Shown: positions 1 through 50,023 of the stretch, piece by piece
How the letters are laid out: every line of letters begins with the position of its first letter
How positions within the stretch are numbered: position 1 is the first letter of the stretch
DNA from: a virus
Strand: one strand, 5' to 3'
Length of the DNA stretch: 50,023 nt
Virus record (IMG/VR): IMGVR_UViG_3300045988_155579
Translations under genes and position numbers: made by a program
Notes under the pieces: model-generated
Seen by the model: the letters and a program-made list of their open reading frames with translations, nothing else
Databases searched by the model: none
Told to the model about the DNA's origin: nothing

Positions 1-55
1 AAAATGCAGAATGGAGTTTCGGATATGCTCAAGCTGCTTTTTTGTGTGCTTTTTC
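1..55. repeat. 55-bp terminal direct repeat, left copy (identical to 49969..50023)
   Basis: aaaatgcagaatggagtttcggatatgctcaagctgcttttttgtgtgctttttc occurs exactly at both window ends. Confidence 0.95.
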
Positions 56-129
56 GGGTTCCTGGGATTCGGGCTGAAACCCTCAATCGGCAGGTGATGT
101 GCCGATTCTGCCCACTTGATTTCTGCCAT
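1..129 (-). CDS. ParB-like nuclease-domain protein, N-terminal part; the gene continues as 49303..50023 across the junction (unique bases 56..129)
   Basis: The minus-strand frame is continuous with ORF 49303..49926 through the overlap. It reads MAEIKWAESAHHLPIEGFSPNPRNPKKHTKKQLEHIRNSILHFGFLDPIGVWGKDHVVVEGHGRLEA. GGAGG lies 8 nt upstream of the ATG at 127-129, and the upstream in-frame stop is at 172-174. Confidence 0.7.
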   Translation of the reverse strand, partial: MAEIKWAESAHHLPIEGFSPNPRNPKKHTKKQLEHIRNSILHF

Positions 130-293
130 GCTCTTTTCCTCCATCGTCCTTGGGTTTTTCATCACGGCGTTTCAAGCACGCCGCAAATGGGCAGTAAGCC
201 TTGCCGCTGGATGTGCTGAGATAAACGCAGCTCAAGCAGCGATATGGTGCCCTGACCTCGCTTTTTCTCATAAACGCCTCCATCAGCAGGGTA

Positions 294-329
294 CAAAAAG
301 AGCCGTCCGGGTTTTCGCCCGTCGGCTCT
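294..329 (-). terminator. Rho-independent terminator ending the DUF932 operon
   Basis: Minus-strand hairpin (gagccg..cggg / cccg..cggctc, about 300-328) followed by a TTTTTG run (complement of 294-299). It lies downstream of ORF 407..685. Confidence 0.5.
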
Positions 330-406
330 CTTCTGTTCACTTTTGACACGATAATTATAGCACGCGTAAAATAGCCTGTCACGGTCAAAACCCAGATAAA
401 AAACGG

Positions 407-685
407 TCAAATTCCGGCACTTGGCGCATTTTTCTCCGATTTTTGAATCCTCCTCATGCCGAACACCGTATCTCGGAAGCTCTCTACCTGTGCAATCAGT
501 TCATCGTGCGCCTCCGCGTTGGCCACGCAAAGCAGCCCCAACCGATTCTGTATCATATCCTGATAGTAGTCACAGATATCATTGGCCTGCTGAAGCAGAT
601 TGGTCAGGTTACCCAAATCCGCATCCGTCATGCAGTATTCATCCTGCGTTTCTTCAGGCTCAACGCAAAGTTTCGGTTTCTTCAT
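407..685 (-). CDS. Hypothetical acidic protein (92 aa)
   Basis: ORF with a GGGAG-type RBS. It is the last gene before terminator 294-329. Confidence 0.6.
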   Translation of the reverse strand: MKKPKLCVEPEETQDEYCMTDADLGNLTNLLQQANDICDYYQDMIQNRLGLLCVANAEAHDELIAQVESFRDTVFGMRRIQKSEKNAPSAGI

Positions 686-737
686 AAATTTCTCCCGTCT
701 CCCCGTCTGGCCGCTAGGTCAGCCTGCTTTTTGTTGG

Positions 738-1817
738 TCAGGCGGCCACTACCGCCGCATTGAGGCGCTGCCAATCGCTCCTGCTCATCCCCAACACCGT
801 ATAGCCGATGCTCTCCATCTCCGTCGAGCGGTCGTAGCTTTCTACATCCTGTGCCGCTCGCGTAATGGCATTGGATAAGCCATACAAGGACAAATCTCCG
901 CCGCGAATCAGATGATCGAGCACTCCGCTTCCCTCCGCTTTGTTTAAGCCGTAATCTGCGGCCGCCAGCTCCACCATCTGTGGAATGTCCGTACTGGTGA
1001 TTTTGGCTTCTTTCGCCTCCCGCATCATTTCGATCACCCGTTCAAAACGGGTCTGGTCTACCACCGCTCGAACGGTATCTCTTACCTTGAGCAGCAACGC
1101 GCGGTCATCGGCCGCCAGCGTTTCACTGCTGTACAGAGTGTAATCCTCCGCTGCTTCGTTTCCGCGCCCAACATGGTATTTTCGCGTTCTGGCATCGTTA
1201 ACCACCATACCATTGGTGCAAACCAGCCTGTATACGAGCGGCTGAATAGACATACTGCCCATGCCGACCTCGGAATTAGTAATGAGGATGCCCGATTGCA
1301 CGATATCACCGGGGACGATCTCCGCCGTCAGCCGCGGATTTACTGCCTTGAGATACATCTTGCTTTCAGTAATCTCACAGCTTTCAATCCGCACATCCGG
1401 CATTTCGGCAAGAATCGGAAGCACAGCTTCTGCAATTTCGGCATTATCGATTCGCCGATACCGTTCGGAAAGAAACGCCCTCGCGTTGCCGTCCAACGTG
1501 CGCACCATTCGCTTTTGCGGGGTCATCGTGAACCAGCTGTTCACATTCTGCGCCAGCAGTTCGGGATTCTCCGCTCGCATCTTATCATAATATTTGGCAG
1601 GGATGCCAAGCGCCGAACCGATCTGACGATGGGCAATTTCTCCAACACCCAACAGCGTACTGACGTTCTTGCTGTCATTGCGCATCATCATTTGATACGC
1701 CCCGGCTTCGACGAATCCCATCTCCAAGTTACGAGTGTCCAGCAGATAATCCCGCTTCGCGTTTCTCTGGCGCTCCAACTCCTGCGCCAGTTCCATAAGC
1801 GATCGTCCATTTTTCAT
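738..1817 (-). CDS. DUF932-family protein
   Basis: The overall sequence pattern, including LVCTNGMV, matches my recollection of DUF932 proteins of phages and conjugative elements. Start moved to MKNGRSL, which has AGGAGG 9 nt upstream. Confidence 0.7.
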   Translation of the reverse strand: MKNGRSLMELAQELERQRNAKRDYLLDTRNLEMGFVEAGAYQMMMRNDSKNVSTLLGVGEIAHRQIGSALGIPAKYYDKMRAENPELLAQNVNSWFTMTPQKRMVRTLDGNARAFLSERYRRIDNAEIAEAVLPILAEMPDVRIESCEITESKMYLKAVNPRLTAEIVPGDIVQSGILITNSEVGMGSMSIQPLVYRLVCTNGMVVNDARTRKYHVGRGNEAAEDYTLYSSETLAADDRALLLKVRDTVRAVVDQTRFERVIEMMREAKEAKITSTDIPQMVELAAADYGLNKAEGSGVLDHLIRGGDLSLYGLSNAITRAAQDVESYDRSTEMESIGYTVLGMSRSDWQRLNAAVVAA

Positions 1818-1903
1818 TTTGCATTTCCTCCTGTTGGTCATTTCATCAGCCTTTGGGGCTTTGTAGAACGCCCAGCATCCGGGCGTTCTGAAAACCTCAA
1901 CTG

Positions 1904-2128
1904 TCAGGCGTGTGCATAGCTTCTGCGGCGATCAGGCAGATACGCTTCAATGTAGATATCATCCTCGCGATCTTCCATATCGTTGGAACAAATCTCGCAT
2001 TGGAAGGTCTGGAAATCTCCGTTTGCCCCTTCCGTGTAATAGCCGGTCACACGGCAGTCCATTTTACCCGTCAACTTGCAAGCAAGCCTCTCTGCCTTTC
2101 TGATTTCTCCGCGCTTCGGTTCATTCAT
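1904..2128 (-). CDS. Hypothetical small protein (74 aa, CxxC-containing)
   Basis: Internal ATG (MNEPKRGE) with a GAGGA RBS, located just after the stop of the upstream gene at 2148. Confidence 0.5.
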   Translation of the reverse strand: MNEPKRGEIRKAERLACKLTGKMDCRVTGYYTEGANGDFQTFQCEICSNDMEDREDDIYIEAYLPDRRRSYAHA

Positions 2129-2147
2129 CGTTTTTTTCCTCACTTTC

Positions 2148-2429
2148 TCAATGCGCGTTCTTGATGCACCACTCGATTGCGTGCCCTGCATCCACAAAAG
2201 TTTGCTTGGCAACCTTCAAAAGTTCCAGTCGGCACTCCTCTGCCGAGAAGTCCTCCTCCGGGGCATCCACGAAGCCATAAACAGCGGCCTCCGTTTCTCC
2301 TTGCCAGTTCATTTGCGCAATCAGAACTCGGTCACCGAACCGCATCATGCAGTCATAGCAAGGTCTGAGGCGTGTGCTGAAGCTCTCCATGCAGATGCTC
2401 TTCGGGAAATCAATCCACTGCTTTTTCAT
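2148..2429 (-). CDS. Hypothetical protein (93 aa)
   Basis: Start set at MKKQWIDF (AAGGAG upstream). The longer ORF start at 2471 would sit on the predicted transcription start. Confidence 0.55.
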   Translation of the reverse strand: MKKQWIDFPKSICMESFSTRLRPCYDCMMRFGDRVLIAQMNWQGETEAAVYGFVDAPEEDFSAEECRLELLKVAKQTFVDAGHAIEWCIKNAH

Positions 2430-2473
2430 ATCGCGTTTATCTCCTTGTTCTTTATGTTTAACTTGTTGCATAT

Positions 2474-2502
2474 ATAATACACCATGTTAAATCGCATGTC
2501 AA
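2474..2502 (-). promoter_or_regulatory. Sigma70-type promoter for the DUF932 operon
   Basis: Minus strand reads TTGACA (2497-2502), 17-nt spacer, TATTAT (2474-2479). Confidence 0.5.
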
Positions 2503-2545
2503 TATGTTTTCTAAACTTTTTATTTATCTTTTTGGATTTTTTCTC

Positions 2546-2575
2546 TTTACACATGAATCCTACATGCGATATAAT
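2546..2575 (+). promoter_or_regulatory. Sigma70-type promoter for the lone plus-strand HTH gene
   Basis: TTTACA (2546-2551), 18-nt spacer, TATAAT (2570-2575). It is divergent from the promoter at 2474-2502. Confidence 0.55.
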
Positions 2576-2595
2576 GGGTGCTGGAAGGTGATATA

Positions 2596-2829
2596 ATGTT
2601 TTCTTTTAACAAACTCTGGAAACTTCTGATTGATTTGGGCATGTCAAAGACTGAATTTCGGCAAAAAGTCGGACTTTCTTCTACGACAGTTGCCGCAATG
2701 GGTAAAGGTACGGGTTTAACACCTAAAGTTCTTGCCCGCATCTGTGAAACGCTGCATTGCCAACCGGGCGACATCATGGAGTACATTCCCGGTTCTTCGA
2801 CTTCCGAATTTCCCCATGAAACAAAATAA
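2596..2829 (+). CDS. XRE/Cro-family helix-turn-helix transcriptional regulator (77 aa)
   Basis: The HTH segment MSKTEFRQKVGLSSTTVAAMGKG and the overall layout resemble small XRE repressors. Start set at MFSFNKLW, with a GAAGGTGA RBS. Confidence 0.8.
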   Translation: MFSFNKLWKLLIDLGMSKTEFRQKVGLSSTTVAAMGKGTGLTPKVLARICETLHCQPGDIMEYIPGSSTSEFPHETK

Positions 2830-2830
2830 A

Positions 2831-2855
2831 GGCGTCGAAATCGACGCCTTTTCTT
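2831..2855. terminator. Bidirectional rho-independent terminator between convergent genes
   Basis: The ggcgtcga/tcgacgcc stem is flanked by aaaataaa on one side and ttttctttat on the other. It therefore reads as hairpin plus U-run on both strands. Confidence 0.6.
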
Positions 2856-3358
2856 TATGCCTCATTCATCTGTTGCGACACCTCGACCATGCGCTCCAAT
2901 CCTTGGCGCATCACATACTTGAGCGCTCCCTCGGTCATCCAGTCCCCGTATTCATCCGAGTATCGTTTCACCGTTTCCCGCCAGCGCAACCCGCTGACCA
3001 GATGCGCCATAATAACAAACCGCTCACGTTCCAGCAGCGCGGAGAGGAGGATATCAAGCATGTTTTTTCTGGCTTTGAGGCTTTCCAATTCCTGTGTATC
3101 CGCTCGGAGACTATCTATGTCGGCCATCGGCAAATCATTCATCAGCACCATAGCCGTCCGCTCCGTCGGGCTGATCGGTGATCCGTGCGCCACGGGCATA
3201 TCTGTAATTTGAGGAGAACCAAGCTGCGTCCCTGCAATAAAACCTGACCCCCTGTCCAGACTGGCTTCTGCTCGGCGAATGCGATACGTAAGCACATCCA
3301 TCCGCGTACACATTTTACGGTAGTCATACAGGTACGTCATCAGTTTTGTCTTCGTCAT
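2855..3358 (-). CDS. Putative late-gene transcriptional activator (sigma-70 region-4-like, ArpU/RinA-type)
   Basis: The C-terminal segment LLERERFVIMAHLVSGLRWRETVKRY resembles sigma region 4 and phage activators. It is the last gene of the early operon. The functional call is tentative. Confidence 0.5.
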   Translation of the reverse strand: MTKTKLMTYLYDYRKMCTRMDVLTYRIRRAEASLDRGSGFIAGTQLGSPQITDMPVAHGSPISPTERTAMVLMNDLPMADIDSLRADTQELESLKARKNMLDILLSALLERERFVIMAHLVSGLRWRETVKRYSDEYGDWMTEGALKYVMRQGLERMVEVSQQMNEA

Positions 3359-3584
3359 ACGCGCTCCGCTCCTCCTCCGTCATTATTCCCAGCAGTAATG
3401 CACGGTCAAGAACCAGCTTTCTAAGCTGCATCGCCTTACTTATCGCCCGGTTTGCCGTTTCTGCCAATTCGATGGCAGCTTTCGCCTTTTTGTCTGCCGC
3501 CTGCCAGACTGCTTGCCACATTGCCGCCGCTCCGAGTGCAAAAGCCACGCTCGCCAGCACCATCAGTTTCACGATCTCCAGCAT
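3324..3584 (-). CDS. Small membrane protein (86 aa)
   Basis: N-terminal hydrophobic helix (VLASVAFALGAAAMW) and a GGAGGAAAGC RBS. Confidence 0.6.
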   Translation of the reverse strand: MLEIVKLMVLASVAFALGAAAMWQAVWQAADKKAKAAIELAETANRAISKAMQLRKLVLDRALLLGIMTEEERSAYDEDKTDDVPV

Positions 3585-3612
3585 GCTTTCCTCCGTTCCC
3601 CCACGCTATCGC

Positions 3613-4089
3613 TTAAAACGGCAGTTGGTCGTCGTCCACCTCGGTGAACCCGCCGTAGTCGCCATGATGCTGTGGAGCACTATCCGTCCTGCCGTCCTTG
3701 CCGGCCGCCTCGATATAGCCGTCCTGTGGGGCGCTCGTCGGTGCGCCGAAACTACCGCTGTTCTTTTGCGACTGCGATGTTAGAAATTCGACTTCCTCCG
3801 CGACGATATCCCACGCTACCCGCTTCGCGCCGTCTTTGGCCTCATAAGTGCGCGTTTGAATCGAACCCGTCACCGCAACTTTTCTTCCCTTGGACAGGTA
3901 GCGGCTGCAAAGCTCGGCCAACTGCCGCCATGCGACAACGTTCATAAAATCCGTCTCCTGCTGCCCGGTTTGAGAATTACGAAACCGTCGATTCACCGCG
4001 ACGGTAAAGTTGCAAACGGGCGTACCTGCGCTCGTACTTTTCAGCTCCGGGTCTCTCGTCAGGTTTCCGATCAGAAATACTTTGTTCAT
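3613..4089 (-). CDS. ssb: Single-stranded DNA-binding protein
   Basis: Canonical OB-fold N-terminus MNKVFLIGNLTRDPEL and the acidic C-terminal tip DDDQLPF. Confidence 0.95.
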   Translation of the reverse strand: MNKVFLIGNLTRDPELKSTSAGTPVCNFTVAVNRRFRNSQTGQQETDFMNVVAWRQLAELCSRYLSKGRKVAVTGSIQTRTYEAKDGAKRVAWDIVAEEVEFLTSQSQKNSGSFGAPTSAPQDGYIEAAGKDGRTDSAPQHHGDYGGFTEVDDDQLPF

Positions 4090-4384
4090 TCCCCTTTTTC
4101 CCCCGTTTCTTTTCGTCCGTATGGCATATCTGGTCTATTTCTTCATCACGCCGACGCTTTTCTTCGTCAAGTGCCCTCTGCGTGACTCTCATACAGGAAT
4201 ACGAACAGAAATACACATATCCGTCAGCTTTCCCCTTGGCTTTCATGGACAGTTTATAAGCATGCTGCGGTGTTTTATAGAACGGTTTCCCGCACTGCCA
4301 GCACTTACAACGCGTCCGACTTACCATTCCGCCATCCAGCGATGCCGTTCCATGAATGAACTCGTGAATTTTAGAATCACTCAT
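3977..4384 (-). CDS. Hypothetical zinc-ribbon-like protein (135 aa)
   Basis: Has a CKCWQCG ... FCSYSC cysteine pattern. The start codon forms an ATGAGTGA overlap with the macro-domain gene stop. The 3' end overlaps ssb by 113 nt. Confidence 0.55.
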   Translation of the reverse strand: MSDSKIHEFIHGTASLDGGMVSRTRCKCWQCGKPFYKTPQHAYKLSMKAKGKADGYVYFCSYSCMRVTQRALDEEKRRRDEEIDQICHTDEKKRGKKGNEQSISDRKPDERPGAEKYERRYARLQLYRRGESTVS

Positions 4385-5039
4385 CCGGCACAGCCTCCTT
4401 CTCCTGCTGCGGCTCATCTCTGGGGTGATCTTCTGGGATGCCGCACATATTATGCCAGCGCGTGTGCATATCATAGGCGTGCATCCATGTCATATCGCTC
4501 TTCTTCCATTCCCGTAACCCGTCCCGAATACCGTAAAGCATCTGGTACAGTGCCGAATCAACCGTCATTCCGCCTGCCCCAGTTCCCATCAGCGGCATAA
4601 ACACTGCCGCGTCGGCTGTCATGCTCAGCTCGTTTTTCACCGTCAAGACGGCCGCGCGCGCCGCCTGATAGACGTAATCTGTGCCGACAATCTCCATCGG
4701 AATCTGCATGGTCGGCACGTAGATGACATTGGGGGAATTTGCAACTTTCGCCCGAAGTGCCGTCCCGATGGGCATTTCTGGCCCATACAGCTGGGCAATC
4801 CTCGTCTGGATGCGTCCTTCGATGCCCGGCCACGTCTGCGCAACAGCCAAATCAACGCCGCCGTCCATCAGCCCAAAGCTGTTGCCCGAAGTCACGACAA
4901 CATCCCTGCCCGTGACTTTCCCATGCTGCGCCAAATCTTCCAGCTTACCGCATACGGCCTGCATAGTCTTTTCCCGCTTCACGGCATTAGAAATGAACTC
5001 GCACACATCCTGATTGGGATGAAAAAAGATGATCTTCAT
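4377..5039 (-). CDS. Macro-domain (ADP-ribose binding/hydrolase-like) protein
   Basis: The glycine-rich loop TSGNSFGLMDGGVDLAV and the later MPLMGTGAGG resemble macrodomain phosphate-binding loops. Assigned from motif memory only. Confidence 0.55.
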   Translation of the reverse strand: MKIIFFHPNQDVCEFISNAVKREKTMQAVCGKLEDLAQHGKVTGRDVVVTSGNSFGLMDGGVDLAVAQTWPGIEGRIQTRIAQLYGPEMPIGTALRAKVANSPNVIYVPTMQIPMEIVGTDYVYQAARAAVLTVKNELSMTADAAVFMPLMGTGAGGMTVDSALYQMLYGIRDGLREWKKSDMTWMHAYDMHTRWHNMCGIPEDHPRDEPQQEKEAVPDE

Positions 5040-5146
5040 GCGTCTTTTTCCTTTCTCACACTTTGCTTTCGTCGATTTTTGATGACAGATATGACCAAAA
5101 CACCGCTAACAACGTACTGCAATAATCCAATGGGCTTCCGGACCAT
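5036..5146 (-). CDS. Candidate micro-ORF (36 aa, one hydrophobic helix): MVRKPIGLLQYVVSGVLVISVIKNRRKQSVRKEKDA
   Basis: Below the ORF-track size cutoff. It has a TGATG start overlap with the upstream micro-ORF and an ATGA stop overlap with the macro gene start. Confidence 0.3.
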   Translation of the reverse strand: MVRKPIGLLQYVVSGVLVISVIKNRRKQSVRKEKDA

Positions 5147-5238
5147 CAGCGCGCTTTCTTTCTTTTCTTCGTCGGTTTATTGCTCATCGTCAGGTATCCC
5201 GTTTTCTTTTTACGAAACAGCTTGCCCAGAATCTTCAT
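5146..5238 (-). CDS. Candidate micro-ORF (30 aa, highly basic): MKILGKLFRKKKTGYLTMSNKPTKKRKKAR
   Basis: GGGAG lies 10 nt upstream of the ATG at 5236-5238. It fills an otherwise empty 214-nt gap. Confidence 0.3.
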   Translation of the reverse strand: MKILGKLFRKKKTGYLTMSNKPTKKRKKAR

Positions 5239-5253
5239 TTTTGTTTGCTCCCT

Positions 5254-5577
5254 TCATCTCGCAAAAAACTCGCCGATGCGGCTTCTTGCATATTCTTCTT
5301 CCGTTGCGCTGAACCAATATTGAACGATTGCACCGTTCTTTTCCCCCTCAATGCAGATTCGGTACTGTGGCCCATGGCTGGTGCTGCTCGACCTGCCCGT
5401 ATCCGCATCATAGCGATATGATGAATAGGCCGCTGTATAGCCCTTATCCACCACAATTCCGCACTGAATCGAATTGCGTTCATTTTCAACAAAACCGACA
5501 ATGCCAAGGGCAATCAGGCACATGAGCACCGCAAAAAAGACCATTACGCCGATGAATCCCCAGTCAATCCGCCTCAC
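5254..5577 (-). CDS. Membrane-anchored hypothetical protein
   Basis: TM helix GFIGVMVFFAVLMCLIALGIVGF. Start tentatively placed at the GTG at 5575-5577 to limit overlap with the upstream gene. Confidence 0.5.
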   Translation of the reverse strand: MRRIDWGFIGVMVFFAVLMCLIALGIVGFVENERNSIQCGIVVDKGYTAAYSSYRYDADTGRSSSTSHGPQYRICIEGEKNGAIVQYWFSATEEEYARSRIGEFFAR

Positions 5578-5959
5578 CTTGCACCTCCATTTTCTCTGCC
5601 GCTTTAATCCATTCTCTCGGAATCCGTCCATTGAAAGCCCTCCACTGCTCTGAATATGGATATCCATCAAAAACAATTTTCGCACCGGGAACGGCTTCGG
5701 AAAGCTGCTGCCTATCGAAAATATTTTTCAGCCACAAATCGGGAATTTCAATCGTCAACCGCCATGCCGTCCGGCTATACTGGACAAAGTTCTGCGTTGC
5801 CCAGCTTTGATGCGTCGGATCGGGGTCACAGGTCAGCCACACCCAGCCCGTATACATGACAAAGCCTTTCTTCTCTGGAACAGCAACTCCGCCCATCGTC
5901 AGGCCATCCTTCAAAATACGCCAGAGCAGTCTGTCAGCACAGAAATGATAAATTTTCAC
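5564..5959 (-). CDS. Hypothetical protein (131 aa)
   Basis: The GTG start forms a GTGA overlap with the upstream stop. No family recognised. Confidence 0.6.
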   Translation of the reverse strand: MKIYHFCADRLLWRILKDGLTMGGVAVPEKKGFVMYTGWVWLTCDPDPTHQSWATQNFVQYSRTAWRLTIEIPDLWLKNIFDRQQLSEAVPGAKIVFDGYPYSEQWRAFNGRIPREWIKAAEKMEVQGEAD

Positions 5960-6225
5960 GGCTTTATCCTCCTCTGCTTTTCTTCTCTGATGTCGTTTAG
6001 GAAATGCAGCCACATCGGCCGGTCGATCTGCTCATCTCCGAGGCTGTCCGCCTCGATGATGTCCCTTTCCATAACCGTCAGCGTTTTGCTGTCCAGCTTT
6101 GGCAGCAACGGCCTGATGAAATTTATCACCAGTTCCGGCATATAGGTCTGCCGACCGATGCAGTACCTCACGGCGCAAATCAGTACCGCGCCGAAGTTAT
6201 TGTTCTGGTCAGATATTTTAATCAT
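5956..6225 (-). CDS. Hypothetical phage protein (89 aa) with an AVRYCIGRQTY motif
   Basis: Start at MIKISDQ, preceded by GGGAGGGGG. Confidence 0.6.
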   Translation of the reverse strand: MIKISDQNNNFGAVLICAVRYCIGRQTYMPELVINFIRPLLPKLDSKTLTVMERDIIEADSLGDEQIDRPMWLHFLNDIREEKQRRIKP

Positions 6226-6338
6226 TCGTCGCCCCCTCCCAAGGGTGGTTCTCCATCTCTTGCTGTGTCGATTTTCTCTGCCAGCAGCGCCACTATTTGC
6301 CATGCATATCAATTTCGTGACCTCTCGAAATTGGTCTT

Positions 6339-7130
6339 CTACTTATCCCATGGGAACTGCTGAACGAAATCGACACCCATAATCCCTCGCAAGCTCGATT
6401 TCATAAAAATTGGAGTCTTTTGCTGCGCGGAACAGTATGCCAGCTCATCAATCCAGCTCTTTTCTGGAATAATCTTACCTTTCCGATTACCTGTTTCCGC
6501 ACCGACAATAATCCAATCTACACGCTGTTCCGGCGGCGTGTCGAAGTAATTTAGCCCGGTAAACGGTGCAAAAATCGGTTCGATGGAAACAAACGTCTTT
6601 GCCTTTCCACAGAAGAAATATTCCTGCATCGGATTTTCGCAAGTCGTCCCGTACCAGAATCGGTCATTGTTCAGCGGCAATATGCCCGCTTGAATCAGCT
6701 TAATATATCGTTTTGGATTCTTGGTCAGGAACAGGTAGCGATGCTGCGGCGCAGCTTTGCAAGCCTCAATTACCGCACTGATCCACTCCGTCGGCACCCA
6801 CTCGCCAAACAGATCTGCCATGCTGCACACGAAGATATCGCGCGGTTTCGTCCAGCGCATCGGCTGATTCAGCCTGTACCTATGAAATGTCGGTTTGAAC
6901 CCAAAGGGATACGGAGCATTTGTCGTCTTTCCGTCCAACCGCGTCACTTTCAACGGCTCGTTCAATTCAATGCAGGGCAAAGAACTACGGCACATCGCTG
7001 AATCATCGCTCTGGTCATGCCCTTCATAGCGTTTTGCCATGCCTCTGGCATAGCAATATAAACAACTGTGCAAACAGCCCGTAACAGGGTTCCATGTTGC
7101 ATCCGCCCAGTCGATTTTCGTTTTATCCAT
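6339..7130 (-). CDS. Phage Gp37/Gp68-family (DUF5131) radical-SAM-like protein
   Basis: The N-terminus KIDWADATWNPVTGCLHSCLYCYA is the family hallmark and contains a CX3CX2C cysteine triad. Confidence 0.85.
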   Translation of the reverse strand: MDKTKIDWADATWNPVTGCLHSCLYCYARGMAKRYEGHDQSDDSAMCRSSLPCIELNEPLKVTRLDGKTTNAPYPFGFKPTFHRYRLNQPMRWTKPRDIFVCSMADLFGEWVPTEWISAVIEACKAAPQHRYLFLTKNPKRYIKLIQAGILPLNNDRFWYGTTCENPMQEYFFCGKAKTFVSIEPIFAPFTGLNYFDTPPEQRVDWIIVGAETGNRKGKIIPEKSWIDELAYCSAQQKTPIFMKSSLRGIMGVDFVQQFPWDK

Positions 7131-7161
7131 TTTCCAACCTCATACTTTTTTGTCGAATATG

Positions 7162-7395
7162 TCACTCATCATCGGATTCCACTGTCTTTTCATATCTGTC
7201 TGGCTCATGGGCATAGCATCGGATGCAGAACATGCACGCCGTCGGTTGTGAATCATTCTCATGGCTGCATCTGCCGCATGCGTCCCTGTACGCCAATACG
7301 CAAATCTCCTGATGCTCGGCGACGGGACACGATTCTCCAATATACGGGCTTTCAAACCGTGTGCACCGCCCGTCCTCAAATGCTCTACACTCCAT
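7162..7395 (-). CDS. Cysteine-rich small protein (77 aa, 10 Cys)
   Basis: It exactly fills the gap between the helicase-MTase stop (7400) and the Gp37 start (7130). The competing frame 7140..7379 is Arg-rich and less protein-like. No strong RBS. Confidence 0.4.
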   Translation of the reverse strand: MECRAFEDGRCTRFESPYIGESCPVAEHQEICVLAYRDACGRCSHENDSQPTACMFCIRCYAHEPDRYEKTVESDDE

Positions 7396-7399
7396 TTAT

Positions 7400-9925
7400 T
7401 TACACCGCATTTTTCTCGTCGAGCAGGTCAAATAAGGTCGGCGCGGCGACCTGTGCTTCGGCCGCACGCATGTAGCCCACGCCGTCGCGGAAGTAGTCAA
7501 GGTTGAGCTCCACGCCGACACCTCGCCGTCCCATGTCCACCGCCAGCTTCGGCACGGTGAATAACCCTGCAAACGGGTCAAATACTGTATCGCCCGGATT
7601 GCTGTATCGGTTGATGAGCCTTTCTACAATGTCCAGCTGAAGCGGGCAGACGTGCATCTGCGCCCGCCGTTGGCTCTGTGTCGTATTCAGCGTCCGCATG
7701 CGATTGATGTCGTCCCATACTTCGTCTGACCAGCTTCCTGGCGCAACCACCATGAACGTAGCAGGGAGTTTGCCTTCCGCATCGAGCTTCTTTGCCAGTT
7801 CGACATGCTCCTCATAGCTATATACATTCTCTCTGCTGAACTGACGGTACAGCTTTTGCAGTTTGTCCGTCGGTGCAGTTGCCAGCTCGGCCTTTCCAAC
7901 CAGACGGTCGCCGCTGGAACGCCAATAGCCGTGCGCATCAATTTGCCATTGTGCGCGGGTGTAGTCCTCCTTGCTCTTGGCCACAGGCTCATCCGCATAA
8001 GCGCGGCTCGTGTCCGTGGGCAGCTTGCGGAACAGCAGAATGTATTCTGGGCATCCCACGCCCATCTTCGTTCCGTCCTTGCATTGCTCCGTCCAGCCGA
8101 GGCGGTAGGTCTGGTTGTTTTCCCTCACCACGTCGGTGACAACGGTGATCATCCCGAAATACTGGAATCCCGCTTTCATGTAATGCTCGATGCACAGTGC
8201 GTGAAACGGTTCCATTGTCGGCATGCCCGTCCCCGTTGCATTTCCGAAAAGTACCCTATCCTTGACGTGGCAGGCGAATACGCGCCCTGGCTTCAAGATG
8301 CGAAGCAGATTCGGCGACAGGAAATCCATCTGCTCGAAGAAGCGCTCCGTGTCCTCGTTGTGGCCGAAATCGTTATAACTTGGCGTATACTCATAGTGAT
8401 TGGAAAACGGGATGCTGGTAACAATCAAGTCAACGCTGTTATCTTCCATTCTCGCCGTTTCCTCTACACAATCAGCACGCACCGCTTTATACCGTTCTCC
8501 GCAAATTTCAAGCCGTTCTACGCCCATGCTTCTGCACATCCTCTCCATAATCAGACCGTCATGCAACCCGTATTTCTTGACGATGGCAACCATCTGACGT
8601 TGAAGCTCCTCATGCTGCCTCCATTTTTTGAGCAACGCTTCCTTGACCTGTGCTTCACTCTCGACATAAATAATGTCGATTACAACTTCTTCTGTTTGCA
8701 GGAAACGGTATATGCGATGAACAGCCTGTATAAAGTCGTTGAACTTATAATCAATTCCCAAAAAGATTGCTCTGTGGCAATACCGTTGGAAGTTGCAGCC
8801 CTGACCGCTGATTTCTTTCTTCGTTGCCAGCAGCCGTGTTCTTCCCTCCGAGAAATCCACCACACGCCGTTCCCGTTCGTCTAGATCCTGTGTACCGTAA
8901 ACCTCTACGGCCTCCGGCAATGCGTCCTTTATCGCATGGCGTTCGCTCTCAAGGTCGTGCCAGAGAATAAAATGATCTTCGGGCGCGCTGTTTACAATCT
9001 CGGCCATTTTGGCGACGCGCACGTTCAAACTCTCCCGTTTCTCTCGTGCTTCATCCTGAATGGATACCGATGCGTCACGGATGAGCTTGACCTGCCCGAA
9101 TTTATCCGTTCCCGCGCTCGAATGGTCAACAGACAGCTCATGCCAATTCACCGTCAGTTTCGGCAAATCATAGCCTTCGTCTCTATATCCCAAATCGCTC
9201 GGCTTTGAAATCAGCAGTGCCCAGCTCGCCACCCACAACCAGAACTCCTGCTCCTTGTGTGGATATAGCGTCAGATGATTTGCCTTCGTGCTGTCCCTCT
9301 GGAAAAAGCGCGTGAGCGCCTGGCCGGAATCCATCACTTCAAGAAATGCTGCATAATGAATCAATTCCTTATAACGGTTCGGCGACGGTGTAGCCGTACA
9401 GACCAGCTTATACTTTACGCCCCGGAATTTCTGTAAAAACGTTTGATAGGTCTTGCTTCCAAAGCTCCGCAGCACACTCGCTTCATCCAGCGCCACCGCA
9501 CAGAATTTCTTCGGGTCAATGTCTCCGTCGCGCACTCGTTCGTAGTTCGTCATCACAATCTCGCCGTCGTATGCATCCGCTTCAGCCTGCGTCCTGACGT
9601 ATGGCGGCGCTTCGTAGTGCAAAAGCGCAACCGCATCGCGGCTAAACTCCTGCTTCACGCCCAGCGGCAGCACGATCAACGCCTTCGCGTTCGGGTTATC
9701 ATTTACCCGTTCGTGCATAACAACCTGATGGCAAAATTCAATTTCCTGCGCCGTTTTGCCCAATCCAAAGCTCTCGAACAGTGCCCGCCGCCCTCCGGCA
9801 ATCGCCCATTGCACCGCATCTTTTTGATGGCCTTTCAGCTCCGGATTAAGCTGGCCTCTGTCGATTGCAAATCCGCTTTTCGGCGCAACAACAACCTTGC
9901 TTTTCAAAAAATCGGTGTAGTTCAT
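7400..9925 (-). CDS. SF2 (SNF2/DEAD-like) helicase fused to a beta-class N4/N6 DNA amino-methyltransferase
   Basis: The N-terminal half has GLGKT (motif I), DEAS (motif II) and QAVHRIYR (motif VI). The C-terminal half has DLIVTSIPFS (a DPPY-like motif IV) and FDPFAGLFTVP...GVGVEL (AdoMet motif I). Confidence 0.85.
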   Translation of the reverse strand: MNYTDFLKSKVVVAPKSGFAIDRGQLNPELKGHQKDAVQWAIAGGRRALFESFGLGKTAQEIEFCHQVVMHERVNDNPNAKALIVLPLGVKQEFSRDAVALLHYEAPPYVRTQAEADAYDGEIVMTNYERVRDGDIDPKKFCAVALDEASVLRSFGSKTYQTFLQKFRGVKYKLVCTATPSPNRYKELIHYAAFLEVMDSGQALTRFFQRDSTKANHLTLYPHKEQEFWLWVASWALLISKPSDLGYRDEGYDLPKLTVNWHELSVDHSSAGTDKFGQVKLIRDASVSIQDEAREKRESLNVRVAKMAEIVNSAPEDHFILWHDLESERHAIKDALPEAVEVYGTQDLDERERRVVDFSEGRTRLLATKKEISGQGCNFQRYCHRAIFLGIDYKFNDFIQAVHRIYRFLQTEEVVIDIIYVESEAQVKEALLKKWRQHEELQRQMVAIVKKYGLHDGLIMERMCRSMGVERLEICGERYKAVRADCVEETARMEDNSVDLIVTSIPFSNHYEYTPSYNDFGHNEDTERFFEQMDFLSPNLLRILKPGRVFACHVKDRVLFGNATGTGMPTMEPFHALCIEHYMKAGFQYFGMITVVTDVVRENNQTYRLGWTEQCKDGTKMGVGCPEYILLFRKLPTDTSRAYADEPVAKSKEDYTRAQWQIDAHGYWRSSGDRLVGKAELATAPTDKLQKLYRQFSRENVYSYEEHVELAKKLDAEGKLPATFMVVAPGSWSDEVWDDINRMRTLNTTQSQRRAQMHVCPLQLDIVERLINRYSNPGDTVFDPFAGLFTVPKLAVDMGRRGVGVELNLDYFRDGVGYMRAAEAQVAAPTLFDLLDEKNAV

Positions 9926-11472
9926 TGCGCTGCCTCCGTTTTTTCATCACCGCAAAGTTCCGGCAGATTCGCTCTGACCAACGCTGCCGGAATCGGCGGA
10001 CAAACAGCGTTGCCGCATCTGGCGACCTGCTCCGCCTTCGGATAAGCCTTTCCGTCCACATCTACATCAATGATGTAGTTTTCAGGGAATCCCTGCGCAT
10101 CAAAAAGCTCGCGCGGCGTCAACATCCGCAGCCCGATGTCCACAATCTGATATTTTTCTCCGCGCACCGTAACCAGTCCAAGCCTGTCTTTGGATGTAAT
10201 CGTCGGTGCGGGCTTCTCACAGGATGCCGAATTATCTCCATGTCCGTAATACTTGACCAGGAACGCTCGAACATCTCCAAAATGGCCAGCTCTGGCCGTA
10301 ATGGTGTTGAGCGGTTCATCTGCGCATTGCCCATCACAATTATTGTTGAACTGCGTCACATAGGCCGCGCACAGCGCATTATGGTCGATGGCCGTTACCG
10401 TCGGCAATGGAGCATCCGCCGCGCTGGCCGGACTGCTCGTTCCGTAGAACTTGCTGATAAATGCAGAAACCATTCCATATCGGTTTGAAGCATCCACGGT
10501 CATAATCGGTTTATCTACCGTCTGCCCGCGCACTTCGCCGCCCTGCTCATCGTGATACTGAATCATCATGGGCATGACTACGCCCGTGCCATGCCTGGCC
10601 GTGATCGTATCCAGCGGTTCTTCGATATCCTGTCCCCTGAAATTTTCACCACCATGATTGACTTGAATAATGAATGGCGACGGATTCTTCAAAACAAATT
10701 TTTCAATGCCTCTCGCAATTCTACGCATGGTCTTTTCCGAAAGTGGGCGAACAGCATGAATCCCGTACTGCTTGAATATTTCCTCGCTCGTCGCAAAGAT
10801 TGACGGGCATGGAAGATTGAAGTCCAGCACATCAGCTACCGGCACCCACGGTTTTTTCATTCCCGCCAGTGCCTCAAAGCTATCTGGCGCTGCATGCGTC
10901 GGTTCAGGCCAGATAATCGGTTTTCCGTCACAGCGTGCAATCAGGAAGAACCGTTTTCGAATGGTCGGCGCTCCATAATCGCATGCCCGCATCGTCCTAT
11001 ACTCGACCTTGTACCCTTGCCGTTCGAGCTGGCTGACGAATCGCCGGAAAGTTTCACCCTTATACCGAGGATCTGGTCGGTTATCCTTATCAAGCCGTCC
11101 CCAGTCCTGAAATTCTTCTACGTTTTCCAGCATGATAACGCGCGGATGCACTGCTTTCGCCCACTTTACCGCAACCCAGGCCAGCCCTCGAATATGCCTG
11201 CTGACAGGCTTTCCACCTTTCGCCCTGCTGTGATGCTTACAGTCAGGCGAAAACCACGCCAGCGCCACAGGCCGCCCCGCACACACCTTGACGGGATTGA
11301 CCTTCCAAACATCCTCCTGATAATGCTCGGTTGTCGGATGGTTTGCTCTGTGCATCGCAATCGCCGCCGGGTCATGGTTGATGGCAATATCCACGCTGCG
11401 GCCTATTGCCATTTCAATACCCGTTGATGCGCCGCCGCCACCTGCGAAGTTATCCACGACAATCTCGCTCAT
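9922..11472 (-). CDS. dcm: DNA (cytosine-5)-methyltransferase
   Basis: C5-MTase motifs in order: DNFAGGGG (I), FSPDCKHHS (IV, PC), MLENV (VI), QGFPENY (IX), GNAVCPP (X). Confidence 0.9.
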   Translation of the reverse strand: MSEIVVDNFAGGGGASTGIEMAIGRSVDIAINHDPAAIAMHRANHPTTEHYQEDVWKVNPVKVCAGRPVALAWFSPDCKHHSRAKGGKPVSRHIRGLAWVAVKWAKAVHPRVIMLENVEEFQDWGRLDKDNRPDPRYKGETFRRFVSQLERQGYKVEYRTMRACDYGAPTIRKRFFLIARCDGKPIIWPEPTHAAPDSFEALAGMKKPWVPVADVLDFNLPCPSIFATSEEIFKQYGIHAVRPLSEKTMRRIARGIEKFVLKNPSPFIIQVNHGGENFRGQDIEEPLDTITARHGTGVVMPMMIQYHDEQGGEVRGQTVDKPIMTVDASNRYGMVSAFISKFYGTSSPASAADAPLPTVTAIDHNALCAAYVTQFNNNCDGQCADEPLNTITARAGHFGDVRAFLVKYYGHGDNSASCEKPAPTITSKDRLGLVTVRGEKYQIVDIGLRMLTPRELFDAQGFPENYIIDVDVDGKAYPKAEQVARCGNAVCPPIPAALVRANLPELCGDEKTEAAQ

Positions 11473-11501
11473 TTGACTTCACTGCTTTCTTTTGATATAA
11501 T
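11473..11501 (+). promoter_or_regulatory. Near-consensus plus-strand promoter with extended -10 (antisense orientation)
   Basis: TTGACT (11473-11478), 17-nt spacer, TGaTATAAT (TG at 11493-94, -10 at 11496-11501). Confidence 0.55.
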
Positions 11502-11507
11502 GAATAC

Positions 11508-11560
11508 GGTTTTTTGAGGAATGTCCTGCCCGCGCCCCTAACGCGGACAGGACGTTTTTT
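11508..11560 (+). ncRNA. Candidate ~53-nt cis-antisense sRNA (OOP-like) opposite the dcm leader
   Basis: The predicted start lies about 7 nt after the -10 box. The 12-bp hairpin gtcctgcccgcg/cgcggacaggac (11523-11553, one mismatch) is followed by TTTTTT (11555-11560). No plus-strand gene is nearby. Confidence 0.45.
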
Positions 11561-11562
11561 GT

Positions 11563-12381
11563 TTATGCGATAATCGTAACCATGCCGCTGGTTACCAAGT
11601 TATCCAGCGCCTTATCCAGATACGCGTGAATATCCTGAATCGCCCGATGCTTCCACAGGCCGCCGTCTGCCTCGTAAAGCGCAATCTCCGGCGTGCCCTT
11701 TCCATCGCTGTTCCTGATACGCAGAATGAACGGGCTTTCCGGCTGATCAATCTCGCAGAACGTGCGGAACGGCCTCAAATACACAGGATTTTTGATGACC
11801 ACATCGCTGACCCGCACAACGCCGTCACGCACCGTTACACGCTGACTGATGCCGTCGTCGCTGGTGTTTGTCCCCTTCTCTACGCTCAAATTGCCAACCA
11901 CCTTGCCGACTTCCAACGAATTGTCGGTTTCAATAAACCGGCTCTGAAGCTGCACGATGAATTCTTCCTGCCCAATATACCGCCCGAACTCGAATGGCTC
12001 ATTGTCGGTCACGACACGTGCCAGCTCAGCTCGAACCGCGTAATCATCACTGCATTTAATCCCGTACAGCACAACCTTGCGCGGGTCGGTCACCTGTACG
12101 ACCAAATTTCCAAACTTATCCAGCTGACCATCCGGGTCGTTCAGGATATAATCCACCAGACCGCTCAGCGTGAAGATGTTCACAGTCGGAAGAACCGCCG
12201 GAAACGGTTCTTTGATACGCACCAAATCATTCGTGTTGACATACATGCGGCCGTCAATCTCCTGCACCGTATAGCTACGGTTCTTGGTGCCCAGCTCGTA
12301 CAGGAAGCGCATCGCCTCAGCGTCAAGCTCTCCCAGCTTGAACAGTGGAACTTCCTTCATTTCGCCAACAATGCTTGCCAT
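11563..12381 (-). CDS. Conserved hypothetical phage protein (272 aa; possibly DUF2303/YfdQ-like)
   Basis: Clean ORF in the replication/recombination block. The family assignment rests on weak recollection only. Confidence 0.65.
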   Translation of the reverse strand: MASIVGEMKEVPLFKLGELDAEAMRFLYELGTKNRSYTVQEIDGRMYVNTNDLVRIKEPFPAVLPTVNIFTLSGLVDYILNDPDGQLDKFGNLVVQVTDPRKVVLYGIKCSDDYAVRAELARVVTDNEPFEFGRYIGQEEFIVQLQSRFIETDNSLEVGKVVGNLSVEKGTNTSDDGISQRVTVRDGVVRVSDVVIKNPVYLRPFRTFCEIDQPESPFILRIRNSDGKGTPEIALYEADGGLWKHRAIQDIHAYLDKALDNLVTSGMVTIIA

Positions 12382-12384
12382 AAT

Positions 12385-12828
12385 TTACAGGCTCCTTTCT
12401 TTTGCTCGGAACGACACAATCTGCGGCATCGTTTCCTGTTCATCCTGCGGTTCATCTTCCGTCGTGCCAATCGGCATGCTGACAGCTTCCGGCTGCACAT
12501 TGCCGGCCATGTCGAGCTGCCCCGCCACCTGATTCAACTTCTGCGTCGCATAAATCGTTCCGTCATCCGTCTGATCAAAGAAAACGCTCTGCTTCACAGG
12601 CGTAGGCGGCGCGAAACTCTCCTTCACATCAAAGGACATCTCGCCTCCGTCCCTGCTCTCGGTCGGCTTGATGGTCAGCACCATCGTGATTTTGCGCGCC
12701 CGTCCGGGCTCCGTGTTCGGGTCAAGAATGTTGCGCGTCATTCTGCCGAGCGCATCTTCCCAGCGCTCCTGCACTGCGCCTCCCATCAGGCGGCTCAGAT
12801 CTTTGAGGTTGCCAAAGGTTTGGCTCAT
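12385..12828 (-). CDS. Hypothetical phage protein (147 aa; resembles proteins annotated as phage replication terminator protein)
   Basis: The segment ILDPNTEPGRARKITMVLTIKP is reminiscent of that family. The functional label is uncertain. Confidence 0.6.
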   Translation of the reverse strand: MSQTFGNLKDLSRLMGGAVQERWEDALGRMTRNILDPNTEPGRARKITMVLTIKPTESRDGGEMSFDVKESFAPPTPVKQSVFFDQTDDGTIYATQKLNQVAGQLDMAGNVQPEAVSMPIGTTEDEPQDEQETMPQIVSFRAKERSL

Positions 12829-12834
12829 TGTGTT

Positions 12835-14184
12835 TTACCCTCCTTGTGTGTCTCGCTCAAATGCGAAGAAGTTCATGTGTGGCGCATCGAAAGCAATCGG
12901 CAAAATACCCTTTCGACCGTTTCGATTCTTCGCCACGTTGATAAGCATGAATGTCCATCCGTTCACCTGACAGGATTCGGCCATCTGCTGCCACGGCTCT
13001 GGGACAGTTCGAATATCCGGCGCATGCAGAATCAAAAACTGATTCGCATCCTGCTCAATGGTGCCGCTCTCTCGGCTTTCGCTCATTTTGGGCATCCGCC
13101 CGCCTTCGCCTGTTCCCATTTCGGACTGACGATTCATCTGCGTCATGGCAATAACGGGAATTTTCAGTTCCATTGCCAGCCGTTTAAGTGCTCTGGAAAT
13201 CTCGCCGACTTCTTCCGCGCGGTTGTTGGTCTTTCTGCCGCTCCTGAGCAGCTGCAAGTAATCCACGACAATCATATCGAGCCCCGTATCCTGCCGCTGT
13301 CTGAGGGCAAGGGAACGGATTTGCAAAGGGGTCTGTGCCTGCGTGCTGATGCTCAGCTGGATTTGCCCTATTTCCGCATACGCGGCAACGACGCTCTGAA
13401 TCTGCTCATCGGAAAAGTTGCGCGCTTCAATGACATCCACCGGCACGCCTGAAAAACGCGCTATGATGCGGTCATACAGCTCGGCTTCGTCCATCTCAAG
13501 CGATACATACAGGACATGCTTTCCCGACCGTGCCGCGTTGGTAGCGATAAACAGCCCCAATGCCGATTTGCCAACGGATGGCCTTGCGCCGATGATGCAC
13601 AGCTTGCTGCCTCGAATCCCGCCGCCCAACACACCATCCAGCCGCCCAATTCCCGTGTGCATGCTGTCATCCGTTTTCTGTTCGGCAAACAGATAGTCGT
13701 GCATATTGAGAATCATCTGCGGGATGGAAACAATCTCCTGGGTCGGCCCATTCTTCGCCAGTTCATCAATCTGCCCGCGAATTTCCTCCGCCGCCTTGAC
13801 AGGATCAGTCAGCTCGTTTCGGGAAAGTTCTACGGTTTGTTGTGCGATTTTGCACAATGCCCGCCGCATGCCGGCCGCTTTGACGTTCGCCACATACTGA
13901 TCACACAGCACCAGCGATGGCATGCCGCTTTGCAGCAGATCAACCAGCAGCGTCGAATCGAAATTCGGCATCGCGTCCGAAACGGTAACGAGGTCGCATG
14001 TCTTATTTTGAGCATCCAGTTTTTGCATGACGGCAAAAACTTCGTGGCAAATCAAATCCGTGAAATCTTCAAGCGTCAGCTCAATATTTCGCGGAAGAAT
14101 ATCGCCTCGCAGGATAGCCCCGATAATCGCTCTCTCGCTTTCAGTCGCCTGATAGGCAGTGGTTTTCTCCTCACTCACAGGCAC
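12835..14184 (-). CDS. dnaB: Replicative DNA helicase (DnaB family)
   Basis: N-terminal ERAIIGAIL motif, Walker A GARPSVGKSALG, and a RecA-like C-terminal domain (IVVDYLQLL). Confidence 0.92.
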   Translation of the reverse strand: MPVSEEKTTAYQATESERAIIGAILRGDILPRNIELTLEDFTDLICHEVFAVMQKLDAQNKTCDLVTVSDAMPNFDSTLLVDLLQSGMPSLVLCDQYVANVKAAGMRRALCKIAQQTVELSRNELTDPVKAAEEIRGQIDELAKNGPTQEIVSIPQMILNMHDYLFAEQKTDDSMHTGIGRLDGVLGGGIRGSKLCIIGARPSVGKSALGLFIATNAARSGKHVLYVSLEMDEAELYDRIIARFSGVPVDVIEARNFSDEQIQSVVAAYAEIGQIQLSISTQAQTPLQIRSLALRQRQDTGLDMIVVDYLQLLRSGRKTNNRAEEVGEISRALKRLAMELKIPVIAMTQMNRQSEMGTGEGGRMPKMSESRESGTIEQDANQFLILHAPDIRTVPEPWQQMAESCQVNGWTFMLINVAKNRNGRKGILPIAFDAPHMNFFAFERDTQGG

Positions 14185-15017
14185 TCGTACCCCTCGTAGT
14201 AATCTTTGCCGTCCTTCGTTTCACAGATGGGCGGCGCAGCCTGATTGGACGGCTTTCCCCTAGCCCTGTGGTCGGTTGGTGCAATATCATCATCCGATCC
14301 GCCCTGCTTGCGGTACGCTCGAAGAATCCCCAGCACATAGCGTGAGGTTTGTTTATGCGCACGACGCGCCTTTTCGATGGCTTCCAACACCCATGCCTTG
14401 GGGAATTCCAGCATGAGCAGGAAATCCCCATGCTCGTCACGGGCATCCGGCGATGCAGTGTCCCAATCCTCACGGAAAACTCCGGCCTTTCGTCCTGCTT
14501 CTTCGATTTCCCGATTGATGGCAATCTGCTCTAGCAAACCTTTTTCCGTTTCACCAGAGGGCGGGGGCAGGCTGCTCGTTTCGCCCTTGCTGCTTATATC
14601 CTCCTCTCTCTCTTTTTCTAATTCTTTATCTAATTCTATATGTGTGCATCCGCAACCGTCCGAATCCGTTTGCATGTTTAATGCTTCCATTCCTTGCGTT
14701 TGCATGCGTTCGCATCCATCTGCATACGTTTGCTTTCCAGCCGCACTTTGTGGATGCCAACGTGCATTTGCAGCATTGCGCGTGCTTTCTGTGCGTTTTT
14801 TGAGGTTCTCAAGCCCCCGATCTACGTTGCGCACCATCAGCGTGAATGCCATACTTGCCGCAGGGCAAAGCTCGCCCTTCTCCGGCCGCCTCCCCTCTTT
14901 CGCGTATCTGGATAACGCCACAATGACTGCCATCGCGTCGGCAGGTTCGAGCTCATTGTTCAGCGCTTCCACATCGGCAAAGTCAAGGACAAACCCTCTG
15001 GCTTTTTCTGAACGCAT
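14175..15017 (-). CDS. Replication initiation / replisome organizer protein with a DnaD-like C-terminal domain
   Basis: The C-terminus WVLEAIEKARRAHKQTSRYVLGILRAYRKQGG is DnaD-domain-like. Strong AAGGAGGTG RBS. It sits directly upstream of dnaB. Confidence 0.7.
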   Translation of the reverse strand: MRSEKARGFVLDFADVEALNNELEPADAMAVIVALSRYAKEGRRPEKGELCPAASMAFTLMVRNVDRGLENLKKRTESTRNAANARWHPQSAAGKQTYADGCERMQTQGMEALNMQTDSDGCGCTHIELDKELEKEREEDISSKGETSSLPPPSGETEKGLLEQIAINREIEEAGRKAGVFREDWDTASPDARDEHGDFLLMLEFPKAWVLEAIEKARRAHKQTSRYVLGILRAYRKQGGSDDDIAPTDHRARGKPSNQAAPPICETKDGKDYYEGYECL

Positions 15018-15377
15018 TTACCTGTTACACCTCCTTTTTGCTTTTTCTGGTCTAAGTGCGGCAGCATGCCGCTGGTGCGGCGCGCCGGAGTTGAGCCGGC
15101 AACAGTGCCAAAGGGGAAGAACACTGTCAAAACCGTTTGCGCCGCATAGTGCCGGTCTTTCCCGGCTGCCAGTATGAATTTGCTATTTGATTTTGTGTCC
15201 GGCAGCGTACTCTGCCTCCCTTCTTCTGCCGCCTTTTCTACCGTTTCAGCTCGACTCCTTCTGCTTTGGCGGCCATCGGACTTAAACCGATATCTGCGCT
15301 CGGCGCTACTATCCACCGTGCGCTGCATTGCTTGTGCTACGCCGCCACGACGCGGGGGAATCTCCCCCGCATATTTA

Positions 15378-16436
15378 TTACTTGGCCTGTTCGACCTGTT
15401 TGGGCTTTTGAGGCGGCATGAATGTTTGAACCATCTGCACCACTTCATCAAAGCGCGCTGCCGGAATATCGGCAACCCTGGCAATGCCCATACGCTTGAG
15501 CGCATCGCTGATTTCGCCCTGCCGCCCCGTTTCCTTCTCCATCTGCATGATCTTCTCGATCTGCTCTTTGATAATAGTCTCGTTCTTCCCGTTTCCTCCA
15601 AGATGCGGGAATACTTCGCCCAGTGTCAGCGCGCCGTCATCAAAGCTGCATTTCAGCTCTTTGAGCTTGATCATGTGGTCGGCGTTCCAATCGTCAATCT
15701 TGGCGTTCAAGTAGTTCTCCAAATCCGTCCTCGTCACGCCCAGCTTTTCATAAATGCGCAGCATCTTCGCCACGAGGTCGGCGCGCTTTTTTTCGTCCTT
15801 CATAATCTCAACCAACCCATTGGATGATGTTTTTCGGCAGGCCGCAACCGCCGCCGAGGTTACATCGCCGGGAATAATCTGAAGGATGCAGGCGCGCAGT
15901 CTGCGGCTGCCCATGTTGGCTTCCAGTTCGTAGATATCGCGGTCATCGGTCAGCTTATAGCCGCCCGAACGTGTAGACCGCCAATGTTTCACCTCAAAAT
16001 GGCGTGAAACGTAGGTGTTTGTCTGCAAATCCCATGCGAACGCGCGGATTGCACTGAACCCAACGCCATTCTTAGCTACGCCGCGTTCAAGCACTTCCAT
16101 ACCGAAGGTCACATTGCCCCAGTTTCGGGCAAGCACCTCTGCCAGCCGGATGGATGGTCCGGAAATCATTTCATTTCCGCGCGGGTACAGGTAGATCGCC
16201 GCATCCGCCAGCGTCGGGCGCTCGCATTCCCGCAAGATGCAATCCATACTCAAAAGCGGATCGCGCGGAAACTGGCGCGCCATCATCACCTGCGCTTTGA
16301 CCTCGGATACCGCGCGAGCTTCTGCATTGGCAGCAACCGCATTGCCGGAATCATGGCGTTTTGAATCCATGCTCATACCGTTCGCCGGAGCAACCGCATA
16401 CGGATTGATGACCTGCAAATTTTCGAGTTCTTCCAT
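15378..16436 (-). CDS. Single-strand annealing protein, distant RecT/Red-beta superfamily (tentative)
   Basis: The YLYPRGN...GPSIRLAEVLARNWG and GSRRLRACILQIIP segments parallel RecT YLLPFG...IDLARRSG and AIRRLFKYLP. It neighbours an exonuclease gene. Confidence 0.55.
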   Translation of the reverse strand: MEELENLQVINPYAVAPANGMSMDSKRHDSGNAVAANAEARAVSEVKAQVMMARQFPRDPLLSMDCILRECERPTLADAAIYLYPRGNEMISGPSIRLAEVLARNWGNVTFGMEVLERGVAKNGVGFSAIRAFAWDLQTNTYVSRHFEVKHWRSTRSGGYKLTDDRDIYELEANMGSRRLRACILQIIPGDVTSAAVAACRKTSSNGLVEIMKDEKKRADLVAKMLRIYEKLGVTRTDLENYLNAKIDDWNADHMIKLKELKCSFDDGALTLGEVFPHLGGNGKNETIIKEQIEKIMQMEKETGRQGEISDALKRMGIARVADIPAARFDEVVQMVQTFMPPQKPKQVEQAK

Positions 16437-16453
16437 CGTTTTTCGTTCCTCCC

Positions 16454-17167
16454 TTACGCCTTTACGCTGATGGTTGTATCCTGATAGAACTCAACGCCGG
16501 GGATGCTGGCCTCGCCCTTGCTCATTCGGGCAAGCGCATCCAACGCTGTCTGATTGATTTTCCGCAGCTCCATACCATTCACATAGGCCGGCACAGCGGC
16601 TTCATCCACCACGCGTGCCTTCCAACGCTTGCTGACGGTTGTGCCGACCGCCTTCGCGGGTTCAGCAACCAGCACGGATGCTTTCATGTCCTCCACCATC
16701 TCGGCCATCGCCATCGAAATCGCCGCGCCGTGCATGTCCCCGGCCTGCTCGGCCTCCGCCGCCTCATTCATCAGACGGTCACGTTCGTTCTGCTGGAGCT
16801 TGATGGCTTTCCACTCTGCCTCGCGTCTGGCCTCCGCTTCCGCCGTCTGATACCGTGCCATACCCGCCTTGATGGTTTTCTCTGCCCGTTCCATCGGCGC
16901 AAGCATGGCCTTCTCCTGCTCGCAGATACGGGCGTGCGCAGCTTTCGCCGCATCCTTGCTGGGTTTCCAGTATTCCTTCATCTGTTTGGAGCGCTTCTTG
17001 ATTTCCACGAGGAACGCCGCCGCGTCCTCATACTCGCGCGCATTTCCGATTCGCATATTCTCGGCTCGCTCAATAATCGCCTGACCCGAAGCAGTCAACT
17101 GTTCTTCGATGCCGAGCGAACCAAGTGTCCGAATCTGCAAAACGTTGTCCGTTGCTCTGGCTTCCAT
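16454..17167 (-). CDS. Coiled-coil phage protein of the recombination module (DUF1351/Gp157-like, tentative)
   Basis: Long Ala/Glu/Lys-rich helices. Start at MEARATD, with AGGAG 8 nt upstream. Confidence 0.55.
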   Translation of the reverse strand: MEARATDNVLQIRTLGSLGIEEQLTASGQAIIERAENMRIGNAREYEDAAAFLVEIKKRSKQMKEYWKPSKDAAKAAHARICEQEKAMLAPMERAEKTIKAGMARYQTAEAEARREAEWKAIKLQQNERDRLMNEAAEAEQAGDMHGAAISMAMAEMVEDMKASVLVAEPAKAVGTTVSKRWKARVVDEAAVPAYVNGMELRKINQTALDALARMSKGEASIPGVEFYQDTTISVKA

Positions 17168-17178
17168 GTACATCACTC

Positions 17179-17787
17179 CTATCTGATTTCCGCCTGCATT
17201 GCGTTATAAATCGCCATGCAATGCAAAAAGTTTTTATATCCGTCATCGACCTGCCCGAAGTGATAACGTCCATCTCGCATAAGCTGTAAACCGTACAGCC
17301 GCCGAATCTTCATGCCGTGGCTTTGCATCGCATGGGCATACGCGCCAATCTGCGTGGCCAGCATAACGCTGTGATAAGCCGCGGTGCATTTCAGATCAAC
17401 CACATCAACGCCCTGCCCATCGTCGGGTTCGATGTGCCCCAGCAAGTCCAGCGTCCCCGCATACATCATCTGTCGATGATAGGTGCGAATCTCGCTGCCC
17501 TGCCAAGTCGGCGAATAATCCTTGCAAAAACGGAGGAACGCTCGGACGTATGGCGCAGTATCTTCATCTGTTTCAAGCACACCATACCTGACATAATTGC
17601 TGACCTGTTCATGCGCCCGCGTTCCTCTGTCTGCCGCCGCATCCAACGCCGCCTGCGGAACTGCTGCATAGAGCATGCTGCTCATCGGAGACATAATCTG
17701 CGTCACACTCGGCAGAACAAGCCCGCCCAGCGTGTACAAATGCTGCTGCTCATCAAATGCCAGCTCCGGCCTTGACTGTATCTCCAT
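17179..17787 (-). CDS. PD-(D/E)XK (RecB/Cas4-like) exonuclease
   Basis: GTRAHE, then TLDLLGH...VDVVDLKC fits the D...(D/E)xK nuclease core. The start forms a TGATG overlap with the upstream stop. Confidence 0.65.
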   Translation of the reverse strand: MEIQSRPELAFDEQQHLYTLGGLVLPSVTQIMSPMSSMLYAAVPQAALDAAADRGTRAHEQVSNYVRYGVLETDEDTAPYVRAFLRFCKDYSPTWQGSEIRTYHRQMMYAGTLDLLGHIEPDDGQGVDVVDLKCTAAYHSVMLATQIGAYAHAMQSHGMKIRRLYGLQLMRDGRYHFGQVDDGYKNFLHCMAIYNAMQAEIR

Positions 17788-18014
17788 CACACAGCCTCGC
17801 AATAATCCAGTTCTTCAAGGCTTGCGGCTTCCGCGCGGCTCTGGTACTCGTCGCAAACAACCACAGCGCTGTCCAGCGCCGTATATAAGCAACTGACCAA
17901 ATCGCCAAGCTGCACGTCCTGCAACGCTCCTTTTTCGGTGGTGCGAATCATAGTTCGCAACTCCCTGCAAACACTTTCCAGATGATCGAGGATGGCGTAT
18001 TCCGCTTCACTCAT
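17787..18014 (-). CDS. Hypothetical protein (75 aa)
   Basis: ATG (MSEAEYAIL) preceded by AAGGAGG at 7-nt spacing. Confidence 0.55.
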   Translation of the reverse strand: MSEAEYAILDHLESVCRELRTMIRTTEKGALQDVQLGDLVSCLYTALDSAVVVCDEYQSRAEAASLEELDYCEAV

Positions 18015-18025
18015 TGCGTACCTCC

Positions 18026-18055
18026 TTGACGTTTCTGTGACGAATCTGCTATAAT
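18026..18055 (+). promoter_or_regulatory. Near-consensus plus-strand promoter (antisense orientation)
   Basis: TTGACG (18026-18031), 18-nt spacer, TATAAT (18050-18055). Confidence 0.5.
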
Positions 18056-18061
18056 AACAAC

Positions 18062-18126
18062 AGCGCCACTTCTGGTCTGAATGCGGTGCGGAGGTCAGCA
18101 TCTTCTCCATGCTGATCTCTTTTTTT
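18062..18126 (+). ncRNA. Candidate ~65-nt antisense sRNA convergent with a small hydrophobic-peptide ORF
   Basis: Promoter as above. Terminator hairpin gaggtcagcat/atgctgatctc (18091-18119, one G-U pair) followed by seven T (18120-18126). There is no plus-strand CDS. Confidence 0.45.
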
Positions 18127-18265
18127 ATTGTCTCGCCGCATTTTGTTGTTCTTCCTTCTTGAGCTTGCACGCCGCCCAAATGAAGAATGACACGCCTCCG
18201 GCAATGCCGAGCGCAAGCAGGATGCTCACGCCAGCCCAGAACAGATCAATCAGTTTTTCGAGCAT
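18125..18265 (-). CDS. 46-aa hydrophobic peptide MLEKLIDLFWAGVSILLALGIAGGVSFFIWAACKLKKEEQQNAARQ (type I toxin-like or small membrane protein)
   Basis: Below the ORF-track cutoff and translated by hand. GAGGCGGG RBS, a single TM helix and a charged tail. The stop codon abuts the 3' end of the antisense sRNA candidate. Confidence 0.45.
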   Translation of the reverse strand: MLEKLIDLFWAGVSILLALGIAGGVSFFIWAACKLKKEEQQNAARQ

Positions 18266-18687
18266 TTCTTCCCGCCTCTTTTCTCGACTGTCTTTACATC
18301 ATCGCGAATCATCCGTTCTGTCGCATGAGATATGAACTCACAAACCAGCGACCCAGCCTTGTCCTCATCCTCACCCGCCAAGGTTTTCACGACAACGCTG
18401 ACACAGATTTCCAACGCTTCAAGGATATCCTTCGCATTTCCGGCCATCGTTGTAATGCCGTTCTCGACTTTAATCAGGCAGTTGCCGTCACTGACCTTGG
18501 ATTTTTCACCGCAAACGTCTTTGACCACCAGCTCGACAAACTTCTCGACAATCTCCTTGCGCATTTCGTCTTTTCTTCCTGCGCAGGCCACTTTGAGAAC
18601 ATTTATGGCAACGGCGGTTGCCTGTGCAAGCAGTAAATCGGCCGTTCCAGAAAGATGCAGTTCCTTGTTGTCCTTGCAATAAATCAT
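18250..18687 (-). CDS. Hypothetical protein (145 aa)
   Basis: Clean ORF in the early operon. No family recognised. Confidence 0.65.
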   Translation of the reverse strand: MIYCKDNKELHLSGTADLLLAQATAVAINVLKVACAGRKDEMRKEIVEKFVELVVKDVCGEKSKVSDGNCLIKVENGITTMAGNAKDILEALEICVSVVVKTLAGEDEDKAGSLVCEFISHATERMIRDDVKTVEKRGGKKCSKN

Positions 18688-18698
18688 GGTTTTCGCTC

Positions 18699-18992
18699 CT
18701 ATCTTCTCCGGGCTATCCGCCCGTTCTCATCCAGCAGCCCGTCCATAACGAGCAGCTTTGTCGTGGTTTTCCGCCTTCTGCCAGCCTCCCGCTTTTCCGG
18801 GTCAGGCTGCCGCACCGTCCTGCGGCTCTGAATCCACGCATCAAGATCAGGCTCAAGCACGGCCAGATGCGGCCTTGTGGTGCTCGTTCCGATATTGACG
18901 CACGGCATTGTCCGCATAAGGTCGCTGGCCGTCCTGCGGCTTACGCCTAAGACCTTGGCCACTTCCTCCGTGTGGAGCAGCTTCGCTTTCAT
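18699..18992 (-). CDS. Excisionase-like / MerR-AlpA-type HTH DNA-binding protein
   Basis: The N-terminus LLHTEEVAKVLGVSRRTASDLM is typical of helix-turn-helix excisionase-family proteins. Confidence 0.5.
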   Translation of the reverse strand: MKAKLLHTEEVAKVLGVSRRTASDLMRTMPCVNIGTSTTRPHLAVLEPDLDAWIQSRRTVRQPDPEKREAGRRRKTTTKLLVMDGLLDENGRIARRR

Positions 18993-19004
18993 GCCGCTTT
19001 CCTC

Positions 19005-19442
19005 CTAGATTTGTAAGAGACCCAACGCCGTTTCGATGGCCTCTCTGGCTTCCTCCAGCTCTTGTCGATAGCTGTTCCGCAGCGTCGGGTCAATCTGTCC
19101 ATCGACGGCATCCCGCTCCACTCTATCTTGGAGCTTGAGCACATCGTCGATCTGATGCTTGGTATTGACGACCGCACCGAGCAACCCCAACTCTCGGCTA
19201 TCGGACGCACCGAAGTATTTCACGATTTCGGGGTACTGCGCCCGTGCCCAGCGCCGGAACAAACCGACATCACGAAGCTGCTCCTCCATCACGTCCACGT
19301 CGGCCATCTCTGGAATCCAATCGCCGCGCTCCATGCGCTTGACCTGCTCAACAGACACACTGAGCAGCGCCGCAACCTGAATTTGGGTCAGCCCCGCCTC
19401 TTTTCGGGCATCCTTGAGAATCTGATGGGCTGGCTCGCTCAC
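19005..19442 (-). CDS. XRE-family HTH protein (146 aa)
   Basis: HTH segment LTQIQVAALLSVSVEQVKRMERG. GTG start with an AAGGAGG RBS. Confidence 0.7.
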   Translation of the reverse strand: MSEPAHQILKDARKEAGLTQIQVAALLSVSVEQVKRMERGDWIPEMADVDVMEEQLRDVGLFRRWARAQYPEIVKYFGASDSRELGLLGAVVNTKHQIDDVLKLQDRVERDAVDGQIDPTLRNSYRQELEEAREAIETALGLLQI

Positions 19443-19504
19443 GTTCCCGCCTCCTTTCTGAACTGAATCTGTGTCTTTTTTAGAGAAAATCAAACAGTTT
19501 CTGC

Positions 19505-19547
19505 AACTCTAAAGATTCATTAAATCATTTATAATTTCTTTAGAGTT
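19505..19547. promoter_or_regulatory. 10-bp perfect inverted repeat (aactctaaag ... ctttagagtt) between the cro-like gene and the next gene; candidate operator
   Basis: The arms are 19505-19514 and 19538-19547, with a 23-nt AT-rich spacer. The arms share the CTTTAG/CTAAAG core seen in the cI/cro intergenic region. Confidence 0.4.
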
Positions 19548-19548
19548 T

Positions 19549-19758
19549 TTAAGAGTGGCTATTCTCACCATCTTCTTCAATGATTTTCTCTGGCACTACG
19601 CCAAACAGCTTAGACAACCGCATAAGTGCTACCGCGTTTGGCAGGCAACGCCCGCTCTCCCATTGAGATACCGCTCCTACTGTCACGCCCGCTGCTTCTG
19701 CAACCTCTGTTTGCGTAAGCTTTCCTTTTTCTCGGAATTTCTTAATATTGCAAATCAT
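19549..19758 (-). CDS. cro: Cro-like XRE HTH regulator (69 aa)
   Basis: HTH segment LTQTEVAEAAGVTVGAVSQWESG. It is divergent from the repressor gene and has an AAAGGAGG RBS. Confidence 0.8.
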   Translation of the reverse strand: MICNIKKFREKGKLTQTEVAEAAGVTVGAVSQWESGRCLPNAVALMRLSKLFGVVPEKIIEEDGENSHS

Positions 19759-19786
19759 CTTTAGCCTCCTTTCTTTAGTTTTCTAA

Positions 19787-19815
19787 ATTATACTATAAAA
19801 CTTTAATGTTGTAAA
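19787..19815 (-). promoter_or_regulatory. Early (lytic) promoter
   Basis: Minus strand reads TTTACA (19810-19815), 17-nt spacer, TATAAT (19787-19792). Confidence 0.6.
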
Positions 19816-19853
19816 TACGTTTTCTATAAATTTCTGATTTTTTCTCATTCTGA

Positions 19854-19882
19854 TTGACTTATCTTTTTTAGAAATGTAAAAT
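19854..19882 (+). promoter_or_regulatory. Repressor (lysogenic) promoter
   Basis: TTGACT (19854-19859), 17-nt spacer, TAAAAT (19877-19882). It is back-to-back with the early promoter. Confidence 0.6.
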
Positions 19883-19910
19883 TCAATCAAGAGAAAACTA
19901 AAAAGGTGGA

Positions 19911-20537
19911 ATGTTTTTGAACCGTTTGAAAGAGTTGCGTCAGAAAAACGGCGTTAAGCAAAAAGATGTCGCCGCTATGCTCGGTGTCACCGCTGGAGCC
20001 GTTTCCCAATGGGAGAGTGGGCGCGTAAATATCGACTGGCGCTGTGCCACAACACTCGCTGAAAAGTTCCATGTTACCCCTGAATACTTACTCGGCGAAA
20101 CCGACATCATCGACAGTGCTTCTATTCAGGCTCCTGCCGCTGTCCGAATCCCTGTCGTCGGTACAATCCGTGCCGGAATCCCGCTGGCGGCCATCGAGGA
20201 TATTGAGGACTGGGAGGAAATTCCAGCGGACATGGCAAAGAAGGGCGAGTTCGTTGCTCTGCGTGTCAAGGGCGATTCAATGCTTCCCGATATCAAAGAT
20301 GGAGATGTCGCAATCATTCGTCGGCAGGAAAGCATTGAAAACGGACAAATCGCCGCGGTCATTGTCAACGGGGAAGAGGCAACAATAAAAAAAGTCCGGC
20401 TTTTGCCGGACGGAATCATGCTGATCGGTCTGAATACCGAAGTATACGAGCCTCATTTCTATTCAAAGCAGGAAATTTCTGATCTTCCCGTTCGCATTTA
20501 TGGGAAGCTGGTCGAAGTACGAAGGAAATTCTATTGA
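19911..20537 (+). CDS. cI: cI/LexA-like repressor (XRE HTH + S24 autopeptidase domain)
   Basis: N-terminal HTH VKQKDVAAMLGVTAGAVSQWESG. The C-terminal S24 domain has GDSMLP (catalytic Ser) and ATIKKV (Lys). Confidence 0.9.
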   Translation: MFLNRLKELRQKNGVKQKDVAAMLGVTAGAVSQWESGRVNIDWRCATTLAEKFHVTPEYLLGETDIIDSASIQAPAAVRIPVVGTIRAGIPLAAIEDIEDWEEIPADMAKKGEFVALRVKGDSMLPDIKDGDVAIIRRQESIENGQIAAVIVNGEEATIKKVRLLPDGIMLIGLNTEVYEPHFYSKQEISDLPVRIYGKLVEVRRKFY

Positions 20538-20551
20538 GGAAGGTAACGCCA

Positions 20552-21106
20552 ATGAAGAAACTCATATCTATTGTCTCTTGGGTTTTGCTACTCATTCCGA
20601 TGATTTCTTTTGCGGAATCTTATCAGTTTGACGAACTACAGGAACTTTTCATTTCTTTGACTTCCAAAACAACCGCAACCGAATTTGAATCTGCTGTAAA
20701 AAAAACGGGGCTTCCCTATGCAAAGCAGGAATTTAATAAATCTGGTTCAGGAAAAGACCTTTCCTATGTTGTGGCTTTCACTGAGGGTGCGGCTCATTTC
20801 AAATATGCCGAATCTGGGGATAAGTTACATGTATCTTTTGATACTGGGAACAACTCGCTCCTTATGACTGCTCAATATTCAAACGCTCAAAAAGTAACAT
20901 CTGCCTTATTCTATCAGTATGGCGTGTGGTATTCTTTCAACTTTGACAAGGGAAACGATTATTCTGGCTACTACTACATTCATCATTTCGGTGAAGATGA
21001 CGGCATTGAGATAATCTACAATAACGGTTATCACCAAAAAACAAAATACGTTCCATATTCTTCTGCCGAAGATGTCATCAACGCCGTCATGACATACGAA
21101 GATTAA
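20552..21106 (+). CDS. Secreted/exported protein with an N-terminal signal peptide (candidate superinfection-exclusion moron)
   Basis: MKKLISIVSWVLLLIPMISFA is a signal-peptide-like N-terminus. GAGGAAGG RBS. It lies immediately after cI in an AT-rich segment. Confidence 0.6.
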   Translation: MKKLISIVSWVLLLIPMISFAESYQFDELQELFISLTSKTTATEFESAVKKTGLPYAKQEFNKSGSGKDLSYVVAFTEGAAHFKYAESGDKLHVSFDTGNNSLLMTAQYSNAQKVTSALFYQYGVWYSFNFDKGNDYSGYYYIHHFGEDDGIEIIYNNGYHQKTKYVPYSSAEDVINAVMTYED

Positions 21107-21252
21107 ACGTCATCCATTTTTTCAATTATTTTGCCAAAGTCGGCAAAATGGTCTATTCGAGAATTATTGATGATTCAAATTTTCATTGAACAATGATTTT
21201 TTCTAATCCCGGCAATCAAGATTTACCGATAAATTCATTTATCGTATTTTGG

Positions 21253-21281
21253 TTGACAAATTTCTCGATTTGTTGTATTAT
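21253..21281 (+). promoter_or_regulatory. Consensus-like promoter of the cargo operon
   Basis: TTGACA (21253-21258), 17-nt spacer, TATTAT (21276-21281), inside a 227-nt AT-rich intergenic region. Confidence 0.6.
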
Positions 21282-21333
21282 AGGCTAAAGAACTTATTGA
21301 CGCCAAAAATACAAAAACGGAGGAATTTTGTTA

Positions 21334-21966
21334 ATGGAAGAACACCTGAAACAGCTCTGCAATGAAAATCCGCTTCTGCTCACGACCATCCAAGGTGCGA
21401 TCTTCTCCGGCTACGAACAGGCCAAGAGATTTGTCATTCAAAACGGCTGTGAATCCATCCAGCGCGATGGTTATGCGCGGCACGTCTGCATTGAACCTTG
21501 CGTTTTTCGCGCTATTGAAGAAGCGCGATTTTCCGGTGTCACCCTTTCATGCCCCAACAACATCGGCAAAACCGCTAAGCATCTCGAAATACGGACTCCT
21601 CACGCAATCTTAATGATTGCAAGCGGACGCAATACGTCAAAACCACCCAAGGCGAAATACCGTCAGCAAACCATTGATCAATTTTATTATGGCCAGCAGG
21701 TTTTACCCGGTGTTTTTCAATCCGATGAGCTCTGTCCCCCGTTGTACATTATCACTCATGCGCCTGATCGCCGGAAGAACAGCGTCACTCCCGCAACAAT
21801 CTGCATCGGGCGTCCCAGCGTCGATCAGCTTTCATGGAGCTGTTTCTATAAATTCGACGATTTGGGCCTTGAGAACTACGCTACCGAAAACATCGCCGTC
21901 CGAGAATCTGTGTCTTTGAAAGAGACCGTCGTCAAAACCACTACGCTCTCTCTCAAAAAAGCCTGA
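21334..21966 (+). CDS. Unknown protein (210 aa), first gene of the cargo operon
   Basis: ATG preceded by a GGAGGA RBS. No recognisable domain. Confidence 0.65.
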   Translation: MEEHLKQLCNENPLLLTTIQGAIFSGYEQAKRFVIQNGCESIQRDGYARHVCIEPCVFRAIEEARFSGVTLSCPNNIGKTAKHLEIRTPHAILMIASGRNTSKPPKAKYRQQTIDQFYYGQQVLPGVFQSDELCPPLYIITHAPDRRKNSVTPATICIGRPSVDQLSWSCFYKFDDLGLENYATENIAVRESVSLKETVVKTTTLSLKKA

Positions 21967-21993
21967 TTCGCACCGTAAAGGAGGAACTTTATT

Positions 21994-23127
21994 ATGCCAG
22001 CCCCCACCACTATGTCCTGTCGTCTCACAGAAGGCAGAGAGTTGCGCGGGCTTTCCGTCGCCGAACTGGCTGAACAGATCGGAGTGACGCGCCAATCTAT
22101 TTATAAATATGAAAACGGCACTCAAGCTCCAAGTGAAGAAACGGTTGAGCGCATTCAAAAAGCGCTCAACCTTCCCGCTTCTTTCTTCATATACTCTTCC
22201 GCCATTCCAGATCTTTCGTCTCGTCCTATTTTTTTCCGCGACATGAAAACCAATGAAGAAAAAAATCGAAAAATGTCCTATCGCTGGCTACAGATTTTGC
22301 GCGAACAGGTTGAACGCTATGAAAATTATCTGGACTTTCCGCCAGTGCATTTGCCTGAAATCGAATTGCCGGATATTTTAGACCTAACCGACGAAGATAT
22401 CGACATCGCCGCCGAAAATCTGCGTCGGGCATGGGGATTGGGTGACGGTCCCATCGACAATGTAACCCAACTCCTAGAAAATAATGGATTTATCATTTTT
22501 AGAAAGTATCTGCCTGCGGAAAAAATGGATGCTTGTTCACTTGTTCTCAATGGACGTCCCTACATTCTTATCAACACCTATAAGCAAACCTGTTCTCGTG
22601 ATCTCATTAACCTTGCCCATGAATTGGGGCACGTTATTTTGCATCAAAATATTTCGAGCGATGTCTTTCTATCTAAAGCAGACTTTGAAAGAATCGAAAA
22701 ACAGGCATGGCGTTTTGCAAAATCCTTTCTGATGCCCCCTGCTATTTTTTCCGCTGAAGTTGGCTGTCCTACCTTAAATCGCTTTATCGCCTTAAAAAAG
22801 CGGTGGCGTGTATCTATTTCCGCCATGATTATGTACTGCCATGACCTCGAACTTATCGACGACGCAAGAAAGCAGTATTTTTTCCGCGAAATGACGCGTA
22901 TGCACATTCGGAAAGAAGAGCCCTTGGATAGCGAACTTCCAGTTGAGCAGAGTGCCTTGCTCAAAGATGCCGAAGAATTGCTTGTTGATTCTCAAATCTT
23001 CACCAGAACAAAATTATTTGAACTGTCGCGGCTCAACATTGGTGATTACTGCGAAATGATTGGATTACCAGAAGATCTTTTTGCTACGAAAACAGTCCGG
23101 CCTCAACTGCGAATTATTCAATCATAA
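21994..23127 (+). CDS. XRE-HTH fused to an ImmA/IrrE-family (COG2856, M78) zinc metallopeptidase
   Basis: N-terminal HTH LSVAELAEQIGVTRQSIYKYENG. HEXXH motif AHELGHVILH in the central domain. AAGGAGG RBS. Confidence 0.85.
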   Translation: MPAPTTMSCRLTEGRELRGLSVAELAEQIGVTRQSIYKYENGTQAPSEETVERIQKALNLPASFFIYSSAIPDLSSRPIFFRDMKTNEEKNRKMSYRWLQILREQVERYENYLDFPPVHLPEIELPDILDLTDEDIDIAAENLRRAWGLGDGPIDNVTQLLENNGFIIFRKYLPAEKMDACSLVLNGRPYILINTYKQTCSRDLINLAHELGHVILHQNISSDVFLSKADFERIEKQAWRFAKSFLMPPAIFSAEVGCPTLNRFIALKKRWRVSISAMIMYCHDLELIDDARKQYFFREMTRMHIRKEEPLDSELPVEQSALLKDAEELLVDSQIFTRTKLFELSRLNIGDYCEMIGLPEDLFATKTVRPQLRIIQS

Positions 23128-23141
23128 GAGAGGATTATTCC

Positions 23142-24143
23142 ATGAGCAACGATTTTCGTTTTCTGATGTATCAATCCGCCGAAGAAAATGTGAGTATCAA
23201 CGCCATCATCAAAGACGAAACAATTTGGCTTTCTCAGAAAGGCATGGCCGAGCTGTTCGGCTGTTCGACAGACAACATTTCCCTCCACCTAAAAAATATC
23301 TTTTCCGACGGCGAATTGACGAAAGATTCAGTTTCCGAGAAAATCTCGGTAACTGCCGCAGATGGTAAAAATTATCCTACTCAGTTCTACAATCTGGACG
23401 CGATTATCTCCGTCGGCTACCGCGTCAACTCCCGCCGCGCGACGCACTTCCGCATCTGGGCAACCAGCGTCTTGAAGGAATACATGACCAAGGGCTTCGC
23501 ACTGGATGACGAGCGCCTCAAGCAGGGAACGGCCGCGTTTGGCCACGACTATTTCCGCGAGCTGCTTGAGCGCGTCCGCTCGATCCGCGCCAGCGAACGT
23601 CGCATCTGGCAGCAGGTGACGGATATCTTCGCGGAGTGCAGCATCGACTACGATAAAAACGCCGCCGTTGCCCATGACTTCTACGCCATGATTCAGAATA
23701 AATTCCACTATGCCATCACGGGGCAAACCGCCGCTGAAATCATCTATGACCGTGCCGACCGCACCAAAGATCACATGGGGCTGACCACATGGAAAAACGC
23801 CCCGGATGGCCGTATTCTCAAATCGGATGTTTCCATCGCCAAGAATTATCTGGATGCGAAGCAGATTCGTCAGCTTGAGCGCACCGTCTCCAGCTATTTC
23901 GATTATATCGAGGATCTGATCGAGCGCGAAAATGCCTTCACGATGGAGCAGTTCGCCTCCAGCGTCAACGAATTTCTCGCTTTCCGCCGCTATGACATTC
24001 TGCCTGATAAGGGGCGCATTTCCGCCGCGGCCGCAAAAAAGAAGGCCGAAGCGGAATACGACGCTTTCAACAAAACGCAGCGCATCGTCTCCGACTTCGA
24101 CCGTGAGGTGCAGCGCTTGATCGAATCCGAAAAGCGCAAATAA
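23142..24143 (+). CDS. RhuM-family protein
   Basis: The segments TIWLSQKGMAELFG...NISLHLKNIF, YNLDAIISVGYRVNS..ATHFRIWAT and RASERRIWQQVTDIF match my recollection of the RhuM/virulence-protein family. Confidence 0.75.
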   Translation: MSNDFRFLMYQSAEENVSINAIIKDETIWLSQKGMAELFGCSTDNISLHLKNIFSDGELTKDSVSEKISVTAADGKNYPTQFYNLDAIISVGYRVNSRRATHFRIWATSVLKEYMTKGFALDDERLKQGTAAFGHDYFRELLERVRSIRASERRIWQQVTDIFAECSIDYDKNAAVAHDFYAMIQNKFHYAITGQTAAEIIYDRADRTKDHMGLTTWKNAPDGRILKSDVSIAKNYLDAKQIRQLERTVSSYFDYIEDLIERENAFTMEQFASSVNEFLAFRRYDILPDKGRISAAAAKKKAEAEYDAFNKTQRIVSDFDREVQRLIESEKRK

Positions 24144-24165
24144 ACATGTCTACTGGTTTGCACCA

Positions 24166-24193
24166 AACGTTTTGCCGTCGTTGGCAAAACGTT
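24166..24193 (+). terminator. Perfect 11-bp stem-loop after the cargo operon (possible terminator, no clear U-tract)
   Basis: aacgttttgcc (24166-24176) pairs with ggcaaaacgtt (24183-24193), with a 6-nt loop. Confidence 0.35.
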
Positions 24194-24314
24194 CAAATCC
24201 GTCGATTTCGATGGGTTTGAAAGAAGAAAGCGCATCTTTTGTGGTGCGCAATTTTTTGACAGTTTATTAGAACATACGTTCGTATTTTGGATAGTAGGAA
24301 GGGGTTGGGTTCTC

Positions 24315-25559
24315 GTGCCAAGGCAGCACCTCAAACGCCGAAAAGATGGGCGCTTCGCATGTCGATATCAAGGAAAATGGTTTTACGGTTTGACAGAAGG
24401 TGAAGCCTTTGCCGCCCGCGATGCTTATAAGCAAATGCTGAAGCAGGGCATCCAGCGCGATGCCGATAGTATGGATGTTAGGCATTACGCTGCCTCATGG
24501 CTTCCCATTCACAAAGCCGATGTCAGCAAAAAACACTATAACGATTGCGCCCATCATATCGACATTCTTTGTGACCAAATCGGCGACATGCTCATTAAAG
24601 ACGTTAAGCCATCCGATATTAAGGCCGTCTACAGCGCACACTACCTCGGTTTGAGTGCCAGTACAATCAAACGTGCCAAATGTCTTTTTTCTGCAATCTT
24701 CGAGACAGCTATTGAAGACGGTTATGCTACCGTTAATCCTTGTCGATCAAAACATGCCAAACCGCCCAAGGGTTCATCGGGTTCTCATCGAACAATCACA
24801 GACTCTGAACGGGCTTTGATTCACGAGTGCAACCACAGTTTCCGCGCCGCCGTCTACGTCATGCTCTATGCCGGCCTGCGTCGTGGTGAAGCCCTCGCGC
24901 TCAATATTGACGAAGATGTAGATTTTGAGCATCATGTTATTCATGTTCACCATGCCATTCACTACGAAAGCAACCAGCCTATCCTCGGCGATCCTAAGAC
25001 CGAAGCAGGTGAGCGTGAAATACCGCTTCTCTCCATTCTGGAAAATGAACTTCGCGGACTACACGGCCTACTTGCCCCTGCTTGCAAAAACGGCGGTCTG
25101 ATGTCTGAAAGCGCCTTCTCCAGCGCTTGGAATTCGTACCTCGGAACAATCGAACGAAAGCTGAACGGTCACCCTAAGCGTTGGCATCATCGCGGAGCAA
25201 AAAATCGAAATCACGACCCTATCCAGCTCCGCGTTGAAGCTCTCATCAAAGCAGGAAAAACAGAAGAGGCCGAAGTCCTTCGCTTGTCCGATTGGAAAAC
25301 ACTCTCTGTTCGCCCCCATGACTTTCGCCACAGCTACTGCACCATGCTTCGCGATGCCGGAACTGATCTCAAGCTCGCAATGAAATGGATGGGTCATGCT
25401 GATGAAAAAATGATTCTGAAAATTTATGACCATGTAACGGATTTTCGCACTGAGCAGGCGCTCTCCACTCTCGAAAAAATGACCTCTGGTAGTCAAAATG
25501 GTAGTCAAACAGAAAATCGCATCAGAAACTTTCAGCAATATCAGGAAAAACTCTCCTAA
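24315..25559 (+). CDS. int: Tyrosine site-specific integrase
   Basis: Catalytic signature RRGEALAL ... HDFRHSYCT ... MGHADEKMILKIYDHV (R, HxxR, H, Y). GTG start. Confidence 0.92.
   Translation: MPRQHLKRRKDGRFACRYQGKWFYGLTEGEAFAARDAYKQMLKQGIQRDADSMDVRHYAASWLPIHKADVSKKHYNDCAHHIDILCDQIGDMLIKDVKPSDIKAVYSAHYLGLSASTIKRAKCLFSAIFETAIEDGYATVNPCRSKHAKPPKGSSGSHRTITDSERALIHECNHSFRAAVYVMLYAGLRRGEALALNIDEDVDFEHHVIHVHHAIHYESNQPILGDPKTEAGEREIPLLSILENELRGLHGLLAPACKNGGLMSESAFSSAWNSYLGTIERKLNGHPKRWHHRGAKNRNHDPIQLRVEALIKAGKTEEAEVLRLSDWKTLSVRPHDFRHSYCTMLRDAGTDLKLAMKWMGHADEKMILKIYDHVTDFRTEQALSTLEKMTSGSQNGSQTENRIRNFQQYQEKLS
25489..25509 (+). repeat. Tandem arm-type repeat gtagtcaaaatggtagtcaaa (left of the attP core, inside the int 3' end)
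   Basis: Two GTAGTCAAA units with a 12-nt period. The 21-mer recurs at 25776-25796 with one mismatch. Confidence 0.8.
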
Positions 25560-25586
25560 CCCAGCATCTCTCCGACTCTGAAGGCC

Positions 25587-25614
25587 ACAGGTTCGACTCC
25601 TGCCGGGTGCACCA
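25587..25614 (+). other. attP core candidate: 3' fragment of a tRNA gene (T-arm + acceptor 3' strand + CCA)
   Basis: acaggttcgactcctgccgggtgcacca contains the GGTTCGAnTCC T-loop pattern and ends in ..GCACCA. It lies immediately downstream of int. No D-arm or anticodon arm is present upstream. Confidence 0.6.
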
Positions 25615-25775
25615 GTTTTATCCGTTGTTTTTCATCCGGAAGACAGCGGATTTTTCTTATATATTCTTGATTTTTTCGTTTGCCATTTTGTTCTATTTCA
25701 GCACAACCCCCAGTCTTTCATTCTGGGCAAATAGGGATCGTTAGGGCGACCATAGGCAGTCTTCGACTTCTTGTT

Positions 25776-25796
25776 GTAGTCAAAACGGTAGTCAAA
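25776..25796 (+). repeat. Tandem arm-type repeat gtagtcaaaacggtagtcaaa (right of the attP core)
   Basis: Same orientation and 12-nt period as 25489-25509. It lies about 160 nt from the core. Confidence 0.8.
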
Positions 25797-25810
25797 AGAA
25801 AAAAGCCGGC

Positions 25811-26041
25811 TTATTCCCGGCTTCGATCTATGAGATCGTCGATTCGGCATCCAAGCACATCCGCCATCTTGATAAGCACATCGACTCGCGGCGAATGAAC
25901 GCCACGCTCCCATCTGCTCACATCTTTCTGGCTGCATCCTAACGCGGCTGCCATCTGTCCTTGCGTCATACCCGCCGCCATCCGTGCCCGCGCAAGCGGC
26001 GAATCATTCCCGCGCTCTCGCGGAGCTTTATGCCCTTCCAT
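25811..26041 (-). CDS. XRE-family HTH protein (76 aa)
   Basis: HTH segment MTQGQMAAALGCSQKDVSRWERG. AAGAGGAAAA RBS. Confidence 0.75.
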   Translation of the reverse strand: MEGHKAPRERGNDSPLARARMAAGMTQGQMAAALGCSQKDVSRWERGVHSPRVDVLIKMADVLGCRIDDLIDRSRE

Positions 26042-26054
26042 AGTTCTTTTCCTC

Positions 26055-26083
26055 TTGTCATTTTTTTACCGCCATGATAAAAT
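26055..26083 (+). promoter_or_regulatory. Plus-strand promoter with extended -10 (antisense orientation)
   Basis: TTGTCA (26055-26060), 17-nt spacer, TGaTAAAAT (TG at 26075-76, -10 at 26078-26083). Confidence 0.5.
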
Positions 26084-26089
26084 AAAAGG

Positions 26090-26170
26090 GAAAGAGGAAC
26101 GGCGGCGGTGTTTTCCGTTCCCCTCTCGGTCTTGAGCTTACTTCGTGCCGGAAGTAAGCTCTTTTTCTTT
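26090..26170 (+). ncRNA. Candidate ~80-nt sRNA convergent with and overlapping the 3' end of a small minus-strand ORF
   Basis: Two hairpins: ggaacgg/ccgttcc (26096-26121), and the perfect 11-bp gagcttacttc/gaagtaagctc (26134-26161) followed by TTTTTCTTT (26162-26170). Confidence 0.4.
26096..26121 (-). terminator. Possible minus-strand terminator/attenuator after the small ORF
   Basis: On the minus strand the 7-bp hairpin is followed by TCTTTCCCTTTTATTTTATC. Confidence 0.35.
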
Positions 26171-26308
26171 ACCCTGCATCCTTTCTATAAGGGCTATTGT
26201 CTTTTCAATGCTTTGAGTTTCCTGAGCGTATTCCTTGATTGCTTCGAGCACCGCCTGAAATTCTTTGTCTGTCATTCCTTCGCTGATCTCCTTATTCAAG
26301 TTTTTCAC
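26138..26308 (-). CDS. Small hydrophilic helical protein (about 46-56 aa; start uncertain, GTG 26308 or ATG 26275)
   Basis: The tracked ORF start (TTG 26386) lies inside the promoter, so the real start must be downstream. The peptide reads ...MTDKEFQAVLEAIKEYAQETQSIEKTIALIERMQGKEKELTSGTK. Confidence 0.35.
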   Translation of the reverse strand: MKNLNKEISEGMTDKEFQAVLEAIKEYAQETQSIEKTIALIERMQGKEKELTSGTK

Positions 26309-26345
26309 CGCCTTTCTGTCAGTGGCTTTCCCTCCTGACACATTT

Positions 26346-26374
26346 ATTATATACCATTTTCGGCATTTTGTAAA
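26346..26374 (-). promoter_or_regulatory. Consensus-like minus-strand promoter downstream of the lysis terminator
   Basis: Minus strand reads TTTACA (26369-26374), 17-nt spacer, TATAAT (26346-26351). Confidence 0.55.
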
Positions 26375-26406
26375 TACATTTTTCAATTATTTTCATATTT
26401 TAGAGC

Positions 26407-26439
26407 AAAAAAACGCCCCGGAGATTTCTCTCCGGGGCG
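26407..26439 (-). terminator. Strong rho-independent terminator of the late operon
   Basis: Perfect 11-bp stem cgccccggaga/tctccggggcg with a 4-nt loop, followed on the minus strand by seven T (complement of 26407-26413). Confidence 0.75.
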
Positions 26440-26443
26440 ACGC

Positions 26444-26803
26444 TCACTCAACTGCCTTATCCGTTTCAATCTGCGGAATTTCAACCGCTTCGAGCTTTGG
26501 AACTTCGCTCTGCTCCATTTCCTTGATAGCCGCATCAATATAGGCGTTCAAGCGCTCCTTGTCCAGCACAATCCCATGTGCCTTAAGAATTTCGACCGCA
26601 TAGTTGAGCTTTTCCTGTCCATAGCCGCTGCCATACAGCTTTTCAGCCGCATAAACGGCAATGTGAACCAGCTCTCGCACATGCTCCTGCTGCGCGTTGG
26701 TCAGCATCGCCTTGAAGTACGGCACAGCATACCGCGCAATAATCGCGCCAAGCAGCGTAAGCAAAACCTCGATCAAAGGGGTGATGTCAATGGTAGTCGT
26801 CAT
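26444..26803 (-). CDS. Holin, LL-H-like family
   Basis: N-terminal TM helix (PLIEVLLTLLGAIIARYAV) and a helical cytoplasmic domain typical of the LL-H family. AAGGAGGAAG RBS. Located in the lysis cassette. Confidence 0.65.
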   Translation of the reverse strand: MTTTIDITPLIEVLLTLLGAIIARYAVPYFKAMLTNAQQEHVRELVHIAVYAAEKLYGSGYGQEKLNYAVEILKAHGIVLDKERLNAYIDAAIKEMEQSEVPKLEAVEIPQIETDKAVE

Positions 26804-26820
26804 AGATGCTTCCTCCTTCA

Positions 26821-27147
26821 TTATTTGTCAATCAGATGTTCCGTGATATCATCGCGCACCTTTTTCAAGTTTTCGATGCCATTTCCCGTAATTTCGTGAT
26901 TCAACAGTGCGTTGACTCCTCTCAATGTGAGCCGCGTCATTTCTTCCTGCTCGGCGATGCGCTTATTATCTCGGTCGAGGCACTCCGCATGACGCTTGAC
27001 TTCCTTTTTCAATTCCTCTTGCGGCTTCGTCATTTCACGCACCGCTTTAATTGCACTGCTGATTAAAACGATGGTTGCCAAAATTCCCGCTAAAACTAAC
27101 ACAAAGCCGCCCCATTGATCCGGCGTCACACTTGCCAATTCCTTCAT
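26821..27147 (-). CDS. Membrane-anchored coiled-coil protein (holin-associated, BhlA-like architecture)
   Basis: One TM helix (GGFVLVLAGILATIVLISSAI) followed by a charged coiled coil. Confidence 0.5.
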   Translation of the reverse strand: MKELASVTPDQWGGFVLVLAGILATIVLISSAIKAVREMTKPQEELKKEVKRHAECLDRDNKRIAEQEEMTRLTLRGVNALLNHEITGNGIENLKKVRDDITEHLIDK

Positions 27148-27159
27148 CTTCTCCTCCCA

Positions 27160-27405
27160 TTAACCGGCGGCTCCCTTCCCATCGTCGCCTATTGTGTTTG
27201 TTTTCGTTTTCCGCGCCTCGGTCGTGTCTCCAACCGCCGACTTAAAAGCCAGCGCGACAAGTTCACCGATGATGCAGGTATACAGATACTTCGTCAGTTC
27301 ACCCGGCGGCTCAAGCCCAAGCAGATAGTAACCGACGAGTGTTGCTGCCGCATACACAATAGCCAGACCGATGCAGACGGCAACGATAATCTTGCTGTAC
27401 CGCAT
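27160..27405 (-). CDS. Small two-TM membrane protein (holin-like)
   Basis: Hydrophobic segments IIVAVCIGLAIVYAAATLVGYYLLG and YTCIIGELVALAF. The start forms an ATGA overlap with the endolysin gene. Confidence 0.5.
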   Translation of the reverse strand: MRYSKIIVAVCIGLAIVYAAATLVGYYLLGLEPPGELTKYLYTCIIGELVALAFKSAVGDTTEARKTKTNTIGDDGKGAAG

Positions 27406-28169
27406 CAGTCATCACCTGCCAATGCCGCCTGCACGATGGTCATATCACCGTCGCACACCGCCAGCCATTGTTGTCGTGTCGCGCGAATCACAATCTGCTC
27501 ATTTTCCCCTGCCTCATCCTGCGTGCCCACTTTATCGCAGTAGGCCAGCGAACACCAGCCCTGATGCCCCTTGTACGCAGCTTTGCCCCAATCTCCATCA
27601 ATCTCGGTGACGGTCAGTTTCGCACCGCAAGGCATCGTAAGCATATACGCTCCCGTCAAACTGGGGCGTTTACGTAACCGCAGACCATTTTCATAAGATA
27701 CCGTATATTCCCCAATAGAGTATTTCGCATCAATTTGAACATCTTCGTCATTCATGTACTCGTTCACCTTAATCATCCGATGCACCCCCAGCCCGTTCCA
27801 CCCCGCCTTCGCCGTCAGCGCGGTTTCGACCACGCCGCCCCGGCTCTTGCTTGAGTGGATGACCGTTCCCTGCTCCGTCACCAGCCCGGTGTGATTCACG
27901 TCGCCCGTGCCCACGCCCATGAACGCCAGCATCCCCGGCTTCGCGCCGGAAATGCCCGCCTGCTTCCACGTCAGGTCGCGGTATTTTCCGCGCTTGCTGT
28001 CGCTGTCCCACAGGGCGTTTGTGCCTGCCGTCGTGTAGCGCTTGTCGCCGCCCGGCGCTGTGCGGATGACCTTCTTGACGAGGTTGATGCAGTCCAGCTC
28101 GCTGTACGCCGTCCCGATCAGCCCCCGCGCCACGCGGATGGCTTCTTCTGCCTGAATCATCGGGTTCAC
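27405..28169 (-). CDS. Endolysin: NlpC/P60 (C40) peptidase + SH3-type cell-wall-binding domain
   Basis: Catalytic Cys context YSELDCINLV and His context VNHTGLV. The C-terminal part LRLRKRPS...GDWGKAAYKGHQGWCSLAY is SH3b-like. Confidence 0.85.
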   Translation of the reverse strand: MNPMIQAEEAIRVARGLIGTAYSELDCINLVKKVIRTAPGGDKRYTTAGTNALWDSDSKRGKYRDLTWKQAGISGAKPGMLAFMGVGTGDVNHTGLVTEQGTVIHSSKSRGGVVETALTAKAGWNGLGVHRMIKVNEYMNDEDVQIDAKYSIGEYTVSYENGLRLRKRPSLTGAYMLTMPCGAKLTVTEIDGDWGKAAYKGHQGWCSLAYCDKVGTQDEAGENEQIVIRATRQQWLAVCDGDMTIVQAALAGDD

Positions 28170-28179
28170 CCCCCTTGCG

Positions 28180-28359
28180 TCACTCCGTCACGAGGTCTTC
28201 GCAACCGCTGTCGATCAGGACTTCCCTGACCTTCTCCTTGAGCAGTCGCGGCACCTGCGCAAAAGTCTTCTTCCCAAGCATAATCTGCTGTGCCCAAATC
28301 ATAGCCATCATATCTTCTTCCTTTCCGCTCATCACGAGCAATCCAAAAATTTTAAGCAT
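28180..28359 (-). CDS. Small tail/lysis-junction protein (59 aa, XkdX-like position)
   Basis: The ATG forms an ATGCTTAA overlap with the upstream stop. The family call is tentative. Confidence 0.4.
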   Translation of the reverse strand: MLKIFGLLVMSGKEEDMMAMIWAQQIMLGKKTFAQVPRLLKEKVREVLIDSGCEDLVTE

Positions 28360-28705
28360 ATACAATCTCGCTCATCTCGAGGATGCATTGCAGTAGGGTT
28401 TCGTTCTGGTCTTCGAGCGCTTTAATGCGCTCCTCTTGCGTCGGTTGTGGCTCTCCCGGTTCCGGCACTTCCGGCTCGACGTACACACTGCCGTCGTCGG
28501 AGAGCTGCACCGCGTTGTCAAGGGTGCGGTAAACGGTCGTGTAATCGCTAAAATCGCCGAGCTGGGTCACGCCGTCCATGCGCCACGTCGTAAAGCCTGT
28601 TGTTGGAGCGTCGGCGATACCGCCAAGCTCAATAACATGCTCACTGTGCCGCGAAAACGTTACTTCCCGGATTTCGTCCGAGGCGTTTATCTTGATTTTA
28701 ATCAT
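28352..28705 (-). CDS. Hypothetical tail-associated protein (117 aa)
   Basis: ORF directly after the fibre gene. Confidence 0.55.
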   Translation of the reverse strand: MIKIKINASDEIREVTFSRHSEHVIELGGIADAPTTGFTTWRMDGVTQLGDFSDYTTVYRTLDNAVQLSDDGSVYVEPEVPEPGEPQPTQEERIKALEDQNETLLQCILEMSEIVYA

Positions 28706-28747
28706 TGCATATCCTCGTTTTCACAGTCAATTCCGTTCCTATTTGGT

Positions 28748-30811
28748 TTATATTTGTACCCATGTAATTTGTTTAGCGCCGTTTATTTGGATGCCCAAAA
28801 ACGCCTCGCTGCCAGCACCAACGCCCACATAGTATGTGTCCGAATAATAACTTCCCGGCCAGCTTCCGCCACTAATCCGGATAAAGCCGCCATAGTCAGC
28901 CGGCATCGTATTCCCTTTGTTTTTTTCAGAGTAAAAACCACCAGACTTTATCGAGCCGACATTATTTTTTATGGATTTAACCGCTTCGGCACTGGCGACT
29001 TTTTTAGACAAGTCCGTGCTCGCCATAATCTCTTCTAATGTCAGCGCGTCGGATTGATTGATTTTAGCGTCAACATCGCTCTTTAGCTGATTAACCGTCG
29101 GCTTCCAGTTGATCGCGATATTCACATCGCGCTGATATTCCAGTTTTACCCCCGCGCCGTCGCTCGCTTGCACCACGGTGTCGGGCGCGTAGGTAGTCAG
29201 CGCTTTGTAGGCGGCGATTTCAGCGGGGGTGAGCGGGGTTTCGATGGGGTTAGCGAGAGCGTAATAGACTTTGCCAAGCTGCTTTTTGCAAGACTCGTTG
29301 AACTTGTCAGAAATATTATCCTTAATCAAATATAAGAATCCACTTTTCGAGTTGTAATACCACCCTAAGTTAGTGAACGTACTAACTACGTATGTTTCTT
29401 GGCCATTGTCAATCAAGGCGAATGGTAATCCTCTTGACGTAAGATTGGCGTAGATGTCCGCTTGCACGAACTTAACGTTTTCGCCGTCAACATCAACTTT
29501 GTAAACCCTCTGCACCTTCGCTCCTCTCTCCAAGTCCACCTCATCGCACACCCACTGCTGCCCCTGCGGGTCAGTGTAGTTTCCGCCGGAGGTGACAGGG
29601 ACGCCGGGTAAACCGTTGGGTGTGGGCAGGGTGAGAGTTTGCGTTTTGCCGTTCTTATCACTTAGCGTGACTACAATCGTCCCGCCATCACCAGCGCTCA
29701 CAATCGGCACAGGTGCATCCGGCGTGGGCGTGCCGTCCTGCGTGCTCTTGCCGTACACGGTCAGACCGCGCAGCGGCGCGGCAAAGGCATCGTCAACGGC
29801 AATCGGGTTGCCCGTTTCACCGCCCACAAGGATGTTCTGCCGGGCTGCATCTACCGCCCCGATGTTCTCCCTTGCCTGCGCCTTTTGCGCATCATCAAGC
29901 GTCTGCGCCGTATACAGTACCGCTTCCTGCGGCGCATCCCTGCCGGGGTCGCCCTTCTCTCCTTTCTCGCCTTGCGCGCCGGGGTCACCCTTTTCCCCTT
30001 TCTCGCCTTGCGCGCCGGGGTCACCCTTTTCCCCTTTCTCGCCTTTTGCGCCGGGCTCACCCCGAAGCGACGCTTTCTGCTCATCCGTCAGGCTTTCAAA
30101 TGTCACCTCGCCGTCCTTGCCCTTTGGCCCTTGCGGGCCGGTGGCTCCAGTCTCGCCCTGCGGCCCCCGCTCACCGGTGTCGCCTTTTTCGCCCCTCGGC
30201 CCCTGCGCGCCAGTGTCGCCTTTTTCGCCTTTCGGGCCTTGCGCGCCGACAAATTCCCCGTTGTCGAGCTTCTTTTGCACGTCGTTTGCCGCATCGTCCG
30301 CCCGTTTGGCGGCCGCATCCGCGTTCTTCGTTGCCGTATTTGCTTTCAATATCGTTTTTTCCGTTTGATCTGAAATTTCTTTCAAGCGCTCGTATTGCGC
30401 CAAAAGCTCATTCAGATTTGGAACAACATGTGTCGGATCAATTACGATATCTCCGCCTGCCTTACTTACGAGCAAATAAATCCTCGCAACCGATATAACA
30501 CTTTGGTTTTCGCCTTTAATCTGCATGGTGCATTGCAATCGTCCCGCCACTTCGTAACAGGACTTGTCCAGCGTTGCGCAGGCATACCCGCTCGCATCGA
30601 AATCTGCATTCAAATATCGCGTCGCTTCATCCTGGCGCTGAACCAGTAGTTGCGCCGTACACCCTGTTAAGTCGATCGGTTTGCCGTTTTCCTGTGTCAT
30701 AACGCAGATTTTATGTGCTCCTGCATCGCCTACGCTTGCCAAAGCATCCCAAACAATTTCCGCTTTGGGTTTCATCATATCCACTATCGTTCTAAATACG
30801 TAGTAGGCCAC
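28748..30811 (-). CDS. Tail fibre / baseplate upper protein (BppU-like N-domain) with collagen-like Gly-X-Y repeats
   Basis: More than 35 consecutive G-X-Y triplets (GAQGPKGEKGDTGAQGPRGEKGDTG...GEKGEKGDPGAQ x3). Start is GTG 30811 (a GGGGGG SD upstream) or TTG 30829. Confidence 0.8.
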   Translation of the reverse strand: MAYYVFRTIVDMMKPKAEIVWDALASVGDAGAHKICVMTQENGKPIDLTGCTAQLLVQRQDEATRYLNADFDASGYACATLDKSCYEVAGRLQCTMQIKGENQSVISVARIYLLVSKAGGDIVIDPTHVVPNLNELLAQYERLKEISDQTEKTILKANTATKNADAAAKRADDAANDVQKKLDNGEFVGAQGPKGEKGDTGAQGPRGEKGDTGERGPQGETGATGPQGPKGKDGEVTFESLTDEQKASLRGEPGAKGEKGEKGDPGAQGEKGEKGDPGAQGEKGEKGDPGRDAPQEAVLYTAQTLDDAQKAQARENIGAVDAARQNILVGGETGNPIAVDDAFAAPLRGLTVYGKSTQDGTPTPDAPVPIVSAGDGGTIVVTLSDKNGKTQTLTLPTPNGLPGVPVTSGGNYTDPQGQQWVCDEVDLERGAKVQRVYKVDVDGENVKFVQADIYANLTSRGLPFALIDNGQETYVVSTFTNLGWYYNSKSGFLYLIKDNISDKFNESCKKQLGKVYYALANPIETPLTPAEIAAYKALTTYAPDTVVQASDGAGVKLEYQRDVNIAINWKPTVNQLKSDVDAKINQSDALTLEEIMASTDLSKKVASAEAVKSIKNNVGSIKSGGFYSEKNKGNTMPADYGGFIRISGGSWPGSYYSDTYYVGVGAGSEAFLGIQINGAKQITWVQI
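29943..30050. repeat. Three tandem 36-bp repeats inside the fibre gene (encode GEKGEKGDPGAQ x3)
   Basis: Unit ccggggtcacccttttcccctttctcgccttgcgcg at 29943, 29979 and 30015. Copies 2 and 3 are nearly identical. Confidence 0.9.
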
Positions 30812-30825
30812 ATTCTTCCCCCCTT

Positions 30826-32967
30826 TCAATAATTTCCTCCGGTATACGAGGTCACAAATGTCTGCACAAACAAGTCCGCTTGGATTCGCGTCAGCTTATC
30901 CGGTACAACAGACACTTCATGCCACATCCCGCGCACAATTCTTCCGTTGTTATCCTTACTCAAATATGGAATAACATCAATCTCACTTCCGCTCACTTTT
31001 TCAGGCGGAATCGCAGTTCCGTCCACTTTAATCGTCACACCTGACGCAATTTCCCCTTCATAAATGCCGTACCGAATCTCATGCGTATGGCTTTGCAATG
31101 TAAAAGAGTGGCTGTGTGCCGGAATATTCACTTTATGCGTGTGATTCGGAATATCAACCGATACCGCCGGAACCGTGACCGCCACGTTGACCATGTGATA
31201 ATGTGAAAAGTCGTGACGATGTGTCATATCGTGTTTATGGCTTCCAATCGAGTGCGTGTGGCTGTCAAAGCTGTGCCAGTGACCCATGCCGTGGCTGTGC
31301 GCGCCGGTGCTGGTCGTGCTGCCCGCGCCGTTGTAACTCGTATACCCCGTCTTGCCAACGGAAACGCCGTCGAAGGTGTGCCGGTGCGTGTTGTTAGAGC
31401 TGTGCGAATGCCTCCCTGCTTCGTCCGTCGAGGTCATCGAGCCGCCTTCGTTCCGGCTCACGCCGGTATTGCCGCCTCCCCCAGCTCCTGTTGTCCCGCT
31501 GGACGAACCGGTATCTGACACATTCCCTCCGTCTATACTTTTTGCAAAACTCGTATTAGCATTGACCGTTCCATCCTGCATCGGTGTGCCGCTGGTAATT
31601 GCCTGCGCCACGGTACGCTGCGGCACAGATACCGTCGTTGCGCCTCCGGCCTCGCTTGTCTGCGTACTGCCGCCGCCCTCCTGCGTCGTGCGAACATCGC
31701 CGCCGCCCGCAGCCGCGCCCGTCTCATACGCTCGGAAATTCTCAAGTTTCCAGCTCAAGAGCACCTGATTGATTTTCGCACAGGCCGTCGGCACATAGAA
31801 GTTCATCACCGCCGGGTGCGACGCATCCGCATTGTCGCTGGCCTGCATGGCATACAGATTAGTCGCGCCCTGTGCATACTGCGCTGTGATGGCCGTTTTG
31901 GCCGATATGCTTTCCAGCGTACTGGACACATCCGAAGATTGAGTTGCAATCTCAACGGTCATATCTAACGGATTTCCTTCGACGTCGCTTTTTTCGACTG
32001 ACACAATGCGTTTGTCGAGGTCAAGTTTTGCTCGTGTATCGTTGAGACGCACGAGCTTCCCTTCGTCGATTAAATCCCATTCCAGCCCCGTCACTCGATG
32101 AAAATCCAGCGCTTTGACGGTATAGCTGTACATCGGGTTTTCAAGCTCACGCAAATAGGCTTTTCCCTTCGCAAAGAGCGTCGCCTCGTCGCTGATGGAG
32201 CTGTCCGTCAGCAGCTTGCTGATAACGCCATACTTGCTGATGTTGGGAGAATCAATATAGCTTTTCCCTGTCGGATTGACCGTTCGGATGCTGGTTTGGT
32301 TCACACCTTCGCCGCTGCCCATGCAGTACAGCCGCGTACAGAGATTGGAGATATCCCGTCCTCGCTTGATGCTCTGCTCATTGCGGCCGTAACGCACCTC
32401 GCAGTTGCGCGCATCATCTGCCCGCACGAGGTTGATTGTCCACGGGTAGCTGTCCGTGTCATACGTCCAATGATAGTCGCTGTCGAAACACTTCGGGATT
32501 GAAAAAAGCGCGTTGAGCAAATCTTCCTTTTCCCACGAATACTGGAACTGATATCGAAAATCGCACCGCCCAAGCTGCCAGCGCTTCACCGTCTGCAAGC
32601 TGAGCAAATGCCGGATGATATCCTCGGTATAAACGCCAGTGCCGCCCATTTCCAGATAGCCGTCAATGCGGTCATCAAACAAAAAGGCGATTACATGCTC
32701 CAGCTCATATTGAATGAACTCTCCTTCGCCCGTGATATCCGATTCAGGCTGATCGCAGATTCGATATTTGCCAACGGATTTGTCGCCGTCCACGATGTCC
32801 ACGATGCCGTGAACCGTTTCACAGAGGTCGTTATCCGCATCATCATCGGCGGGAATTTCAAAGCTCGCCGTATGCAGGTCGTTGAACATTCGCTTGTAGC
32901 CCACCTTGGACGCATGGCGGATGGTTCCAATGCGCGTCATATCGCGATTGTAAATCGGAATCCTCAA
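30826..32967 (-). CDS. Tail-associated protein (prophage tail endopeptidase / Tal-like N-domain) with a Gly/Ser/Thr-rich linker and an HxH-repeat C-terminal region
   Basis: Its position after Dit and its N-domain are typical of siphovirus Tal proteins. Eleven HxH motifs lie in about 112 aa. TTG start with an AGGTGG SD. Confidence 0.7.
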   Translation of the reverse strand: MRIPIYNRDMTRIGTIRHASKVGYKRMFNDLHTASFEIPADDDADNDLCETVHGIVDIVDGDKSVGKYRICDQPESDITGEGEFIQYELEHVIAFLFDDRIDGYLEMGGTGVYTEDIIRHLLSLQTVKRWQLGRCDFRYQFQYSWEKEDLLNALFSIPKCFDSDYHWTYDTDSYPWTINLVRADDARNCEVRYGRNEQSIKRGRDISNLCTRLYCMGSGEGVNQTSIRTVNPTGKSYIDSPNISKYGVISKLLTDSSISDEATLFAKGKAYLRELENPMYSYTVKALDFHRVTGLEWDLIDEGKLVRLNDTRAKLDLDKRIVSVEKSDVEGNPLDMTVEIATQSSDVSSTLESISAKTAITAQYAQGATNLYAMQASDNADASHPAVMNFYVPTACAKINQVLLSWKLENFRAYETGAAAGGGDVRTTQEGGGSTQTSEAGGATTVSVPQRTVAQAITSGTPMQDGTVNANTSFAKSIDGGNVSDTGSSSGTTGAGGGGNTGVSRNEGGSMTSTDEAGRHSHSSNNTHRHTFDGVSVGKTGYTSYNGAGSTTSTGAHSHGMGHWHSFDSHTHSIGSHKHDMTHRHDFSHYHMVNVAVTVPAVSVDIPNHTHKVNIPAHSHSFTLQSHTHEIRYGIYEGEIASGVTIKVDGTAIPPEKVSGSEIDVIPYLSKDNNGRIVRGMWHEVSVVPDKLTRIQADLFVQTFVTSYTGGNY

Positions 32968-34215
32968 TCACAACCACCTCGCCCGTGCGCTCACCGTCAC
33001 CGAAGCCGCTGCCGCCGACGCGCTCATAATCTCGATGTTCACTGCGTTCGGAGGTACAGAAGGAAAGTCGCCCTCGCAGAGCGCCGAAATCATGCTCTGG
33101 CCGCCGCAAACCACAGACAGGTTTTCTCCATCCACTCGCAGGCTCTGACCGCCCGTGAGCGAAAATCCGCCGCCATACAGCCGCGTTTGCCTCTGCTTTC
33201 CGAGTCTGTCCCTGTACCTGATGCGAAAATCCAAAATCGCCGTGCTGCCCGTATTCATCACATCCAGCGTAAGCGGCGTTGTATAGCCCATGCCGCGCGG
33301 AAAGACCTTGCTCAAGTCGATGGTCTGCCACGTCCCCGCCGCCAAGCTCACAGCCTGCGTAGCAGTGCTCATCGCCGCATCCTGCCATAAAGGCTGCTCG
33401 GCAAACGAGATGTCCATCACGCCATTTTCCCATTTATCGCATGTCAGCGATGCTTCATCCTCAATCTCGGCCATAATCGACCGGCTGATATCCGCATCCA
33501 TCACCAGCTCCGCGCGTCCTGCTTGCAGGAGCCACGCCGCGACATCGTGCATCCGCTGTGCGACCTGCTCATCAGTCAGCCGCGTCCCTTCCTGCTCTCG
33601 ATTGACGAAGTAGAGCTTTCCGCTGACTTTTCGCTCTTTGAGCATCAGATCGGCGCGTTCAAAGCGCAATGTTCCCGCCATGCCGGACACCTCATATTTG
33701 TTCAGCACAGGTGCCGGAACAGCCGTCTCCTTGTCGAGTACGAACATGCAGCCCATATCGTTCAAACAGTGCTTTCCGCCGAAGGTAAAGTTGTCCGCAC
33801 ACGGGTCTGCTCCGCCGACGGGTTTATCGTCATACTGGCGATATCGCCGATAATCCACACAGGTGAAGGTCACCTTGAGCCGCGCTGAAGCGCCGCTGTA
33901 TGTCAGCGCTTCCGTTCCTGTGCAGCGCGCTTTGTAATATGTGCCGCCCATGCTGTCAAATTGCAGCTTTTCTTCACCGCTTTCCTCCAGCCACGCTCTG
34001 ACCTTTTCCAGCAGCAGCGGAAGCGCCGACCTGTTTTTTGCCCGCATAAGCAGCTCTACTTCGATTTTGCGCACCGTCGGTACGCCGACGCAGGCCAGCA
34101 CCGCGCCCCTGCGCGTCACCGTCTGCCACTCCTTTTCAGCCAAAAAGCGCTCGGACACGGAAGTTACCTTCACGCGTCCGAGCTGTTCCGGCTTCACCCC
34201 GGCAAATTCCATCAA
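32968..34215 (-). CDS. Distal tail protein (Dit, phage tail family)
   Basis: It lies immediately downstream of the tape measure gene with an ATGA overlap. The N-terminal region resembles the siphovirus tail (Sipho_tail) family. Confidence 0.7.
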   Translation of the reverse strand: MMEFAGVKPEQLGRVKVTSVSERFLAEKEWQTVTRRGAVLACVGVPTVRKIEVELLMRAKNRSALPLLLEKVRAWLEESGEEKLQFDSMGGTYYKARCTGTEALTYSGASARLKVTFTCVDYRRYRQYDDKPVGGADPCADNFTFGGKHCLNDMGCMFVLDKETAVPAPVLNKYEVSGMAGTLRFERADLMLKERKVSGKLYFVNREQEGTRLTDEQVAQRMHDVAAWLLQAGRAELVMDADISRSIMAEIEDEASLTCDKWENGVMDISFAEQPLWQDAAMSTATQAVSLAAGTWQTIDLSKVFPRGMGYTTPLTLDVMNTGSTAILDFRIRYRDRLGKQRQTRLYGGGFSLTGGQSLRVDGENLSVVCGGQSMISALCEGDFPSVPPNAVNIEIMSASAAAASVTVSARARWL

Positions 34216-37200
34216 ATCAGCACCCCCTGTGCGCTGCGGCCGGATACCGTTTTCTTCGCTTTGTCCGCGATAGACTTTGAAACGGTCGGCGCAGTTTTCC
34301 GCCCAACTTTTTCGCCGTCCATCACCACATCGCCGCCAAGCGCCCCGGATTCGATGAGTCTGTCCGCAATCATTCTGCCGACTGCACTCGCATATGCTTC
34401 CCGATTCTCGCCATCGGAGAGGCTGTTCGCCGTCTCTGCGGCAGTCTGTCGAGCGTTGGCGCGCGCCGTCATCACCGTGCCGACAGACGGGTCAGAAAGC
34501 CGCGTCTGCGCCGTCATGGCGCGGATGGTATCTTTTACCGCCTGTGTGGCCGCTGCGGCCATCATGCCGCCAGAAAGGCCGATAGCGCCGCCCGCGTCCA
34601 TATCCCGACCGAGTGCAAGCGTCTCTCTGCTGGGGCTGTGCGCATCGGCAGCCTTGCGCATAGCCGCAACCGCATTGCGTACAACAGTCCGTGCCGCGCT
34701 GGACAGCATCCCCGACATCGAGTTGATGCCGCTGATAATGCCGCGCATCAGGTCATTGCCGAGGCTGTATCCCGTGCTGCCGTTCAAACTGCCGCGCATT
34801 GCATTCACCACCGCATTCCCGGCATTTCGTGCCGACAGCACCGCATTGCCCTGCATGGCCTGAATCCCGATGGATACATTGGTCATCGCCATACGCGCCG
34901 TATTGCCGAAACTCTGAACCGTCGGCTCAAATGTGGTGTTCATCGACGCAACCAGCCCTTGAACGGCGGTTGTAATGTCCGTTTCTTTTCCAGAAACGCC
35001 GTCGCTCACGCCCGCTCCGATGTTTTCGCCCGTGGTCTGCGCGTTGTCGGCCGCAGTCGTAAAGTTCTCTGGATCTGTCGTCGTGTTCATCGAGGCAATA
35101 ACAGAGTTCTTCGCGCCTTCCGTTCCCTGCTCTGCGCCGCTTCCATAACGCCCCATGTCTGCCTTGCCTGCGGTCTCCATGAAATCGCCCACCGCCCCGG
35201 TGATCTGCTCCATGCCCGTATTCAGCGCATCCGATGCACTGTTCCAGATGCTTTCGTCTCCCAGCGCATCGGCCAGCGAAGCCGGAATCTCAATACCCAG
35301 CGAATTACAAAGTGCAATCAGCGCATCCGTGCCATTGCCGAACGCATCTTCAAACTGCTCAACTGCCGCTTGACCAGCCTCATACAGTTCTGGATATCTC
35401 TCCTGCAATCCGTCCGCCATTCCGGCAACAATCAATCCCGCCACCATCATGGCCTGCTCATTGGAGATTTCCGCTCCATCCTGAAAACCATTGATGACCG
35501 CCTGATACAGTGCAACGCCGGCCTCGCTGAAATGGCTTTCATACTGTGCCAGCACGCCGTTAATATCGAACTTCTCGAGGGACAAATACGCCGCAACCTG
35601 TTCGAGCAAAGTACCCTGCTGTTCACCGAGATATTTGGTGACGAGCTGGCTGCCCTTCATCGTCGCGCCTTCGGCATTGGTGAACATCATATCGGAAACC
35701 TTCGTCCAGTAGTAGTCCGTCTCAATGCCAAACCAGCTCATTACGCTGTCCAGCGCACTGGTGAAGATTGACCCCATCATCTTCATCAGACCTTCGCCGA
35801 TGTTAAGCATGCCGAGCGCAATACCCTTGCTGAGCGCAAAGACAAAATCTGCGCCGCACTGCACAATCTTGGTCAGCCCTTCTGGGGAAAGGATGTACCC
35901 GACAATCGCGCCCGTGATATCTCCGAGAGCGTCCATACCGTTGATGATACCCTTGCCGAGATTCTGAACAAAACGGGTCAAGTCCGGCGTTGTCACGATA
36001 TCGTTGACAGCGTCGATAATCGCGCCCACCAGACTGGTAGCAACCGTTCCGATGGAGGTTCCCCAGTCTTTATCGTTAATCAGTTCCAACAGGCTTCCAA
36101 TCGCCCCTGCAATATCTGCCGCTGCTGTGATGGTTTTCTGAATCCCAGTCACAACGCCGCCCAATAGGCCGGATGCCAGCGCAGAAAACGCCGCTGTGAA
36201 CGTATCCCATGCGCTGAAATCTTTCAAACCGCCGACAAGCTCCGCCACAAATTCGGCGGCTTTCGCCGCAAAGGTAGCCTTGTTGCTGATGATGGATGTA
36301 AGAATCGTCGAGGCCAACGCGGACATGTCGCCAACTTTCGCCGCCAGTTTTTCAGGCGTAAGCGCTTTGAAGCTCGCGGCGATCTGACCGACAATCTTCT
36401 CGCCTGCATCAGACCATGCCCCGCCATTTTCTCCCTCATCGCCGAGGAACAGCTTCTTGAGCCAGTCTCCCGCCGCACCGAATCCGCTCTTAATCCAGTC
36501 CCATACGGTGCTGCCGACATCTTTCCATGTACTTTCTTCGGCCAGCGTGTCTCCTAGGATTAAGCCTTTAAGCCACCCTGTCACGGAAACAAAGCCGCCC
36601 TTAATCCAGCCCCAAATTTTCGCCCCCGCATCGCCCCATGTGCTCTGGTCAGTCAGCGAATCGCCAAGAATCAACCCCTTGAGCCAATCCGAACCGAAAT
36701 GGAATGCCCCTTTAATCCCTGCAACAACATCTGCCCATTTGAGCGTTTTGATGTAGTTTTTTGCATCCACAAAAGCCTTCTGCACCGTCTTGCCGAGGCC
36801 GCGAAGCGTTTCTCCAAGCGCCGTCAAAACGGTGACACCCAATTCTCCCCACTTCACCGCCTTGAATCCCTTGAAAATGCCCTTGGCCAGATCAATCCCA
36901 GCCTCCAGCAAACTCGGCGCATTGCGGATCGCTGCGGCCAGCACGGATACCGTGGCCGAGACGACGGATGGAATCAGTTTCGGCGCGCCCTTGGCGAAAC
37001 CGTTCAGCAAAGACGTTACCGCCTGTGCGCCAACCTGCGCCACGTCCGCCGCATTGTCAGACACAACGTCCGCCAGCGACGAAAACAGGTTCGTTCCCGC
37101 TTCGGCCGCCTGCGGAACAATTTCAGCAAGCCCCGTTTTGAGCGAGGCAGCCAGCTTGGGAATACGCCCGGAAATATTCTTGATGGTCGATTGAACCGTT

Positions 37201-38585
37201 TTATCAAATGCCTTGAGCTTCCGTGCCCCGATTTGGGTATACTTTTCAAACGCTTTGCCCATATCGTTGCCCGCATCCATCGCGGCAGTCCCAAAAAGCA
37301 GGAACGTTCCCGCCACAATGCCCAGCGGACTGACCAAGGCTGCAATCGCCGGGGCAATCTTCCCCGCCAGCATCAGCGCTTTACCTCCGTACATCAGCAC
37401 AGGGCCAATCGCCGCCGCCAAAATGCCCATCTTGAGGATGACCTGCTTCATCGGCCCATCCAACGCGTTGAACTTGTCCACGAGTCCTGTCATGCTCTGA
37501 ATGGTCTTTCGGATTGCCTGCTCATTCAGTGTGAACAGCGCTACATACGCGCCCTCAACAGCGGACTGAAACAGCGTCCAGTCGCCCTTGGCATTGGCAA
37601 GCACTGTCGCCGCCATTCGACCTGTTGCGCCCTCGCAGTTGTCAATGGAAGCCGCCAGCTTATTAAAATCCTCGTCGCTTGCGCTCACGATTGCCAGCAG
37701 GCCGGACATTCCCTCCTGCCCTGCCAATGTCGCGGCATACAGCGCCTTTTCCTGTTCAGTCAGACCGGAGAATTTCCCGCGCATTTCGGTCATGAGCTGA
37801 CGCAACGGTTTCATTTCGCCTGTCGATGTCGTCATGCTCAAGCCGAGTTCCTTCATCGCCGTCTTGACTTCCTTGGTTGGCTTGGAAAGCCTCGTCAATA
37901 AAGCGCGGAGCGCCGTGCCGGATTGGCTTCCTTTGATGCCTGCATTGGCCATCAATCCAATGGCGATAGCCGCGTCCTCAATGTTATAGCCAAGCGCGCC
38001 CGCCACAGGCGCAACGTATTTGAAAGTCTCGCCCATAAGGCCGACGTTCGTATTAGAGTTTGATGCGGCTTGTGCCAGCACGTCAGAAAAGCGCGCTATG
38101 TTTTCTTTTTTCGCTTCCAGGCCAAACGCCGTCATCGCATCTGTAACGATATCCGACACATCAGCCAAATTCTCGCCGGAAGCTGCCGCAAGGTTCATAA
38201 TTGGTTCAAGTCCATTAATCATGGCACTCGTTTTCCAGCCTGCCATCGCCATATATTCGAGCGCCTGTCCTGCCTCAGTGGCCGTGAACTGCGTCGTCGA
38301 ACCCATTTTGAGCGCTTCCGCGTTCAGCTTTTCCATTTCTGCCGCCGATGCGCCGGAAATGGCTTCGACGCGGGACATCTGCGAGGTGAAATCCATGCCG
38401 GCGCTCAAAATGCTTTTGCCTATTCCCTTGAGCGGATCTGTAACCATGGAAGAAAGCGTCGATCCCGCCCGAATCATGTCCGCGCCGATGCCTTCCAGCT
38501 GTGTCTCAATGGTGCGAATCGTCCCCGTCATGCCGGACGCATCCAAATCAAAGCTGGCAAACAGTTCGCCGACCTTTAACGCCAT
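34212..38585 (-). CDS. Tail tape measure protein (1457 aa)
   Basis: Size, position and the conserved core FTSQMSRVEAISGASAAEMEKL...STTQFTATEAGQALEYMAMAGWK, plus long Ala/Gly-rich helical repeats. Confidence 0.92.
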   Translation of the reverse strand: MALKVGELFASFDLDASGMTGTIRTIETQLEGIGADMIRAGSTLSSMVTDPLKGIGKSILSAGMDFTSQMSRVEAISGASAAEMEKLNAEALKMGSTTQFTATEAGQALEYMAMAGWKTSAMINGLEPIMNLAAASGENLADVSDIVTDAMTAFGLEAKKENIARFSDVLAQAASNSNTNVGLMGETFKYVAPVAGALGYNIEDAAIAIGLMANAGIKGSQSGTALRALLTRLSKPTKEVKTAMKELGLSMTTSTGEMKPLRQLMTEMRGKFSGLTEQEKALYAATLAGQEGMSGLLAIVSASDEDFNKLAASIDNCEGATGRMAATVLANAKGDWTLFQSAVEGAYVALFTLNEQAIRKTIQSMTGLVDKFNALDGPMKQVILKMGILAAAIGPVLMYGGKALMLAGKIAPAIAALVSPLGIVAGTFLLFGTAAMDAGNDMGKAFEKYTQIGARKLKAFDKTVQSTIKNISGRIPKLAASLKTGLAEIVPQAAEAGTNLFSSLADVVSDNAADVAQVGAQAVTSLLNGFAKGAPKLIPSVVSATVSVLAAAIRNAPSLLEAGIDLAKGIFKGFKAVKWGELGVTVLTALGETLRGLGKTVQKAFVDAKNYIKTLKWADVVAGIKGAFHFGSDWLKGLILGDSLTDQSTWGDAGAKIWGWIKGGFVSVTGWLKGLILGDTLAEESTWKDVGSTVWDWIKSGFGAAGDWLKKLFLGDEGENGGAWSDAGEKIVGQIAASFKALTPEKLAAKVGDMSALASTILTSIISNKATFAAKAAEFVAELVGGLKDFSAWDTFTAAFSALASGLLGGVVTGIQKTITAAADIAGAIGSLLELINDKDWGTSIGTVATSLVGAIIDAVNDIVTTPDLTRFVQNLGKGIINGMDALGDITGAIVGYILSPEGLTKIVQCGADFVFALSKGIALGMLNIGEGLMKMMGSIFTSALDSVMSWFGIETDYYWTKVSDMMFTNAEGATMKGSQLVTKYLGEQQGTLLEQVAAYLSLEKFDINGVLAQYESHFSEAGVALYQAVINGFQDGAEISNEQAMMVAGLIVAGMADGLQERYPELYEAGQAAVEQFEDAFGNGTDALIALCNSLGIEIPASLADALGDESIWNSASDALNTGMEQITGAVGDFMETAGKADMGRYGSGAEQGTEGAKNSVIASMNTTTDPENFTTAADNAQTTGENIGAGVSDGVSGKETDITTAVQGLVASMNTTFEPTVQSFGNTARMAMTNVSIGIQAMQGNAVLSARNAGNAVVNAMRGSLNGSTGYSLGNDLMRGIISGINSMSGMLSSAARTVVRNAVAAMRKAADAHSPSRETLALGRDMDAGGAIGLSGGMMAAAATQAVKDTIRAMTAQTRLSDPSVGTVMTARANARQTAAETANSLSDGENREAYASAVGRMIADRLIESGALGGDVVMDGEKVGRKTAPTVSKSIADKAKKTVSGRSAQGVLI

Positions 38586-38597
38586 GTTCTCACCGCC

Positions 38598-39235
38598 TTA
38601 AACCGAAACAACCGACGAAAAAAAGGCTTCCGCAGCTTTGCGGTCAGCCTCATCATCGTCCTCTGGATTTCTGCGTTGTTTGTCCTGCTGTGCGCGGATG
38701 CGTACCGCCACCGCTCCATACGGAGACAGGTTGCAGGACAGCGCAACGAAACGCCGCCATGACAGCCCCTCGATCTGCTCGGCGAGATTGATGCCGTAAT
38801 CCCGCTGGAAATCGGCTTCAATCGCATCCCAAACGTCGAGCAGACTTACTTTTTTGCCGCATCTCCCGGCAGCTTGGAGCGGCTGTCCTCATCGCTGAGT
38901 TCCTGCCCATCTTCTTCGTCGAAATCTTCAACACCGTTAATCAGCGCGAACGTTTTCTGCACGAGCAGCGACAGCATATCTACCGTCATGCCGGATTCAC
39001 AGATTTCGGTCATCGCCTTTTCGCCAAACAGCGCATCCGCCGCCGTGAAGATCATCTTGCTGTACGCCGCATTGCGGGAACTCTGGTCAGCCAGTTTCTC
39101 CGCACGCGCCATCATCAGCGGCACAATCGCCGGAATTTTGGGCGGAACGGAATAATCCTTGCCGCCGACGCGCACCGTAAGGTTTTCGCCCTTCGCTTCC
39201 TGCATAAACGTATCAAACTCAAGCACTTTAGCCAT
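38598..39235 (-). CDS. Tail assembly chaperone G-T fusion made by a programmed -1 frameshift
   Basis: Slipping at A_AAA_AAG (38849-38855) opens an 83-codon -1 frame: VSLLDVWDAIEADFQRDYGINLAEQIEGLSWRRFVALSCNLSPYG... It ends at TAA 38598-38600, just before the TMP RBS. Confidence 0.7.
38846..39235 (-). CDS. Tail assembly chaperone (gpG-like)
   Basis: It sits between the major tail protein and the TMP, has an acidic C-terminus, and has GGAGG 8 nt upstream of the ATG (MAKVLEF). Confidence 0.8.
   Translation of the reverse strand: MAKVLEFDTFMQEAKGENLTVRVGGKDYSVPPKIPAIVPLMMARAEKLADQSSRNAAYSKMIFTAADALFGEKAMTEICESGMTVDMLSLLVQKTFALINGVEDFDEEDGQELSDEDSRSKLPGDAAKK
38849..38855 (-). promoter_or_regulatory. 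Slippery heptamer A_AAA_AAG for the -1 frameshift
   Basis: The minus strand reads GCA AAA AAG TAA. This is the same heptamer class as the dnaX frameshift site, and it lies directly on the gpG stop codon. Confidence 0.7.
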
Positions 39236-39257
39236 GTGTTTTTCCTCCATTCACTTC

Positions 39258-39289
39258 AAAAAAAGAGGGAGAAGCGCTTCGCTCCTCCC
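39258..39289 (-). terminator. Intra-operon terminator/attenuator after the major tail protein gene
   Basis: Minus-strand hairpin GGGAGGAGC..GCTTCTCCC (about 39267-39289) followed by TTTTTTT (complement of 39258-39264). Confidence 0.55.
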
Positions 39290-39310
39290 CTGTTATATGT
39301 GCTGCCACTC

Positions 39311-40051
39311 TTACGAGGCGGCCGTAACGGTTACAGCAATGCTGGCCGTTTTCGCGCCATTGACGCTAGTGATGACGATGTTCGCCGTGCCTTCCCCAAC
39401 CGCCGTGAGCGTAAAGCCGCTTTCGGTGATATCCGACACCTGAACAACGCTTCGCTTGTTGTTGGCCACGCGGAATCGCTGATTCGACGCATTTTCGGGC
39501 GTGAACTCCACGTCGATGAGCTTCGGGCTGTCGCCGACCTTCATTTCCAGCGTGGCCGCCGCCGTTCCGCCAGACTTGGCCGCGACGGCCTTCACCTGCA
39601 CATACTGAATCGGTTCGGCCTCGCCGACCTGTTCCAGAGACCACGTCACGCTGTTATCGCTGTCGTCGCTCGACTCCTCGGCGCTGGTCACAACGTAATC
39701 CGCAATCCAGCCGTGACCATACGGGTCAACGAATTTGAGCGTACAGTCGGAATCGCATCCGCTCATTTCGGCGTACTCGTTCAGCATCTCCTGTCCGGGG
39801 TCAACTTCGCCGGTCGCTTCAATAACCTTCTTGTCGCCTTCCAAGTCACAGGAGCTGGAACGCTTGGTGATGTACGGCTCTGCCCAGATATCGGTATCCG
39901 CGCTGCCGTCCTCGGTTTCACCCTCGATGGTGCGCGTCAGGCTGGTCAGGCCATAAATCCGCACGAACTGCTGCGTGGCAACGTCGAGAATCGACACCAC
40001 CCAGTTGCGGATATTGACAGGGCAACCGTTTTTTCTGCCCTTCTTGCCCAT
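39311..40051 (-). CDS. Major tail protein with a C-terminal Ig-like (Big_2-type) domain
   Basis: Position in the tail module. The C-terminal 100 aa (VGDSPKLIDVEFTPENASNQRF...TAVGEGTANIVITSVNGAKTASIAVTV) is Big_2-like. GGAGGG RBS. Confidence 0.8.
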   Translation of the reverse strand: MGKKGRKNGCPVNIRNWVVSILDVATQQFVRIYGLTSLTRTIEGETEDGSADTDIWAEPYITKRSSSCDLEGDKKVIEATGEVDPGQEMLNEYAEMSGCDSDCTLKFVDPYGHGWIADYVVTSAEESSDDSDNSVTWSLEQVGEAEPIQYVQVKAVAAKSGGTAAATLEMKVGDSPKLIDVEFTPENASNQRFRVANNKRSVVQVSDITESGFTLTAVGEGTANIVITSVNGAKTASIAVTVTAAS

Positions 40052-40065
40052 GTGCTTCCCTCCAA

Positions 40066-40467
40066 TCAAAAATCACAGTAATAAATCAGATAGTTGCTGG
40101 AATACAGCTCGCGTCCCCTTGTGTCCGTACCGAGTCCTTGCGCAGAATTGACAGTTTCCACCCGAACGCTTACGCCGTCTCCGGCCATGAATCCGATAAA
40201 GCCCTCCAGCTCTTCGGTAATCCTGCATGCCGTTTCATACGGCCATTGAACATCGCCGACACCGCCGCGCGTATAGATTTGAATCCTCGCGCCGTCTTTT
40301 CTCCCCGAAAACCCCGTATCCGTGGAAAAAATGCAGATTGCGCAATCCGGGCTGTCCGGCAAATGCCCCCAGAAGATATTCCCGTCCTGTTCTTCCGTGG
40401 CGCATAAGCCAAGCCCCAAAAATTCAAGATGGTTGGCCATCTGTTCGATCAGATTCACGCGCTTCAT
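40066..40467 (-). CDS. Tail completion / head-tail joining protein
   Basis: Position and size within the conserved connector gene array. Confidence 0.55.
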   Translation of the reverse strand: MKRVNLIEQMANHLEFLGLGLCATEEQDGNIFWGHLPDSPDCAICIFSTDTGFSGRKDGARIQIYTRGGVGDVQWPYETACRITEELEGFIGFMAGDGVSVRVETVNSAQGLGTDTRGRELYSSNYLIYYCDF

Positions 40468-40829
40468 CCTCCAAGGTCTTCACCCATTGCGTCCGCCAGC
40501 ACGGCCAGCGCTTCCCGCTGAACGCCCTTATCATTGATGGGGTCTTCCAGATACTTGGCCTTTCGGCCTCGCTGGTGACGAAAATGCCGATTCTCATGCT
40601 GAACAACCGCATACGGCGTATCGTATGAAATCGTGCCGGATAAGCCATCCTCTGCCACATCCACAACGCAGGAGTTTTTCAGCGGCCCCATGTCCAACGG
40701 CACCTGATCTTTAGAAACAGATGCGATATGGTCAAGCATGGCAAACGTTCCCCTTTTGCCGCCGGACTGCACCTGCCGCTGAATCAGCGTTTTGTCGATT
40801 TTGACGCGCACCTTTCCGTGTCTGCTCAT
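40464..40829 (-). CDS. HK97 gp10-like head-tail connector component
   Basis: The segment YDTPYAVVQHENRHFRHQRGRKAKYLEDP resembles the gp10/minor-capsid family. It has overlapping start/stop codons with both neighbours. Confidence 0.65.
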   Translation of the reverse strand: MSRHGKVRVKIDKTLIQRQVQSGGKRGTFAMLDHIASVSKDQVPLDMGPLKNSCVVDVAEDGLSGTISYDTPYAVVQHENRHFRHQRGRKAKYLEDPINDKGVQREALAVLADAMGEDLGG

Positions 40830-41143
40830 TCGAGCTGCACTTCCAGATGCGAATATGCCCCAAATCCGTGCATTTGGCTACACTGAATCACGCGCATTTT
40901 CGCCCCTTCACACTCGACGATGCTGTTTACGGGAATCGGCGGTATTGGACAGAACATCAGCGCAGAGGCCACGGTCTCGGTAATAGATCCGTCAGGATTT
41001 TTATAGACGACTTTCGTCTTTTTCCCGAACTCCATCCTGCATTTTCGTACTTCTTCGAGGCCGTACAGCGCCTTTCCGCCCGCATAACGCTCAAAAGGCT
41101 TAATGCGCGCCTCCTGCGTCATCAGCATATCAATCAGGGACAT
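40826..41143 (-). CDS. Head closure / head-tail adaptor protein
   Basis: Position and size. It is translationally coupled to its neighbours. Confidence 0.55.
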   Translation of the reverse strand: MSLIDMLMTQEARIKPFERYAGGKALYGLEEVRKCRMEFGKKTKVVYKNPDGSITETVASALMFCPIPPIPVNSIVECEGAKMRVIQCSQMHGFGAYSHLEVQLE

Positions 41144-41469
41144 GCTGCCATCCTCCCTTCAAGCCCACGATAAAGCAGCCCAGCCAGCAACAGCTCGCTG
41201 TATGCCGCATCGCAAATCGTCTTGCGGGTCAGTTTGCCAGTGAACGCCGAATCATCAAACGATGCCGAAAAGTGGCCGATTGCGACCGACGTTACCCCTT
41301 CGGGTAAGCTCATGCCCACAGCCGCGCGCCGCTGACGCTCGTGTTCAATCTGGTAGTTGACAGCCCGCTCAAATGCAGCCCGCTCAAAATCGCTGATTGG
41401 TACATTCGGAAAGATGAATCCGCTCATCTTCGCCCGCATGTTAATCATGTCGTTTTCCTCAATGGGCAT
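41134..41469 (-). CDS. Head-tail connector (gp6-like) protein
   Basis: It is the first small gene after the major capsid gene. Assigned by position and size only. Confidence 0.55.
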   Translation of the reverse strand: MPIEENDMINMRAKMSGFIFPNVPISDFERAAFERAVNYQIEHERQRRAAVGMSLPEGVTSVAIGHFSASFDDSAFTGKLTRKTICDAAYSELLLAGLLYRGLEGRMAACP

Positions 41470-41537
41470 CGGCTTATCTTCATCTCCTCAAATGAAACTT
41501 CGGGCGGACAACCCGCACCCGCCCGATACCTTCCGGC

Positions 41538-42788
41538 TTACGCGCCGGTCGCGGTATACTTGGCCATAATCGTCACGGTGTTGCCGTTCACACGCTCCAC
41601 AGTGACTTTGGCCTCGGAGGACTTGGGCAGGCCGCTGATATTGGCCGCGCCAAACGTCGCCGGGAACATATACCCATCCTCAGCGGTCAGTGTTACTTTG
41701 ACCGTATAGACGGTAGACGCTGCAAAGCTGTCCGCAGCCGGCAGCCATTCAATGCCCGCCGTATAGCCGTCACCGCCATCGTGCGCGGCCTGTGGAGCTG
41801 CCGCCTTGACAGGCTTCGTTACCTTGAACGTCGCCGCATCAATGGTGTGAACGGTCGTCGGCAGAAGCACGGCAAACGGGTAATAGTTCGTGCCGGAAAC
41901 CATGTTCATCGGCTTCGGCAGTGCCCAGCCAAGGCGCATGACAGCTCGAATTGCGCAGCAATCCTGCTGGGCAAGGTTGAGCAGCACCTTGCCGGAATCG
42001 TCGGTGAGAGACGCTTCCGTCAGAATCTTGTAGGTGATATCCTGCCGAATCGCATAGCGCATGAGGTTCCAGTTGCCAGCCAGCAGAAGTGCCTGCTTGC
42101 CGTCAAAAGAACCATTCATCGGGAAATCAATCTCGCTGCCGTTCAGTTCATACAGCGCTTTACCCGCCGTGCCGTTGCTGTACGCCAGTCGGAAAATCGG
42201 CTGTCGGTTCGCATCCACCGCGCCGCGCAGCTTTGCACGGAGCTGAAGCGCACCGATAAAGGCATCGACAGGCAGACCCTTTTCCTCAACGAGCGCAATC
42301 ACGCCATCCTCGCCGTTGATGTCCTGATACAGGTCGCCAGTCATCGGGCGCACCTTGCCCGCCTTAATCGCGCCGCTGACCAGACCTTCCGGCCACGTGT
42401 CCGGCTTGTTCGTGCCGTGGAATACGGCCATGTCGATGACCTTGGCGAATGCCTCCTCGATGCGCGGCTGCACCTCGCCCCAGATGTCGTAATCCGCATC
42501 ATCCAGCACCGCGTCAGGAATCGGCACGATGACGGCAACCTCCTCCGCCACGATGTTGACCTTTTCCCACGTCAAACCGCTGGTCGGCTTGAGGCCAACG
42601 TCGCCATTGACGAAGCCAGCAGCCACAGAACCCGTCAGCACAGGAATCTTCTGCTGCTTCGCCGTCATGTTCGGCATACGGTAGCCGCGACGCAGCGCCA
42701 CAGAACGCGTTGCAACGTTCTGAATAATCGTCTTGGATACCTGCTCGGGAATAAGCGCTTCCGCGCTGTTGCGGTTAATCATGTTCAT
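41538..42788 (-). CDS. Major capsid protein (HK97 fold) with a C-terminal Ig-like extension
   Basis: The N-terminal 300 aa match the typical HK97-family pattern (NMTAKQQKIPVL...VAEEVAVIVPIPDAVLDDADYDIW). An extra beta-rich segment of about 100 aa lies at the C-terminus. Confidence 0.88.
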   Translation of the reverse strand: MNMINRNSAEALIPEQVSKTIIQNVATRSVALRRGYRMPNMTAKQQKIPVLTGSVAAGFVNGDVGLKPTSGLTWEKVNIVAEEVAVIVPIPDAVLDDADYDIWGEVQPRIEEAFAKVIDMAVFHGTNKPDTWPEGLVSGAIKAGKVRPMTGDLYQDINGEDGVIALVEEKGLPVDAFIGALQLRAKLRGAVDANRQPIFRLAYSNGTAGKALYELNGSEIDFPMNGSFDGKQALLLAGNWNLMRYAIRQDITYKILTEASLTDDSGKVLLNLAQQDCCAIRAVMRLGWALPKPMNMVSGTNYYPFAVLLPTTVHTIDAATFKVTKPVKAAAPQAAHDGGDGYTAGIEWLPAADSFAASTVYTVKVTLTAEDGYMFPATFGAANISGLPKSSEAKVTVERVNGNTVTIMAKYTATGA

Positions 42789-42821
42789 GTTGTTCTCCTG
42801 TCTGTCCTTTCGGACGGTCGA

Positions 42822-43397
42822 TTATCGGCCTGCCGCACGGCGAATCTCATCATTCACCTGCTGGTTAGTCATTTCTGCACCTGCGCCGCCGCTGTGCGTA
42901 TCCAAACCGCCGCGGCCGCCAGGCAGATTGCCGAAAAGATACGGCTGTGCAGTTTTCATCGGGTTAAGCTGATCATCCAGCCCTTCAAGCTTCCCGTCCT
43001 TCTGTGTCACCTTGTCCATGTCAATCAGGCGCACCAGCAGTTCGGGGTCTCGCGCGCCAGCATTTCGCAGCTCCGCGAGAATCAGCCCCTTCTTCGCGCT
43101 GTCGGCGATGGTCTTATCCCGCGCAGCCAAGTCAGCAGTCAACTGCGCGACCTGCTGATTAAGCGCGGCCGCGTTCGCTCCGGCTGCCTGTGCCTGTTGA
43201 AGCTGGGTGTTCAGTTGGGTAATCTGCGAGCTAAGCTGTCGCTTGTCCGCGTCATACTTGGCCTTGGGGATGTATGCTCCATCTCCCACATTGGCGAGTT
43301 GGATGCCCTGTGCAGCGGCCATCTTCTCGGCAAACTGGCCGAAAAGCTCCTCACCGAGAACGGGCTTGAGGTAATCATAGTTCGGGGTATCAGACAT
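42822..43397 (-). CDS. Capsid scaffolding protein (GP20-like)
   Basis: Coiled-coil Gln/Ala-rich core, located directly upstream of the capsid gene. The N-terminus YLKPVLGEELFGQFAEKM is typical. Confidence 0.8.
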   Translation of the reverse strand: MSDTPNYDYLKPVLGEELFGQFAEKMAAAQGIQLANVGDGAYIPKAKYDADKRQLSSQITQLNTQLQQAQAAGANAAALNQQVAQLTADLAARDKTIADSAKKGLILAELRNAGARDPELLVRLIDMDKVTQKDGKLEGLDDQLNPMKTAQPYLFGNLPGGRGGLDTHSGGAGAEMTNQQVNDEIRRAAGR

Positions 43398-43534
43398 TTG
43401 CTTTTCCTCCTTTTTCTGGTCATCCGCTTTGACTTTTGGACGGGCTGTCTCCCGCTCGGCGGAGCGCGCGAAACCCGCGCGCCGGGCAAAACAAAAGAGC
43501 GCTCTCCAAAAAGAATCGCTCTGATGGTCATGGA

Positions 43535-43771
43535 TTATTTGACGCTCGGCAGTCCGGCATCCTCCAGCATTTGCACCGTATCGGAGACGAACTGGCTCAC
43601 AGCCTCCTGCACATCCTGCCTATGCGCCATGCAGTAGTCCTTGTCGATCTGCTCAATCTGGAGGATGATTTCGCCGGAATCATAGGACAGCCGTAAAGCA
43701 AGCACCTGCCTCTTTTCTTCGTCCCGAAGCGTTCTGCTAAAGCTCCTTCTCTCCTCGTTGCCAATCAGCAT
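43535..43771 (-). CDS. Hypothetical protein (78 aa)
   Basis: ORF in the head module. No family recognised. Confidence 0.5.
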   Translation of the reverse strand: MLIGNEERRSFSRTLRDEEKRQVLALRLSYDSGEIILQIEQIDKDYCMAHRQDVQEAVSQFVSDTVQMLEDAGLPSVK

Positions 43772-43774
43772 AGA

Positions 43775-43999
43775 TTATTCCCCCTTCTTTTCTGCCTGTT
43801 CGGTGGAACTGTTAATCATGGCTTTCAGTCTGTCAAATGCGTCTACAACGTTGGCCGCCTTATACGTGCTGCAAACATGACGGCGAAAAAGCTCGCTCTG
43901 ACAGGTATGGTAATGCAAATCTGCCAACGCACAGGCGTTAAACAATTCATAGATCTGCTTCGCATCTTCCATCGTCAGACAAACCGTATTTTTCTGCAC
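43775..43999 (-). CDS. Hypothetical protein (74 aa)
   Basis: ORF in the head module. No family recognised. Confidence 0.5.
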   Translation of the reverse strand: MQKNTVCLTMEDAKQIYELFNACALADLHYHTCQSELFRRHVCSTYKAANVVDAFDRLKAMINSSTEQAEKKGE

Positions 44000-44011
44000 C
44001 TGTTATGCCTC

Positions 44012-45115
44012 CTACTTTTTCATTTTTCGCGCTGCATCGCTGAGCTTCACCCTGCCGCCCTCGCGGTCATAATGCCGAAGAAGCGTCGTCGGCGCGTTCT
44101 GAATGTGCTGGCGTGTAATCCGCTGCCACTTGCGCACCATGTTGAACGCTTCCCGTTCTTCCTCCGGCGTTGCCGCTGCTGCCTGCCGCCGTTTATACCT
44201 CCGAATCTGCCGTTCACAGTACCGTTGGCGGCTGCGGGCTGTATACCCTTCGGACGGCTGCTGTACAGCCTGCGGTCGACTGCGCAGTGTTCCATGCGTG
44301 ATGCCCTCGTGATAAATGGAAATATGATGCAGACACCGCGGATGGAACACTCCTGCGGCGTAAGCGTCATCCAAGCTCGGATAACGATGATTCGTTCCAG
44401 AAACGGAAACCACAACGCCCTGCCATGCTTCACAAAGCGGGCAAGCATCCATGTGCGATGAAATCATCGCCAAATCATAACCGTAGCTCTGCATAGTATC
44501 GGTATACCCGCTGACGGTCGCCTGCGTGATTGCAGTCAGCACCGCCATTTCCGCGTATGTTCCCATCTGCCATGTCCGCCCGGAACGGTCAACAAAGGAC
44601 GATATGCCCTTATCGGCAAAGTCCCGAAGGGCGCGTCCAACCGCTTCCCGATAGGTGATGCTGCCCGTTGCCACGAGCGCCGACGCATCGGCTATCACAT
44701 CCGCATACGCATCATCGCATTGGCGGAGAATCCTTCGGTCTGCCGCATCCAGTCGCCTGTTGAGATCGGACAAGATATCGGCTACCTTTGCGCTGTTCGG
44801 CGCAATATGCAAAATGCCGATGGATTGCGCGTATGCTTTCGCATCCGCAAAGCACCATTTCTGTGCGTCTGCATAGGCCGTTTCCAGCGTGTCCGATGTA
44901 ATCTTCCCTCTGTTCTTTGTCAGAGCGGCAAGCAGCTCGGAAAGTTGGCGGTGTACCTGCGCTGTTTCGGACAGCTTTCTTTCGGCCCATCCAGGCGCGT
45001 TCACACCCTTCAGCAGCCTGCGTGCAACGCGGCGAATCATGGTCAGCTCCGCTTCGTTGTAAACCTCAAGCACCTGCTGCGCAAGGCTCTCGTATTCGCC
45101 TACGGGGATTGCCAT
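44012..45115 (-). CDS. Head morphogenesis / minor capsid protein (SPP1 gp7 / Mu F-like)
   Basis: It follows the portal gene. The conserved segment DACPLCEAWQGVVVS...FHPRCLH is typical of the family. Confidence 0.8.
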   Translation of the reverse strand: MAIPVGEYESLAQQVLEVYNEAELTMIRRVARRLLKGVNAPGWAERKLSETAQVHRQLSELLAALTKNRGKITSDTLETAYADAQKWCFADAKAYAQSIGILHIAPNSAKVADILSDLNRRLDAADRRILRQCDDAYADVIADASALVATGSITYREAVGRALRDFADKGISSFVDRSGRTWQMGTYAEMAVLTAITQATVSGYTDTMQSYGYDLAMISSHMDACPLCEAWQGVVVSVSGTNHRYPSLDDAYAAGVFHPRCLHHISIYHEGITHGTLRSRPQAVQQPSEGYTARSRQRYCERQIRRYKRRQAAAATPEEEREAFNMVRKWQRITRQHIQNAPTTLLRHYDREGGRVKLSDAARKMKK

Positions 45116-45129
45116 GCTTATTCATCCCC

Positions 45130-46683
45130 CTATTCCTCCTGCTCATCTTCCAGCGGCGCATGCTGCTTATTCGGCAGCGGTGCATAATCACCCAGCCGCG
45201 CATCCGGCTCATCCATGCCGATTCCGTTTTCCTCATAAATCAGCTTGACTTCGGCAGCAACCTGCGTCTCGTCCCAATCAGGATGCAGCATGCGCACCTT
45301 TGTCTGTACGCTGGCCGACTGCGCGCGGTTAATCATCTCAATCGTGGAGGATGTGGTCGCCATATCGCTGGCAAAGATGCCCGGAAAGCGCACATGCACA
45401 TGGATTTCCTGCGAGCTGCCCTTCTTCGGGTACAGCCGCGCGTCAAGATGGAGCATGGCTGTCAGCAATCCTTCCAGCGTATCCTGCCAATACGTCTGCT
45501 TTTTGGCACACGTTGAATAGGATTTCTTCTCACGAATTCGAAGTGCCGTACCCGATTGCGCCATTCCCTCAATGTCGATGCCGAAAGTCTGCGGCGAATA
45601 TCCTGCGCCTGTGACAATTTCCCTGACAAGCGCAACACATGTTTTCTGATGTTCATCCGCTCTGATGGAAAATTGAGAAGGCGTAATCTTATTGGATTCA
45701 CCATCGCCACCTAAAGAACCGCTTTGGGTGTCCAGTGCGACCAGCGTCTCGACATCTTCATCAAACTCAAACGTCGGTGGGCGATTCATGCTGTCGCCAA
45801 ACATTTCTTCCGGCTTGCGTCGAAGAAACTGTGCGGGAACAATCAGCCGTGCTTTGGCCAATCTGATATCCCGCATCCAGCTCGAATAGGATTCATCAAG
45901 CGCATCCATCAGATCACGAAGATTGTCATAATCGCTGCGCCCCATGTACGAGCCTCGGAACATCCGATTGGGTTTGATATTCGGCACATGAACGGCCAGA
46001 ATCTCATCCGTTCCCGTGCTCACTTCCGGCTCAATGCCCAGCTTTTGCACCTCGTCATCGCTCATCTGTGCACCGAGGCTGTCCAAAGTGCCGCGATAAA
46101 GTCTGGTGGAAATCCGCTTCGGTTCATACAGCTCATACGCACGGATGACGCTCTGAACATTGCCGGACGCGCTGCGTTCTTCCTCAATGATTGTGAAGAA
46201 GTGAATCGCCCGAAGCGTTCCAAGCCTGTATTCCGGCCACGCATCATCACCCTGCACAACGCGAATCATCGGGCAGGACAGGCGCAGCACATCCCATGCA
46301 ATTTTGAGATACACGTCGCCGAGCGCCGCCGCGCTTTCCGCCGCCTCGTTGAGCAGCGCCGACATGGCGTTGATTCGCAGAATCTCCTCCAGCCTTTTCT
46401 GACCTTCTCCGTTCGGCTGTTCCTTCATATCATCCACACAGATGATTTTGGGATGTTCACCAAAAAGCAGGTCGCTGCCCGTCGTGGCAATGTCAGCCGC
46501 AATCGGCACATGGATTTTCTGCTTGCTCGCCCGCCGCCAGAAAGATTTAGGCTTGGCCGTCTTTCTCAACGCCTTTTCTGCGCCGCAATAAACAGCGGAA
46601 TATGGCGCATAATACGCGCTTCGATGCGCCATCAGCGCCGCCCACGCCTGTTCCGGCGCAAGCACAGTCGTCTGCTCGTCCAT
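45130..46683 (-). CDS. Portal protein (SPP1 gp6-like)
   Basis: Size (517 aa), position after terL, and an acidic C-terminus. Confidence 0.85.
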   Translation of the reverse strand: MDEQTTVLAPEQAWAALMAHRSAYYAPYSAVYCGAEKALRKTAKPKSFWRRASKQKIHVPIAADIATTGSDLLFGEHPKIICVDDMKEQPNGEGQKRLEEILRINAMSALLNEAAESAAALGDVYLKIAWDVLRLSCPMIRVVQGDDAWPEYRLGTLRAIHFFTIIEEERSASGNVQSVIRAYELYEPKRISTRLYRGTLDSLGAQMSDDEVQKLGIEPEVSTGTDEILAVHVPNIKPNRMFRGSYMGRSDYDNLRDLMDALDESYSSWMRDIRLAKARLIVPAQFLRRKPEEMFGDSMNRPPTFEFDEDVETLVALDTQSGSLGGDGESNKITPSQFSIRADEHQKTCVALVREIVTGAGYSPQTFGIDIEGMAQSGTALRIREKKSYSTCAKKQTYWQDTLEGLLTAMLHLDARLYPKKGSSQEIHVHVRFPGIFASDMATTSSTIEMINRAQSASVQTKVRMLHPDWDETQVAAEVKLIYEENGIGMDEPDARLGDYAPLPNKQHAPLEDEQEE

Positions 46684-46700
46684 GATTCAATCCTCCCTGT

Positions 46701-48020
46701 TTATCCAACCGTCGCCAGATATCCGGCATATGGATAGATGCTGTATTCGGAGCTATCCAGCGCATCGACGGGGTACGAACCATTATCCAGCCGCATCCAT
46801 TCGCCTTTTTCATAGGCTGCCTCATCCCACGTTGCCATCTGCAACGCCTCGTGCCACGGCGCAAGATGTTCGGCCACATGATACCGCCCCTGCATCAGCA
46901 GCATGCAGACCAGCTCAATTCGTGCTCTGATGCCGTCCGACTTATCCGTTCCGATGACCGCAATTCTCCCCATGCCCTGCTTACTTAGTTCTTCCCGCAG
47001 AGCAGCACGAAAAAGTTTTGCCGCACTATCCACATAAACGTTGGCAATTTGTGGATAAATCCGCGTCCACGGTTTCAGCCATTCAGCAATGGCCCGCGCA
47101 TACCTCGCCTCGGTCATCTTCTCGCTGATTCCCTGTTTATGGTAAAGGCCGTCGATATGCACCACATCCCGCCACCCCGACGTGATACCAGTAAGGGTTG
47201 CGCAAGTCGCATCTGTGCCGCCCACGTCCACGCCAACGGCCATCTCGATAAATCGCTTTCCTGCAATCCATTCGCGCCCTACGGCCACCTGATCTCGCAC
47301 ATAGCTGTCATAAATTCGGCCTCGCGCCGATGTGCGCAAGCCCTGAATGTCCGACTGAAACCAGATGGAACTTTGGTCGTATTTGGCGAGCTCTGTCCGA
47401 AGCTGCTCATTGCTGAGCGATAAGTTGTCCAGAATTGTAAAATGCTCGTAGTTGTAGCCGGGGTTCTCTCCCCGCTTTTTCAATTTGTCCTGATAATCCA
47501 GAAATTCATGATAGAACCAATGGCTTGGCGGCTTTGGGTTCAGGTCAAAAAAGACCTGCCGCCTGTTCGACGCAAGCGTTCGGTCGATACACTCTTTCAC
47601 AAAGGTTTCGTGACACTCGTTGACCTCAGTAATATATACCGTACCATAGCTGTTGCCTTTGATTCGCGCCGCATCATCCGCTTTCTTTCCTCCGGCAAAG
47701 AGCACAATCTTCTGCCCTCTCACCGATTGGATGAACAGACAATCTCGCGCCTGATACTTTCCTTCCCTGCACCGCCCATCAAAAATCGCTTTGAGACCGA
47801 AGCCGTTTGAATCCAGAATATTCATCTTCGCCGCCGATACCGATGTGCCGGCCGCAAGGTGTATTTTGTCCGGGTGCGTATCCAGCGCCGCCGCCCACGC
47901 CACCAGATTGATGATGTTCTTGCCCGCGCGTTTGCCGCCCTCAGCGACGTTGAGCCAGCAACTTTGACAGCGCCGGATATACTCGGCCTGCTTCACTGTA
48001 AACGGTGCGTACTTTATCAC
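46701..48020 (-). CDS. terL: Terminase large subunit (PBSX-like family)
   Basis: The N-terminal ATPase has VAEGGKRAGKN (Walker A-like) and the C-terminal part is a nuclease domain. The GTG start forms a GTGA overlap with terS. Confidence 0.9.
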   Translation of the reverse strand: MIKYAPFTVKQAEYIRRCQSCWLNVAEGGKRAGKNIINLVAWAAALDTHPDKIHLAAGTSVSAAKMNILDSNGFGLKAIFDGRCREGKYQARDCLFIQSVRGQKIVLFAGGKKADDAARIKGNSYGTVYITEVNECHETFVKECIDRTLASNRRQVFFDLNPKPPSHWFYHEFLDYQDKLKKRGENPGYNYEHFTILDNLSLSNEQLRTELAKYDQSSIWFQSDIQGLRTSARGRIYDSYVRDQVAVGREWIAGKRFIEMAVGVDVGGTDATCATLTGITSGWRDVVHIDGLYHKQGISEKMTEARYARAIAEWLKPWTRIYPQIANVYVDSAAKLFRAALREELSKQGMGRIAVIGTDKSDGIRARIELVCMLLMQGRYHVAEHLAPWHEALQMATWDEAAYEKGEWMRLDNGSYPVDALDSSEYSIYPYAGYLATVG

Positions 48021-48439
48021 GGTGTTCCGTCCTCCTGCCCCGTCACATCATCCATCGTTCTATTTGGCTGCGGGTTGCGAATCAGGTCAGCCAGTGCCGT
48101 GATTTGCGCATTGGCAGAAGCAACCGCCGCATCGTTGTTCTCGATTGTCGGCTCGTCGCTCTGCCCCAGCATGTTTTTGCCGAGGAAGATTGCCATCGCA
48201 GGGGATTTCTTCGCAAGGTTGAACTGCATGCGCCTAAGAGATACCTTGCCATCCTGCGCATATATTTTATAGACCTCCGAAAAAGTCTGCTTGTAGGTGC
48301 GTTTACACCACGCATTCAGCGTATCTTCGCAAATCCCAAAAATACCGCAGATTTCCGTTTCGGTACACTGAATTTTGCAAAGCTGCTCAAATTCCAGCTT
48401 GGCAATCTCCTTCCTTGGCCGTCCCCTCTTTTTTCCCAT
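48017..48439 (-). CDS. terS: Terminase small subunit (HTH-containing)
   Basis: The N-terminus GKKRGRPRKEIAKLEFEQLCKIQCTETEICGIFG is a DNA-binding HTH. It lies immediately upstream of terL. Confidence 0.7.
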   Translation of the reverse strand: MGKKRGRPRKEIAKLEFEQLCKIQCTETEICGIFGICEDTLNAWCKRTYKQTFSEVYKIYAQDGKVSLRRMQFNLAKKSPAMAIFLGKNMLGQSDEPTIENNDAAVASANAQITALADLIRNPQPNRTMDDVTGQEDGTP

Positions 48440-49313
48440 GGTCACCCACCCTTTCGGGGCTCACAGCCTTTCGGTATTTTTCGTTCAAAATCATGGGAAC
48501 ACAGTTGACCAAAGAGATATTATGATGCATACGCCTGTGCGTTTCTCCCATCATGGCCACCGTAACGCAGGAGGGCATCGTCATCACGCTGTAAAACGAT
48601 TTGACGTATGTTCCGACATCGAGATAGATATCCGTCAACCCGCCTGCATTGGCCTGCGTCTCTTTCTGGATAAGCGACGCGTCTGTGACAGAAAAAATCT
48701 TCTCGCCACGGCTGCCGAGTGTGACGTACATGTTCACATCCTCGTTTATCGAGCCGAAAAACGAAAACGGCCTGTCCACACGGCAGAAAAAGGCGTTCAT
48801 CGCCTTTCTGCTCAGCTTCTTCGCGAAATATTTTCCGTTCAGCCCGCCGATGTAATCACCACCCTGCGACAGTGCCACAACCAGCGAATCGGATTCATAC
48901 AAAAAATTAAGCATTGCTTCGAAAAGTCGGTCAAGATCTGTGCAGTGCTTCGCCGCCAGTTTCCCGCTTTTTTCAAAGCGAAAATCGAACGCTGTATAAT
49001 CATCGTCCAGCTCAAGGAATGACGACAGCCCCAGCCGCTTTGCAATCTCAAAACAGGAGTTTCGGGCATACAGCACGATATTGTGCTTTTCATAATTGTC
49101 CATCGTATCGCTGTGCTTCATAGCTTCCAGCTTATCAAACACAATCACGTTTTCTTTACCATATCGGACTATATACTCATCCTGCTGTTCATCTTCGTTA
49201 TCAACGACGATATAGATCTTTCCTGTATATCCACCCTTACGAAGCGTCGGAATTGTATATACTCTGCCCGCGCGTCCGTGTGAGAGAATCAACACAGCAA
49301 AATCATTCCGCAT
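48387..49313 (-). CDS. GT-A-like glycosyltransferase candidate (possible DNA-base glycosyltransferase, TAGT/GREB1-like)
   Basis: N-terminal beta-strand FAVLILSHGR, a DxD-like LELDDDY, and later INEDVN and TQANAGGLTDIY. It lies between the ParB-like gene and terS. The assignment is from pattern memory and is unverified. Confidence 0.45.
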   Translation of the reverse strand: MRNDFAVLILSHGRAGRVYTIPTLRKGGYTGKIYIVVDNEDEQQDEYIVRYGKENVIVFDKLEAMKHSDTMDNYEKHNIVLYARNSCFEIAKRLGLSSFLELDDDYTAFDFRFEKSGKLAAKHCTDLDRLFEAMLNFLYESDSLVVALSQGGDYIGGLNGKYFAKKLSRKAMNAFFCRVDRPFSFFGSINEDVNMYVTLGSRGEKIFSVTDASLIQKETQANAGGLTDIYLDVGTYVKSFYSVMTMPSCVTVAMMGETHRRMHHNISLVNCVPMILNEKYRKAVSPERVGDHGKKEGTAKEGDCQAGI

Positions 49314-50023
49314 CGCCGCCGTCCTCCCCGATCATGTCCCGAATCGTTCCGTTCAGCTTGGCATATCCCATCGCAATGGCATCATCCACGTCGATGATGA
49401 CCAGCGCCGAGTGTTCCATGAGCCGCTGCATTTCCGGCGTTGCCTGTGCGTAATACTCGGCAATGGCTCGATAATTAAAAACATTATGCCGCCTCGCCGC
49501 CTGCACGAGAAAATTCTTCTCGTCCTGCGTTACACCGGAAGCCTCAATCTCTCGAATCAACTCATCCGTTCTGCCGCTGTCCAGCATGTCCGCAAAGTTG
49601 GGTATCTCGCCCCTGACCTCGTACTGCGGAATGTTGACGCTGCTGGTATATTTGCCGTCCTCCCCGTCTTCTTCGCCGGGCATTTCAAAACCGAACGGCT
49701 CCATGTCCAGCCCCTCATTCGCGATGTCGCCCAGCACATCATCCAGCAGATCGTCATCCCACGGCGTTTCCATCGTGCTCTGATTATGCTCAAGCATATA
49801 AGCATCTCGGTCGCGTTTGGAAAGATGGTCAAGCATGATGCACGGAACGCCTTCCGCCGGAATCCCGATTTTTCCGTCCTGCACAAGCTGTTTCAGCGCT
49901 TCCAGCCGTCCATGTCCCTCCACCACAACGTGGTCTTTGCCCCATACGCCGATAGGGTCAAGGAATCCAAAATGCAGAATGGAGTTTCGGATATGCTCAA
50001 GCTGCTTTTTTGTGTGCTTTTTC
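49303..50023 (-). CDS. ParB-like nuclease-domain protein, C-terminal part (the gene start lies at 127-129 after wrapping the junction)
   Basis: The ORF has no stop upstream through the window end. GHGRLEA is the ParB-domain motif. The C-terminal domain is unassigned. Confidence 0.75.
   Translation of the reverse strand, partial: KKHTKKQLEHIRNSILHFGFLDPIGVWGKDHVVVEGHGRLEALKQLVQDGKIGIPAEGVPCIMLDHLSKRDRDAYMLEHNQSTMETPWDDDLLDDVLGDIANEGLDMEPFGFEMPGEEDGEDGKYTSSVNIPQYEVRGEIPNFADMLDSGRTDELIREIEASGVTQDEKNFLVQAARRHNVFNYRAIAEYYAQATPEMQRLMEHSALVIIDVDDAIAMGYAKLNGTIRDMIGEDGGDAE
49969..50023. repeat. 55-bp terminal direct repeat, right copy
   Basis: Identical to bases 1-55. Confidence 0.95.

What the first reader, a model, noticed from the sequence alone, without database searches (positions are those of the whole stretch)
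18026..18265. Type I toxin-antitoxin-like pair: a 46-aa hydrophobic peptide ORF convergent with a promoter+terminator sRNA cassette on the opposite strand
Seen in the sequence: an untracked minus-strand ORF at 18125..18265 encodes MLEKLIDLFWAGVSILLALGIAGGVSFFIWAACKLKKEEQQNAARQ, which has one TM helix, a charged tail and its own SD. On the plus strand, where no protein gene exists for about 16 kb either side, TTGACG-18-TATAAT (18026-18055) is followed about 35 nt later by an 11-bp hairpin plus a T7 run (18091-18126). That run ends exactly at the peptide's stop codon. Established knowledge: prophage type I TA loci such as bsrG/SR4 and txpA/RatA have a small membrane toxin and an antisense RNA that overlaps the toxin mRNA 3' region. 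Lambda OOP is a comparable antisense RNA. Inference: the ~65-nt RNA pairs with the mRNA just downstream of the peptide ORF and may control its stability, or that of gene 17787..18014, whose RBS overlaps the sRNA promoter.
Basis: partly seen in the sequence, partly recalled or inferred. Interest (0 to 1): 0.68.

Follow-up and report, generated by a model that had tools for sequence, protein, structure and literature searches.

The report
OOP-like antisense small RNA cassette
A 110-base gap in the early operon of an uncultured human-gut Clostridia prophage most likely encodes a roughly 65-nt antisense RNA built like phage lambda's OOP RNA; it is probably an operon regulator, not the antidote half of a toxin-antitoxin pair with the neighbouring 46-aa membrane peptide.

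Summary
On the plus strand, TTGACG-18-(TG)TATAAT at 18026-18055 is followed by a 12-bp hairpin and T7 at 18090-18126. This fills the gap between a 46-aa TM-peptide ORF (18125-18265, minus) and a 75-aa gene (17787-18014, minus). No such promoter-plus-terminator pair occurred in 100 shuffles of the window.

Across 16 distinct relatives the gap varies at 6 of 110 sites, against 32% at neighbouring third codon positions. The promoter hexamers and the hairpin never vary.

The type I toxin-antitoxin reading is not supported:
- The peptide has no promoter or terminator of its own and overlaps the upstream gene by 16 nt.
- It matches no toxin family.
- The same cassette geometry recurs twice more in this genome (11473-11560 and 26055-26170).
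- It also recurs in three distant phage lineages, upstream of the exonuclease gene, next to non-hydrophobic genes.

In each case the -35 abuts the downstream gene's ribosome-binding site or start, and the T-run ends at the upstream gene's stop codon or 3' end. Lambda's OOP cassette, scanned with the same tools, has the same layout.

My best reading is a cis-antisense RNA that punctuates or silences the early lytic operon. It is a new member of a known kind. No expression data exist.

The parts
18026..18055 (+). Sigma-A-type promoter: -35 TTGACG (18026-18031), 18-nt spacer, TG (18047-18048), -10 TATAAT (18050-18055)
   Evidence: 11/12 match with TG. The hexamers and TG are invariant in 55 copies (8 distinct sequences) from relatives, while the spacer varies at 2 sites.
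18062..18126 (+). Predicted small RNA of about 65 nt (the 5' end is inferred from the -10). It has a 5' hairpin at 18063-18089, a terminator hairpin at 18090-18120 and a T-run at 18120-18126. It is antisense to the intercistronic part of the early mRNA.
   Evidence: -27.6 kcal/mol, z = -5.2. The hairpin is invariant in relatives. The two changes in the 5' hairpin arm (G->A, C->T) keep pairing on this strand. The terminator stem has two G.U pairs that exist only on this strand (-16.9 against -13.0 kcal/mol). No Rfam match.
18125..18265 (-). 46-aa ORF with one predicted TM helix and a charged tail. It is probably a real small membrane protein gene of the early operon. It overlaps the upstream gene by 16 nt, and its stop codon is the complement of the end of the T-run.
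   Evidence: It is called as a gene in all related contigs. Its family is narrow, at 71% identity or more. No family match. No promoter of its own.
17787..18014 (-). 75-aa gene immediately downstream in the operon. Its SD (CCTCC at 18021-18025 on the plus strand) abuts the -35 of the antisense promoter. It is followed directly by the exonuclease gene at 17179-17787.
   Evidence: PHROG exonuclease hit for 17179-17787.
18250..18687 (-). 145-aa orphan gene upstream of the peptide ORF and translationally overlapped with it
   Evidence: No relative below 81% identity among 1.84 billion representatives. The AlphaFold model is unusable, pLDDT 37.9.
19787..19815 (-). Early lytic promoter (TTTACA-17-TATAAT) upstream of the Cro-like gene at 19549-19758. 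It is the source of the sense transcript that the small RNA opposes. The cI-like repressor gene lies at 19911-20537 on the plus strand.
11473..11560 (+). Second cassette with the same geometry: TTGACT-17-(TG)TATAAT at 11473-11501, a hairpin at about 11523-11553, and T6 at 11555-11560. It lies between a 272-aa gene (stop codon at 11563) and the C5 DNA methylase gene (start at 11472).
   Evidence: The promoter is invariant in 8 distinct relatives.
26055..26170 (+). Third cassette with the same geometry: TTGTCA-17-(TG)TAAAAT at 26055-26083, two hairpins, and a terminator at 26134-26161 followed by a T-run. It lies between a small minus-strand ORF (26138-26386) and a 76-aa HTH gene (25811-26041), whose SD abuts the -35.
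   Evidence: The RNA part is identical in relative L042, while the promoter flank differs at 3 non-critical sites.

Best explanation
The gap at 18015-18124 is a self-contained gene for a two-hairpin RNA of about 65 nt. It is transcribed from a strong, probably constitutive sigma-A promoter, on the same strand as the repressor gene, and stopped by an intrinsic terminator. The RNA is perfectly complementary to the intercistronic stretch of the early lytic mRNA, between the 46-aa ORF and the 75-aa/exonuclease module.

The layout is that of lambda OOP. The promoter sits on the ribosome-binding site or start of the downstream gene, and the RNA ends at the stop codon of the upstream gene.

The mechanism is inferred, not shown. 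Convergent transcription and RNA-RNA pairing would cut or destabilise the early transcript at this point, through a double-strand-specific RNase and then 5' exonuclease. That would lower expression of the recombination and replication genes downstream. It would do so either to silence leak-through in the lysogen or in a superinfecting relative, or to set the ratio of upstream to downstream products after induction.

It is one of three such cassettes in this genome. The 46-aa ORF is most likely an ordinary early-operon membrane protein that happens to be the upstream neighbour.
For: SHOWN:
1. The promoter, hairpin and T-run are present and beyond chance.
2. Purifying selection acts on the gap. 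Variable sites number 6 of 110, against 132 of 416 at third codon positions of the three neighbouring genes (Fisher p = 9e-10). None of the 45 promoter and hairpin positions varies (p = 1e-7). All variation lies in the spacer, next to the start site, in the loop of the 5' hairpin, or in T-run length.
3. G.U pairs and the two arm substitutions favour the plus-strand RNA.
4. The cassette is identical in relatives that carry different repressor and Cro alleles. No operator-like site lies near it, so it is not under immunity control.
5. The same geometry occurs twice more in the window.
6. Non-alignable cassettes with the same geometry sit one or two small genes upstream of the exonuclease gene in three lineages, at 63%, 56% and 35% exonuclease identity.
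7. In one of those lineages, L084 and L092 differ by about 19% in the upstream coding sequence, yet both hairpins and both hexamers are identical.
8. Lambda's oop region, scanned with the same tools, shows the -10 overlapping the ATG of gene O and the terminator inside the 3' end of cII, with a two-hairpin fold.

FROM THE LITERATURE: OOP acts on cII-O mRNA through RNase III (PMC5869508, PMC12197685).
Against: - There are no expression data. The host is uncultured.
- The predicted RNA does not cover any ribosome-binding site. It starts about 36 nt upstream of the 75-aa gene's SD.
- For cassette 1, the usable divergence comes from only two clades about 7% apart.
- In cassette 2, natural variants keep the stem only on the mRNA strand, so the hairpins may also, or instead, act in the sense transcript.
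- Sixteen other related loci have no such cassette, even at a relaxed threshold, so it is dispensable.
- The cassettes of different lineages cannot be aligned, so common descent is unproven.
Confidence: 0.58

Rival explanations
1. Type I toxin-antitoxin pair. The 46-aa peptide is a membrane toxin, and the small RNA is its antitoxin, pairing with the toxin mRNA's 3' region as in bsrG/SR4, txpA/RatA or the C. difficile prophage CD0977.1/RCd11 systems.
For: - The peptide has the usual shape: a hydrophobic N-terminal part and a charged tail. This is as described for C. difficile prophage toxins, which lie convergent with their antitoxin RNAs (PMC7699646).
- The RNA ends exactly at the peptide's stop codon.
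- Rare metagenomic variants carry in-frame TM deletions or frameshifts.
- Synonymous sites of the ORF are unusually conserved: 13% variable against 32% in neighbours, p = 0.01.
Against: - The peptide has no promoter of its own (best match 8/12) and no sense-strand terminator.
- It overlaps the upstream gene by 16 nt.
- It has no homology to any toxin family.
- The pair never occurs outside this gene order. There is one hit among one genome each of 185,579 bacterial and archaeal species, and that hit is the same prophage.
- Five cassettes with the same geometry adjoin non-hydrophobic upstream genes.
- The RNA overlaps only 2 nt of the ORF.
Confidence: 0.08
2. Transcriptional interference only. 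The strong convergent promoter matters as a DNA element that loads RNA polymerase against the early operon by collision or occlusion at the downstream gene's ribosome-binding-site DNA. The terminator merely confines the transcript, and the RNA itself has no role.
For: - In all seven cassettes examined, lambda's included, the promoter lies on the ribosome-binding site or start of the downstream gene, and the RNA avoids the site.
- RNA sequences are not conserved between lineages.
Against: Within lineages the RNA body, especially both hairpins, is more conserved than the promoter spacer. A mere by-product would not need a conserved 5' hairpin.
Confidence: 0.14
3. The hairpins act in the sense (early) mRNA, as intercistronic stabiliser or processing sites. 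The antisense promoter-like sequences are incidental.
For: - Each hairpin also folds on the mRNA strand (-13.0 and -26.2 kcal/mol).
- Cassette 2 variants keep the stem only on that strand.
Against: - Consensus extended -10 promoters are conserved in four independent lineages.
- T-runs follow the hairpin only on the antisense strand.
- No such pairing arose in 100 shuffles.
- Cassette 1's G.U pairs exist only on the antisense strand.
Confidence: 0.1
4. A trans-acting prophage small RNA (a moron) that regulates host or other phage mRNAs through its pyrimidine-rich loop (CUUCUCC). Its antisense position is incidental.
For: - It has its own promoter and terminator and lies on the lysogeny strand.
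- The C/U-rich terminator loop is complementary to an SD-like GGAGAAG.
- Prophage small RNAs that act in trans are known (PMC12197685).
Against: - Pairing with 33 phage translation-start regions was no better than for shuffled RNAs.
- The position next to the same gene module recurs in lineages with unrelated RNA sequences.
- The host genome was not available for target prediction.
Confidence: 0.06

Closest known systems
Lambda OOP RNA (pO promoter, cII-O junction)
   Same: - It is a short RNA with its own promoter and intrinsic terminator, on the repressor strand, antisense to the early rightward operon at the border between regulatory genes and replication/recombination genes.
- The promoter overlaps the start of the downstream gene, and the 3' end reaches the end of the upstream gene.
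- It folds as two hairpins.
- These points were checked on lambda itself with the same tools.
   Different: - There is no sequence similarity, and the host is a Clostridia bacterium rather than E. coli.
- OOP overlaps about 55 nt of the cII coding sequence; this RNA overlaps 2 nt of the upstream ORF.
- The upstream gene here is a 46-aa membrane peptide, not a CII-type regulator. A CII-like HTH gene lies three genes further up.
- This genome has three such cassettes.
- RNase III dependence was not tested.
P22 sar RNA (arc-ant intercistronic antisense RNA)
   Same: It is a small antisense RNA encoded in an intercistronic region of a phage operon that controls the downstream cistron (PMC12197685).
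   Different: From my own knowledge, sar covers the ant ribosome-binding site. Here the RNA stops short of it and only the promoter DNA covers it.
Type I toxin-antitoxin loci with 3' overlap (B. subtilis bsrG/SR4 and txpA/RatA; C. difficile prophage CD0977.1/RCd11)
   Same: They pair a small hydrophobic peptide with a charged tail and a convergent small RNA in a prophage of a Firmicute (PMC7699646).
   Different: - The peptide lacks its own promoter and terminator.
- It is not homologous to any known toxin.
- The RNA's position tracks the downstream module, not the peptide, across lineages.
Intra-operon antisense small RNAs of bacteria (E. coli SraG between rpsO and pnp; Streptomyces scr4677)
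   Same: They are small RNA genes placed in an intergenic gap of an operon and transcribed against it (abstracts of PMC5029454 and PMC3896431).
   Different: They are chromosomal and not phage-borne, and their geometry relative to the ribosome-binding site and stop codon differs.
STnc6030 of Salmonella prophage BTP1
   Same: It is a prophage-expressed antisense RNA that acts on phage mRNA and limits superinfection without blocking induction (PMC12197685). That is a possible role here.
   Different: It is antisense to a structural gene, not to an early intercistronic gap.

Membership tests
Type I toxin-antitoxin system | Small (<60 aa) hydrophobic peptide with a TM helix | tested here: met
   46 aa; the hydrophobic stretch runs from about L8 to C33, with the tail KLKKEEQQNAARQ. 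Judged by sequence only.
Type I toxin-antitoxin system | Peptide belongs to a known toxin family | tested here: not met
   No hit in Pfam even at E = 10, nor in NCBIfam, PADLOC or PHROGs. tblastn against 50,697 phage records found nothing.
Type I toxin-antitoxin system | Toxin gene is its own transcription unit, with a promoter and a terminator or defined 3' end | tested here: not met
   The best minus-strand promoter match upstream is 8/12. The ORF overlaps the 145-aa gene by 16 nt. The hairpin has no U-run on the sense strand.
Type I toxin-antitoxin system | Antisense RNA overlaps the toxin mRNA | tested here: inconclusive
   The predicted RNA is complementary to the 65 nt directly 3' of the stop codon and to 2 nt of the ORF. 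Whether that region is the peptide's 3' UTR or simply the operon's intercistronic RNA cannot be told without transcript ends.
Type I toxin-antitoxin system | RNA and toxin travel together as a module | tested here: not met
   The pair is found only in one fixed gene order. Cassettes with the same geometry elsewhere adjoin genes of 272, about 80, 67, 78 and 222 aa that are not hydrophobic.
Type I toxin-antitoxin system | Peptide is toxic and the RNA neutralises it | not testable with these tools
   This needs expression experiments.
OOP-type phage antisense RNA (by function and architecture, not homology) | RNA of about 60-80 nt with its own promoter and intrinsic terminator, opposite to the early operon, on the repressor strand | tested here: met
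   This is a prediction from sequence; transcription was not observed.
OOP-type phage antisense RNA (by function and architecture, not homology) | Promoter overlaps the start region of the downstream gene, and the RNA ends at or in the 3' end of the upstream gene | tested here: met
   In the window the -35 abuts the SD and the T-run lies in the stop codon. In lambda the -10 overlaps the ATG of O and the terminator lies inside cII.
OOP-type phage antisense RNA (by function and architecture, not homology) | Sequence or covariance-model similarity to a described RNA family | tested here: not met
   No Rfam family matched, at gathering score or in the local E-value search.
OOP-type phage antisense RNA (by function and architecture, not homology) | Target is the mRNA of a CII-type lysogeny regulator | tested here: not met
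   The upstream gene is the 46-aa peptide. The gene with weak CII-like PHROG hits is 19005-19493, three genes upstream.
OOP-type phage antisense RNA (by function and architecture, not homology) | RNase III-dependent cleavage of the duplex | not testable with these tools
   This needs RNA-end mapping in wild-type and rnc backgrounds.
P22 sar-type antisense RNA | RNA is complementary to the ribosome-binding site of the downstream cistron | tested here: not met
   The predicted 5' end (about 18062) lies 36 nt from the SD at 18021-18025. The same holds in L068, L076 and L084.

The most novel reading that the evidence does not exclude
This group of gut Clostridia phages uses a modular system of 'antisense punctuation'. 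Several short, constitutively expressed antisense RNA cassettes are each wedged between a stop codon and the next ribosome-binding site. Together they gate successive modules of the lytic programme: recombination/replication, DNA methylases, and an accessory HTH gene. Cassettes are gained or replaced repeatedly at the same operon position. The system would act as an RNA-level lock on prophage leak-through or as RNA-based superinfection immunity, independent of the protein repressor.
Probability: 0.2. Interest if true: 0.62.

Novelty: new member of a known kind. Interest (0 to 1): 0.42.

Why it matters
Antisense control of phage early operons is textbook for lambda and P22, but it is almost undescribed for the abundant temperate phages of gut Firmicutes, where no host can be grown.

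Here the same compact design appears three times in one genome. Unrelated sequences with that design occupy the same operon position in distant lineages. That pattern suggests a widespread and easily evolved regulatory device. Genome annotation misses it: there is no Rfam family and the gaps are left blank.

The case also warns against calling a type I toxin-antitoxin system from a hydrophobic mini-ORF next to a small-RNA cassette.

The cassette has a clear sequence signature: -35 against the SD, two hairpins, T-run in the stop codon. It could therefore be searched for systematically.

Tried and rejected
- **Rfam.** The whole window at gathering score and the local region at E <= 10 gave nothing relevant.
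- **Cultured-phage database.** blastn and tblastn found no relatives.
- **Protein homology.** All three searches (peptide, 75-aa, 145-aa) gave only narrow families, at 71-81% identity or more. A full HMMER scan showed the 145-aa protein is an orphan.
- **Structure of the 145-aa protein.** The AlphaFold model had pLDDT 37.9 and was unusable, so I ran no fold search. It has no sequence relative in the PDB.
- **Homology of the small genes with those of 65%-identity relatives.** None was found, so a precise 'insertion' could not be defined.
- **Repressor-operator control of the small-RNA promoter.** The TTTAG-N4-CTAAA sites occur only in the cI-cro region, and whole-window counts are at chance level.
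- **Longer structures around the peptide ORF, on either strand.** Both were unremarkable, z = -2.1 and -1.4.
- **Trans targets.** A whole-window duplex scan timed out. A scan of 33 translation-start regions did no better than shuffled RNAs.
- **Aligning the cassettes of different lineages for a covariance model.** They were not alignable, so I built no model.
- **G.U versus C.A strand test.** Cassettes 1 and 2 gave opposite answers, with too few events to decide.

Full report
**Context**

The window is a temperate phage genome.
- A cI-like repressor gene (HTH plus S24 peptidase) lies at 19911-20537 on the plus strand. A Cro-like gene lies at 19549-19758 on the minus strand.
- An 11/12 promoter at 19815-19787 drives a long minus-strand early operon.
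- Reading along that operon, the order is:
  - Cro;
  - a 162-aa HTH protein with weak CII-like PHROG hits;
  - a 97-aa HTH_17 protein;
  - a 145-aa orphan;
  - the 46-aa ORF;
  - the 110-nt gap;
  - a 75-aa gene;
  - an exonuclease;
  - a second exonuclease-family protein;
  - a 352-aa protein;
  - a DnaB-type helicase;
  - two DNA methylases.
- An exact 30-nt match to the hairpin occurs in one of the 185,579 species genomes searched, a contig of an uncultured Clostridiales bacterium.
- In related contigs the integrase adjoins host genes, so the element is a prophage of human-gut Clostridia.
- Nothing similar exists among 50,697 deposited phage genomes.

**The observation**

All the features are present at the stated coordinates.
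- TTGACG-18-TATAAT at 18026-18055 matches 11 of 12 positions and has an extended -10 TG.
- A 12-bp hairpin at 18090-18120 is followed by seven T at 18120-18126. The last of these are the complement of the peptide's TAA stop codon.
- The -35 abuts the GGAGG of the 75-aa gene.
- The predicted RNA (18062-18127) folds into a 5' hairpin plus the terminator hairpin, at -27.6 kcal/mol and z = -5.2.
- In 100 dinucleotide shuffles of the window, my scan found no 11/12 promoter followed by a terminator. The shuffles averaged 0.34 such promoters, against 9 observed.
- One detail is wrong. The repressor gene, a plus-strand protein gene, lies only 1.8 kb away.

**Conservation in close relatives**

Relatives come from IMG/VR and from many human-gut metagenomes. 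They form two clades about 7% apart and carry mosaic immunity regions: repressors of 186 or 206 aa, and Cro of 65 or 69 aa.
- Among 16 distinct sequences, the gap varies at 6 of 110 positions. Third codon positions of the three neighbouring genes vary at 132 of 416 (p = 9e-10).
- None of the 45 positions making up the hexamers, the TG and the hairpin varies (p = 1e-7).
- The six changes lie in the promoter spacer (two), next to the predicted start (two), and in the 5' arm of the first hairpin (two). The last two are G.U to A-U and C-G to U.G, so both keep pairing on the plus strand.
- A 3-nt insertion falls in that hairpin's loop, and the T-run is T7 or T6.
- Across 55 fetched copies the picture is unchanged.
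- The terminator stem has two G.U pairs that would be A.C mismatches on the mRNA strand (-16.9 against -13.0 kcal/mol).
- Because the cassette is identical across different immunity alleles and has no operator-like site, it is probably not controlled by the repressor.

**The peptide**

- The ORF is kept, and is called as a gene, in every relative.
- It has a plausible SD and the shape of a single-pass membrane peptide.
- Its family is narrow.
- Between the clades there are two amino-acid changes and four silent changes.
- Over all variants, variable sites spread 3:5:6 over the codon positions.
- Third positions are less variable than in the neighbouring genes (13% against 32%, p = 0.01). I leave this unexplained.
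- Rare variants with in-frame TM deletions or frameshifts exist as singletons.
- The ORF matches no family in four libraries.

**Why not a toxin-antitoxin pair**

- The peptide ORF overlaps the 145-aa gene by 16 nt.
- It has no upstream promoter better than 8/12.
- It has no sense-strand terminator.
- It is never found away from this gene order.

The decisive point is that the cassette's geometry is not tied to the peptide.

The window holds two more plus-strand cassettes of the same build:
- The cassette at 11473-11560 has TTGACT-17-(TG)TATAAT, a hairpin and T6. It lies between a 272-aa gene's stop codon and the start codon of the C5 methylase gene. It is conserved in eight distinct relatives.
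- The cassette at 26055-26170 lies between a small ORF and a 76-aa HTH gene, whose SD abuts the -35. Its RNA part is identical in a relative.

**Distant lineages**

Using the exonuclease as an anchor, I fetched 63 metagenomic loci at 25-100% identity.

A promoter-plus-terminator scan found antisense cassettes one or two small genes upstream of the exonuclease in three further lineages:
- L068, at 63% exonuclease identity;
- L075 and L076, at 56%;
- L084, L085, L086 and L092, at about 35%.

Reading them gives the same geometry in each case:
- The -35 lies against the SD or start of the downstream small gene. L076 has TGTCAAGGAGG where the window has CGTCAAGGAGG.
- The RNA is 76-83 nt with two hairpins, z = -3.9 to -5.2.
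- The T-run ends in the stop codon or 3' end of the upstream gene.
- The upstream genes, of 67, 78 and 222 aa, are not hydrophobic.

Further points on these lineages:
- The RNAs cannot be aligned between lineages.
- L084 and L092 are 78.6% identical overall, and about 19% divergent in the upstream coding sequence. Even so, both hexamers and both hairpins are identical. Changes fall only next to the start site and in the A/T-run. This repeats the pattern seen in the window's lineage.
- Sixteen other related loci lack any such cassette, even at a 9/12 threshold. The device is therefore optional, and is either gained repeatedly or turns over fast.

**Comparison with lambda**

I scanned the cII-O region of lambda with the same tools.
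- The pO -10 (CATAAT) contains the complement of O's ATG.
- The RNA crosses the 32-nt cII-O gap and ends in a terminator inside the 3' end of cII.
- It folds as two hairpins.

This is the layout found here. OOP promotes RNase III-dependent cleavage of cII-O mRNA (PMC5869508; PMC12197685).

**Mechanism**

- Shown: a conserved antisense promoter, hairpins and terminator, in a fixed position relative to the neighbouring genes.
- Inferred: transcription of a roughly 65-nt RNA; its pairing with the early mRNA; and the consequences.
- The RNA does not cover a ribosome-binding site, so direct translational block as with P22 sar is unlikely.
- Cleavage of the duplex, followed by decay of the downstream part, is the most economical model. 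Polymerase collision at the promoter lying over the ribosome-binding-site DNA could contribute.
- Either way, the effect would be lower expression of the recombination/replication module relative to the upstream regulators, or silencing of leak-through or superinfecting transcripts in lysogens.
- I found no support for trans targets among phage start regions.
- In cassette 2, natural variants keep the stem only on the mRNA strand, so a role for the hairpins in the sense transcript cannot be excluded.

**Verdict**

- The small-RNA reading is well supported by comparative evidence, though unproven.
- The toxin-antitoxin label is not supported.
- This is a new, non-homologous member of the known class of phage cis-antisense RNAs of the OOP type.
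- Its threefold recurrence in one genome, and its positional recurrence across lineages, give it moderate interest.

Noticed in passing
window 11473-11560 (+): A second antisense promoter-RNA-terminator cassette lies between a 272-aa gene and the C5 DNA methylase gene. Its promoter is invariant in relatives. Natural hairpin variants keep pairing only on the mRNA strand.
   Followed up: yes
window 26055-26170 (+): A third cassette of the same geometry lies near the integrase / late-operon junction, between a small minus-strand ORF (26138-26386) and a 76-aa HTH gene (25811-26041). Its RNA part is identical in relative L042.
   Followed up: partly
L068 3685-3794; L076 3440-3549; L084 3652-3767 (all antisense to the exonuclease strand): Non-homologous antisense cassettes occupy the same operon position in distant phage lineages. 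In these three lineages the downstream gene is a small Cys-rich (CxxC) protein.
   Followed up: yes
window 15018-15377: A 360-nt non-coding gap lies between the 352-aa gene and the DUF6291 gene. A GC-rich hairpin (15352-15370) sits next to the upstream gene's stop codon and is followed by a U-rich tail on the plus strand only. No consensus promoter was found. It could be an origin or another RNA element.
   Followed up: no
window 2546-2851 (+): This is a plus-strand moron-like unit: an 11/12 promoter (2546-2575), a 77-aa HTH_26 gene (2596-2829), and a bidirectional terminator (2828-2851).
   Followed up: partly
window 19500-19910: The immunity region has 35.5% GC against 52.8% for the window. 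It carries TTTAG-N4-CTAAA palindromes at 19774 and 19867. Relatives have swapped repressor and Cro alleles while keeping the downstream genes, which indicates mosaic exchange.
   Followed up: partly
window 18125-18265 (-): Third codon positions of the 46-aa ORF are less variable (6 of 46) than those of the neighbouring genes (132 of 416), and variable sites are spread evenly over the codon positions. Rare metagenomic variants have in-frame TM deletions of 12 or 18 nt, or frameshifts.
   Followed up: partly
window 21994-24143 (+): A gene for an HTH plus M78-peptidase (ImmA/IrrE-like) protein and a RhuM-family gene lie between the repressor and the integrase (24315-25559). Relatives carry different integrases and sit next to different host genes.
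   Followed up: no
L068 3337-3546 (+): A 69-aa hydrophobic ORF with a charged tail lies one gene upstream of that lineage's cassette. It is unclear whether it is a real gene.
   Followed up: no

What the first reader, a model, noticed from the sequence alone, without database searches (positions are those of the whole stretch)
21253..24193. Self-promoted three-gene cargo operon (unknown 210-aa protein, XRE-HTH/M78 peptidase fusion, RhuM-family protein) next to the integrase: candidate defence or toxin-antitoxin system
Seen in the sequence: a near-consensus promoter (TTGACA-17-TATTAT) sits in a 227-nt AT-rich spacer, independent of the cI promoter. The whole 20.5-23.2 kb stretch is visibly more AT-rich than the rest of the phage. 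Gene 2 fuses an XRE HTH to an HEXXH (AHELGHVILH) ImmA/IrrE-type domain. Gene 1 has no recognisable domain. A perfect 11-bp hairpin closes the unit before int. Established knowledge: Xre-COG2856 modules were predicted as toxin-antitoxin/abortive-infection modules. The RosmerTA antitoxin has this same HTH + Zn-peptidase architecture, paired with diverse unannotated toxins. RhuM-family genes and int-proximal prophage morons are enriched in defence islands. Inference: the phage repressor carries its own S24 autocleavage domain, so an ImmA-type anti-repressor is not needed for induction. That argues the fusion protein controls or senses for the unknown gene 1, acting as effector or toxin, in the lysogen.
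Basis: partly seen in the sequence, partly recalled or inferred. Interest (0 to 1): 0.78.

Follow-up and report, generated by a model that had tools for sequence, protein, structure and literature searches.

The report
Prophage RosmerTA toxin-antitoxin plus RhuM cassette
A gut-bacterial prophage carries, between its repressor and integrase, a self-promoted cassette holding a RosmerTA toxin-antitoxin pair (an already described anti-phage system) followed by a RhuM-family gene; it is a real but ordinary member of a known kind.

Summary
Three co-oriented genes (21334-21966, 21994-23127, 23142-24143) sit behind an 11/12 sigma-70 promoter (21253-21281) in an AT-rich stretch, and are followed by an 11-bp hairpin.

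Gene 2 is a full-length RmrA (PADLOC E 4e-104; HTH_3 + Peptidase_M78, HEXXH intact).

Gene 1 has no Pfam, PHROG or NCBIfam hit, but it is a divergent RmrT toxin:
- All 17 members of its small metagenome-only family hit PADLOC RmrT PDLC03933 (best E 1.2e-45).
- In 24 of 24 loci with readable downstream DNA, covering five lineages down to about 25% identity, an RmrA gene follows immediately.

So genes 1 and 2 form a RosmerTA system.

Gene 3 (RhuM, PADLOC candidate PDC-S05) is probably co-transcribed. It recombines independently and is absent from one diverged RosmerTA locus, so I read it as a second, stacked module.

The promoter is conserved in four diverged lineages, with an operator-like inverted repeat in its spacer. 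The hairpin lacks a U-tract; a canonical terminator lies 35 nt downstream.

The toxin's fold matches nothing solved and its target is unknown. One lead is that related RmrTs carry a clamp-binding-like QxxLF motif in a disordered loop, which fits pneumococcal RipA targeting DnaN. In gene 1 that motif is degenerate.

Verdict: new member of a known kind.

The parts
21128..21149 (.). Left boundary hairpin ATTTTGCC-AAAGTC-GGCAAAAT
   Evidence: Perfect 8-bp arms; -11.8 kcal/mol, z -4.5. Homology among sibling prophages with different upstream cargo begins here. TTTTGCC-N6-GGCAAAA occurs only twice in the window, here and at 24170 (expected 0.02).
21227..21244 (.). Palindrome CGATAAAT-TC-ATTTATCG just upstream of the -35 (possible operator or UP-like element)
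   Evidence: I5, 100% complementary. Kept in the window lineage but not in L021/L022.
21253..21281 (+). Sigma-70-type promoter TTGACA-17-TATTAT of the cassette
   Evidence: 11/12 match. The -35 and the TTGTTGTAnTAT -10 region are conserved upstream of g1 homologues in L009/L021/L022, L023 and L024/L025, although the flanks are unalignable.
21256..21273 (.). Inverted repeat ACAAAT-N6-ATTTGT inside the promoter spacer; candidate RmrA-HTH operator (inferred)
   Evidence: Read. An ACAA...TTGT-type repeat persists in the diverged lineages. The g2 HTH resembles 434-type repressors. Binding was not tested.
21334..21966 (+). g1: RmrT-class toxin (divergent member), 210 aa, cytoplasmic alpha/beta protein with a disordered C-terminal tail
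   Evidence: PADLOC RmrT PDLC03933 E 1.1e-5 for g1 itself; 17/17 family members hit, best 1.2e-45. hhalign 93.7% to the RmrT of E. coli phage Tritos. AF2 pLDDT 79.7, pTM 0.76. No fold match in the PDB or BFVD.
21994..23127 (+). g2: RmrA antitoxin/regulator, XRE HTH + M78 (ImmA/IrrE-type) Zn-peptidase with HEXXH + C-terminal domain
   Evidence: Pfam HTH_3 and Peptidase_M78. PADLOC RmrA E 4e-104, residues 8-368. NCBIfam spr1629-family antitoxin 200.7 bits, below the cut-off of 335. dN/dS 0.05.
23142..24143 (+). g3: RhuM-family protein (PADLOC candidate single-gene system PDC-S05), probably co-transcribed
   Evidence: Pfam PF13310 E 5.8e-105. PDC-S05 E 4.8e-156. 14-nt gap to g2 with its own RBS. 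Diverges independently of g1-g2.
24166..24193 (+). Right boundary hairpin AACGTTTTGCC-GTCGTT-GGCAAAACGTT (no U-tract)
   Evidence: A TTTTGC-N8-GCAAAA hairpin with a different loop follows g3 in every sibling locus.
24230..24257 (+). Terminator-like stem-loop GCGCATC...GGTGCGC followed by T6; probable true end of the transcription unit
   Evidence: Conserved with loop changes in all sibling loci, including those with an extra 95-aa ORF inserted before it. The whole 24144-24262 stretch folds at -52 kcal/mol, z -7.4.

Best explanation
The cassette is a lysogenic-conversion 'moron' that stacks two modules.

Module 1 (g1 + g2) is a RosmerTA system. g1 is a cytoplasmic RmrT toxin. g2 is the RmrA antitoxin, an XRE HTH fused to an M78 Zn-peptidase.

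Proposed working:
1. The strong conserved promoter drives the operon in the lysogen.
2. RmrA represses it through the inverted repeat in the promoter spacer and keeps RmrT inactive, probably with help from host ClpX, as in other RosmerTA systems.
3. Infection by another phage, or another stress signal, disturbs RmrA. RmrT is freed and arrests the cell, so the superinfecting phage is aborted.

The cellular target of this RmrT class is unknown. The best lead is the replication sliding clamp.

Module 2 (g3) is a RhuM-family candidate defence or toxin gene that rides on the same transcript.

Shown here: gene identities, family membership, obligatory g1-g2 pairing, promoter conservation, purifying selection on g2, modular recombination.

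Inferred: autoregulation, neutralisation, the trigger, abortive infection, ClpX involvement, the target.
For: Family membership:
- g2 matches RmrA over its full length, E 4e-104.
- g1's family matches RmrT in 17/17 members, best E 1.2e-45.
- hhalign of the family against the Tritos RmrT gives 93.7%.

Pairing:
- The toxin-then-RmrA order, with 20-40 nt gaps or overlaps, is seen in 24/24 readable loci from five g1 lineages.
- The same pairing holds for superfamily members in E. coli phage Tritos, Enterococcus phage Efs 1-1-1, Lacticaseibacillus phage R24.2, and plasmids of Zymomonas, Hoeflea and Roseomonas.

Sequence and selection:
- HEXXH is kept in homologues.
- g2 dN/dS is 0.05.
- g1 evolves about 4x faster at the protein level (dN 0.278 against 0.069), as is typical of toxin partners.
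- The promoter is conserved across lineages.

Location:
- The slot next door (cI to g1) carries the validated SNIPE defence nuclease in sibling prophages (PMC13190303). This is therefore a defence hotspot.

Literature:
- RosmerTA protects against phages and the rmrA deletion could not be transformed, which the authors put down possibly to toxicity (bioRxiv 10.1101/2022.05.11.491447).
- A phage-encoded RosmerTA defends E. coli (PMC10440598).
- RosmerTA makes clpX essential in S. pneumoniae and in Pectobacteriaceae (PMC13566846 and PMC12211083).
- Pneumococcal RipA binds the DnaN pocket (bioRxiv 10.1101/2025.09.02.673660).
Against: - g1's own PADLOC hit is weak (E 1.1e-5, partial). Membership rests on transitive, family-level evidence.
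- No toxicity, neutralisation or phage-protection data exist for this RmrT class from this host, and the host is unidentified.
- RmrT families are heterogeneous. The Kita toxin is a membrane depolariser, so mechanism cannot be transferred between classes.
- I could not obtain the RipA (Spr1630) sequence to test homology with g1.
- The clamp-binding-like motif that is clear in related RmrTs is degenerate in g1.
- The only RosmerTA from a Firmicute that I found studied in depth (RipAB) has been tied to competence, not to phage defence.
Confidence: 0.72

Rival explanations
1. g1-g2 is primarily an addiction or stress-response module. It would stabilise the prophage, or couple host physiology (replication stress, ClpX status) to growth arrest, and have no role in excluding other phages.
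For: - Pneumococcal RipAB, a Rosmer TA, is chromosomal and acts on competence via DnaN. No anti-phage role is reported for it.
- rmrA is essential wherever the system is present, which is classic addiction behaviour.
Against: - RosmerTA systems were validated as anti-phage in two independent studies, one of them phage-encoded.
- This cassette sits in a slot that elsewhere carries SNIPE, and it is followed by another defence-island gene.
- Addiction and defence are not mutually exclusive.
Confidence: 0.15
2. All three genes form one integrated system. RhuM would be the effector (or a second effector) controlled by RmrA, and g1 would be an accessory or sensor.
For: - There is a 14-nt gap and no terminator between g2 and g3.
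- g3 follows g1-g2 in two lineages (the window type and L021/L022).
- Against L022, the C-terminal third of g2 and g3 share one high-identity block (88-96%), while g1 and the rest of g2 are 60-75% identical.
Against: - The L011 RosmerTA pair lacks RhuM.
- RosmerTA in Tritos, R24.2, Zymomonas, Hoeflea and Roseomonas has no RhuM.
- g3 diverges to 86% while g1-g2 stay about 100% identical among siblings, and g3 is frameshifted in L002 without loss of g1-g2.
- RhuM is modelled as a single-gene candidate, and it is known from R-M/PrrC neighbourhoods.
Confidence: 0.1
3. g2 is a lysogeny regulator of the ImmR/ImmA or IrrE type, that is, a second immunity repressor or an anti-repressor protease that controls induction or excision. 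g1 would be an unrelated moron.
For: - It lies next to the integrase.
- It contains an HTH and an M78 peptidase domain.
- Some homologues in phages are annotated 'cI-like repressor'.
Against: - The resident cI has its own S24 autocleavage domain and a divergent cro-type switch.
- g2 is always coupled to an RmrT gene, also on plasmids with no phage functions.
- It matches RmrA models over the full length, including the C-terminal domain that ImmA lacks.
Confidence: 0.04

Closest known systems
RosmerTA (RmrT/RmrA) anti-phage toxin-antitoxin system (Millman et al. 2022; PADLOC and DefenseFinder models)
   Same: - Two co-oriented genes, with the toxin of unknown function upstream.
- The antitoxin is an XRE-HTH plus Zn-peptidase of about 380 aa; g2 matches 14 RmrA models, best E 4e-104.
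- The g1 family matches RmrT PDLC03933/34/38/40.
   Different: - g1 belongs to a small, metagenome-only branch: 23 representatives at 50% identity among 1.84 billion proteins.
- That branch scores only weakly against existing RmrT models.
- Here the pair is carried in a prophage moron with a third gene.
RipA/RipB (Spr1630/Spr1629) Rosmer TA of Streptococcus pneumoniae
   Same: - g2 hits the NCBIfam 'spr1629 family repressor/antitoxin' model end to end (200.7 bits).
- Same gene order and same antitoxin architecture.
- Related RmrTs carry a QxxLF clamp-binding-like motif in a disordered loop, which fits RipA binding the DnaN pocket.
   Different: - g2's score is below the equivalog cut-off of 335, so it is not an orthologue.
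- Homology of g1 to RipA could not be tested.
- g1's motif is degenerate.
- RipAB is chromosomal and linked to competence and ClpX, not to a prophage.
RosmerTA of Gordonia phage Kita (Ernits et al. 2023)
   Same: It is phage-encoded, has an RmrA-type antitoxin, and shows demonstrated narrow-spectrum anti-phage defence.
   Different: The Kita toxin (RmrT-D5) is a transmembrane membrane-depolariser. g1 is a soluble alpha/beta protein with no predicted TM segment and belongs to a different RmrT class.
ImmR/ImmA (ICEBs1), IrrE/DdrO and CapH/CapP HTH-repressor plus M78-protease switches
   Same: - Same two domain types. g2 also hits capP (E 2.7e-14) and capH (E 1.2e-9).
- The probable logic, a signal-activated protease relieving an HTH repressor, is the model for how RmrA may sense.
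   Different: - Those are two separate proteins that control an element's own induction or a CBASS operon.
- Here the domains are fused, carry an extra C-terminal domain, and are coupled to a toxin.
- The prophage's own repressor is LexA-like (S24).
RhuM family / PADLOC PDC-S05
   Same: g3 matches end to end (PF13310 E 5.8e-105; PDC-S05 E 4.8e-156).
   Different: None in sequence terms. The family's function is only predicted: a toxin domain in R-M/PrrC neighbourhoods (PMC3710099). Its placement directly behind a RosmerTA pair is particular to this prophage group.

Membership tests
RosmerTA | Antitoxin RmrA: N-terminal XRE-type HTH fused to an M78/ImmA-type Zn-peptidase with HEXXH, about 360-400 aa | tested here: met
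   Pfam HTH_3 at residues 14-64 and Peptidase_M78 at 186-278. PADLOC RmrA PDLC03948 E 4e-104, residues 8-368 of 377. AHELGHVILH is present.
RosmerTA | Adjacent co-oriented gene matching an RmrT toxin model | tested here: met
   g1 alone: PDLC03933 E 1.1e-5, PDLC03934 E 5.5e-4. Its family: 17/17 members hit PDLC03933, best 1.2e-45. hhalign to a bona fide RmrT gives 93.7%. Caveat: PADLOC's own per-model score thresholds were not available.
RosmerTA | Conserved two-gene operon (pair kept together across genomes) | tested here: met
   24 of 24 loci with readable downstream sequence, in five lineages down to about 25% g1 identity.
RosmerTA | Toxin arrests growth and is neutralised by RmrA (rmrA cannot be deleted alone) | not testable with these tools
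   Needs expression experiments. Indirect only: strong purifying selection on g2 (dN/dS 0.05).
RosmerTA | Confers resistance to phage infection | not testable with these tools
   Needs plaque assays. The context (SNIPE in the neighbouring slot of siblings, RhuM downstream) is suggestive only.
RipAB (spr1629/spr1630) subfamily | Antitoxin reaches the NCBIfam NF052239 equivalog cut-off (335 bits) | tested here: not met
   200.7 bits. Five other RmrAs from cultured elements also score only 187-243 bits.
RipAB (spr1629/spr1630) subfamily | Toxin homologous to Spr1630 and binding the DnaN hydrophobic pocket | not tested
Related RmrTs have QLSLF/QYNLF/EISLF in a disordered loop. At the same register g1 has Y-G-Q-Q-V-L-P.
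RhuM family / PDC-S05 | Full-length match to PF13310 / PDC-S05 models | tested here: met
   PF13310 350.6 bits against a cut-off of 33.7. PDLC04868 E 4.8e-156, residues 4-330.
ImmR/ImmA-type anti-repressor switch | Separate HTH repressor and M78 protease genes that control the element's own induction; the element's repressor lacks autocleavage | tested here: not met
   The domains are fused in one 377-aa protein. The prophage repressor has Peptidase_S24 (E 2.1e-24) with a divergent cro-type promoter pair. Cleavage of cI by g2 was not testable.
Phage moron (autonomous cargo transcription unit) | Own promoter, own terminator, deviant base composition, presence/absence or swapping among related phages | tested here: met
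   Promoter and terminator-like sites. GC trough. Boundary hairpins and cargo swapping among sibling prophages.

The most novel reading that the evidence does not exclude
The RmrT class to which g1 belongs (PADLOC PDLC03933/34/37/38/40, about 205-235 aa, a fold without a solved relative) may be a non-enzymatic sliding-clamp poison. It would dock into the DnaN hydrophobic pocket through a QxxLF-type short linear motif. That motif sits in a disordered loop right after the only superfamily-invariant element (P-x-K-A-x-Y/F-R).

The toxin would be held in check by RmrA together with ClpX. In the g1 branch the conserved basic C-terminal tail (LSLKKA-COOH) would serve as the ClpX tag.

The gut-phage branch would then be a variant with a remodelled clamp-binding motif (..QQVLPGVF..), tuned to its host's clamp or to the clamp or replisome of an invading phage.
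Probability: 0.2. Interest if true: 0.6.

Novelty: new member of a known kind. Interest (0 to 1): 0.35.

Why it matters
It adds a prophage-borne, gut-Firmicute branch to RosmerTA. It also shows that general annotation libraries miss the toxin entirely, while defence-specific models catch it only through its relatives.

The locus illustrates a modular defence hotspot between repressor and integrase, where SNIPE, a secreted protein, RosmerTA and RhuM are swapped among siblings.

The side observation of a clamp-binding-like motif across the RmrT superfamily, if confirmed, would extend the single pneumococcal result (RipA targeting DnaN) to a widespread class of defence toxins. It would also explain why RosmerTA makes ClpX essential in distant bacteria.

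Tried and rejected
- Fold identification of g1. AF2 models of g1 (pLDDT 79.7) and of a Lactobacillales RmrT (pLDDT 79.2) gave no significant Foldseek match in the PDB or BFVD (best E 0.03-0.5, TM below 0.3). A profile search against PDB sequences found nothing.
- PD-(D/E)xK nuclease idea. Many weak fold hits were PD-(D/E)xK nucleases, but I rejected the idea. The would-be (D/E)xK position is hydrophobic or unconserved. N76, H83 and E85 are not kept outside the g1 branch; only P104 and R110 are superfamily-invariant.
- General libraries. Pfam, NCBIfam and PHROGs gave nothing for g1 or its family.
- Host identification. Two scans of GTDB species genomes found no relative of g1.
- Known phages. 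Nucleotide search against GenBank phages matched only 671 nt of the integrase gene at 87%. tblastn of g1 against phages found nothing.
- Word-indexed protein search with the family profile returned only 6 proteins, so context had to come from metagenome scans.
- Link to RipA. The Spr1630 sequence was not retrievable and Piotrowski 2009 is not held. The Lactobacillales search returned Enterococcus, Lactococcus and Lacticaseibacillus but no named pneumococcal protein.
- RNA elements. There are no Rfam families or tRNAs in the window, so there is no RNA antitoxin or tRNA att site.
- The 11-bp hairpin as the terminator. Rejected in favour of the downstream stem plus T6.
Full report
**1. What is in the sequence**

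- g1: 21334-21966, 210 aa, with a GGAGG RBS at 21319-21323.
- g2: 21994-23127, 377 aa, RBS GGAGG.
- g3: 23142-24143, 333 aa, RBS GAGAGGA.
- A tyrosine integrase: 24315-25559 (Pfam Phage_integrase).

Upstream lies a classical switch.
- A cI-like repressor with HTH_3 + Peptidase_S24 (19911-20537).
- A divergent cro-like HTH gene (19549-19758, minus strand).
- Facing promoters at 19854-19882 (+) and 19815-19787 (-).
- A 190-aa signal-peptide protein (20534-21106) that overlaps the cI stop codon.

The promoter TTGACA-17-TATTAT at 21253-21281 is the best sigma-70 match in 19.4-26.2 kb (11/12). The 227-nt spacer around it is 30% GC. The lowest-GC 2.8-kb window of the entire 50 kb starts at 20401 (0.43 against 0.529 +/- 0.032). 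That trough comes from the 190-aa gene, the spacer and g2. g3 (0.52) has ordinary composition.

The 11-bp perfect hairpin is at 24166-24193 (-16.2 kcal/mol) and is not followed by a U-run. A canonical terminator-like stem plus T6 lies at 24230-24257. The whole g3-int spacer folds into three consecutive hairpins (-52 kcal/mol, z -7.4).

**2. Identity of the genes**

g2 carries HTH_3 and Peptidase_M78. It matches 14 PADLOC RmrA models over its full length (best E 4e-104, residues 8-368). It also matches phrog_2439 and the NCBIfam 'spr1629 family repressor/antitoxin' model (200.7 bits, below the equivalog cut-off of 335).

g3 is a full-length RhuM protein (PF13310, E 5.8e-105) and equals PADLOC candidate PDC-S05 (E 4.8e-156).

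g1 has no Pfam, PHROG or NCBIfam hit. It gives weak hits to three RmrT models (E 1.1e-5 to 2.8e-3).
- An exhaustive HMMER search of 1.84 billion representatives found only 23 relatives, nearly all about 210 aa.
- The 10 full-length representatives checked (P0005-P0016) are known only from metagenomes.
- Scanned individually, all 17 aligned members hit RmrT PDLC03933 (best E 1.2e-45). 13 of them also hit PDLC03938 and PDLC03934.
- A profile-profile comparison links the family to the gene upstream of RmrA in E. coli phage Tritos (93.7%), and that gene is itself an RmrT by PADLOC.

g1 is therefore a divergent member of one RmrT superfamily. That superfamily also occurs in front of an RmrA gene in these elements:
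- Enterococcus phage Efs 1-1-1
- Lacticaseibacillus phage R24.2
- plasmids of Zymomonas, Hoeflea and Roseomonas

**3. Context test**

I collected 25 loci carrying a g1 homologue from metagenomes and viral contigs.
- In all 24 with readable downstream DNA, an RmrA homologue follows within a few tens of nucleotides.
- This includes lineages where g1 identity has fallen to 62% (L009, L021, L022), 39% (L011), 25% (L023) and about 30% (L024/25).
- Across those lineages g2 identity is 89, 62, 59 and 41% respectively.
- g1 thus evolves much faster than g2 (dN 0.278 against 0.069 versus L022), while g2 is under strong purifying selection (dN/dS 0.05).

RhuM follows the pair in the window's prophage group and in L021/L022, but not in L011. 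It is also absent from the cultured-element loci whose downstream annotation was read (Tritos, R24.2, Zymomonas, Hoeflea, Roseomonas).

Among sibling prophages g1-g2 are about 100% identical, while g3 drops to 86%. Its N-terminal about 130 codons are the most divergent (68-71% nt). In L002 g3 is split.

g1-g2 is therefore the conserved functional pair. g3 is a separate module sharing the transcript.

**4. Regulatory signals**

Upstream regions of four diverged lineages no longer align, except for one element:
- TTGACAAATTTCTCGATTTGTTGTATTAT (window)
- TTGACAAATTTGCTAATTTATTGTATTCT (L022)
- TTGACAAATACGAACAAAAGGTGTAGAAT (L023)
- TTGACAAAACGGCAGAATTGTTGTAGTAT (L024)

The promoter is thus conserved. 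Its spacer contains an ACAA..TTGT-type inverted repeat (window: ACAAAT-N6-ATTTGT, 21256-21273). I propose this as the RmrA-HTH operator; this is an inference, and binding was not tested.

**5. Cassette boundaries and the neighbourhood**

TTTTGCC-N6-GGCAAAA occurs exactly twice in the window, at 21129 and 24170, bracketing the three genes (expected 0.02). In every sibling locus a TTTTGC-N8-GCAAAA hairpin with a different loop sits at both places. Homology between siblings with different upstream cargo starts at the left hairpin.

The slot between cI and that hairpin is variable. It holds:
- the 190-aa secreted protein (window, L003, L006, L007, L013, L016);
- a SNIPE/T5orf172 protein (L004, L008);
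- a shorter SNIPE protein plus a reverse ORF (L002);
- two reverse ORFs (L001, L005).

SNIPE is an experimentally validated membrane nuclease defence (PMC13190303). Some siblings carry an extra 95-aa ORF between the right hairpin and the terminator. The region is therefore a modular defence/moron hotspot.

**6. Structure and mechanism of the toxin**

The AF2 model of g1 (pLDDT 79.7, pTM 0.76) has three N-terminal helices, a six-stranded sheet and a disordered tail (185-210). The AF2 model of an Enterococcus relative (pLDDT 79.2, pTM 0.78) has the same elements in the same order as far as the sheet, but ends in a long C-terminal helix (190-219) instead of a disordered tail. Neither finds a significant match in the PDB or BFVD.

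Within the g1 branch N76, H83, E85, P104, Y109, R110, G159, W168 and K208 are (nearly) invariant. Across the superfamily only P104 and R110 (motif VPxKAxYR) survive. This argues against a conserved catalytic centre, and I reject the PD-(D/E)xK idea that weak fold hits suggested.

About 9 residues after that motif, related RmrTs carry a clamp-binding-like peptide:
- SQLSLF in Zymomonas
- QQVFAF in Hoeflea
- LN[KR]Q[YF]x[LI]F in about 35 Lactobacillales proteins
- EISLF or EIDLF in the Lacticaseibacillus group
- QLVLDYF in P0025

In the Enterococcus model this peptide lies in a 105-132 loop without secondary structure and with pLDDT below 50 at 117-125. That is what a short linear motif looks like.

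Two cautions apply:
- I could not obtain RipA's sequence, so I do not know that it belongs to this RmrT class.
- In g1 the equivalent register reads Y-G-Q-Q-V-L-P, which keeps only the hydrophobic pair.

The clamp model for g1 is therefore a lead (about 20%), not a finding.

RosmerTA presence makes clpX essential in S. pneumoniae and in three Pectobacteriaceae, and clpP essential in E. coli E101 (PMC13566846, PMC12211083). The g1 branch ends in a conserved basic tail ([ILV]x[LVI]K[KR]x-COOH). From memory, this resembles the MuA-type ClpX C-terminal signal; I did not test it.

**7. Comparison and verdict**

The g1-g2 pair meets every sequence-level criterion of RosmerTA. The functional criteria (toxicity, neutralisation, phage protection) cannot be tested here.

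It is not an orthologue of RipAB by the NCBIfam cut-off. It differs from the Gordonia phage Kita system in toxin class: Kita's toxin is a membrane depolariser. It is not an ImmR/ImmA-type induction switch, because the domains are fused, a toxin partner is always present, and the resident cI has S24.

The main refinement is that this is a RosmerTA pair plus an independently evolving RhuM gene, not one three-component system.

This is a new member of a known kind. Interest is moderate to low (0.35), lifted slightly by the superfamily-wide clamp-motif lead and by the clean example of a swap-prone prophage defence hotspot.

Noticed in passing
window 20534-21106; sibling loci L001-L008 between the cI gene and the g1 promoter: The slot between cI and the RosmerTA cassette is a variable cargo site. 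The window has a 190-aa signal-peptide protein that overlaps the cI stop; it has no family hit except a weak phrog_35183 match. Siblings carry SNIPE/T5orf172 (427-449 aa), a shorter SNIPE protein plus a reverse ORF, or two reverse ORFs. The secreted protein may be a superinfection-exclusion factor, by position only.
   Followed up: partly
window 21129-21148 and 24170-24189; all sibling loci: TTTTGC(C)-loop-(G)GCAAAA hairpins bracket the cassette in every variant. The arms are conserved and the loops differ (CAAAGTCG, GGGCATCA, CGTCGTTG, GCATCCCA, CACCCTTG). They have no U-tract, so they are not canonical terminators. They could be module-junction or recombination sites, RNA 3'-end stabilisers, or a protein-binding palindrome.
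   Followed up: partly
window ~22700 (inside g2) and 23142-23540 (g3 N-terminus): The cassette is mosaic. Against L022, g1 and the first two thirds of g2 are 60-75% identical in nucleotides, but the last third of g2 plus g3 are 88-96% identical. Against L004/L006, g1-g2 are about 100% identical while the g3 N-terminal domain falls to 68-71%. So there is a recombination breakpoint inside g2 after the peptidase core, and RhuM has a hypervariable N-domain.
   Followed up: partly
RmrT relatives: L032:1201-1890, L033:1501-2151, L029:1286-1993, L030:1337-1993, P0036-P0074: A clamp-binding-like pentapeptide (QLSLF, QYNLF, QYDLF, EISLF, QVFAF) is conserved about 9 residues after the invariant PxKAx[YF]R motif. 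It sits in a loop that AF2 leaves unstructured. This fits the reported DnaN targeting by pneumococcal RipA. I did not find it mentioned in the papers read.
   Followed up: partly
window 21886-21966 (g1 residues 185-210): The disordered C-terminal tail of the g1 branch ends in a conserved basic-hydrophobic motif (LSLKKA, LRLKQS, IRVKRAQ, IRIKSV ...). It may be a ClpX tag or a contact or pseudosubstrate for RmrA. This is speculation.
   Followed up: no
L001, L002, L006, L008 between the right hairpin and the terminator (e.g. L006:12903-13190): Some sibling prophages carry an extra 95-aa ORF, with a very basic N-terminus and a hydrophobic C-terminal segment, inserted exactly between the boundary hairpin and the terminator that precedes int. 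It is absent from the window.
   Followed up: no
window 7400-9925 (-), 9922-11472 (-), 6339-7130 (-): The phage encodes two DNA methyltransferase-like proteins: a 516-aa C5-type protein, and an 841-aa protein with a C-terminal MTase region. It also encodes a 263-aa protein matching PADLOC candidates PDC-M41B/PDC-M30B (E 3e-41). These are probable anti-restriction or other cargo, outside the finding.
   Followed up: no
L003, L004, L018 downstream of int: In several metagenomic contigs a second, unrelated integrase in opposite orientation, with its own repressor and replication genes, directly follows this prophage's int. This suggests tandem prophages or a shared integration hotspot. The host species is unidentified, and the relatives come from human gut metagenomes.
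   Followed up: no
window 25811-26041 (-) and 25620-25651: Beyond int there is a strong terminator-like hairpin (14 pairs) and a small XRE-HTH gene on the minus strand. The window then continues with minus-strand phage genes, so it looks like a circularly permuted or complete phage genome rather than a prophage with host flanks. No tRNA or Rfam element is present in the window.
   Followed up: no
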